NCBI RefSeq assembly: GCF_000186885.1
Contig: NC_014972.1
Coordinates: forward strand, 450,001 to 482,000
Direction: 5' to 3'
DNA: 32,000 nucleotides
Source of the DNA: Desulfobulbus propionicus DSM 2032
Lineage (GTDB): Bacteria; Desulfobacterota; Desulfobulbia; Desulfobulbales; Desulfobulbaceae
Shown: positions 1-32,000 of the stretch, in pieces
Numbering within the stretch: position 1 is the stretch's first letter
Layout: every line of letters begins with the position of its first letter
Program-made: the position numbers and the translations under genes
The notes under the pieces: generated by a model
Database searches by the model: none
The model's input: only the letters and a program-made list of their open reading frames with translations
Told to the model about the DNA's origin: nothing

Positions 1-704
1 CCGGCTGCAACCTGCGCTGCTGCTTCTGCCAGAACTTCGACATCAGCCAGGGCAACGATCCCGGCCAGGAGGTGGATGCCCATGAGTTTGCCGCCATCAT
101 GCTGGAGTTGCAGGCCACGGGCTGCCACAACATCAACCTGGTCACCCCCAGTCATGTGGTGCCGCAGCTCCTCGACGCCCTGATTCCGGCCATCGAGGGT
201 GGGCTCGACATTCCCCTGGTGTTCAACTGCAGCGGTTATGAGAGCGTGGAGACACTCGCCCTGCTCGACGGCGTCATCGACATCTACATGCCTGATGTCA
301 AATTCTGGCACCTGGCCACGGCGGCCCGCTATGCGGCGGCCCCGGACTATCCCCAGCGGGTGCGTGCGGCCCTGATCGAGATGCATCGCCAAGTAGGGGA
401 TCTGGTGATCGGCCCGGACGGTTGTGCCCGCTCGGGCCTGCTCGTCCGCCATCTGCTCATGCCTGGCCTCATGGAGGAAACCGAGGCTATCCTTGCCTTT
501 ATCGCCACCCGGCTCTCGCCCCGGACCTACGTCAACATCATGGCCCAGTACCACCCCTGCGGCCGGGCCGATCGCTATCCGGAGCTGATGCGCACCATCA
601 CCGGCGAGGAGTATCGCCAGGCCCTGGACGCGGCGCGCAAGATCGGCCTCACCCGTCTTGACCACCCGGATGTGGGCCGTCTGCTCAGGCAGCTCGGTGT
701 CTGA
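1..704 (+). CDS. Radical SAM protein, PflX/COG1313-like (5' end cut by window edge)
   Basis: Frame 3 is open from base 3. Translation starts ..GCNLRCCFCQNFDISQG, a CxxxCxxC radical-SAM cluster motif in the CNLRCxFCQN form. It continues through track ORF 72..704, with the stop at 702-704. Confidence 0.8.
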   Translation, partial: GCNLRCCFCQNFDISQGNDPGQEVDAHEFAAIMLELQATGCHNINLVTPSHVVPQLLDALIPAIEGGLDIPLVFNCSGYESVETLALLDGVIDIYMPDVKFWHLATAARYAAAPDYPQRVRAALIEMHRQVGDLVIGPDGCARSGLLVRHLLMPGLMEETEAILAFIATRLSPRTYVNIMAQYHPCGRADRYPELMRTITGEEYRQALDAARKIGLTRLDHPDVGRLLRQLGV

Positions 705-716
705 GTGATATTTTTC

Positions 717-746
717 TTGACGAAATGGGCCCCTGTTCGGTATCAA
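717..746 (+). promoter_or_regulatory. Candidate sigma-70 promoter for the ilv leader transcript
   Basis: TTGACG (717-722), 18-nt spacer, TATCAA (741-746), about 55 nt upstream of the leader ORF. Identified by eye only. Confidence 0.3.
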
Positions 747-802
747 GAAAATAATTGTTCCCTGCCGGGGACAAATATTTTCCTCTAAGACAAGACCTTG
801 AT

Positions 803-904
803 ATGAAAACCCAATCCGCCATCGCCAACATTTTTGCTCTGCTCGCTCTCGTCGTGGTCGTGAGTGTGGTGGTCGTGGTGCGTACACGGTTCGAGGCGCC
901 TTAG
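803..904 (+). CDS. Branched-chain amino acid leader peptide of the ilvBN attenuator (33 aa)
   Basis: ATG at 803, TAG at 902-904. Peptide is MKTQSAIANIFALLALVVVVSVVVVVRTRFEAP, with 10 Val plus Leu and Ile packed into 33 aa. It lies directly upstream of a strong intrinsic terminator and of ilvB. It is too short to appear in the ORF track. Confidence 0.7.
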   Translation: MKTQSAIANIFALLALVVVVSVVVVVRTRFEAP

Positions 905-932
905 CGGGAAGCATCCAGAGTGGAGAATACAA

Positions 933-967
933 CCCCTGCCGGCGCCAGCCGGCGGGGGTTTTTTTTT
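933..967 (+). terminator. Rho-independent terminator acting as the ilvBN attenuator
   Basis: CCCCTGCCGGC-GCCA-GCCGGCGGGG hairpin (about 10 bp, GC-rich) followed by T9 (959-967). It sits between the leader ORF and the ilvB RBS (AGGAGG, 991-996). Confidence 0.8.
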
Positions 968-1004
968 GCCCATCATCGATTCACAATCACAGGAGGAGCA
1001 CACC

Positions 1005-2687
1005 ATGTCCAGACTCAACGGCGCCCAACTCATCATCGGTTTCCTGGAACGACAGGGAATTCGCATTGTCAGCGGTATCCCCGGCGGAGCCAACCTGCCC
1101 TTGTACGACGCCCTGGCGTCCAGCCCGACCATCCGCCACGTGCTTGCCCGCCATGAGCAAGGCGCGGGTTTTATCGCCCAAGGCATGGCGCGCGCAAGTG
1201 GCCAAATCGGCGTCTGTTTTGCCACATCCGGCCCCGGCGCGACCAATATCCTCACCGCCCTGGCCGACGCCTTTCTCGATTCCGTGCCTCTGGTCTGCAT
1301 CACCGGCCAGGTGGCGCGCTCCCTGCTCGGCACCGACGCCTTCCAGGAGGTCGACACCTACGGCCTGTCCATGCCGATCACCAAACACAATTACCTGGTG
1401 CGCTCGGCCGCCGAGCTGCTCACCATCCTGCCCAAGGCCTTTCACCTGGCCGGTTCCGGCCGACCTGGACCGGTGCTGATCGACGTGCCCAAGGACGTGC
1501 AGACCGAGGTGGTGGAGTTCGGAGCCTGGCCTGAACTGGTCTCGACCGCCGATCACCAGCCCGGCTGTCCGGAGTCGATCCGGACCGCGGCCACGATGAT
1601 CAACGAGGCAGAGCGGCCGATCCTCTATCTCGGAGGCGGGGTCATCCATGCCGGGGCGGCGGCCGAGGCCCGCCGCCTGGCCGAGCAAGGCGCCATCCCC
1701 ACGGTTATGACCCTGATGGGGCTGGGCATCCTGCCCTCGGACCACCCACTCTCCTTGGGCATGCTCGGCATGCATGCCTGCCGCGCCACCAACTTGGCCA
1801 TGGAGGAGTGCGATCTGCTCATCGCCGCCGGGGTGCGCTTCGACGACCGGGCCACCGGCCGGATCAGCGACTTTTGCCCCAAGGCCAAGGTCATTCACGT
1901 GGACATCGATGCCAGCGAGATCAACAAGCTGCGGCCGGCCGACGCCGGCATCACTGGCGATGCCCGCCACGCTTTTGCCGCCCTTCTGCCCCAGGTGCGA
2001 GAAAGGCAGCGGTCTGCCTGGAACGGCCGCATCCGCCAGTTGCAGCAGGACTATCCCCGTTTCCAGACAGAGGACTTCGCCCCGGGGCGGCCTTTCAGCC
2101 TAATCCGCAAGGTGGCCGAGCTGGCCGGTCCGGAGGCGATCATCAGCACCGATGTCGGCAAGCACCAGATGTGGGTTGCCCAGGCCTATCCGCTCACCGA
2201 CCAGCGTCAGCTGCTCACCTCGGGCGGTCTGGGAACCATGGGCTTCGGCCTGCCGGCGGCCATCGGCGCCTCGCTGGCCTTTCCCGAGCGGCCAGTGGTC
2301 TGCTTCAGTGGCGACGGCAGCCTGCAGATGAACATCCAGGAATTGGCCACCGCAGTCGAGCAGCGGGCACCGGTCAAGATCGTGGTGCTCAACAACCAAA
2401 GCCTGGGTCTGGTCCGCCAGCAGCAGCGGCTCTTTTACGAGCAGCACTACTTTGCCTCCTCCTACGGGATTGCGGTCGATTTCGCCGCCATCGCCCGAGG
2501 CTTCGGCATGCAGGCCTATGACCTCGGCAGCGCCGACAACCCGGATACGCTGTTGTGCGAGGCCATGCGCCATCCCGGTCCCTGCCTGATCAACGTGCCG
2601 ATCGACATCGAGGCCGAAGTCACGCCGATGGTGCCGCCGGGCGCCGCTAACACCACCATGATCGGAGACAGCTATGCCTGCAACTGA
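1005..2687 (+). CDS. ilvB: Acetolactate synthase (acetohydroxyacid synthase) large subunit, ThDP-dependent
   Basis: MSRLNGAQLIIGFLERQGIRIVSGIPGGANLPLYDAL.. and the GDGSLQMNIQELAT ThDP-binding motif. ATG 1005 is preceded by AGGAGG. The track ORF start at 864 would run across the attenuator terminator, so it was rejected. Confidence 0.95.
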   Translation: MSRLNGAQLIIGFLERQGIRIVSGIPGGANLPLYDALASSPTIRHVLARHEQGAGFIAQGMARASGQIGVCFATSGPGATNILTALADAFLDSVPLVCITGQVARSLLGTDAFQEVDTYGLSMPITKHNYLVRSAAELLTILPKAFHLAGSGRPGPVLIDVPKDVQTEVVEFGAWPELVSTADHQPGCPESIRTAATMINEAERPILYLGGGVIHAGAAAEARRLAEQGAIPTVMTLMGLGILPSDHPLSLGMLGMHACRATNLAMEECDLLIAAGVRFDDRATGRISDFCPKAKVIHVDIDASEINKLRPADAGITGDARHAFAALLPQVRERQRSAWNGRIRQLQQDYPRFQTEDFAPGRPFSLIRKVAELAGPEAIISTDVGKHQMWVAQAYPLTDQRQLLTSGGLGTMGFGLPAAIGASLAFPERPVVCFSGDGSLQMNIQELATAVEQRAPVKIVVLNNQSLGLVRQQQRLFYEQHYFASSYGIAVDFAAIARGFGMQAYDLGSADNPDTLLCEAMRHPGPCLINVPIDIEAEVTPMVPPGAANTTMIGDSYACN

Positions 2688-2715
2688 GCCCACCTACCCA
2701 TCGGGAGAAAAAATC

Positions 2716-3000
2716 ATGAACACCGCCATCCTTCGTCTGACCGTCAACAACCACCCCGGCGTCATGCTGCAGATCTGCGGCCTGTTCGCCCGCCGCGCCT
2801 TCAACTTGGAAGGGATCTTCTGCAACGCCATCGACCAGGGGGCGACCAGTTGTATCTGGCTCACGGTCGATGAGACCGACAAGCTTGAGCAGGTGATCAA
2901 GCAGCTGGCCAAACTGGAGGATGTACTGGCCATCGAAGAGCGCGACGACGCCCGTGCCCGCATCCAGGAGATGGAGGCGTTGATGGCCCGTATCGCCTAA
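2716..3000 (+). CDS. ilvN: Acetolactate synthase small (regulatory) subunit, short ACT-domain form
   Basis: MNTAILRLTVNNHPGVMLQICGLFARRAFNLEGI.. is the typical AHAS small-subunit ACT domain. GGGAGA RBS lies before ATG 2716, immediately after ilvB. Confidence 0.9.
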   Translation: MNTAILRLTVNNHPGVMLQICGLFARRAFNLEGIFCNAIDQGATSCIWLTVDETDKLEQVIKQLAKLEDVLAIEERDDARARIQEMEALMARIA

Positions 3001-3028
3001 GATCCAGGCGGTATGAGCGCCGTCGGGG

Positions 3029-3057
3029 TTGACATCCCGGCCCATCCACGCTAAAAA
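3029..3057 (+). promoter_or_regulatory. Candidate sigma-70 promoter
   Basis: TTGACA (3029-3034), 17-nt spacer, TAAAAA (3052-3057), just downstream of the ilvN stop. Confidence 0.35.
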
Positions 3058-3103
3058 ACAAGACATCCGTTGGAACATTCACAGTTATTCAACAGGGAAG
3101 ACC

Positions 3104-3169
3104 ATGCAACACCAAGTCGCGGCAGCGGCGGCGATGAACCCAGTTCATTGGCGACCGGCTGCTCTGTAA
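3104..3169 (+). CDS. Candidate Ala-rich leader peptide (21 aa) upstream of the aminotransferase
   Basis: AGGGAAG RBS 4 nt before ATG 3104. Peptide is MQHQVAAAAAMNPVHWRPAAL, with five consecutive Ala codons at 3119-3133. It is followed by alternative hairpins and a terminator. GC-rich sequence can give GCN runs by chance. Confidence 0.3.
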   Translation: MQHQVAAAAAMNPVHWRPAAL

Positions 3170-3229
3170 ACGAACAGCACCATATACCCGCCATGGACTG
3201 GAACAGCCGGTCCATGGCGTCGTGTTTTC

Positions 3230-3259
3230 AGCCTGGACCGTACGGTTCAGGCTTTTTTT
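3230..3259 (+). terminator. Rho-independent terminator (candidate attenuator before the aminotransferase, or ilvBN operon terminator)
   Basis: AGCCTGGACC-GTAC-GGTTCAGGCT hairpin (10 bp) followed by T7 (3253-3259), 68 nt before the aminotransferase ATG. Confidence 0.7.
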
Positions 3260-3326
3260 GTCCCCGCGACCGAAAAAACCGTGAACGCCGGTTCCTGGCC
3301 CCGAACCCTTTGCCCAGGAGAGTGTC

Positions 3327-4574
3327 ATGAACAACGAGGTTACCATTCGCTTTGCCGAACGTATGAGTCAGTTGCCGCCGTATCTGTTCGGCATGATCAA
3401 CAAAATCAAGATGGAGAAACGGTGGGAGGGGATCGATGTCATCGATCTGGGCATGGGCAATCCCATGGATCCCACCCCTAACAAGGTCACCGAAAAGCTG
3501 TGCGAGGTCGCGGTCGACCCCAAGACCCACCGCTATCCGGTGGCCGGCGGCATGAAGAACCTCAAACGGGAGATCGCCCTGTTTTACAAACGCAAGTATG
3601 GGGTGGAACTGACCGGCGAGGATGATGTCATCTGCACCATCGGCTCCAAGGAGGGTATTTCCCACCTCTGCCTGGCCCTGCTCGGCCCCGGCGATACGGT
3701 CCTGGTGCCCTCGCCGTTCTTCCCGGTCCATGTCTATGCCGCGGTCATTGCCGGCGCCAGCGTGCTCCGTTTTCCGCTCGGCTCGGAGGAGGAGTTCCTC
3801 CGTCAGGTCAGCTCGATGTGCCAGTCGCTCTATCCCCATCCCAAGCTGGTGATGCTCAACTATCCCCACAACCCCACCGGCACCCTGGCCTCCAGGGAGT
3901 TCTTCGTCGAGATGGTCAAGCTGGCCAAACGGTTCAACTTCATGGTGATCAACGACTTCGCCTACGGCCAGATCGTCTACGATGATCATGTGGCGCCCAG
4001 CCTGCTGGAGATTCCCGGGGCGCTCGATGTGGGGGTCGAGTTCGGTTCCTTTTCCAAATCCTACAACATGGCCGGCTGGCGGCTTGGCTACTGCGTGGGC
4101 AACAAGGAGATGGTCGGCGGTCTGGCCAAGATCAAGGGCTACTACGATTACGGCATCTTCTCGGCCATCCAGGTGGCGGGCATTGTTGCCATGCGCGACT
4201 GCGACGAGGCCATTGTCGAGCAGGTGGCGGTCTACCAGAAGCGGCGCGACGTGCTCTGCGAGGGACTGGCCCGCATGGGCTGGGAGGTGGACAAACCCAA
4301 GGCCGGCATGTTCGTCTGGGTACGCATTCCCGAACCCTACGTACGGATGGGCTCGATCCGGTTCTCCGTCGAGATGATGAACCGGGCCAATGTGGCCGTG
4401 GCCCCTGGCGCCGGGTTTGGCGAGGAGGGCGACGGCTATCTGCGCCTGGCCCTGGTGGAGAACGAGAACCGCATCCGCCAGGCCCTCAAGCAGATGAAGC
4501 GCGCTCTGGTGGAGATCGATCAGGAGGTCAAGGCCGGCACCTTTGTCCTGCAGCCGGATGCCCCGCAGGGGTAA
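3327..4574 (+). CDS. Class I/II PLP-dependent aminotransferase, AlaC/YfdZ-like (probable alanine/glutamate-pyruvate transaminase)
   Basis: LPPYLFGMINKIKMEKRWEGIDVIDLGMGNPMDPTP.., NYPHNPTG and SFSKSYNMAGWRLGY (PLP-lysine motif). GGAGA RBS before ATG 3327. Confidence 0.9.
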   Translation: MNNEVTIRFAERMSQLPPYLFGMINKIKMEKRWEGIDVIDLGMGNPMDPTPNKVTEKLCEVAVDPKTHRYPVAGGMKNLKREIALFYKRKYGVELTGEDDVICTIGSKEGISHLCLALLGPGDTVLVPSPFFPVHVYAAVIAGASVLRFPLGSEEEFLRQVSSMCQSLYPHPKLVMLNYPHNPTGTLASREFFVEMVKLAKRFNFMVINDFAYGQIVYDDHVAPSLLEIPGALDVGVEFGSFSKSYNMAGWRLGYCVGNKEMVGGLAKIKGYYDYGIFSAIQVAGIVAMRDCDEAIVEQVAVYQKRRDVLCEGLARMGWEVDKPKAGMFVWVRIPEPYVRMGSIRFSVEMMNRANVAVAPGAGFGEEGDGYLRLALVENENRIRQALKQMKRALVEIDQEVKAGTFVLQPDAPQG

Positions 4575-4592
4575 TCACGGCTGAGTCCGTTG

Positions 4593-4622
4593 GGAAGATG
4601 GCGGCTCGCCCCGCCATCTTCC
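4593..4622 (+). terminator. Strong hairpin after the aminotransferase (terminator-like, no T-tract)
   Basis: GGAAGATGGCGG-CTCGCC-CCGCCATCTTCC is a perfect 12-bp stem starting 19 nt after the stop, followed by TGTTG only. Confidence 0.4.
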
Positions 4623-4688
4623 TGTTGCCCAGGAAGGGCCCCTGAGGTAGAGTACCGCCATTTTCTTCCACATCCCTGCGAAACTCCC

Positions 4689-6338
4689 ATGGCCTCCCTG
4701 CTGACCATCGACCACTTCAACCTCACCTTTCTCGGCGCCGAGGGCGATCGCTCTCCGGTGCTCCACGACATCAGCCTGCACATTGCCCCTGGGGAAACCC
4801 ATGCCCTGGTGGGCGAGTCCGGTTCCGGCAAGTCGGTCACCGCCCTGTCGATCCTTCGCCTGCTGGAAGAGACCAATCAAGTGCACGCCAGCGGCTCCAT
4901 CGTCTTTGAAGGCCAGGAACTGACCACGCTGGACAAGCAGGCCATCCGCGCCATTCGCGGCAACCGCATCGCCATGATCTTCCAGGAGCCGATGACCTCG
5001 CTCAACCCGGTCTACACCATCGGCAATCAGCTGATCGAACCGCTGCTGCTCCACCAGGGGCTGAGCAAGGCCGAGGCCGCCGCCCAGGCCCTGTACCTGC
5101 TGGAACGCACCGGCATCGACAACCCGGAATACCGCATCAACTGTTATCCGCACCAGCTCTCGGGTGGCCAGCGTCAACGGGTGATCATCGCCATGGCCCT
5201 GGCCTGCCGGCCCACCCTGCTCATCGCCGACGAGCCGACCACCGCCCTCGACGTAACCATCCAAGAGCAGATCCTTCGCCTGATCAAAGACATCCAGGCC
5301 GAATACGCCATGTCGGTGCTGCTCATCACCCACGACCTGCCCATGGTGCAGAAGATCGCCGACACGGTGTCGATCATGCATCGTGGCCGCATTGTCGAGC
5401 AGGGAGCCGTAAGCGAGATTTTTTCTACGCCCGGGGAGGCGTACACCCGCCACCTGTTGGCCGCCGTGCCCCAGGGCGTGCAGCAGACCCGGCAAGGCGG
5501 GCCAAAACTGATCGAACTGCGGGGGATCACCTGTTCCTTTGCCATGAAAACCCCGTGGTCGGGCTGGTTGACGCGCCAGAAACGGATCATCAAGGCGGTG
5601 GATGACGTCAGCCTTAGCCTCAACCAGGGCACCACCTTGGGCCTGGTGGGCGAATCCGGTTCGGGCAAGTCGACGCTCGCCCTGTGCCTGCTTGGCCTCA
5701 ACACCTTTGACGGCCAGGTGCTCTACTTTCCCCAGACCGGGGTCAGTCACTGCCTTTCCGATCTGACCACCAGGCAGTTCCGGCCGCTGCGCAAGGAGCT
5801 GCAGATCGTCTTCCAGGATCCCTTTTCCTCGCTGTCGCCCCGGATGACCATCGAGCAGATCGTGGCCGAAGGCTTGCAGGTCCATGGCCTGGGCGGCACC
5901 AAGGAAGAACGCCGGACCCTGGTGGCCCAGGCCCTGGAGGATGTGGAGCTCGATCCCGGCCTGGCGGGCCGCTTTCCTCACGAGTTTTCCGGCGGCCAGC
6001 GGCAGCGGATCGCCATTGCCCGCGCCCTGATCCTCCGCCCCAAGTTGCTGATCCTCGACGAACCCACCAGCGCGCTCGACATGACCATCCAGAAACAGAT
6101 CCTCGAACTGCTCAAGGACCTGCAGCAGCGCTATCAACTCACCTACATCTTCATCACCCACGACCTGCGCACCGTGCGCTCGCTGGCCGACCAGTTGGCG
6201 GTGATGCGCCAGGGCCGCATCGTCGAGGCCGGACCGGCGGCCGCCGTCTTTGCCAACCCGCAGCAGGAGTACACGCGGCGGCTCTTTGACGCCGCCTTCC
6301 ACCTCAATCAACGCCTGGAGAATCGCCCATGCCCATGA
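4689..6338 (+). CDS. ABC transporter ATP-binding protein with two fused ATPase domains (oligopeptide/nickel Dpp/Opp-type, YejF/GsiA-like)
   Basis: There are two Walker A motifs (GESGSGKS twice), two signature motifs ([16 protein letters not shown]) and two Walker B motifs ([24 protein letters not shown]). ATG 4689 ([10 protein letters not shown]..) was chosen because the track start at 4590 lies inside the upstream hairpin. Confidence 0.9.
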
Positions 6339-6685
6339 CCTATCGCGCCGTCTTTCACGTCGATCTGGATGAGGCCAAACCGCTTAACATCGCCCTGGCC
6401 AACGTCGGCAACCTGATTCGCGCCATCCCGGAAAAACACTACGATCTGGTGATGCTGTTCAACGGCCCGGCGGTGACCCTGCTGCACAACGATCAATGCG
6501 CCCCCTTCCGCGACGAGATCTGGCGGCTGCAGCAGTCGCGGGTGGCGTTCAAGGTCTGCCGCAACGCACTGAACACCTTCAACATCGATCCGGACAACCT
6601 GATCGAGGGCTGCGAGATCGTTCCCGCCGGTGTGGTGGCTTTGATTGAATTGCAGCAGGATGGGTATGCCTACATCAAACCCTGA
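6329..6685 (+). CDS. DsrE/DsrF-like family protein (COG1416-type)
   Basis: YRAVFHVD..., KVCRNAL and VALIELQQDGYAYIKP are typical of the small DsrE-like family. GGAG lies before ATG 6329. The start overlaps the ABC gene stop by 10 nt. Confidence 0.75.
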   Translation: MPMTYRAVFHVDLDEAKPLNIALANVGNLIRAIPEKHYDLVMLFNGPAVTLLHNDQCAPFRDEIWRLQQSRVAFKVCRNALNTFNIDPDNLIEGCEIVPAGVVALIELQQDGYAYIKP

Positions 6686-7011
6686 ACACAATGTTCTTTT
6701 TCGTTTTTTTGCCGCTGGTTCAATAGTTCTAATCAATCGAGGGGTCTCAACAAATAATGAACAATATTCAAGAAATGGATTGGGCTGAAGATTGCTGGCA
6801 CGGGCATACCGGCATGGATAGTTCGTGCGATTACTGCAGACTCGACACGAAGGTCGAACAGACCCCGCAAGACAAGAGTGAAGAAGGTCGAGGCGTGGAG
6901 GAGAACCCTTGAGAGGATGACGTCAGGACGGTTTCGTAAAGTGCTCAAGCTCGAAGCCATCGAATCTTCCAAATTTGGACAAAAGCACCCCTTTTTTCAC
7001 CCAACAGTTGC

Positions 7012-7431
7012 ATGGAACCCTTTTTCTGGAAACTCTCCTACGACACCGGCCTGAAGCAGATCGACCGTGATCACCGCATGATCCTGGAGCTGGCCAACGC
7101 CCTGTACACCGCCATGCACAGCGGTGCCGGGCGGGCCGCCGTGCTGCGGAGCTGCCAACAGATCGTGGCATTCACCGAAGAGCATTTTTCCCGTGAAGAA
7201 CAATACATGAAGGTGTCCGGCTATCACCGCGCAGAGGAACACAAGCAGGAACATGCCCGGCTGAAGGAGGAGGCGCGGGGTTTGCTGCTTCGCCTGGAGC
7301 TGGACAGCCCCGACAGCTCCACCGGCCTCTATCAGGTGCTGCGGGAACTGTTCATCGAGCACATTCCGGAATGCGACAAACCCTTCGGCGAGTATTACCT
7401 TGCGCGCAGCCACCAAGCGCGGCAGGGCTGA
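7012..7431 (+). CDS. Hemerythrin-like metal-binding protein (bacteriohemerythrin)
   Basis: FxW...TG...IDxDH, then EEHFSREEQYM, then HKQEH, then FIEHIPECD: the His/Glu/Asp di-iron ligand pattern of bacteriohemerythrins. Confidence 0.85.
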   Translation: MEPFFWKLSYDTGLKQIDRDHRMILELANALYTAMHSGAGRAAVLRSCQQIVAFTEEHFSREEQYMKVSGYHRAEEHKQEHARLKEEARGLLLRLELDSPDSSTGLYQVLRELFIEHIPECDKPFGEYYLARSHQARQG

Positions 7432-7850
7432 GTCCGTCGCCGCATCCTTGGTTGTATGGGAAAACCAGACAGGAAAAGGGATGGAACCGGTGCGATTACG
7501 GTGCACCGCTTTTCAGCGGGCACTTTTCAGGGTTCCCCTGACATTGCAGCCGATTGGCGGCATCTGGCCAGAAGCGGACATTGCTCAGGCAGAATTCGCC
7601 CGAAGGGTGCGTGCAGTACGGGATGAAGACAAAGCCGCTTCTGGATTCCCGCCAGCTTGCGCGGACGTCCCGTGCTCGTGGCTGTTGCTCAACTCGGTAA
7701 TGCGGACAAAAGGTCATGTGATTGCTCGATGCACAGTGTGCTGGTGGTGGAATGGCCGGGACCAGTCCTGGTATGGGATCGAAAAAGCCTTGCTGACCCT
7801 CGCGTTCGGGCAGGGCAAACGGGCGTTGGGTTGCGCCGGTCGGCTTGTTG

Positions 7851-7860
7851 CCCCCCCCCC
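7851..7860. repeat. Homopolymeric C10 tract in the long uvrC upstream region
   Basis: Ten consecutive C at 7851-7860, non-coding, about 190 nt upstream of the uvrC start. Confidence 0.9.
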
Positions 7861-8050
7861 GATTTTCCTGTCGGCCCGGATGACGGAGTGACATTGGCCA
7901 CCGTTGCACGGGCAAACCTGACTTAACCGAGTTTTCTCCCGCGGCGCAATGATCTTGTTCGCCGGATACGCCTGACCAACAAAAACAGGGGCTGGGAGGC
8001 TCCAATCACCTCGGGCTTTCGCGCCGTAAAAAAGGACAGAGACGCTTTCC

Positions 8051-9913
8051 TTGGCTTCAATACCAGCAAATCCAGAAACCGAACCCCCCTCACTCGTCTC
8101 GCCGCTGTCGGCCGAATTTCTCGCCACGGTCAGCCACGGACCGGGGATCTATCAGATGCTCAGCAAGAAGCAGGTGCTGTATGTGGGCAAGGCGCGCGAC
8201 TTGCGCAAGCGGCTGAGCCAGTACGCCCACTTCTCCGGGCCGATCCACTCCAAGACCGCGGTCATGCTCTCGCATGTGCAGCGGGTGGAGACCATCCTCA
8301 CCACCACCGAAAAGGAGGCGCTCATCCTCGAGGCCTCGCTGATCAAGCAGCACCGGCCGCGCTATAACGTCATCCTCCGCGACGACAAGAACTACCCGCT
8401 GATCAAGGTCACCACCCGCGATCCCTGGCCCCGGGTGGTGGTCACCCGCAAGCGGCTGCGCGACGGCAACCGCTACTTCGGCCCCTACGCCTCGGGTACA
8501 GCCATGCGCGCCACCCTGCAACTGCTCTATGCCCAGTTTCCCCTGCGCCGCTGCAAGACGGTGCGTGAGCGGACCCGCCCCTGCCTCAACTTCCAGATGG
8601 GCCGTTGTCTTGCCCCCTGCGCGGGCCTGGTCGACCACGCCGAGTACCAGCGGATGGTGCGCGACGTGCTCCTGATTCTGGAGGGCAAGGTCGATGAGGT
8701 GGTGCGTGAGTTGACCGCCAAGATGGAGCAGGCCGCCGAGCAGCTGGCCTTTGAGAAGGCGGCCCGGTATCGCGACCAAATCCGGGGGCTAACCCGAACC
8801 ATCGAGCACCAGGCCGTTGTTGCCGACCATCATCTTGACCAGGACGTGTTCGGCATCCACCGTCAGGATGCCTCGGTGGGCATTGCCCTGCTCTTTGTGC
8901 GCGGCGGCATGATCACCGGCGCGCAGAGTTTTTTTCTTGCCGATCCGCTGGGCGAGGACGACAGCCTGCTGGCCCAGACCATTCTCCAATACTATTCGGT
9001 CGAACGCCAGCCACCGCGCGAGTTGCTGCTGCCCTTTGTCCTGGAAGACCGGGATTTGATCGGCGAGCGGCTGGCCGAACTGCGCGAAGGGCCGGTGTCG
9101 CTCTTGGCCCCGCAGCGCGGCAAACGGATGCAACTGATGCGGATGGCCGAAGCCAACGCGGCCCAGATTTTTTCGGAGAAGGCCAAGAAGGAGCAATCCT
9201 GGGAAGCCCTGGCCACCGGACTCCAGGCCAAGCTGCGGCTCGCCAATCGGCCGGAGATCATCGAATGCCTCGATATCTCCAACCTCCAGGGCAAACAGGC
9301 GGTCGGCTCCCTGGTCTGTTTTGTTCAGGGGGACAAAGCGGCCAAGCGCTTTCGTCACTACCGCATCCGCTCCCAGGACACCCCCGACGATTACGCCATG
9401 ATGCGCGAGGTGCTGGAACGACGGATGGCCAAGGGGGTTGCCGAGGACAACCTGCCCGACCTGCTGCTGCTCGACGGCGGCAAGGGCCAGTTGCAGGTGG
9501 CTGTCGACGTGCTGGGCGCATTTGACCTGCTGTCGCGGGTCGATCTGATGGCCATTGCCAAGGAAAAGCAGGAGGAGGGGGAAAAACTGTTTCGGCCGGG
9601 GCGCAAGAATCCAGTCCTCCTGCCCGCCCATTCACCGGTGCTGCTGTACCTGATGCGCATCCGCGACGAGGCCCACCGCTTTGGCATCACCTTCCATCGC
9701 AGGCTGCGCGGCAAGGCGCAGTTGCGCTCGCAGCTCGATGCCATCGACGGCATCGGTCCCAAGCGCAAACAGATGCTCCTGCACACCCTGGGCAGCGTCC
9801 GGCGGATAGCCGAGGCCGGCATCGAGGAGCTGGCCGAGGTGCCCGGAATCGGTCCGGAGCTGGCGAAACAGATCTACAGTCAACTGCACGGAGCCGACCA
9901 TGAACCCGGATGA
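8051..9913 (+). CDS. uvrC: Excinuclease ABC subunit C
   Basis: GIY-YIG N-terminus (PGIYQMLSKKQVLYVGKARDLRKRLSQY), UVR domain (FEKAARYRDQI), RNase H-like endonuclease domain and C-terminal (HhH)2 (IDGIGPKRKQMLL..VPGIGPELA). The only classic in-frame start before the GIY motif is TTG 8051. Confidence 0.93.
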   Translation: MASIPANPETEPPSLVSPLSAEFLATVSHGPGIYQMLSKKQVLYVGKARDLRKRLSQYAHFSGPIHSKTAVMLSHVQRVETILTTTEKEALILEASLIKQHRPRYNVILRDDKNYPLIKVTTRDPWPRVVVTRKRLRDGNRYFGPYASGTAMRATLQLLYAQFPLRRCKTVRERTRPCLNFQMGRCLAPCAGLVDHAEYQRMVRDVLLILEGKVDEVVRELTAKMEQAAEQLAFEKAARYRDQIRGLTRTIEHQAVVADHHLDQDVFGIHRQDASVGIALLFVRGGMITGAQSFFLADPLGEDDSLLAQTILQYYSVERQPPRELLLPFVLEDRDLIGERLAELREGPVSLLAPQRGKRMQLMRMAEANAAQIFSEKAKKEQSWEALATGLQAKLRLANRPEIIECLDISNLQGKQAVGSLVCFVQGDKAAKRFRHYRIRSQDTPDDYAMMREVLERRMAKGVAEDNLPDLLLLDGGKGQLQVAVDVLGAFDLLSRVDLMAIAKEKQEEGEKLFRPGRKNPVLLPAHSPVLLYLMRIRDEAHRFGITFHRRLRGKAQLRSQLDAIDGIGPKRKQMLLHTLGSVRRIAEAGIEELAEVPGIGPELAKQIYSQLHGADHEPG

Positions 9914-10109
9914 ACGAACCATGGCCCGGCTCAAGGCCGGCTGCATCTGCAAGGGCGTCAAGCTGATCCGCTTGATCGAGGCCATCGAGAGCGGCGCCAC
10001 CACTGTCGAAGCGGTTCAGAAGGCCTGCGGCATAGGCGATGGCCCCTGCAAGGGCAAACGCTGCGGGGAGAAGGTGCGACAACTGTTGGCGCGGGATCAG
10101 GACCGCTGA
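9900..10109 (+). CDS. BFD-like [2Fe-2S]-binding domain protein
   Basis: CICKGV..I..AI..GATTVEAV..ACGIGDGPCKGKRC matches the Cys spacing of the bacterioferritin-associated-ferredoxin-like domain. ATG 9900 overlaps the uvrC stop by 14 nt. ATG 9921 is an alternative start. Confidence 0.7.
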   Translation: MNPDERTMARLKAGCICKGVKLIRLIEAIESGATTVEAVQKACGIGDGPCKGKRCGEKVRQLLARDQDR

Positions 10110-10214
10110 CCAACAGGGGAGGGGGAGGGCGATCGGGCAGGAAAAAGGGGGCCAGCCTATTGCAGCTGTACCCCCTTGAATGTGCGTCCCGGCGGCATCA
10201 CCGAACGGAACGGA

Positions 10215-10424
10215 TCACCAATTGCCTTTGCCGATGATCTGGCTCACATCGACGCAGTGACTCGCTTCTTCCTCGCTTAATTCCTCTTTCTTTTTGATGA
10301 ATTTTATATCCTTGAATTGGCAGGCATATTCTTTTCCATCCTTATCCCTGATCCAGACCATCTCTTCGTATCCAAGACCTGTCTTGCCGCCCTTTTGCTG
10401 GGAGTCTTTTACCTCTTCGCTCAT
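10215..10424 (-). CDS. Small acidic hypothetical protein (69 aa)
   Basis: The ORF sits in a locally low-GC segment. An internal ATG at 10424 is preceded by GGAGGAG, so I prefer it to the track start at 10436. No family recognised (MSEEVKDSQQKGGKTGLGYEEMVWIRDKDGKEYACQF..). Confidence 0.5.
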   Translation of the reverse strand: MSEEVKDSQQKGGKTGLGYEEMVWIRDKDGKEYACQFKDIKFIKKKEELSEEEASHCVDVSQIIGKGNW

Positions 10425-10804
10425 GTTCTCCTCCATGCTTCGTTCTTTGCTTCAATGTTGACCAACGCCCAACCATATTGGATAATTGATAAAAAAACCA
10501 ATATTTTCTAAACGCCCGCCAAAAAATGGTGGTTCGTGCAGCCGTGGCATGCGCATCGTTGACGGCCACGGTCCTTGTTTCCGCGATTCTTGGGGCTCGG
10601 GGCAGGGCATGGTGAGCAGGAAAGGCATCAAATCAACTCCTTGAGATTTTGCCAATCGCCCCCCACACTAGAAAAATTCTCCTGCGGGAGAGTGCTGGTT
10701 GCGCCAGACGGGCGATTTCCGTGACAGGCCGGTCTTGCGGGGTTCGATGTCTGCCACGCCTTGTTTATCTTGAACATGCAATTTGATCAGAAAGGAGAAG
10801 CACG

Positions 10805-11266
10805 ATGTATATCTTGGAAAGAGAGCAGCGGGTAAGCGCCAGCCGCGAGCAGGCCTGGGCCTTTTTGCAGCATCCGGCCAATCTCGATCGGATCACTCCG
10901 CCGGACCTGCGCTTTCGTATTGTCACCGACATTCCGGACAGCATGCACGACGGCCTGATCGTCGAATACCGGATCACCATCCCCCTGATCGGCACCCACA
11001 CTTGGGTGACCGAGATCAAGCACATCCGCGAGGGACACAGCTTTGTCGACGAGCAGCGGCTCGGGCCGTACCGCTTCTGGTATCACTACCATGAAATCCG
11101 TCCAACGGAAGAGGGGGTGTTGCTGCTCGACCGGGTCTTCTACCAGCCGCCGCTGGGTCTGCTCGGGCGGTTGCTGCACCGGCTCTACATCCGCCGGACT
11201 CTGGAGCGGATCTTCGACTACCGGCGGGAGCGATTGGCCTTCTACCTGTCGAACACCGGATATTAG
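10805..11266 (+). CDS. SRPBCC (START/cyclase-dehydrase fold) family protein, COG4276-like
   Basis: AAAGGAGAAG RBS. The sequence W.FL..P.NL..ITPP....I.........G..I.Y.I....G....W.TEI........F.DEQ..GPY..W.H.H.F resembles the conserved uncharacterised SRPBCC family. Confidence 0.75.
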   Translation: MYILEREQRVSASREQAWAFLQHPANLDRITPPDLRFRIVTDIPDSMHDGLIVEYRITIPLIGTHTWVTEIKHIREGHSFVDEQRLGPYRFWYHYHEIRPTEEGVLLLDRVFYQPPLGLLGRLLHRLYIRRTLERIFDYRRERLAFYLSNTGY

Positions 11267-11886
11267 TTGTTGAGCTTGCGTTTGCGGGCCGCCAGCCGCG
11301 ACCGGACAAACCAGCCGAGGCCGATCACCGCCAGCACGATGATGACGATATCCACCTGGTGGGAATACTTCTGGACCACGGTCCAGTGCTCACGCAGCCG
11401 CATGCCCAGGTAGAGGAGAAAGCCGTTCCACAGGGTGGCACCGATGGTCGACACCAGCATGAACGGCAGCAGCGGCATTTTGCCCATGCCGGCGGGGATG
11501 GAGATGAAGTGGCGGATCACCGGAATGAAACGGGCAAGAAAGACAGTGAGCAATCCCTGGCGCTGGTTGAAATAGCGCTCGGTCAGGGCCAGATCGTGGG
11601 GATTGAGCAGCAGATATTTGCCGACCTTGAGCACCACCGGCTTGCCGCCGTAATAGCCCATCCAGTAGGAGGCCAGCGAGCCGGCTAGCGAGCCGAGACT
11701 GGTGGACAACAGGGCCAGCCACAGGTTCCATTTGCCGTCGGTGACCAGGAAGCCGACAAAGGGCATGACCGCCTCGCTCGGCACGGGCGCGATCATGCTT
11801 TCCAGGGCCATGAGGATGAAGGCGCCGGCATAGGCAGTGGTTTCCAGGATGCGGACGGCGATGGTGCTGATCAGTTCGGTAATCAT
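11263..11886 (-). CDS. DedA/SNARE-associated family membrane protein
   Basis: ESMIAPVPSEAVMPFVGFL, then YYGGKPVV, then FLARFIPVIRHFISIPAGMGKMP, plus multiple TM segments. These are DedA family hallmarks. Confidence 0.85.
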   Translation of the reverse strand: MITELISTIAVRILETTAYAGAFILMALESMIAPVPSEAVMPFVGFLVTDGKWNLWLALLSTSLGSLAGSLASYWMGYYGGKPVVLKVGKYLLLNPHDLALTERYFNQRQGLLTVFLARFIPVIRHFISIPAGMGKMPLLPFMLVSTIGATLWNGFLLYLGMRLREHWTVVQKYSHQVDIVIIVLAVIGLGWFVRSRLAARKRKLNN

Positions 11887-11895
11887 GACGGTTCG

Positions 11896-12696
11896 TTAGC
11901 GAAGGAAATAGAGGAGGGCAATGGCCCCGAAGATCACCCGGTACCAGGCAAAGACCTTGAAATCGTGGTGCGCCACATAGCGGATCAGTCCCTTGATCGC
12001 CAGCAGGGCACTGAAAAAGGCGGTGACAAAACCGACGGCAAAGAAGGCCAGATCCTGCTGGGCCAAGGTGTGCCACGACTTGTAGACATCGTACCCGGTG
12101 GCGAGAAACATGGTGGGAATGGCGAGGAAAAAGGAGAACTCCGTGGCCGCCTTGCGCGACAGGCCACAAAACATGCCGCCGATGATCGTTGCCCCGGAGC
12201 GCGAGGTGCCGGGAATCAGTGATACCACCTGGGCCAGGCCGAGCTTGAGGGCATCCGGCCACTCCATTTGTTCGACCTCGGTGATCCGCGGCACGCGCTC
12301 ACGCCGCTCCACCCAGAAAATGATCAGCCCGCCGACGATCAGGGCCACGGCCACCACCACTGGGTTGAACAGATGCGCCTTGATCAGCTTGTGCAGCAAC
12401 AGGCCAAACACCGCCGAGGGCAGCACGCCGACAATCAGGTTGAGGGCAAACTTGCGGGCGCTTGCCTCGTGGCCCAGACCGGTCATCACCCGTAGCAACC
12501 GCTGCCGGTACAGCCAGCAGACCGAGAGGATGGCTCCGAGCTGAATGCAGATCTCAAAGGTCTTGGCCTGTTCACCGGTATAGGCCAGCAGGTCGCCGGC
12601 AATGATCAGGTGGCCGGTGGAGGAGATGGGTAAAAATTCGGTCAAGCCTTCGACCACGCCAAGTATAACGCTTTGGATCAGCGCGAGAATTTCCAT
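11896..12696 (-). CDS. uppP: Undecaprenyl-diphosphate phosphatase
   Basis: [32 protein letters not shown].. and [13 protein letters not shown] are the BacA/UppP signature motifs. The start was moved to ATG 12696, because the track start at 12762 adds an Arg-rich non-homologous extension. Confidence 0.9.
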
Positions 12697-12851
12697 GATG
12701 CACACAACTCCGAGGAACAGTAGGGACGTGTCCGCCCTGCGATGGGTGAAGCGAAAACGCAAACGGTCGGCAAAAGTCTCCTGCTGTTACCCAAACGATG
12801 GCCCCCTGTCAAGCAGAGACGGTTCGGCGTCCCGCCGTTGCGCGGGGGCGA

Positions 12852-13934
12852 TCAATCGCCATTGCTTCCCCGGCTGTCCAGATAGGGCTGATATTCGCGC
12901 ACATACATGTCGGAAAGGGTGAGAAAGGCGGTGACTGCCAGCGGGCCGTAAATGATGCCCAGCACGCCGGAGATGCTCATGCCGCCGATAATCGAAAGCA
13001 GCACCAGAATGGGCGGCAGCTGGGCCTGGGCGCCGACGAATTTCGGTTTGAACATGTATTCGATGAACACGGTCAGGAACAGATAAAAAACAAGGGTGAC
13101 CACGGCCTGCCAGAACTTGCCTTTGAGAAAGAAAATCAGCGTGGTCGGCAGGAGCACCAGGCCGACCCCGAGAATGGGCAGGAAGGCGAGCACCCCCATC
13201 ACCACCCCCCAGAGCACCGGCGACACCAAGCCCATCGCCGCGAAAAATATGCCTCCCAACACCCCCTGGATAAGGCCGCTCAGACCGTTGCCGATCAGGA
13301 TGGTGCCGGCGATGGAGGAAAATTTGTCGATCAGCAGCCTGTTTTGCGCTTCGGGCAGCGGCGACAGCTTGAGCAGGAAGGCGGTCAGCCGGTGGTATTC
13401 AATCAACAGAAAATAGATGCAGACGATCAGGATGCAAAAATCGAAGAAAAATCGCATGATGTCGGTCGCCCAGGTCGACACCTGGCGGGAGGCGAACAGG
13501 CCGGCGGTGGTCAGCAGCCGGGTCATCAGCTCGGGGATATTGGCCACCTCGAAATTGATGCCGAAATCCGCCAGCAGCTCTCCGGTTCGTTGGATCAGCG
13601 TGCTGTTTTGCAGGGTCTGCTGCAAAAGCGCGAAGATATCGGTCCGCCTGCCCAGCTGGATCACAGCCGGAATCTCGGCGGAGATGGATTTGATGCAATA
13701 CATCAACGGCAAAAAGACACACAGGGTGATCAGGGTGCAGGTGAGGGCCGCGGCCACCCAGGGCCTGGTTTTGGAGCTCAGGCGGCTGTAGGCCGGATGA
13801 AAGATGCTGGCCAGGAAAAAGGCGACGAACAGCTGATTCCAGAAGGGCCAAAGCACCACCCCGAGCATCAGCAAGGCGAGGAGGAAAATAAAGAGAAAGG
13901 TGATTCGCTGAAGAGGGGGAAGGGATGACGTCAT
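12852..13934 (-). CDS. AI-2E family transporter (PerM/UPF0118 permease)
   Basis: 360-aa polytopic membrane protein with the typical AI-2E layout: several N-terminal TM segments, a soluble insertion, and a C-terminal TM bundle (..GLIQGVLGGIFFAAMGL..PILGVGLVLLP..). Confidence 0.8.
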   Translation of the reverse strand: MTSSLPPLQRITFLFIFLLALLMLGVVLWPFWNQLFVAFFLASIFHPAYSRLSSKTRPWVAAALTCTLITLCVFLPLMYCIKSISAEIPAVIQLGRRTDIFALLQQTLQNSTLIQRTGELLADFGINFEVANIPELMTRLLTTAGLFASRQVSTWATDIMRFFFDFCILIVCIYFLLIEYHRLTAFLLKLSPLPEAQNRLLIDKFSSIAGTILIGNGLSGLIQGVLGGIFFAAMGLVSPVLWGVVMGVLAFLPILGVGLVLLPTTLIFFLKGKFWQAVVTLVFYLFLTVFIEYMFKPKFVGAQAQLPPILVLLSIIGGMSISGVLGIIYGPLAVTAFLTLSDMYVREYQPYLDSRGSNGD

Positions 13935-14144
13935 GAACGCTCCTGATGCGTTGGGGTGTGGACCGGTGATGCACCGGAGAAAGAAGTATTGCCGCCATTG
14001 TAAAAACCCAGCGTCTTTTGCGCCAGTCTATTGTCGAACAAATCAGGCTGGATTCGGCTGCCGGAAGCGGTTGCGGCCAGGAAAATCGCAGGCTGCATCG
14101 GGTGGGATTTCCGCTCTTTCCTTCGCGGCAAACCGGGAAAAGGC

Positions 14145-14173
14145 TTGCAAGAGGATAGCGAATGGTGTAGATA
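14145..14173 (+). promoter_or_regulatory. Candidate promoter of tRNA-Pro
   Basis: TTGCAA (14145-14150), 17-nt spacer, TAGATA (14168-14173), about 30 nt upstream of the tRNA 5' end. Confidence 0.35.
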
Positions 14174-14205
14174 ACTTTTCCTCCTGTCCGCATGAGTACA
14201 ACCGT

Positions 14206-14283
14206 CGGGGCGTAGCGCAGCCTGGTTAGCGCGCCTGCCTTGGGAGCAGGAGGTCGAGTGTTCGAATCACTCCGCCCCGACCA
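14206..14283 (+). tRNA. tRNA-Pro (anticodon UGG), CCA encoded
   Basis: Hand-folded cloverleaf: CGGGGCG/TA/GCGC-AGCCTGGTTA-GCGC/G/CCTGC-CTTGGGA-GCAGG/AGGTC/GAGTG-TTCGAAT-CACTC/CGCCCCG/A/CCA. Confidence 0.93.
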
Positions 14284-14303
14284 GTTGTAAAGAGTAAATA
14301 ATC

Positions 14304-14336
14304 AAGGGTTTACCGGTTTCCGGTGAACCCTTTTTT
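14304..14336 (+). terminator. Rho-independent terminator of tRNA-Pro
   Basis: AAGGGTT-T-ACCGG-TTT-CCGGT-G-AACCCTT hairpin running into T6 (14331-14336). Confidence 0.85.
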
Positions 14337-14414
14337 ATTGTCGCTATCTCAACGGGGTACAAAATCACCTCCGCTTGGAAAGGAATAATCCTGCCGCCTC
14401 TTGCGTTAATTTTT

Positions 14415-14615
14415 TTTCGCTCGGAGGAGGTGCAGAATTTTGTGGCCGAAACCAAGGGAAAACTGCGGCTTTTCTACTTGCCGCCTTACTCGCCGGAACT
14501 CAATCCCGACGAGTTGGTGTGGAACTTTTGCCTGAAAATCGCCCTTCCAAGCCTTTCATGGCTGTTACCTGAGATTGCCGATAGAGTGCAAATAAATTTC
14601 GGTGTTGGTCAGTGA
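14415..14615 (+). pseudogene. IS630-family DDE transposase C-terminal remnant
   Basis: Translation is ..EEVQNFVAETKGKLRLFYLPPYSPELNPDELVWN... LPPYSPELNP-E-VW is the conserved motif around the catalytic E of IS630/Tc1-type transposases. Only about 60 codons remain, there is no N-terminal part, and the sequence diverges after VWN. Confidence 0.7.
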
Positions 14616-14680
14616 CTTATGACAAAGAATCTTGGAAATCGTTTCCTTGTCATAAGGAACTCTTTTTGCTTACTCCTTGA

Positions 14681-14714
14681 AATAAAAAAGGGTTCTTGAA
14701 AAAATCAAGAACCC
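14681..14714 (-). terminator. Rho-independent terminator of tRNA-Val
   Basis: On the minus strand: GGGTTCTTGA-TTTTT-TCAAGAACCC (10-bp perfect stem) followed by TTTTTTATT, starting 15 nt after the tRNA 3' end. Confidence 0.85.
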
Positions 14715-14728
14715 CGTCAAATTTCATT

Positions 14729-14803
14729 TGGTGGGCGATACAGGATTTGAACCTGTGACTTCCACCGTGTGAAGGTGGCACTCTCCCGCTGAGTTAATCG
14801 CCC
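14729..14803 (-). tRNA. tRNA-Val (anticodon CAC), CCA encoded
   Basis: Reverse complement folds as GGGCGAT/TA/ACTC-AGCGGGA-GAGT/G/CCACC-TTCACAC-GGTGG/AAGTC/ACAGG-TTCAAAT-CCTGT/ATCGCCC/A/CCA. Confidence 0.92.
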
Positions 14804-15235
14804 CAAGGTAGGCTGTAATTTATAGAAGGATGAAACTCAAGGCAAGCGATTTTAGCGTCGCGTTCTCCAGAAACGGCTTAATATCAGCAGCGGAACGATT
14901 TTCTGTTTTTTCGTGAAAATGTTTCTGCCTATATGTGATCGCTTATATCCCGCGTGATTTGCTTTCCTCTGCCTGTCCACAGCAAGCTGTATCCCCGGCC
15001 CATTCATCACATCTCTATCCACCGGTTATATGATTTTTCCGGTTAACTTATCGATGACGGCTGAGGCAAGGGCCAGGGGATGCAGAAACGATGACCCGTT
15101 CATCAGCATCATCTATTTGTTTGTCGCACCAATGCAGAATTTAACCAAATGCGGTTGATTCGTTGATGGGCAAAAGATTGGTATAAAATCGTGATATTAT
15201 CGCGCACGCAAGGTGCAAAAAGAGGCAACCTTTCT

Positions 15236-15535
15236 TTACCTCAATTTTTCCCCAGAGGAATTCTTCCAATTTTCTTTAATCCACCTAATCGTTTCCTCTT
15301 GATTTTGTATTTCCTCTGGGAGTTGATCGTGGATCATTTTTTCTACCTTACTTCCAAACCCTTCCACCCCCCATGCGACGTGGTCGGTCAGGGAGCTGAT
15401 AATAAAAAGGACTTCTTGTCCCTCTTTACGGTTAAATTCCGTCGTATCAGGAATTCCAGAAATTCTTGGGTCATCTTTTTTGTACGTGGACCACGCATAC
15501 TCATACATCAAGTCTTCTTTACTAAAGGTATCCAT
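15236..15535 (-). CDS. Hypothetical protein (99 aa) in a low-GC islet
   Basis: Clean ORF with a plausible acidic globular composition (MDTFSKEDLMYEYAWSTYKKDDPRISGIPDTTEFNRKEGQEVLFIISS..). GC is much lower than the surrounding genes. No family recognised. Confidence 0.5.
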   Translation of the reverse strand: MDTFSKEDLMYEYAWSTYKKDDPRISGIPDTTEFNRKEGQEVLFIISSLTDHVAWGVEGFGSKVEKMIHDQLPEEIQNQEETIRWIKENWKNSSGEKLR

Positions 15536-15696
15536 AAAGCCACCTCATGAATTGGGGGGACATCGGTCTGCCTCTTACTTTATTATTGTAAGCACCAATT
15601 TGATGCTGTCTTCCTGTAATGTTTACTCTCCCTAACAATCTGTGCCGTCTCAGCAGAATCTGTGAACACCAATCTGTGCACAGGCCGCTTGCGCCT

Positions 15697-17385
15697 TCAA
15701 TGGGTATTCGTGGTGGTGGAAATGTCATGGTTTGTCTGGGTTTCCGGCGACACTGCTGTCGGCTGCAGGTGGATATCCAGTTGCGGGAAGGGAATTTCGA
15801 TCCCCTCGACCAGGAAACGCTTGTAGATGGCCGTGTTCAACTCATGGGTCAGGCGTCCCTGCACCTGGGGGTGGATGGCCCAGGCCTGCAGTTCGATGTT
15901 GATCGCCGAGGCGCCGAAATTGAGCAGTCGCACCCGTGGCGCCGGATGTTGCATCACCAGTTGGTTGTCGCCCGCCACGTCCAGCAACACCTGTTCGATC
16001 CGGTCGAGATCGGAACCGTAGGCCACCCCCACTTGGATGCGCAACCGGTAGTGGGGTTTGGGCATGCTCTGGTTGACAATTTTTACATTGGTGATCACTG
16101 AATTAGGAATGGTGATCAGGATGTCATCGAGCGTCAGGATGCGGGTGCTACGCATGCCCACGGCCTTGACCTCGCCCCGCTCGCCGTTTTCCAGGACGAT
16201 GAAGTCGCCGGTGCGAAAGGGGCGGTCAAGAAAAATCGAGACCCCGCCGAAAAAGTTGGCCAAGGTCTCGCGGGCGGCGAGCGCCACCGCCACGCCGGCG
16301 ATACCGGCGGAGGTGAAGATCGCCGCCACCGGCAGGCCGAAATAGGTGCCGCCGTGATAAAAGACCACAAAGACCAGGGAAAACGAGAGCAAGCGGCACA
16401 GCAGGCGGATGACGTCGGCATCAAGGGCGTCTTCCTTGATGTGCTGCGAGGTGATGATCCCATTCATGGTCACGCTGCCGGCAACGAGAATGGCCCAAGC
16501 TTGCAGGATCAGGAGGGCGAACTCAAGGCCCATGACAGTGGCTTTGAGGACCGCTCCGGTGATATTGATTTGATGGTCGATGAAGAAGCGGAGAAACAGG
16601 CAGAGCCCCATGGCGGAGAGCGGGGCGAGGAGCAGATGCAGTCGCCAGACGCGGGCGGTTTCCCGGTCCTTGATCGCGCGGTGCCAGCGCAATAGTTTCC
16701 ACAGCAGCATGCCGCCCAGGGTGAGGGCCAGCACCAGGCCGATCCACTGCCACACCGCCTGCTCGACCATTTCCCGCTTCATCCATTGGGGGAGGGCGTT
16801 AATCATTCCACGGGGAATCAGCCAGCCCGGGGTGAAAATGTATTGTTCGTAGATGCCTCCCATGGCGCCGGGTTGGTAGGGCCGATGCCGTATCTTGGTG
16901 TAGAAGGCGTCCAGGCGGGCGATGGTTTCCGGGGCGAACAGAAAATCGTCGGCGCGCGGACCACTGGTCACCTTGGCGATCAGCAGTTCGGTGTGGGGCA
17001 CCCGCCATCTGGCGAGCTGCTGTTGCTTGACCGCGCTGTTATCGGGAATGTCAGACGGGGCGGGCAGAGGGATTCGGTCGAGGATTTCGCGCAGAAGAAG
17101 CACCGATTCCAGGCCGATATCGTTGGCCATGTTGGGTGGGACACTGCTCAGATCGAGGCAGCGCATCGCTTTCTCCAACTCGTCCCGGATCGTGCGGCGA
17201 TCCGCCGATGGCGCCCGCATGGCCTGGACAAAGGCCGTCGAATGGGCGAGAAAACTTTCGAGGGTCGCGCGGGGGCTGGCGGTGTCCACCGGCTCCAGGG
17301 GGAAGGGTTCCGTTCCTCTGGCGGTGGCGGCAAGAATCAGGAGTATGAGCAGAGGGGCGAGCAGACGGGTTGCCACGGAGTGCAT
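15697..17385 (-). CDS. Mechanosensitive ion channel family protein (MscS-type with a large N-terminal periplasmic/TM extension)
   Basis: C-terminal MscS core: ..NFFGGVSIFLDRPFRTGDFIVLENGERGEVKAVGMRSTRILTLDDILITIPNS... The start is set at ATG 17385 (MHSVATRLLAPLLILLILAATARG, signal-like). The track start at 17613 adds 76 non-homologous residues. Confidence 0.88.
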   Translation of the reverse strand: MHSVATRLLAPLLILLILAATARGTEPFPLEPVDTASPRATLESFLAHSTAFVQAMRAPSADRRTIRDELEKAMRCLDLSSVPPNMANDIGLESVLLLREILDRIPLPAPSDIPDNSAVKQQQLARWRVPHTELLIAKVTSGPRADDFLFAPETIARLDAFYTKIRHRPYQPGAMGGIYEQYIFTPGWLIPRGMINALPQWMKREMVEQAVWQWIGLVLALTLGGMLLWKLLRWHRAIKDRETARVWRLHLLLAPLSAMGLCLFLRFFIDHQINITGAVLKATVMGLEFALLILQAWAILVAGSVTMNGIITSQHIKEDALDADVIRLLCRLLSFSLVFVVFYHGGTYFGLPVAAIFTSAGIAGVAVALAARETLANFFGGVSIFLDRPFRTGDFIVLENGERGEVKAVGMRSTRILTLDDILITIPNSVITNVKIVNQSMPKPHYRLRIQVGVAYGSDLDRIEQVLLDVAGDNQLVMQHPAPRVRLLNFGASAINIELQAWAIHPQVQGRLTHELNTAIYKRFLVEGIEIPFPQLDIHLQPTAVSPETQTNHDISTTTNTH

Positions 17386-17596
17386 GGGAATCTCTCTTGT
17401 TGATTCAATCGGGTGCGCGGCGGCTTGGCTGGAGACGTCAGGGACACGCGTTTTCCCTGATCGCAACAACGCAAAAACAGCCGATTCCGATGAAGGTGCC
17501 GCACGCCGCATTTTTCTTGTTACGCTTAGCATGTTTTCCGGTAAAATCATATCGTCAAGCGGCCAGCATTGGCCATGAAACAACCAGAGAGCCGGT

Positions 17597-18211
17597 ATGT
17601 CACCACAACACAATAGAAATGCGACGCCGAGGCGGTGCCTTGTCGTGTGCGCCGTTTTTTTACTTGCGCTCCACTGTCTGCTGCCAGGCGGGGCGGAAGC
17701 GCGGGTTTATGCCTATATCAACGCCAAGGGAGAGCTCCATTATACCCCGGTCAAGGGCGGCAAGCTGCGCAAGCTGGGACAAAAGCCCGGCAAGGGGACC
17801 CGGTTGGCGGGCACGGGGTCACTTTCCCGGCCGTTGCAAGCCTTCATCGACAAGACGGCCACCGCACAGGGGCTCGACCCCCTGCTGGTCAAGGCGGTGA
17901 TCAAGGCGGAGTCGAATTTTGACCCCAATGCAGTCTCGGACAAGGGGGCCCAGGGGCTGATGCAGCTGATGCCGGCGACCGCCAAGGACCTCCGGGTCGC
18001 CGATCCCTTTGATCCCCAGGAAAATATCGTCGGCGGCACCAGATACCTGCGATTCCTGCTCGACAGCTACGACGGGAATTTGGAGTTGAGCCTGGCGGCA
18101 TACAATGCCGGGCCGGGCAAGGTGAAAAACGTGGTGCCCGACATCGATGAAACCCGGACCTACGTGGCAAAGGTACTGGATACCTATCAGGCGTACCAAA
18201 AGAAGCCATAG
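17597..18211 (+). CDS. Lytic transglycosylase (SLT domain) protein with signal peptide
   Basis: AVIKAESNFDPNAVSDKGAQGLMQLMPATA...AAYNAGPG carries the catalytic E-S and AYNAG motifs of family 1 lytic transglycosylases. There is an N-terminal hydrophobic signal. Confidence 0.88.
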   Translation: MSPQHNRNATPRRCLVVCAVFLLALHCLLPGGAEARVYAYINAKGELHYTPVKGGKLRKLGQKPGKGTRLAGTGSLSRPLQAFIDKTATAQGLDPLLVKAVIKAESNFDPNAVSDKGAQGLMQLMPATAKDLRVADPFDPQENIVGGTRYLRFLLDSYDGNLELSLAAYNAGPGKVKNVVPDIDETRTYVAKVLDTYQAYQKKP

Positions 18212-18267
18212 CCCCCGCCCCCTTCCTGCCCCCGAGAACCAGCCCCGAAGGGGGCAGAAAATTCCCG

Positions 18268-19056
18268 TTATCGCCCGCCCACTCCTGGCAGCCAAGCCAG
18301 GACCCGCTGAATTTGCCTATCCCAGCACGACCACTCGTGCCCGCCTGGCCCTTCCTCATAGCACACCGACAAGCCCAGTGACGCCGCATGCTCGCGGAAC
18401 CGGACATTGTCCGCGTGGAGGAAATCCTCGGTCCCGCACCACTGGTACAGGTCAGGGCGCGGATGCTTCTGTTCGACCAGCCGCGCCGCGAGGGTGAAGA
18501 GGTCGTCGCCGCCTCCGGCCAGCGCGTCGATTTCGCCAAAAATGTGGCGGAACTCGCCGTGCCCCGCCACCTGTTCCTCCTTGGCAAGGCGGACGACATC
18601 CAACGCCCCCGACAAACTGGCAGCCGCCGCATACCGCTGTGGGTGCGTCAAGGCCAGCTTGAAGGCTCCGTAGCCGCCCATGGAAAGCCCGGCCACATAG
18701 TTGTGGTCGCGCACCGCGGAGAGCGGGAAAAAGTGGCGGGCAATGGCCGGCAGCTCCTCGCTGACAAAGGTCCAGTAGCGTTGGCCGGTGATCGTGTTCG
18801 CATAAAAACTGCGGTGCACGGCGGGCATGACCACGGCCAGGTTGAGGCCTTCCAGATAGCGTTCGATCGCGGTGCGCCGTTGCCAGGCGGTGTGATCGTC
18901 GGACAGACCATGGAGCAGGTACAAGGTGGAAAACCGCTTCTGGCGGTCTGACGTACCGCGTTGGGTCTCCAGGGGATCGGGGTCGGGCAGCAGTACCTCC
19001 ATGGACGACATCAGCCCCAGCACCTGGGAAAAGAAATGACAGTGAATGAGTGCCAT
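18268..19056 (-). CDS. Alpha/beta hydrolase, esterase D / tributyrin-esterase-like
   Basis: ..YLLHGLSDDHTAW.., the GLSMGGYGA nucleophile elbow (GxSxG), and a C-terminal ..GGHEW.. His region. ATG 19056 is preceded by GGAG. The 97-codon Arg-rich upstream extension in the track ORF was rejected. Confidence 0.85.
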   Translation of the reverse strand: MALIHCHFFSQVLGLMSSMEVLLPDPDPLETQRGTSDRQKRFSTLYLLHGLSDDHTAWQRRTAIERYLEGLNLAVVMPAVHRSFYANTITGQRYWTFVSEELPAIARHFFPLSAVRDHNYVAGLSMGGYGAFKLALTHPQRYAAAASLSGALDVVRLAKEEQVAGHGEFRHIFGEIDALAGGGDDLFTLAARLVEQKHPRPDLYQWCGTEDFLHADNVRFREHAASLGLSVCYEEGPGGHEWSCWDRQIQRVLAWLPGVGGR

Positions 19057-19613
19057 TGATTCCGCTCCGTTATGCCGTGTTGGTGTGGTTGCCAGCCGCT
19101 CGCCTGTCCGGCGGCGGGGCGACCCGGTGGAATGCCGCCGCCTTTCGCCGACCAGTTGGAACCTCCTGCGGCCAGCATGTTCCCCTGGTGCAGGGGAAGC
19201 AATAATCGAACGATCCGCCGGCAAAGTCAACGGGTTTGCGGACAGAAGCGCAAAAAGCCCCATTCGCCGCCGATCGATTGATCGATTGCCGCGCACCACC
19301 GCGCGCAGCAGACGGCTGACACGACGACGGTCATGGGGCTGATACATGGACTATGCATTTTCTACCTAATCTCACTCTATTGTTCTTTGCCGTCCATCAC
19401 TTTATTAATGAAAAAAATGCAAGGCAACCTTGTGGATTGCTCGGGCGACGATTTGAAAACAATACCAGTCGGCCTCAATTCCGGTCGTTGCTCTCTGTAT
19501 CTGAAGCGAGGGAAGAGGAATCAAGCCGCTGGATCGTGGGGAAAAACAATGCCGGTCGCGCATTGTTGAAGAAAACAGATTGCCTCATCAACCACAACAA
19601 AGGAGTCAATGCC

Positions 19614-21449
19614 ATGGCCAACTACATCTTCAAGGGAAAACTTCGCGCCTATATCTGCAAGGAATGCCTCGATGTGCTTGCCGGCGTTCAAGTGCGCCTT
19701 TATCGCCACCGAGACAATCAAGATGTGTCCAATTTGGTGCAGGCAGAGCCGAAGCATACCTTTGCGGTGCTCAGCGATGCGGAGATAGCGGCCAAGGAGC
19801 GATTCCTGATAGCCGAAACCCGCACCGATGAGCAGGGCGAGTTCGCGTTTCGGCTCAGTACCGACAAGGACAAATACGCTGGCGAGGCCTTTGAGGTGGA
19901 TGTGCGGATGACCTCGGTGCCGGGGCAGAAAGCCGATGCCAAGCCGGCGACGGTGCAGTTCACCATCACCTCGCTCAAACCGGAATGGACGCAGCACGGC
20001 AATGAGCTGATCGCCCCGTACTGGGATTACCTCATCCCCGCGCGCTTTTGGTGTCATCTGCTTGCCTATTTCGACCTCTGGGTGATTTGTGGCAGGTTCG
20101 TGACCTGCGAGGGAAGAAGGCCGCTGCCCGGCGCCACCATCCGTGCCTTTGACGCCGACTGGATTCAGCATGACGCCCTTGGCGAGGCGATCACCGACTT
20201 CAATGGCCAGTTCCGCATCTATTACACTTCCGCCGATTTCAAGAAAACACCGCTTTCACCGTGGATCAACATCGAGCTGACCGGTGGGCCGGACCTCTTC
20301 TTCCAGGCCGAGTACGGCGGCAGCCTGGTGATCAACGAGAGTTCCTCGGCGGGTCGCCAGGCCGGCCGCGAAAATGTGGGCCACTGTTTTTGCATCGAGC
20401 TGTGCACGGATAAAATCGTGCCGCCGGATGCCGATGAAATCCCCCATTGGGAGCGGGTCGAGGAGTTCGAGGTCGACACCGATTTTTCGCCCGAAGGCTA
20501 TGCCGGTGGCGGGTCGCTGGTCATGCACGACTGCATCGACCTGCACGGCAACATGCCGCTGACGAACGTGGCCAACGGCAAGGCCCTCAAATACCGTTTC
20601 CTCATCGGCGCCTGGACCTGGCCCGGGGCGGAAGACCCGGCGGTAATCCCGCCCAACGCCCCCGCTGACGCCGATCTGGTGCCGGTGAAATCGATCTGCG
20701 ACTCCACGGTCGGGTATATCTATTACAGCGATGCCAACGGCGATCCGCGCTCGGCACCGGTCATTGTTCGCTCGGGCGACCTCGATGGCGACGGGTGCCT
20801 CACCCTGCTCGGCATGGTTGTCAAGGTCGACATGCACGACGGCACCACGGCGGACATCACGGTGACCGAACACAACTTTGTCGGCGCCTATCTGCTGATG
20901 ACCATGAATTCGCATGCCCACACCCCCGCTCCCTACGACATTCTCCACTACCTGGGACTGGCGGCGGCGGGCACGGCGGTACCGGTGGCGGAACGCGCCC
21001 CCATTCGCCGCTTCAAGCTGCGCTTCCAGGTGTACGATGTTGATCAGGCCGTTGATAAAACGACCGACAACAAGACCCTCGGCGGCCTGGTGATCGACAA
21101 CTCCCCGGTGAAATATGCCTTGCACCTGACCGAGCTCATGGGCGACCTGTGCAACAAGATCACCAACGAGGTACATATCCTCTACACCATCGATCATCCG
21201 CACCTGAATTCCTTCAGTGTGACGATCGAGAACAACGGCGGCATCGTCCACAACGCCCCGCCGCTACCCCACGGCACGTTCAGCGGCAATTTCTTCTTCC
21301 GCGGCGGGGAGAGCGGCGGCGCGGGCTTTACCGTCAATGTCGCGGCCGATCCGGTCTGCGCCTATGCGGTCAAGCTCAGTTGGCAGACCCGGCACTATCA
21401 CAGCAACCGGGGCAACAGCCGCCACACCCAGATCCTGTACTGCAAGTGA
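19614..21449 (+). CDS. Hypothetical 611-aa protein with N-terminal transthyretin/carboxypeptidase-regulatory-like beta-sandwich repeats
   Basis: AGGAG RBS 8 nt before ATG 19614. Two segments have the G..V.L.......TDE.G.F.F and G..I.AFD.D......LGEA.TD..G.F.I.Y pattern of CarboxypepD_reg-like folds. No signal peptide is seen and no function is recognisable. Confidence 0.75.
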   Translation: MANYIFKGKLRAYICKECLDVLAGVQVRLYRHRDNQDVSNLVQAEPKHTFAVLSDAEIAAKERFLIAETRTDEQGEFAFRLSTDKDKYAGEAFEVDVRMTSVPGQKADAKPATVQFTITSLKPEWTQHGNELIAPYWDYLIPARFWCHLLAYFDLWVICGRFVTCEGRRPLPGATIRAFDADWIQHDALGEAITDFNGQFRIYYTSADFKKTPLSPWINIELTGGPDLFFQAEYGGSLVINESSSAGRQAGRENVGHCFCIELCTDKIVPPDADEIPHWERVEEFEVDTDFSPEGYAGGGSLVMHDCIDLHGNMPLTNVANGKALKYRFLIGAWTWPGAEDPAVIPPNAPADADLVPVKSICDSTVGYIYYSDANGDPRSAPVIVRSGDLDGDGCLTLLGMVVKVDMHDGTTADITVTEHNFVGAYLLMTMNSHAHTPAPYDILHYLGLAAAGTAVPVAERAPIRRFKLRFQVYDVDQAVDKTTDNKTLGGLVIDNSPVKYALHLTELMGDLCNKITNEVHILYTIDHPHLNSFSVTIENNGGIVHNAPPLPHGTFSGNFFFRGGESGGAGFTVNVAADPVCAYAVKLSWQTRHYHSNRGNSRHTQILYCK

Positions 21450-21593
21450 CGGCCGACGGCCCGGCTTCGGACAAAAGACGCCGTGATGGAACGGAACCAG
21501 GGATGCAAGGGGGCAACGTTGATGCCGTGCACGCCTCAAGCGAACGGGTGAACGTTGTCTCATGTTGACATATTTCACGATAAGGAGGTCACG

Positions 21594-23990
21594 ATGAGTG
21601 GAGCGACTGGTCAGCGAACACGGGGCGTGTGGTGTGTGCTCTTCCTGCTGGGCATGCTCGGGCCGAGCGCTGATGGGGTGTGGGCCCAGGGAACCGCGCA
21701 AGGGGAAATCGAAGGCCGGGCGGCGCCGGTCGCGCGGCGCATGTGCCTGGCCGGGGCACACGCCGGAAGCCTCTGCAATGAGGACGCGGATTGTCCGGGA
21801 GCTGCCTGCCGGGATCGCAACATCGTCAACCTGTCCGTGGCCGTGCACTACGACGCGCCGGCCGGGGACATCACCACGATCCAAAACATGGTCAGCGCCG
21901 GTTCGACCACCCTGTTCGATGTGACCGACGGGCAGACCGAAATCGGCCAGGCAACCATTCACAACAATTCCGCCGGGACCACCCGGGCCGACATCCGCGT
22001 CTACCCGGCGACCTGCACGGGCGGCACCCAGATTGGCAATGCCTGCAACATCAGCAACGACTGCGCCGACACGCCCGGCACCAACGATGGACGCTGCGGC
22101 GTCTGGTGGATGGCGGATACCGGTTCGTGGCGCAATAGCGGCAGCGTGCATGTGTCGATCAATTATATCAACGCCGCCGGGGCCAATGTCGGCCAATTCA
22201 TCGGTCACGAGCTGTCCCATCTGCTCTTCGACGTGCGCGACGAATACGAGAGCCGTCCGGGGTGCGGAGCGAATACGGGCAACGCCGACTGTCCGGACGC
22301 CGCCGCCGGACAGACCGAATGTCTGATGGACAGCAACCAGTCGGAGTTCTGCTGGGGGCAGGGAAACCCGGCCAACCTGACCGACCTGACCGGGGGCAAC
22401 CATGACGCCACCAACATCACCGAGCAGTCGCAATGCCGCAATAACCGCTCCTGCTGGGAACAGGTGGTCTGGGCCTGGCCCAATACCATCCTCGCTCCCA
22501 CCGGCGCGCCCGATCCGGCGGCCCACGGTGCCGCCGTCAACCCGACCCAGTTCGTGGTGACCCACGACACCGTGCGGGTGGTGCTGGTGCTTGACGAATC
22601 CGGCAGCATGAACGCCGAGACTCCCAAGCGCATCGAGCGCCTCAAGGTCGCGGCCAAGAATTTTGTATCCCTGGCCGAGAACGGCACCGAACTGGGGATC
22701 GTTTCCTATGCCAGCGACGCCGCCGTTGCCAGCGGCCGGACCGAGGTGGCCATCGCGCCGCTGGGGGCAAACCGCGCCGCCTGGAACAACGCCATTGACG
22801 GCCTCGGACCGAGCACCCGGACCAATATCGGTGCCGGTCTGCAAAAAGCCCGCGACCTGATCACCGCTGCTGGCGGGGTGACCGCCAACACTTATATCGT
22901 GCTGATGAGCGATGGCCTGAACAACGAGCCGGCGCCGCAAGCCAACGCCGATGCCGATCTGAACGGCAAGATCGCCATGCTGCTCGCCGACGGCATCCCG
23001 GTCTACGTCACCTGCACCGGCAGCGACTTGGGCTTGGCGTCGCAGTGTTCGGAAATCGGCACCGGTACCGGTGGCCACTACGTCGATTCGGCGGACTCCG
23101 CGCGGCTGCCGGAAGCCTTCGCCGACTTCCACGAACGGATCGTCGCCCACGAGCCCGTCCGTTCGGTGACCGGCGATCTGGCCAAGGTGACCCCCAAGGA
23201 TCCGGTGGCCACCGCGTTCGTCGAAGAGGGCGCGCAGTCGGCCTCGTTCGTTTTCCAGTGGGCCAATCCCGAGGCCGGGGCCAACATGGTCATCCAGGAC
23301 CCCAAAGGCGATTATCACGACACCCAGCAGATGACCATGGGCCGCTTTCTGCGCGTCGCCAATCCGGTCCCCGGTGACTGGCGGATTTTCGTCAATCCGC
23401 GCGGCACGGCCAGCCCCTTCGTTGCCCGCGCCTTTGTCCGCAATCCCGCCAATCACCTGGCGGTCGGGGTCCGCTACCCAAGCGTCATCCCGCAGGGCGA
23501 TATCGCCATCTATGCCTACCCCAAGAACATGGGGCTGGCAGTAACCTCCACCGAGCCGATCCTGGCGCGGGTGACCCGCCCGGATGGCACGCACGACACC
23601 CTCGAACTGTTTGATCGCGGCCGCGATGCCGCCGGCCATGGCGACGATGTCCCCGGTGACGGCGTCTTTACCGGTGTTTACAAAGGGACCGCCCAGGCTG
23701 GCCCCTATCAGTTCCTTGTCCAGGCGGACATCAAGGACTGGCAGGTCAGCGCCGATGCCCACGAATACAAGCAGGAGGGGCCGACCACCCGGTTCGTGCG
23801 CGAGGCGCGCCTGTCCTCCGCCGTCGATGATCCGAACGTGATCGAAAGCACGCCGGAAGACGACCGGCCCGTTGTTGTCGAGGATGGGTGGCAGTGCGAA
23901 CGCTACCTGTGCCTGATTTTGTTGGCCCTCCTCGTCTTCCTGGTGCTCAACCTGCTGTGGCTACTCTCTTGCTGGCGCTCGCGGCGATAA
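21594..23990 (+). CDS. CLCA-like zinc metalloprotease - VWA domain protein with signal peptide and C-terminal TM anchor
   Basis: AAGGAGG RBS. Signal peptide is MSGATGQRTRGVWCVLFLLGMLGPSADGVWAQG. HELSHLLFDVRDEY (HExxH at 22206-22220) parallels the CLCA N-domain motif HEWAHLRWGVFDEY. VWA domain with MIDAS DESGS (22593-22607), ..TNIGAGL.., ..VLMSDG... C-terminal hydrophobic helix LCLILLALLVFLVLNLLWLL followed by RSRR. Confidence 0.85.
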   Translation: MSGATGQRTRGVWCVLFLLGMLGPSADGVWAQGTAQGEIEGRAAPVARRMCLAGAHAGSLCNEDADCPGAACRDRNIVNLSVAVHYDAPAGDITTIQNMVSAGSTTLFDVTDGQTEIGQATIHNNSAGTTRADIRVYPATCTGGTQIGNACNISNDCADTPGTNDGRCGVWWMADTGSWRNSGSVHVSINYINAAGANVGQFIGHELSHLLFDVRDEYESRPGCGANTGNADCPDAAAGQTECLMDSNQSEFCWGQGNPANLTDLTGGNHDATNITEQSQCRNNRSCWEQVVWAWPNTILAPTGAPDPAAHGAAVNPTQFVVTHDTVRVVLVLDESGSMNAETPKRIERLKVAAKNFVSLAENGTELGIVSYASDAAVASGRTEVAIAPLGANRAAWNNAIDGLGPSTRTNIGAGLQKARDLITAAGGVTANTYIVLMSDGLNNEPAPQANADADLNGKIAMLLADGIPVYVTCTGSDLGLASQCSEIGTGTGGHYVDSADSARLPEAFADFHERIVAHEPVRSVTGDLAKVTPKDPVATAFVEEGAQSASFVFQWANPEAGANMVIQDPKGDYHDTQQMTMGRFLRVANPVPGDWRIFVNPRGTASPFVARAFVRNPANHLAVGVRYPSVIPQGDIAIYAYPKNMGLAVTSTEPILARVTRPDGTHDTLELFDRGRDAAGHGDDVPGDGVFTGVYKGTAQAGPYQFLVQADIKDWQVSADAHEYKQEGPTTRFVREARLSSAVDDPNVIESTPEDDRPVVVEDGWQCERYLCLILLALLVFLVLNLLWLLSCWRSRR

Positions 23991-24081
23991 GTTGGCGGTC
24001 ACCGTCTCGCATCGAGGCGGCGAGCCTTGTTATCCCCTGGGGAAGTTGACCCGAGAGGCAAGAACAATCGAAACCACCCGG

Positions 24082-24109
24082 ACGGGGGGGATCTCCCCCC
24101 CGTTTTTTT
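24082..24109 (+). terminator. Rho-independent terminator between convergent genes
   Basis: ACGGGGGGG-ATCT-CCCCCCCGT (9-bp stem) followed by a T-run (24103-24109). An A-rich tract is absent upstream, so it is mainly a + strand terminator. Confidence 0.85.
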
Positions 24110-24163
24110 GTGGCCGACGAGGGGTGCGGTGTCGGCCGTTGGCAATCCCGATTTTGTCCGGGG

Positions 24164-26662
24164 TCACCGGTCCCTTTTCGCTTCGTTCACAAGCAACTCA
24201 CCCAAAGCGGTTTGTCGCCTGCTGGTGTCTTGGTTGCGCACCGCCATGGCCAGCGCCTTGCGCGTGCCCACAAAAACGGCCAGCCGCCGGGCCCTGGTCA
24301 GGCCGGTGTAGATCAGATTGCGAAAGAGCATTTTGAAATGCTGCGGAAGGACCGGGAGGATCACCGCTTCAAATTCACTGCCCTGGGCTTTGTGAATGGT
24401 GATGGCGTACGCCAGTTCCAGTTCGACGATGTCCTCCTTGCGATACACGACCTCCCGATGATCGGGGAAAAAGGAAACCACACAGGTCAGCTCTTCGTTG
24501 TCCAGGTGCGTGATCCTGCCGATGTCGCCGTTGAACACGCCCAACTCATAGTTGTTCTTCCGGTGGATGACCCGGTCGCCCACCCTGAACAGCCGTTCTC
24601 CCACGGTAAGCTGCGCCTTCCCTTCCCGGGGCGGATTGGCCGCTTCCTGGAGCATGCGGTTAAGGCTATGGGTGCCGAGGCTGCCACGGGTCATGGGCGA
24701 CAACACCTGGATTTCACAATGCGGTCCGAAATATTTGGGAATCCATTCCAGGTAGAGCTTGCAGACCGTGTCCGAGGCGGTCAGTCCATAATGCAGGGCT
24801 GACCAGGGATGTACCTTGCCCAGCACGGCGCGCAAGGCATCGATGTCGGTGTGCGCGCCATGGATCGCCTCCAGATTGACATGCTGGAACTTTTTCGGCA
24901 CCACGAATCCTGGCTCATAGGGTACCAACGGTTCATTGGTCCGGAAGGCGTACAGGTTTGCCTCGTCCTCCGGGAGAGTGTCCCGGGTGCGCGCCTGCAA
25001 CCGTTTGACCTTGCCGATGAAAGTCAACTGCTCCCGGGTGGCTTCCACCGCATCGATGAAGAGGCAATCCGCCTTGTTCCGCCACAATGCCGGCTTGTTG
25101 AACGGTGAGTCGATCGAGGGCAGCGCGCCGCTGTTGATCTGATGCGCGTATTGGACGATCAGCGATTGCCGCGCCTGCCGGAAGACCTTGCTGAGATGGA
25201 AACAGGGGATCTGTTGGGAGGCGATCAGGTCGTGCAACACGTTGCCCGCACCCACCGATGGCAGCTGGTCCGCATCGCCGATCAAGAGCACCTGACTGTG
25301 CTGGGGCACCGCCCTGAGCAGCGACGCCGTCAAGCTGATGTCCAACATCGAGCATTCGTCGACGATGAGAAAATCCGCCGCCAGCGGTTCCTGCTCGTTT
25401 TTCTTGAATGTTCCCTGCTGCCACTCCAGCAGGCGATGGATCGTTTTCGCTTCCCGGCCAATCACCTCCGCCATGCGTTGGGCGGCCCGGCCCGTGGGCG
25501 CGGCGAGCACGACCTTAAATCCCATGGCCTCAAGCAGGTGCACCAGCACCAGGGTGGTGGTTGTCTTGCCGCAGCCCGGACCGCCGGTCAGGATCGAGAA
25601 GCGTTCACCGGCGATTTTGGTGACCGCGGCCGCCTGTTCCTCGCTCAAGGATAAGGTGTGGGACGCGCAGTACCGGTCAATCCAATGCCTCACCCGATGT
25701 GTGTCGAGGGAGGGAGCGGGACCGTGGCGCGCAACCCGCTGGGCCACGTAAACCTCGTCGAAGAAGAGCGATTTCGCGTAGTAACAGGCCACTGTCCCCT
25801 GTCCTGGAACGGCAAGGTGCCGGACCATGAGCCGCCCGTCCTGTTCCATCTGATCAAGCAATGCGGGAAGCCGGCCACCGACTTCCAGGTGCAACAGCTC
25901 CCCGACCTGGGCCTCGATTTGCGACGCGGTCAGGTAACAGTGACCGAAGTCCCTGCTCGCCGCCAGCACATGTCTGATCCCCGCCATGACGCGCTGCGGG
26001 CTATCGGCCGCCAGGCCAATACTCAAGGCCACCTTGTCTGCGGAAAAAAAGCCGATCCCGTAAATATCCTGGGCGAGCCGATAGGGATCCTCGGTGACGG
26101 AGGCGATGGCACGGTCGCCGTACTGCCTGTAGATGCGGACGGCAAACAACGTGCTGATGCCGTGTTGCTGGAGGAACATCATCACGTCACGGATCGCCCG
26201 ATGCGCCGCCCAGGCCGTGCTGATCATTTCCAGTTTCTTGCGTGCGATCCCCGGGACCTCGAGCAGCCGTTCTTTCTCCCCTTCAAAGACAGCAAGCGTT
26301 TGTTCCCCGAAGTGGGCGACAATGCGTTTGGCGGTCTTGGGCCCCACCCCCTTGATGAGCCCGGAGCCCAGATACTTTTCCAGCGCGGCCGAGGTGGCCG
26401 GTTTTCGTTCAATCGCCTGGGTGGCCTGGAATTGGCGGCCATACTGGGGATGCGCGGTCCAGGCGCCCTTGAACTCCATGGTGGCGCCGGCGAACACCTT
26501 GGTCTGATGGACGACCACCGTCTCCTGCCGCAGAGGGTTGGCGAACGGGGAAACGCGCAAGATGGAAAACCCATTGTCGGCGTTGTGATAGGTCACGCGC
26601 TCCACAATGCCCCGGATGGTTTCTTCGATCGCCCCGGTGTGTCCGGTGGTTGGTTGTCGCAT
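24164..26662 (-). CDS. recD2: ATP-dependent RecD-like DNA helicase (SF1B, RecD2 type)
   Basis: N-terminal OB/HhH region (ERVTYHNADNGFSILRV.., ..GIGFFSADKVA..), Walker A ILTGGPGCGKTT, LIVDECSMLD, and C-terminal ..ITIHKAQGSEF.. with an SH3-like insertion. ATG 26662 was chosen (MRQPTTGH..). Confidence 0.9.
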   Translation of the reverse strand: MRQPTTGHTGAIEETIRGIVERVTYHNADNGFSILRVSPFANPLRQETVVVHQTKVFAGATMEFKGAWTAHPQYGRQFQATQAIERKPATSAALEKYLGSGLIKGVGPKTAKRIVAHFGEQTLAVFEGEKERLLEVPGIARKKLEMISTAWAAHRAIRDVMMFLQQHGISTLFAVRIYRQYGDRAIASVTEDPYRLAQDIYGIGFFSADKVALSIGLAADSPQRVMAGIRHVLAASRDFGHCYLTASQIEAQVGELLHLEVGGRLPALLDQMEQDGRLMVRHLAVPGQGTVACYYAKSLFFDEVYVAQRVARHGPAPSLDTHRVRHWIDRYCASHTLSLSEEQAAAVTKIAGERFSILTGGPGCGKTTTTLVLVHLLEAMGFKVVLAAPTGRAAQRMAEVIGREAKTIHRLLEWQQGTFKKNEQEPLAADFLIVDECSMLDISLTASLLRAVPQHSQVLLIGDADQLPSVGAGNVLHDLIASQQIPCFHLSKVFRQARQSLIVQYAHQINSGALPSIDSPFNKPALWRNKADCLFIDAVEATREQLTFIGKVKRLQARTRDTLPEDEANLYAFRTNEPLVPYEPGFVVPKKFQHVNLEAIHGAHTDIDALRAVLGKVHPWSALHYGLTASDTVCKLYLEWIPKYFGPHCEIQVLSPMTRGSLGTHSLNRMLQEAANPPREGKAQLTVGERLFRVGDRVIHRKNNYELGVFNGDIGRITHLDNEELTCVVSFFPDHREVVYRKEDIVELELAYAITIHKAQGSEFEAVILPVLPQHFKMLFRNLIYTGLTRARRLAVFVGTRKALAMAVRNQDTSRRQTALGELLVNEAKRDR

Positions 26663-26860
26663 GGGAAGAAGGGGGATTGGGCAAAAAAGTCCGGCCCGCC
26701 GCGCATCGAGGGCCGATATATTGATCGTCTGATCATTCCAAACAAACTTCGCGAAAAAAGGCAAGAGATCGGTTCTGCCACCGCCAACCGCGAGCAGAAG
26801 GGGCGTTTTCGGCCGTGCCAACGGCCTTGGGTAGACCTGGCGAACAGCTGCGGCGCGGCG

Positions 26861-27727
26861 TTAGAGGGAGAGGTTCTGGAGGGCGTGGTGCAAAGCGTTC
26901 GGGATGGCCCCGATCAGCTCGGCAACCTGCGTGGCCGGAGTGGGATGGGCGAACAAGCCGCACAGCCGATTGGCCGTGGCCGCGACAACGGCGGCTTGGA
27001 TCGGGGCAACACCTGATGCGCACAAGCAGGCCAGCAATCCGGTGAGCGTGTCACCTGTGCCCCCGATGGCCTCCATCGCCGGAAACGAAGGGCTGCTGAC
27101 CTCGGCAACCACCTGATCCCTGCACGCAATGTAATCCGTGCCGCCCTTCACCAGCAGATGGGTGGCGGCATTGCCGTACCGGTATGCCTGATGGATCAGT
27201 TCTTCAACCTTGTTGTGTTGATGGAGGAGGAATCCTCTTGTGTAAAAAGGATGCGGCGCCATTTCATCCGCCAAGAAAGCCAGCTCGCCGGCATCGGGCG
27301 TGAAAAAATCATAGCTGGCCGCCTGGCCACTCATCTTGGCCGCATACATGAAGCCCGCATCGGCAATCAACATCGGCGGCGTGGCCAGGGCCTCGACGGC
27401 AAAGAGCACCTTGGTGTGCCAATCCACATCGGGTTGCAGGTAATGAAAGGTGAGCACGTGCAGGTCATGCGCCTGCACGTGCTGGGTGAGGAATTGATAG
27501 ACACGCCGACTCCCTTGCCCGGTGCCGATATCTCCGGCAATGAAAGCGTAAATTTCCGGACCGTCGAGATATTCAGCCGCCTTGGCCGCCGCCGCAAGCA
27601 ACGCCGGCGTGCCGCGATGAATGGGAATACGCTGGTCGGCGAGCCACAGCTGGCCATCCAGCATGCGCGCCCGCCCATGAAGCAGCGGTACGCGGGCATC
27701 AGGAATCGTGCCAACTATGCCAAGCAT
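26861..27727 (-). CDS. Ribokinase-superfamily / YjeF_C (carbohydrate-kinase)-like protein of unknown substrate
   Basis: C-terminal AMEAIGGTGDTLTGLLACL matches the GG(S/T)GDxLxG anion-hole motif of NAD(P)HX dehydratase and HMP-kinase-type folds. The N-terminal part is divergent. The start overlaps the upstream ORF by 13 nt, which suggests translational coupling. Confidence 0.65.
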   Translation of the reverse strand: MLGIVGTIPDARVPLLHGRARMLDGQLWLADQRIPIHRGTPALLAAAAKAAEYLDGPEIYAFIAGDIGTGQGSRRVYQFLTQHVQAHDLHVLTFHYLQPDVDWHTKVLFAVEALATPPMLIADAGFMYAAKMSGQAASYDFFTPDAGELAFLADEMAPHPFYTRGFLLHQHNKVEELIHQAYRYGNAATHLLVKGGTDYIACRDQVVAEVSSPSFPAMEAIGGTGDTLTGLLACLCASGVAPIQAAVVAATANRLCGLFAHPTPATQVAELIGAIPNALHHALQNLSL

Positions 27728-28269
27728 CGCCGCCGGAGCTCCTCATGGGCCCGTTCAAGTGCGTACCCGCACAAAGTATGTCCAATGTCGCGTGGCCGGG
27801 GGGCGTCGCTGAGTTTTTTCCCCACCAGCTCGTTGGCCAGATACGGGACATCCGGGCAGCCGCCGCCGGAAATGTTGACGATTTCCAGGGTGTTCTTGGC
27901 CACGGTCATTTTCATGTTCGCGGCGCGCACCATGAGATAGTCGCCAAAATCCGTCACCGCAAACAGGTCGACCGGGGCGAGTAGCGGCGCGGTCACCGGC
28001 ACGATGCTCAGCGGAAAAATGTTCGCCCGTTCAAGCATCCGCCTGATGGCCAGTTCCTCGATCAGCGGGAACTCAATGACCAGGTCGCAGCCGGTTTGCA
28101 GCTCGGGAGGCGGCCCCATGACCCGAACCGGCATGTCCTGTTGCTTGAGCAGGGTTTCACACCGGATCACCTCGCTGGTGTGCTCAAAAACCATGATGCC
28201 GCGGCCCGCGCCATCCCCGTGGATGTCCGAACGGGGCGCGGATCTGATTCTTTTCAACCAGCCAAACAC
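27715..28269 (-). CDS. DUF3343-like (putative Se/S carrier) domain fused to an uncharacterised C-terminal Cys-containing domain
   Basis: MVFEHTSEVIRCETLLKQQDMPVRVMGPPPELQTGCDLVIEF resembles small DUF3343 proteins found next to TusA/YedE genes. The C-terminal half carries ISGGGCPDVPY. GTG 28269 lies 3 nt after, and in frame with, the TGA stop of the TusA-like ORF. ATG 28194 is an alternative start. Confidence 0.6.
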   Translation of the reverse strand: MFGWLKRIRSAPRSDIHGDGAGRGIMVFEHTSEVIRCETLLKQQDMPVRVMGPPPELQTGCDLVIEFPLIEELAIRRMLERANIFPLSIVPVTAPLLAPVDLFAVTDFGDYLMVRAANMKMTVAKNTLEIVNISGGGCPDVPYLANELVGKKLSDAPRPRDIGHTLCGYALERAHEELRRRCLA

Positions 28270-28272
28270 GAA

Positions 28273-28491
28273 TCAGCCCTTTCCGATCGTGATCCGGTAC
28301 CCATCGTCTTCGGCCACGATCTCGACGACCTGCCATCCCAGGCCGGCGGCAGCGCGGCTCACGTTTTCCCTTGCCGTATCGGTGTCCACCAGGACAACCA
28401 GTTCCTTGTTTTCCTCTTTGCGCATTGCCTCAAGGGCCATGATTACCGGTTGCGGGCAGGAAAGCCCCCGGGCGTCAACCATCGTTGGCAT
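28273..28491 (-). CDS. TusA/SirA-family sulfurtransferase-like protein (YedF-like)
   Basis: MPTMVDARGLSCPQPVIMALEAM.. has the canonical D-x-R-G-x-x-CPxP motif of the TusA/SirA/YedF family. It lies immediately downstream of yedE. Confidence 0.85.
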   Translation of the reverse strand: MPTMVDARGLSCPQPVIMALEAMRKEENKELVVLVDTDTARENVSRAAAGLGWQVVEIVAEDDGYRITIGKG

Positions 28492-28503
28492 GTGTATCTC
28501 TCC

Positions 28504-29598
28504 TTACGCGTTCTTGTTTCGCATGGTCAAGCCGATGAACAGGCACACCGCCAGCCCGACCACCACCGCCGCGATCCCATGGGGGCCGATACCGTTCGGG
28601 GTGCTGGCCAGTCCGAAATTATGGGCAAAGCCCGCGCCGACAATCATGCCCAAAACGAAAACGGCCGCGTCGCCATCCCCTTCGCCGGCGAGAAAGAGTT
28701 GCCGCCCCGGGCAGCCGCCGGCCAGGGAAAACGCGAGACCGGCCAAGCTCATGCCGGCAAAGTTCCACACATGCTGATTGTGCGCTATCGGCTGCCCGGT
28801 AAAGCCCGGATGGAACTGGCCGAGAAGCATGTTGGTGACCCACGCAAAAAAGATGAGACTGACAAAACCACTGAGCAAGTGGGTATGGCCAAACAGCAGG
28901 CCGTCGCGAATGGCGCCCATGGTGCAAAAACGGCTTCTCTGGGCAAGGATGCCGATGCCCACGCCGATGGCAAGCGAGACCCATAGCGGTGCGTGCATGG
29001 AACCTGGTCCCTTCAGGCTGTAGAAGAGAAACTCACTTTTCGCCTGACCTTCGGGTTGTGGCGCGATCAGCAGCAAGGCAAGGAAACCGAGCATGATCAG
29101 CGGCATGATCCAGCCCACGGCCGCGTGCGTCGAGTGGGTCCGGCCGAGAGTGTACCCCCGTTTCAACAGCAGGGTGCCGATCCAGATGCCGAACGTCAGG
29201 CCGGCAAGCCCCAGCAACGCGTTGCCGTCGCCGCCCGCCAATCGCAGCGCCGCCCTCCAGGGGCAACCGAGGAAAACCAGGGCCCCGATCATCGCGAAAG
29301 CTCCCAACACAAAACGAACAATGGGCGCCGAGCCCACGCGTGGACGAAACTCCTTGGCCAGATAGGCGGCAATCAATGCCCCAAGCACAAAACCGATGAT
29401 CTCGGGCCGGAGATACTGCACCACTTCCGCCCGGTGCAGGCCCAACGAGCCTGCAATGTCTCGTTCGAAGCAGGCCACGCAAATTCCCATGTTCGCGGGA
29501 TTGCCAAATTTCTGCAGAAAGGCCGCCAGGATGCCGATGATGGCACCCACGCCGACGATGCCCCACCTGGTGGCGAACACATTCTTCCCTCTCATCAA
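28504..29598 (-). CDS. yedE: YedE/YeeE-family putative selenium/sulfur-compound transporter
   Basis: Polytopic membrane protein with repeated Cys motifs: GICVACFERD, LGCPWR, RSRFCTMG and AGGCPGRQ, characteristic of the YedE family. Confidence 0.88.
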   Translation of the reverse strand: MMRGKNVFATRWGIVGVGAIIGILAAFLQKFGNPANMGICVACFERDIAGSLGLHRAEVVQYLRPEIIGFVLGALIAAYLAKEFRPRVGSAPIVRFVLGAFAMIGALVFLGCPWRAALRLAGGDGNALLGLAGLTFGIWIGTLLLKRGYTLGRTHSTHAAVGWIMPLIMLGFLALLLIAPQPEGQAKSEFLFYSLKGPGSMHAPLWVSLAIGVGIGILAQRSRFCTMGAIRDGLLFGHTHLLSGFVSLIFFAWVTNMLLGQFHPGFTGQPIAHNQHVWNFAGMSLAGLAFSLAGGCPGRQLFLAGEGDGDAAVFVLGMIVGAGFAHNFGLASTPNGIGPHGIAAVVVGLAVCLFIGLTMRNKNA

Positions 29599-29626
29599 TC
29601 ATTCCTCCTGCCTGCTATGATGCTGT

Positions 29627-29893
29627 TCAAGATTTTGCAAACGGACACGACAGGTCCGCGGCGCGGTAAATGTGCCGCTCCCCGCAACAGGGGCATGGGG
29701 CGGTGAGCACCACTTTTGCATCCAGTGTCTTGGCTCCATGCTCGTCCCGCACCACGCCGTTGTTCTCCCTTATCTCGAAATGGCAGCTGGTAAAATCCTG
29801 TCCGGTTCTCGGGCAGAGGAACAGCAAGGACATCATGGTTTGCTGCTGTTGTCGCAAGCGCTGAAACATCGTGGACCCATCGCCAAAAAGCAT
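29627..29893 (-). CDS. Small Cys-rich (zinc-ribbon-like) hypothetical protein, first ORF of the yedE operon
   Basis: ..LFLCPRTGQDF..(C-P-x-x-G) and ..APCPCCGERH.. form two Cys knuckles. The start is uncertain (ATG 29893, 29869 or 29833/29830) and no clear RBS is present. Confidence 0.45.
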   Translation of the reverse strand: MLFGDGSTMFQRLRQQQQTMMSLLFLCPRTGQDFTSCHFEIRENNGVVRDEHGAKTLDAKVVLTAPCPCCGERHIYRAADLSCPFAKS

Positions 29894-29943
29894 GTTGTCA
29901 AAAAAAGCGCCCTACGATATCATTGCGATCGTCAATAAGTCAA

Positions 29944-29958
29944 ATAGATTAAATCTAT
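29944..29958. promoter_or_regulatory. Perfect palindromic T-N11-A box (candidate LysR-type regulator binding site)
   Basis: ATAGATT-A-AATCTAT is a 7-1-7 perfect inverted repeat fitting the LTTR T-N11-A consensus. It lies 51 nt upstream of the operon's first ORF (-) and 41 nt upstream of the divergent UCA tRNA (+). Confidence 0.5.
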
Positions 29959-29998
29959 GCAAACCGTGGGGCTATCGGGAAACCCGGAGAGAAGAGTT

Positions 29999-30095
29999 GA
30001 CTGGTTGAGTTGGCTGGCGCCGGCCGCGGGCTTCAACCCCGTCGGGCCGCCTGTGCAAGGGCGGCCGTTTGGTTCGATTCCAAAACCAGTCTCCA
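29999..30095 (+). tRNA. tRNASec-like opal-reading tRNA (anticodon UCA) with a 12-bp acceptor/T branch and U73; non-canonical selC-like (possible Cys/Sec suppressor)
   Basis: Hand fold: GACTGGTT/GA/GTTGGC-TGGC-GCCGGC/C/GCGGG-CTTCAAC-CCCGT/CG/GGCCGCC-TGTGCAAG-GGCGGCC/GT/TTGG-TTCGATT-CCAA/AACCAGTC/T/CCA. It has a 6-bp D-stem with a 4-nt loop, a 7-bp variable arm, a GGTTCGATTCC T-arm and an encoded CCA. Confidence 0.8.
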
Positions 30096-30354
30096 GCATA
30101 AGGAAACCACGGGAAAAAGCACCGGAAGGGCGGGTGGAGACAAGGAGTGGGAGGGCCGGATGGGGTGAGATTCGCGGGATGGCGCGATTGTGCTGACACT
30201 CCGTCCCCGCCCCGGAATCCATGGGCGGTTTGAGGCGTTGTCTACCGATGGCGCTTGAACCCGCTCCCAGGGAACGGATGCATGCGGAGCATGGCGAGGT
30301 TCCCGGCGCGGGGTGTCACCTGGAAGCGGATCGCCTGCTCCATCGTCGACACGG

Positions 30355-31275
30355 TCAATCCGTGCGGGAGGCCCCGCCTTCCCGCTCCGCTTGTGTCCGC
30401 AGATGCTTGACAAAGGCAGAAGCGGCGGGGTGAAGCGCTTTGTTTTTGCGGGTGACGAGAGAAAAGGGGCGTTCGCCCGAAACATCCTTCACGGAAAGGG
30501 CGACCAGCGAGCCGCGCTCCAACTCCGCCCGCACGGACCGGCGCGAGAGCATCGAAATTCCCACTCCGGCCTTGACCGCCTCCTTGACCGCCTCATTGGA
30601 GCCGAATTGCGCCACCTCCCGCAGGTCGGACTCCTTGTATCCCTTGTTTTCGAGAATGTGGGCGATATTCTTCCGGGTCCCCGAGCCTTGCTCCCTGAGA
30701 ACAAAGGGCTGGGCCAGCAACTCGCTGACAGGAATCGGTTGTCGGTCGATCAGGGCGCTGCCCGGCTGGGTGATCAGAACAAGGGTGTCGTGAAAAAGCG
30801 CCTGCCATTCGAGACCGCGCTCGTTCCAAATTCCCCCGACCAAGCCAAGGTCATATTCGCCATCAAGCACTTTTTTCGCGATGGCCCGTGAGCCGCTGAC
30901 ATGCACGATGGTTTTGATTTGCGGATACTGCTGGTGAAACATGCCGACGATTGCGGGGAGAATATAGGTTCCGGGAATACTGCTGGCACCGATGAGCAAA
31001 TTGCCGACAAACTGCCCGCTATAGTGAACAATGGCCTCCACGGCCTCCTGCTGCAGGCGGAGCATTCGGGTGGCATAGCTGTACAGAAGCTGTCCGACCG
31101 GGGTTGGTTCCACCTCCCGGCCAAGGCGATCGACCAATTTTTGGCCGAGTTCCTCCTCGAGATTCCGGATATGATCGCTCACCGTCGGTTGCGAAAGCTG
31201 CACCGCCTGAGCGGCCTTGGTAAAACTTCGCAGCTCGACGACCTTGCAAAATGCGTCAAGTTTTCGGATGTCCAT
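30355..31275 (-). CDS. LysR-family transcriptional regulator (selenium-metabolism-associated LysR subtype by context)
   Basis: N-terminal wHTH MDIRKLDAFCKVVELRSFTKAAQAVQLSQPTVSDHIRNLEEELGQKLVDR plus a LysR substrate-binding domain. It lies upstream of the yedE/tusA cluster. Confidence 0.88.
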   Translation of the reverse strand: MDIRKLDAFCKVVELRSFTKAAQAVQLSQPTVSDHIRNLEEELGQKLVDRLGREVEPTPVGQLLYSYATRMLRLQQEAVEAIVHYSGQFVGNLLIGASSIPGTYILPAIVGMFHQQYPQIKTIVHVSGSRAIAKKVLDGEYDLGLVGGIWNERGLEWQALFHDTLVLITQPGSALIDRQPIPVSELLAQPFVLREQGSGTRKNIAHILENKGYKESDLREVAQFGSNEAVKEAVKAGVGISMLSRRSVRAELERGSLVALSVKDVSGERPFSLVTRKNKALHPAASAFVKHLRTQAEREGGASRTD

Positions 31276-31470
31276 TTCTGTTATCGATCATCAGAGGGGT
31301 CAGATTTGTGACCGTTTGGGGCCGCCCGCCTGCCGGGTGCCGCCGCAACCGGCCGCCGGGGCGTGCAGCTCGGGCTGTCCTTGACCTGTTCGGGGGCAGT
31401 GCCACAATCGCTCCCAGGGAAAGAAAAGAACCGTCCCACACGGTCACGGCAAGAGCGTTCTCCTTCTTTC

Positions 31471-32000
31471 TCAGCGTCCCGTACCCTTTTTTCGTATGCC
31501 CAGTCTGGTCGCCAGATTGTGCAGATTGCTCCTGTTCATGCCCAGTTCCCGGGCCGCTGCGGCCCAATTCCCTTGGTTTCTTTCCAGAGTTTCTTTGATG
31601 AGTCGAATCTCGTAGGCCTTGACCACAGCCTTCAGGGAGATCCCCTGGCGCCCGATGGCCAGAACTGGTTCGAGGGCACTCCGGGTCAAGGGAGCCTGCA
31701 CGTTGAGGTCGCCGCTGACAAAGGCCGGGGTGACCGTCACCTCCTTGCCGCCGAGTTGCGTGGCGGACGCCTTGAGCACGGATCGGGAAATGACGTTGTC
31801 CAATTCGCGAACATTGCCTGGCCAGGCGTAGCGCGTCAGCAGGTCCAGCGCCTCCTCGCTGATCCGCACCTGATGCAGGCCCAGATTGATTCGCGCTTTT
31901 TCGGCAAAAAAATCAGCGAGCAGGGGAACGTCCTCGCGCCGTTCCCTCAGAGGCGCCACGTTGATGGGGTAGACATTCAAGCGGTGATAGAGATCGGCTC
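31471..32000 (-). CDS. Sigma-54-dependent Fis-family transcriptional activator (C-terminal part; N-terminus beyond the window edge)
   Basis: The frame is open to base 32000. Translation is ..DLYHRLNVYPINVAPLRERREDVPLLADFF..YAWPGNVRELDNVI.. (AAA+ sigma-54 interaction domain end) with a C-terminal Fis-type HTH NQGNWAAAARELGMNRSNLHNLATRLGI. Confidence 0.88.
   Translation of the reverse strand, partial: ADLYHRLNVYPINVAPLRERREDVPLLADFFAEKARINLGLHQVRISEEALDLLTRYAWPGNVRELDNVISRSVLKASATQLGGKEVTVTPAFVSGDLNVQAPLTRSALEPVLAIGRQGISLKAVVKAYEIRLIKETLERNQGNWAAAARELGMNRSNLHNLATRLGIRKKGTGR

Follow-up and report, generated by a model that had tools for sequence, protein, structure and literature searches.

A U73-bearing tRNASec-like tRNA with a UCA anticodon beside selenium-uptake genes of Desulfobulbus propionicus

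Results and discussion

Genes and features of the locus

The window is a stretch of 32,000 nucleotides from Desulfobulbus propionicus DSM 2032. A real tRNA gene lies at positions 29999-30095 of the + strand, called by ARAGORN as tRNA-SeC with anticodon tca. It is followed downstream, on the opposite strand, by a selenium-associated LysR regulator (LysR_Se) and a sigma-54 activator, and a selenium-uptake operon diverges from it upstream. The features are listed below.

29999..30092, + strand: tRNA body, from G1 to the discriminator U73 (ARAGORN, Rfam tRNA-Sec 59 bits, MFE fold, covariation in 33 relatives)
29999-30006, + strand: 5' strand of the acceptor stem
30009-30014/30019-30024, + strand: D stem, with its loop at 30015-30018
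30026-30030/30038-30042, + strand: anticodon stem, with its loop at 30031-30037
30033..30035, + strand: anticodon TCA (UCA), which reads UGA, with U33 and A37 on either side (sequence, ARAGORN, Rfam)
30045-30052/30059-30066, + strand: variable stem
30069-30072/30080-30083, + strand: T stem (30068-30072/30080-30084 if the branch is 7/5)
30073-30079, + strand: T loop
30084-30091, + strand: 3' strand of the acceptor stem, followed by U73 at 30092
30093..30095, + strand: CCA end, genomically encoded (read from the sequence)
29895..29923, + strand: promoter-like TTGTCA-17-TATCAT, directed towards the tRNA, whose G1 lies about 70 nt further on (scan match 10/12)
29914..29943, - strand: promoter-like TTGACT-18-TATCGT (with TG), directed towards the operon of the small ORF and yedE (scan; kept in loci L007 and L012)
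29944..29958, no strand: perfect palindrome ATAGATTAAATCTAT (T-N11-A, LysR-type box)
30355..31275, - strand: LysR_Se (ADW16647), a LysR regulator associated with selenium metabolism, pointing towards the tRNA (NF040786 LysR_Sec_metab, 301.8 bits, cut-off 250)
29627..29893, - strand: small conserved ORF that opens the divergent operon, 88 aa if read from the first ATG
28504..29595, - strand: yedE, putative selenium transporter, 363 aa (TIGR04112, 482 bits)
28273..28491, - strand: tusA-like gene, 72 aa (PF01206)
27715..28269, - strand: DUF3343/Se_S_carrier protein (PF11823, 2.5e-20; also PF26554)
26861..27727, - strand: YjeF_C/carbohydrate-kinase-like protein, last gene of the operon (PF01256, 2e-11)

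An earlier, sequence-only reading had placed the tRNA in a selenium/sulfur cluster, antisense to its neighbors in a gap that would otherwise look empty. Profile matches to YedE (TIGR04112), TusA, Se_S_carrier (PF11823) and LysR_Sec_metab (NF040786) bear this out, and the gap, from the start of the small ORF (29893) to the LysR stop (30355), measures 461 nt with both flanking genes on the - strand. The same reading feared that standard callers could miss the gene, which is not the case: ARAGORN and Rfam both find the locus, under the label Sec.

Gene callers give the small ORF as 69 aa (29627-29836). Profile searches returned no family match for it, and it is 49-59% identical in four other loci (L007, L012, L013 and L183). 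The YjeF_C/kinase-like gene is kept in all yedE operons examined. The tusA stop codon is TGA with the next gene in frame, and programmed TusA-DUF3343 read-through was considered. It was rejected as a coincidence, since locus L012, which has the tRNA, uses TAG, and L013, which has no such tRNA, has TAA with the same spacing. A scan of the window for coding on both sides of an in-frame TGA, as expected of selenoprotein genes, returned only this tusA case.

Structure of the tRNA

The cloverleaf with a UCA anticodon proposed for the 97 nt of the + strand was recovered by three approaches. Besides the ARAGORN call, the Rfam model RF01852 (tRNA-Sec) accepts the fold with 59.0 bits (E=1e-09; gathering score 47), and MFE folding yields a cloverleaf in the 8/4 form at -48 kcal/mol (z=-2.6), a stability equaled by 1/200 shuffles. 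The acceptor strands are GACTGGTT/AACCAGTC, with G1:C72 as first pair. The D stem GTTGGC/GCCGGC has 6 bp and a 4-nt loop, TGGC; the anticodon loop is CTTCAAC; the variable stem GGCCGCCT/GGGCGGCC has 8 bp, seven Watson-Crick and one U.G. The T stem TTGG/CCAA runs without a bulge, A51a being absent from both the sequence and the MFE fold, and the T loop TTCGATT is followed by exactly 12 nt, T (U73) and CCA. The tRNASec hallmarks named beforehand (6-bp D stem, 4-nt loop, long variable arm) are present, an 8-bp acceptor stem is one possible reading, and the two departures, the 12 nt between T loop and discriminator and U73 in place of G73, are seen as well.

The tRNA resembles canonical selC (RF01852) in the D stem and loop, the long variable arm, UCA and A37, in passing the gathering score and in a D/anticodon-arm motif common to three canonical tRNASec. 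It differs in having 12 rather than 13 (8/5) acceptor/T pairs, U73 rather than G73 (rarely A73), and an anticodon stem of 5 bp plus a C.C mismatch rather than 6 bp.

How the 12 pairs, which are certain from the sequence, divide between the two stems is a separate matter. Nucleotide 65 has two possible partners, positions 8 and 49. Among 98 relatives with U73 (the window included), 16 fit only 8/4, 16 fit only 7/5 and 66 fit both; in an alignment of 33 sequences, 8:65 is paired in 28 and 49:65 in 33. The comparison comes out as a tie and cannot decide between 8/4 and 7/5. Therefore, of the earlier description of the branch as "8/4 (or 7/5), not 8/5", the 12 pairs stand and the 8/4 form is not established.

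Relatives and covariation

Two collection scans for the common D/anticodon-arm motif gave 101 distinct sequences. In 98 of them the 3' strand of the acceptor/T branch has 12 nt and position 73 is U; all 98 have G1:C72, and their anticodon is UCA (88) or GCA (10). The other three are canonical 8/5 tRNASec with G73-CCA. The 12-bp branch is always accompanied by U73 and the 8/5 branch always by G73. This clean split agrees with the initial view of the window tRNA as a non-canonical tRNASec-like tRNA. Of the 99 distinct sequences that a script assigned to the 12-bp model, one of them wrongly (L165), 61 have the CCA in the genome; L165 is included in this count. On the Rfam tRNA-Sec model the three canonical relatives score 71-77 bits, compared with 59 for the window tRNA, and the 27 U73 members that reached the gathering score in these searches have 48-64 bits.

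In the alignment of 33 distinct relatives, 95.8% of the cells are paired and both-sided changes occur at 15/31 pairs; the observed values were reached by 0/500 shuffles. Conservation, with compensatory changes, covers the four stems as well as the T loop, G18G19 and A37; among the window, L007 and L012, changes of this sort are seen in the D stem and variable stem. Covariation supports every helix, and the helices are under selection. In the close relative L007/L008, position 33 is C and two stems are interrupted by mismatches, U.U in the anticodon stem and G.G in the variable stem, so constraint is relaxed in at least one lineage.

Class membership

A class of this kind, named in the sequence-only reading as deltaproteobacterial Cys-type mimics of tRNASec, does exist. 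It was described by Mukai et al. 2017 as selC* tRNACys, with U73 and GCA or UCA (PMC5389517), and has been renamed tRNAReC, according to PMC13582414, where members are defined operationally by U73 and the anticodon UCA or GCA on a body resembling tRNASec. It is also the class of Vargas-Rodriguez et al. 2018, which PMC8124441 and PMC13582414 cite. The window tRNA has such a body, U73 and the anticodon UCA, and the comparison supports its placement in this class, known since 2017. It also has the 12-bp branch, GCA occurs in its relatives, and the host, an anaerobe that reduces sulfate, belongs to the former Deltaproteobacteria and has selenium genes linked to the tRNA.

There are, however, differences from published members. 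The subgroup of selC* linked to cysS* has A1:U72, whereas the window tRNA has G1:C72. An A51a bulge, stated for certain deltaproteobacterial selC* and reported dispensable (PMC5389517), is missing here; as it is dispensable, we regard it as a subgroup trait. Published deltaproteobacterial selC* have selB* downstream, plus cysS* in one subgroup, while neither was found here: the last 1.9 kb of the window and a further ~9 kb (L001) downstream of the tRNA contain no SelB-like or CysRS-like gene. Instead, the window tRNA lies between LysR_Se and the divergent yedE-tusA-DUF3343-kinase operon, with which it has a regulatory region in common. In the main text of the 2017 selC* paper (PMC5389517), yedE and LysR are not mentioned.

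Allo-tRNAs, the 8/4 and 9/3 tRNAs of Clostridia, Proteobacteria and Acidobacteria, are the other group with a 12-bp branch, a tRNASec-like D arm and a long variable arm, and U73 is allowed and sometimes found there. A regulatory role has been proposed for some of them. The window gene could likewise be of the allo-tRNA type, or a tRNA-like RNA that is decaying or has no part in translation, for instance one that serves the yedE region in processing or regulation; it would then not be a dedicated Cys decoder. The C33 and stem mismatches of L007/L008 would suit decay, and in nine loci the tRNA immediately adjoins yedE-operon genes of its own strand, where it could be a processing site. Yet allo-tRNA anticodons are very diverse (35/64 codons) and associated with toxin-antitoxin or transposon genes, while all 98 relatives have only UCA or GCA with invariant U73, next to selenium or unrelated housekeeping genes. 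The conserved stems, T loop, G18G19 and A37, with their compensatory changes, also speak against a non-translational RNA, as does the near-consensus promoter directly upstream of the tRNA in several Desulfobulbales loci (e.g. L024, L105 and L065). We consider these possibilities very improbable.

A further possibility is a genuine second selenocysteine tRNA, charged by SerRS through the long variable arm, converted from Ser to Sec by SelA and delivered by SelB, in which U73 would be merely unusual. The label Sec given by both programs and the tRNASec-like D and variable arms agree with this. So would the link to selenium uptake genes, if the tRNA were used during selenium import. A Pelotomaculum tRNAReC lineage, from Vargas-Rodriguez 2018, is said to have lost its Cys elements and to insert Sec. 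Moreover, tRNASec with a non-G discriminator (A73) exist (PMC8124441), as do some with a 12-bp (8/4) branch (PMC5389517). Against it, the strict association of U73 with 12 bp and of G73 with 8/5 in the 101 relatives marks separate classes, ten U73 relatives have the Cys anticodon GCA, and the window tRNA scores 12-18 bits below the three canonical relatives on Rfam. Current practice, according to PMC13582414, also assigns U73 to tRNAReC. A second tRNASec is therefore rather improbable.

Genomic context

Linkage to selenium genes recurs among the relatives. LysR_Se and the tRNA are convergent in eight loci (the window, L007, L012, L024, L053, L091, L105 and L120), and in four (the window, L007, L012 and L183) the tRNA and the yedE operon point away from each other. 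Two loci, L034 and L126, have the order selB-tRNA(GCA)-yedE, and in L061 selD adjoins the tRNA. In nine metagenomic loci the tRNA is on the same strand, directly 3' of yedE and/or 5' of DUF3343-kinase, and in seven of these it lies between the two. A related U73/UCA family is found inside an hdrA-mvhD-fdhA-like operon, whose gene families we take to be classical selenoprotein families. The linkage of tRNA and yedE is not universal, since four D. widdelii yedE operons (L010, L011, L013 and L014; 80-83% YedE identity) have no such tRNA. Many members of the family have neighbors without a relation to selenium. In the loci carrying the canonical tRNASec relatives, sel genes were not found. YedE and LysR_Se have been reported only in organisms containing SelD, and almost all carriers of LysR_Se decode Sec (PMC5322559); D. 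propionicus may accordingly also have a canonical selC with selA, selB and selD.

Between the tRNA and the small ORF, two putative promoters, one facing the tRNA and one facing yedE, overlap in their -10 elements; the hexamers and 17-nt spacing of the former are kept in L007 and L012 though the spacer sequence differs. The LysR-type palindrome, which is part of the tRNA leader, directly adjoins the -35 of the yedE-facing promoter. Its motif, ATAG-N7-CTAT, occurs six times in 748 kb of family loci, five of them at most 150 nt upstream of a tRNA. The neighboring LysR may bind this palindrome.

Proposed function and regulation

We lean, with moderate confidence, towards a member of the selC* tRNACys/tRNAReC class that acts as a cysteine-charged UGA decoder, backs up selenocysteine sites and is possibly switched by selenium. 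The analysis establishes the gene, its fold, its family, the U73/12-bp rule and the recurring linkage to selenium genes; what we infer for the window tRNA concerns its amino acid, its elongation factor and its regulation.

Charging with cysteine by the housekeeping CysRS would be most likely, because the tRNA has G1:C72 and no dedicated CysRS* is nearby. The Cys anticodon GCA within the same U73 family argues for Cys identity as well. U34 in place of G34, a CysRS identity element, counts against Cys charging. A long variable arm and G73 or U73 have been proposed as SerRS elements, and two allo-tRNAs tested in E. coli inserted Ser (both PMC5389517); for this reason charging with Ser, and hence Sec, is conceivable for the window tRNA.

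As a cysteine-charged decoder, the tRNA would read UGA as Cys at selenocysteine codons, probably delivered by SelB at SECIS-marked sites, as for a clostridial member of the class. Where a SECIS follows the codon, tRNAReC translates UGA as Cys (PMC13582414, citing Vargas-Rodriguez 2018). The function of selC* tRNACys was worded in the 2017 paper as "may function as opal suppressor", and one member, from D. biacutus, gave UGA suppression in E. coli (PMC5389517). A general opal suppressor, bringing Cys (or Ser) to any UGA through EF-Tu independently of SECIS and SelB and with low or conditional expression, would account for this suppression. It would also fit the lack of a dedicated selB* adjoining the window tRNA and the 12-bp branch, which is that of ordinary elongator tRNAs accepted by EF-Tu. 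Such a role appears unlikely, though somewhat less so than a second tRNASec: selB adjoins family members in L034 and L126, the related family lies in the hdrA-mvhD-fdhA-like operon, the recoding reported for the class depends on SECIS, genome-wide UGA read-through would be costly, and the one case examined, the in-frame tusA TGA, shows no read-through adaptation.

Expression of the cysteine-inserting tRNA may follow selenium supply and so provide a cysteine backup in selenium scarcity. The region shared with yedE, the overlapping promoters, the LysR-type palindrome and the adjoining LysR_Se point in this direction. Co-expression with the selenium importer could equally mean that the tRNA is needed during selenium use. 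A more specific scheme, in which LysR_Se at the ATAG-N7-CTAT box jointly switches on selenium uptake and the Cys-inserting UGA decoder under selenium starvation, is tentative and in our view more doubtful than the cysteine backup itself.

A parallel exists in Methanococcus, where HrsM, the archaeal orthologue of LysR_Se, binds to an intergenic region and, while selenium is adequate, keeps Cys isogenes repressed (PMC5322559, PMC11097638). The yedE mRNA of M. maripaludis rises 5.3 log2-fold on selenium starvation (PMC5322559, PMC11097638); yedE is thus part of the starvation response there, and the window tRNA is paired with a yedE operon. Both systems would have a regulator at an intergenic region and a selenium-dependent cysteine substitute for selenoproteins. 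However, Methanococcus keeps duplicate Cys-encoding genes as backup, whereas here a tRNA would provide the backup by reading the same genes in a second way.

Significance

The class to which the window tRNA appears to belong is a natural case of one codon, two amino acids and two look-alike tRNAs, and the division of labor between tRNAReC and tRNASec was still called unclear in a 2026 paper (PMC13582414). ARAGORN and Rfam label the class tRNA-Sec, and genomes may be wrongly scored as having selC, or two selC. Predicted "selenoproteins" in genomes with such a Cys tRNA may be made partly with Cys.

The copy in the window belongs to a cultured and sequenced host, Desulfobulbus propionicus DSM 2032, and with G1:C72 it would need no special CysRS*. 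Its physical tie to a putative selenium regulator, a candidate binding site and a selenium-uptake operon makes the physiology directly testable. If the joint switch is true, one set of selenoprotein genes would give Sec enzymes with selenium and Cys enzymes without it; bacteria would thereby achieve with a tRNA what Methanococcus achieves with Cys isogenes under HrsM control. The recurrence of the tRNA beside same-strand yedE-operon genes, selB and selD in several phyla would then be the footprint of this coupling.

Identification and fold of the tRNA gene

The region 29999-30095 (+) is a tRNA gene. ARAGORN called it as tRNA-SeC with anticodon tca, and it scored 59.0 bits on the Rfam tRNA-Sec model (gathering score 47, E=1e-09), so the check by tRNA caller and covariance model proposed in the sequence-only reading came out in its favor. 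The minimum free energy fold is a cloverleaf of -48 kcal/mol (z=-2.6 against shuffles). All structural statements of that reading agree with the sequence.

Parts of the window tRNA (+ strand, read from the window sequence)
Acceptor stem: GACTGGTT/AACCAGTC
Acceptor-to-D-stem linker: two nucleotides
D stem: 6 bp, GTTGGC/GCCGGC, U.G at two pairs; tetraloop TGGC
Anticodon stem: 5 bp; C.C mismatch at the place of the sixth pair of tRNASec
Anticodon loop: CUUCAAC
Variable stem: 8 bp
T loop: TTCGATT
3' end: T loop, then twelve nucleotides, U73 and encoded CCA

Two ordinary tRNAs are also present in the window, tRNA-Pro(UGG) at 14206-14283 (+) and tRNA-Val(CAC) at 14729-14803 (-), each with about 68 bits on Rfam tRNA.

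Relatives and separation from tRNASec

Window-type tRNAs divergent from yedE were also found in the comparison loci L007/L008 and L012 (YedE identity 86-90%), while yedE operons at 80-83% YedE identity, including that of Desulfosarcina widdelii, are without one. Compared with the window, L012 shows compensatory changes: C-G replaces G-C in the variable stem, and A-U replaces G.U in the anticodon stem. In the D stem, L007 has A-U in place of G-C. A scan of species-representative genomes with the T arm and acceptor 3' strand, the discriminator left free, detected at least 33 distinct relatives; hosts among the matches listed are Desulfobulbales, other Desulfobacterota, Nitrospirota, Eisenbacteria, Acidobacteriota, Planctomycetota, Clostridia and Coriobacteriaceae. 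In the alignment of 33 relatives, among the matches listed, 95.8% of cells pair and both sides change in 15 of 31 pairs; shuffles and slid registers all fell far below these values.

Together with a metagenome scan using the D-arm/anticodon-arm motif alone, at least 101 distinct sequences were obtained. Among the matches listed, 98 of 101 have a 12-nt acceptor/T 3' strand and U73, all 98 with G1:C72, and their anticodons are UCA (88) or GCA (10). The other three, with an 8/5 branch, G73-CCA and a GGAAG start, are ordinary tRNASec. Rfam tRNA-Sec gave 71-77 bits for these three canonical sequences and 48-64 bits for the 27 U73 members at or above the gathering score in the searches run. On the basis of the U73/12-nt versus G73/8-5 split, the covariation and the Rfam scores, the window tRNA is a member of a large, conserved class, related to tRNASec yet cleanly set apart by U73 and one base pair fewer. 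This supports the original interpretation of a tRNASec-like molecule that is not a canonical selC.

The window acceptor/T branch is firmly predicted to have 12 pairs, not 13, a firmness that applies to the pair count only. The nucleotide five positions past the T loop can pair with position 8 (8/4) or position 49 (7/5). Among the matches listed, the first pairing occurs in 28 and the second in 33 sequences of the 33-sequence alignment; in the 98-sequence set, likewise among the matches listed, each arrangement is possible in 82 (8/4 only in 16, 7/5 only in 16, both in 66, window included). Since both pairings are possible in the window and the exclusive cases stand at 16 to 16, the comparison favors neither arrangement.

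C33 replaces the near-universal U33 (loop CCUCAAC) in L007:9511-9607 (-), L008:7952-8048 (-), L046 and L020, and is spread over three separate groups of UCA tRNAs. In L007/L008 it is accompanied by two mismatched pairs, U.U in the anticodon stem and G.G in the variable stem. C33 may be a sign of decay, or a variant that is tolerated or functional.

A second UCA/U73 tRNASec-like family, whose body differs and whose branch is unambiguously 7/5, was found in L015, L016 (3366-3463 +), L020, L025, L059, L072, L080 and L098; on Rfam tRNA-Sec the two members tested (L016 and L020) scored 57-59 bits. In L016, L025 and L080 this tRNA has an HdrA-like gene on one side and a FlpD/MvhD gene on the other, and a molybdopterin formate-dehydrogenase-like gene comes next in L080 and is also downstream of the tRNA in L072. 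These three protein families are classical selenoprotein families.

Genes around the tRNA

The host, D. propionicus DSM 2032 (Desulfobulbales, formerly Deltaproteobacteria), has a 3.85-Mb chromosome, and its proteins ADW16641, ADW16642, ADW16647 and ADW16648 are identical to four encoded in the locus. Both flanking genes are on the - strand, confirming the claimed antisense position of the tRNA, and the gap between them measures 461 nt.

Neighboring genes (left-hand operon in order from the tRNA, then genes to the right)
29627-29893 (-): small ORF heading the operon, 69-88 aa, starts ...LFLCPRTGQDFTSCHFEI...
(-): yedE, TIGR04112, 482 bits
stop 28273-28275 (-): tusA
start 28269 (-): DUF3343/Se_S_carrier gene
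26861-27727 (-): YjeF_C/carbohydrate-kinase-like gene, weak PF01256 match
right of tRNA (-): LysR regulator, NF040786 'selenium metabolism-associated', 301.8 bits (cut-off 250)
beyond LysR (-): end portion of a sigma-54 activator gene

The small-ORF product is 49-59% identical in L007, L012, L013 and L183, and had no match in Pfam or NCBIfam. Every yedE-tusA-DUF3343 operon examined, such as those of Desulfosarcina widdelii and L126, ends with the kinase-like gene. L001 covers a further ~9 kb, where no SelB- or CysRS-like gene was found. The tusA stop is TGA, in frame with the DUF3343 gene, and a read-through fusion would resemble YedF in its domain layout, a TusA-like part plus DUF3343. The in-frame arrangement looks coincidental, as relatives keep the spacing and have TAG or TAA as the stop.

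Regulatory region

Three elements lie in the 105 nt that separate the tRNA from the small ORF.

TTGTCA-17-TATCAT (+): promoter-like site toward the tRNA
TTGACT-18-TATCGT (-): promoter-like site toward the yedE operon, overlapping the tRNA-facing site
ATAGATTAAATCTAT: perfect palindrome abutting the -35 of the operon-facing site, candidate T-N11-A LysR-type box

In L007 and L012 the box, the hexamers and their spacing are conserved, while the intervening sequence diverges. The family loci, 748 kb in all, contain six copies of ATAG-N7-CTAT, and five of these are within 150 nt upstream of the tRNA. Several Desulfobulbales loci have a near-consensus promoter directly upstream of the tRNA (TTGACT-17-TATAAT in L024 and L105). 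In L105, from a Desulfobulbus MAG, a MauE/DoxX-family membrane protein gene (2215-2694, -) is divergent from the tRNA with an ATAG-N7-CTAT box between them; a homologue near the D. widdelii yedE operon (L010:16158-16667) adjoins rhodanese and C_GCAxxG_C_C genes.

Linkage to selenium genes

The linkage of the tRNA to selenium genes is observed directly. The gene for the selenium metabolism-associated LysR (LysR_Se) and the tRNA converge in the window, in L007 and L012, and in at least five Desulfobulbales loci (L024, L053, L091, L105 and L120; 64-74% identity, with 297.5 bits on NF040786 for L053). Linkage of the yedE operon to the tRNA takes three forms.

Divergent from the tRNA: window, L007, L012, L183
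selB-tRNA(GCA)-yedE-tusA-DUF3343(-kinase), one strand: L034 (Coriobacteriaceae), L126; kinase seen in L126 only, because the L034 contig ends
tRNA (U73/UCA) directly adjoining yedE-operon genes, same strand: nine metagenomic loci (L140:10752-10849, L225:4509-4606, L190, L193, L144, L154, L166, L205, L220)

In the nine loci the tRNA follows the end of yedE by 8-33 nt, precedes the start of DUF3343-kinase by 30-65 nt, or both; seven show both flanks. The tRNA occupies the place of the window's tusA in these loci. In some of their tRNAs, and in others of the same acceptor group, A2.C71 is a mismatch and CCA is not encoded. In a Nitrospirota genome selD adjoins the tRNA, and many other family members have neighbors unrelated to selenium. 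This selenium-gene wiring may be novel. Just downstream of the yedE operon, two Desulfobacterales genomes have cobalamin riboswitches (L011:13900-14088 and L014:9853-10041, ~115 bits) upstream of a DUF3450/MotA-ExbB/ExbD/TonB_C cluster.

Relation to tRNAReC and proposed function

Mukai et al. (2017) described 'selC* tRNACys', tRNASec-like molecules with U73 and GCA or UCA, from anaerobes, Deltaproteobacteria among them; in some the branch is 8/4 and A51a is bulged, selB* lies 3' of the tRNA in Syntrophobacterales and Desulfobacterales, one subgroup also has cysS* matched to A1:U72, and a D. biacutus member with an engineered CysRS suppressed UGA in E. coli (PMC5389517). The class was renamed tRNAReC, and UGA is reported to be decoded as Cys given a downstream SECIS (PMC13582414, citing Vargas-Rodriguez 2018); this 2026 study assigns to it tRNAs of 80 nt or more whose anticodon is UCA or GCA and whose discriminator is U. 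The window tRNA has the tRNASec-like body, UCA and U73 of this class, but lacks the A51a bulge reported for some members, has G1:C72 instead of the A1:U72 of the cysS* subgroup, and is without selB*/cysS* neighbors. It is unlike allo-tRNAs, as these have very diverse anticodons and toxin-antitoxin or transposon genes as associates. The main text of PMC5389517 does not mention yedE or LysR. The window tRNA is of a known kind, and its genomic setting is different and informative.

The literature on other class members suggests charging with Cys, decoding of UGA and dependence on a SECIS. Considering G1:C72 and the absence of cysS*, the window tRNA would be charged by the ordinary CysRS, and SelB would deliver the Cys-tRNA. 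LysR_Se may control the tRNA according to selenium supply, by analogy with its archaeal orthologue HrsM, which binds an intergenic region and represses Cys-encoding isogenes at adequate selenium (PMC5322559), and with M. maripaludis yedE mRNA, which rises by 5.3 log2-fold on selenium starvation (PMC11097638). Against certainty in this Cys-decoder mechanism, U34 weakens CysRS recognition, serylation is possible for long-arm U73 tRNAs, and L007/L008 have C33 and two stem mismatches. Co-expression of the tRNA with a selenium importer is readable either way.

The tRNAReC class itself is no longer surprising. Because the window copy combines a cultured host with an explicit regulatory hypothesis, it makes the physiological role of tRNAReC testable.
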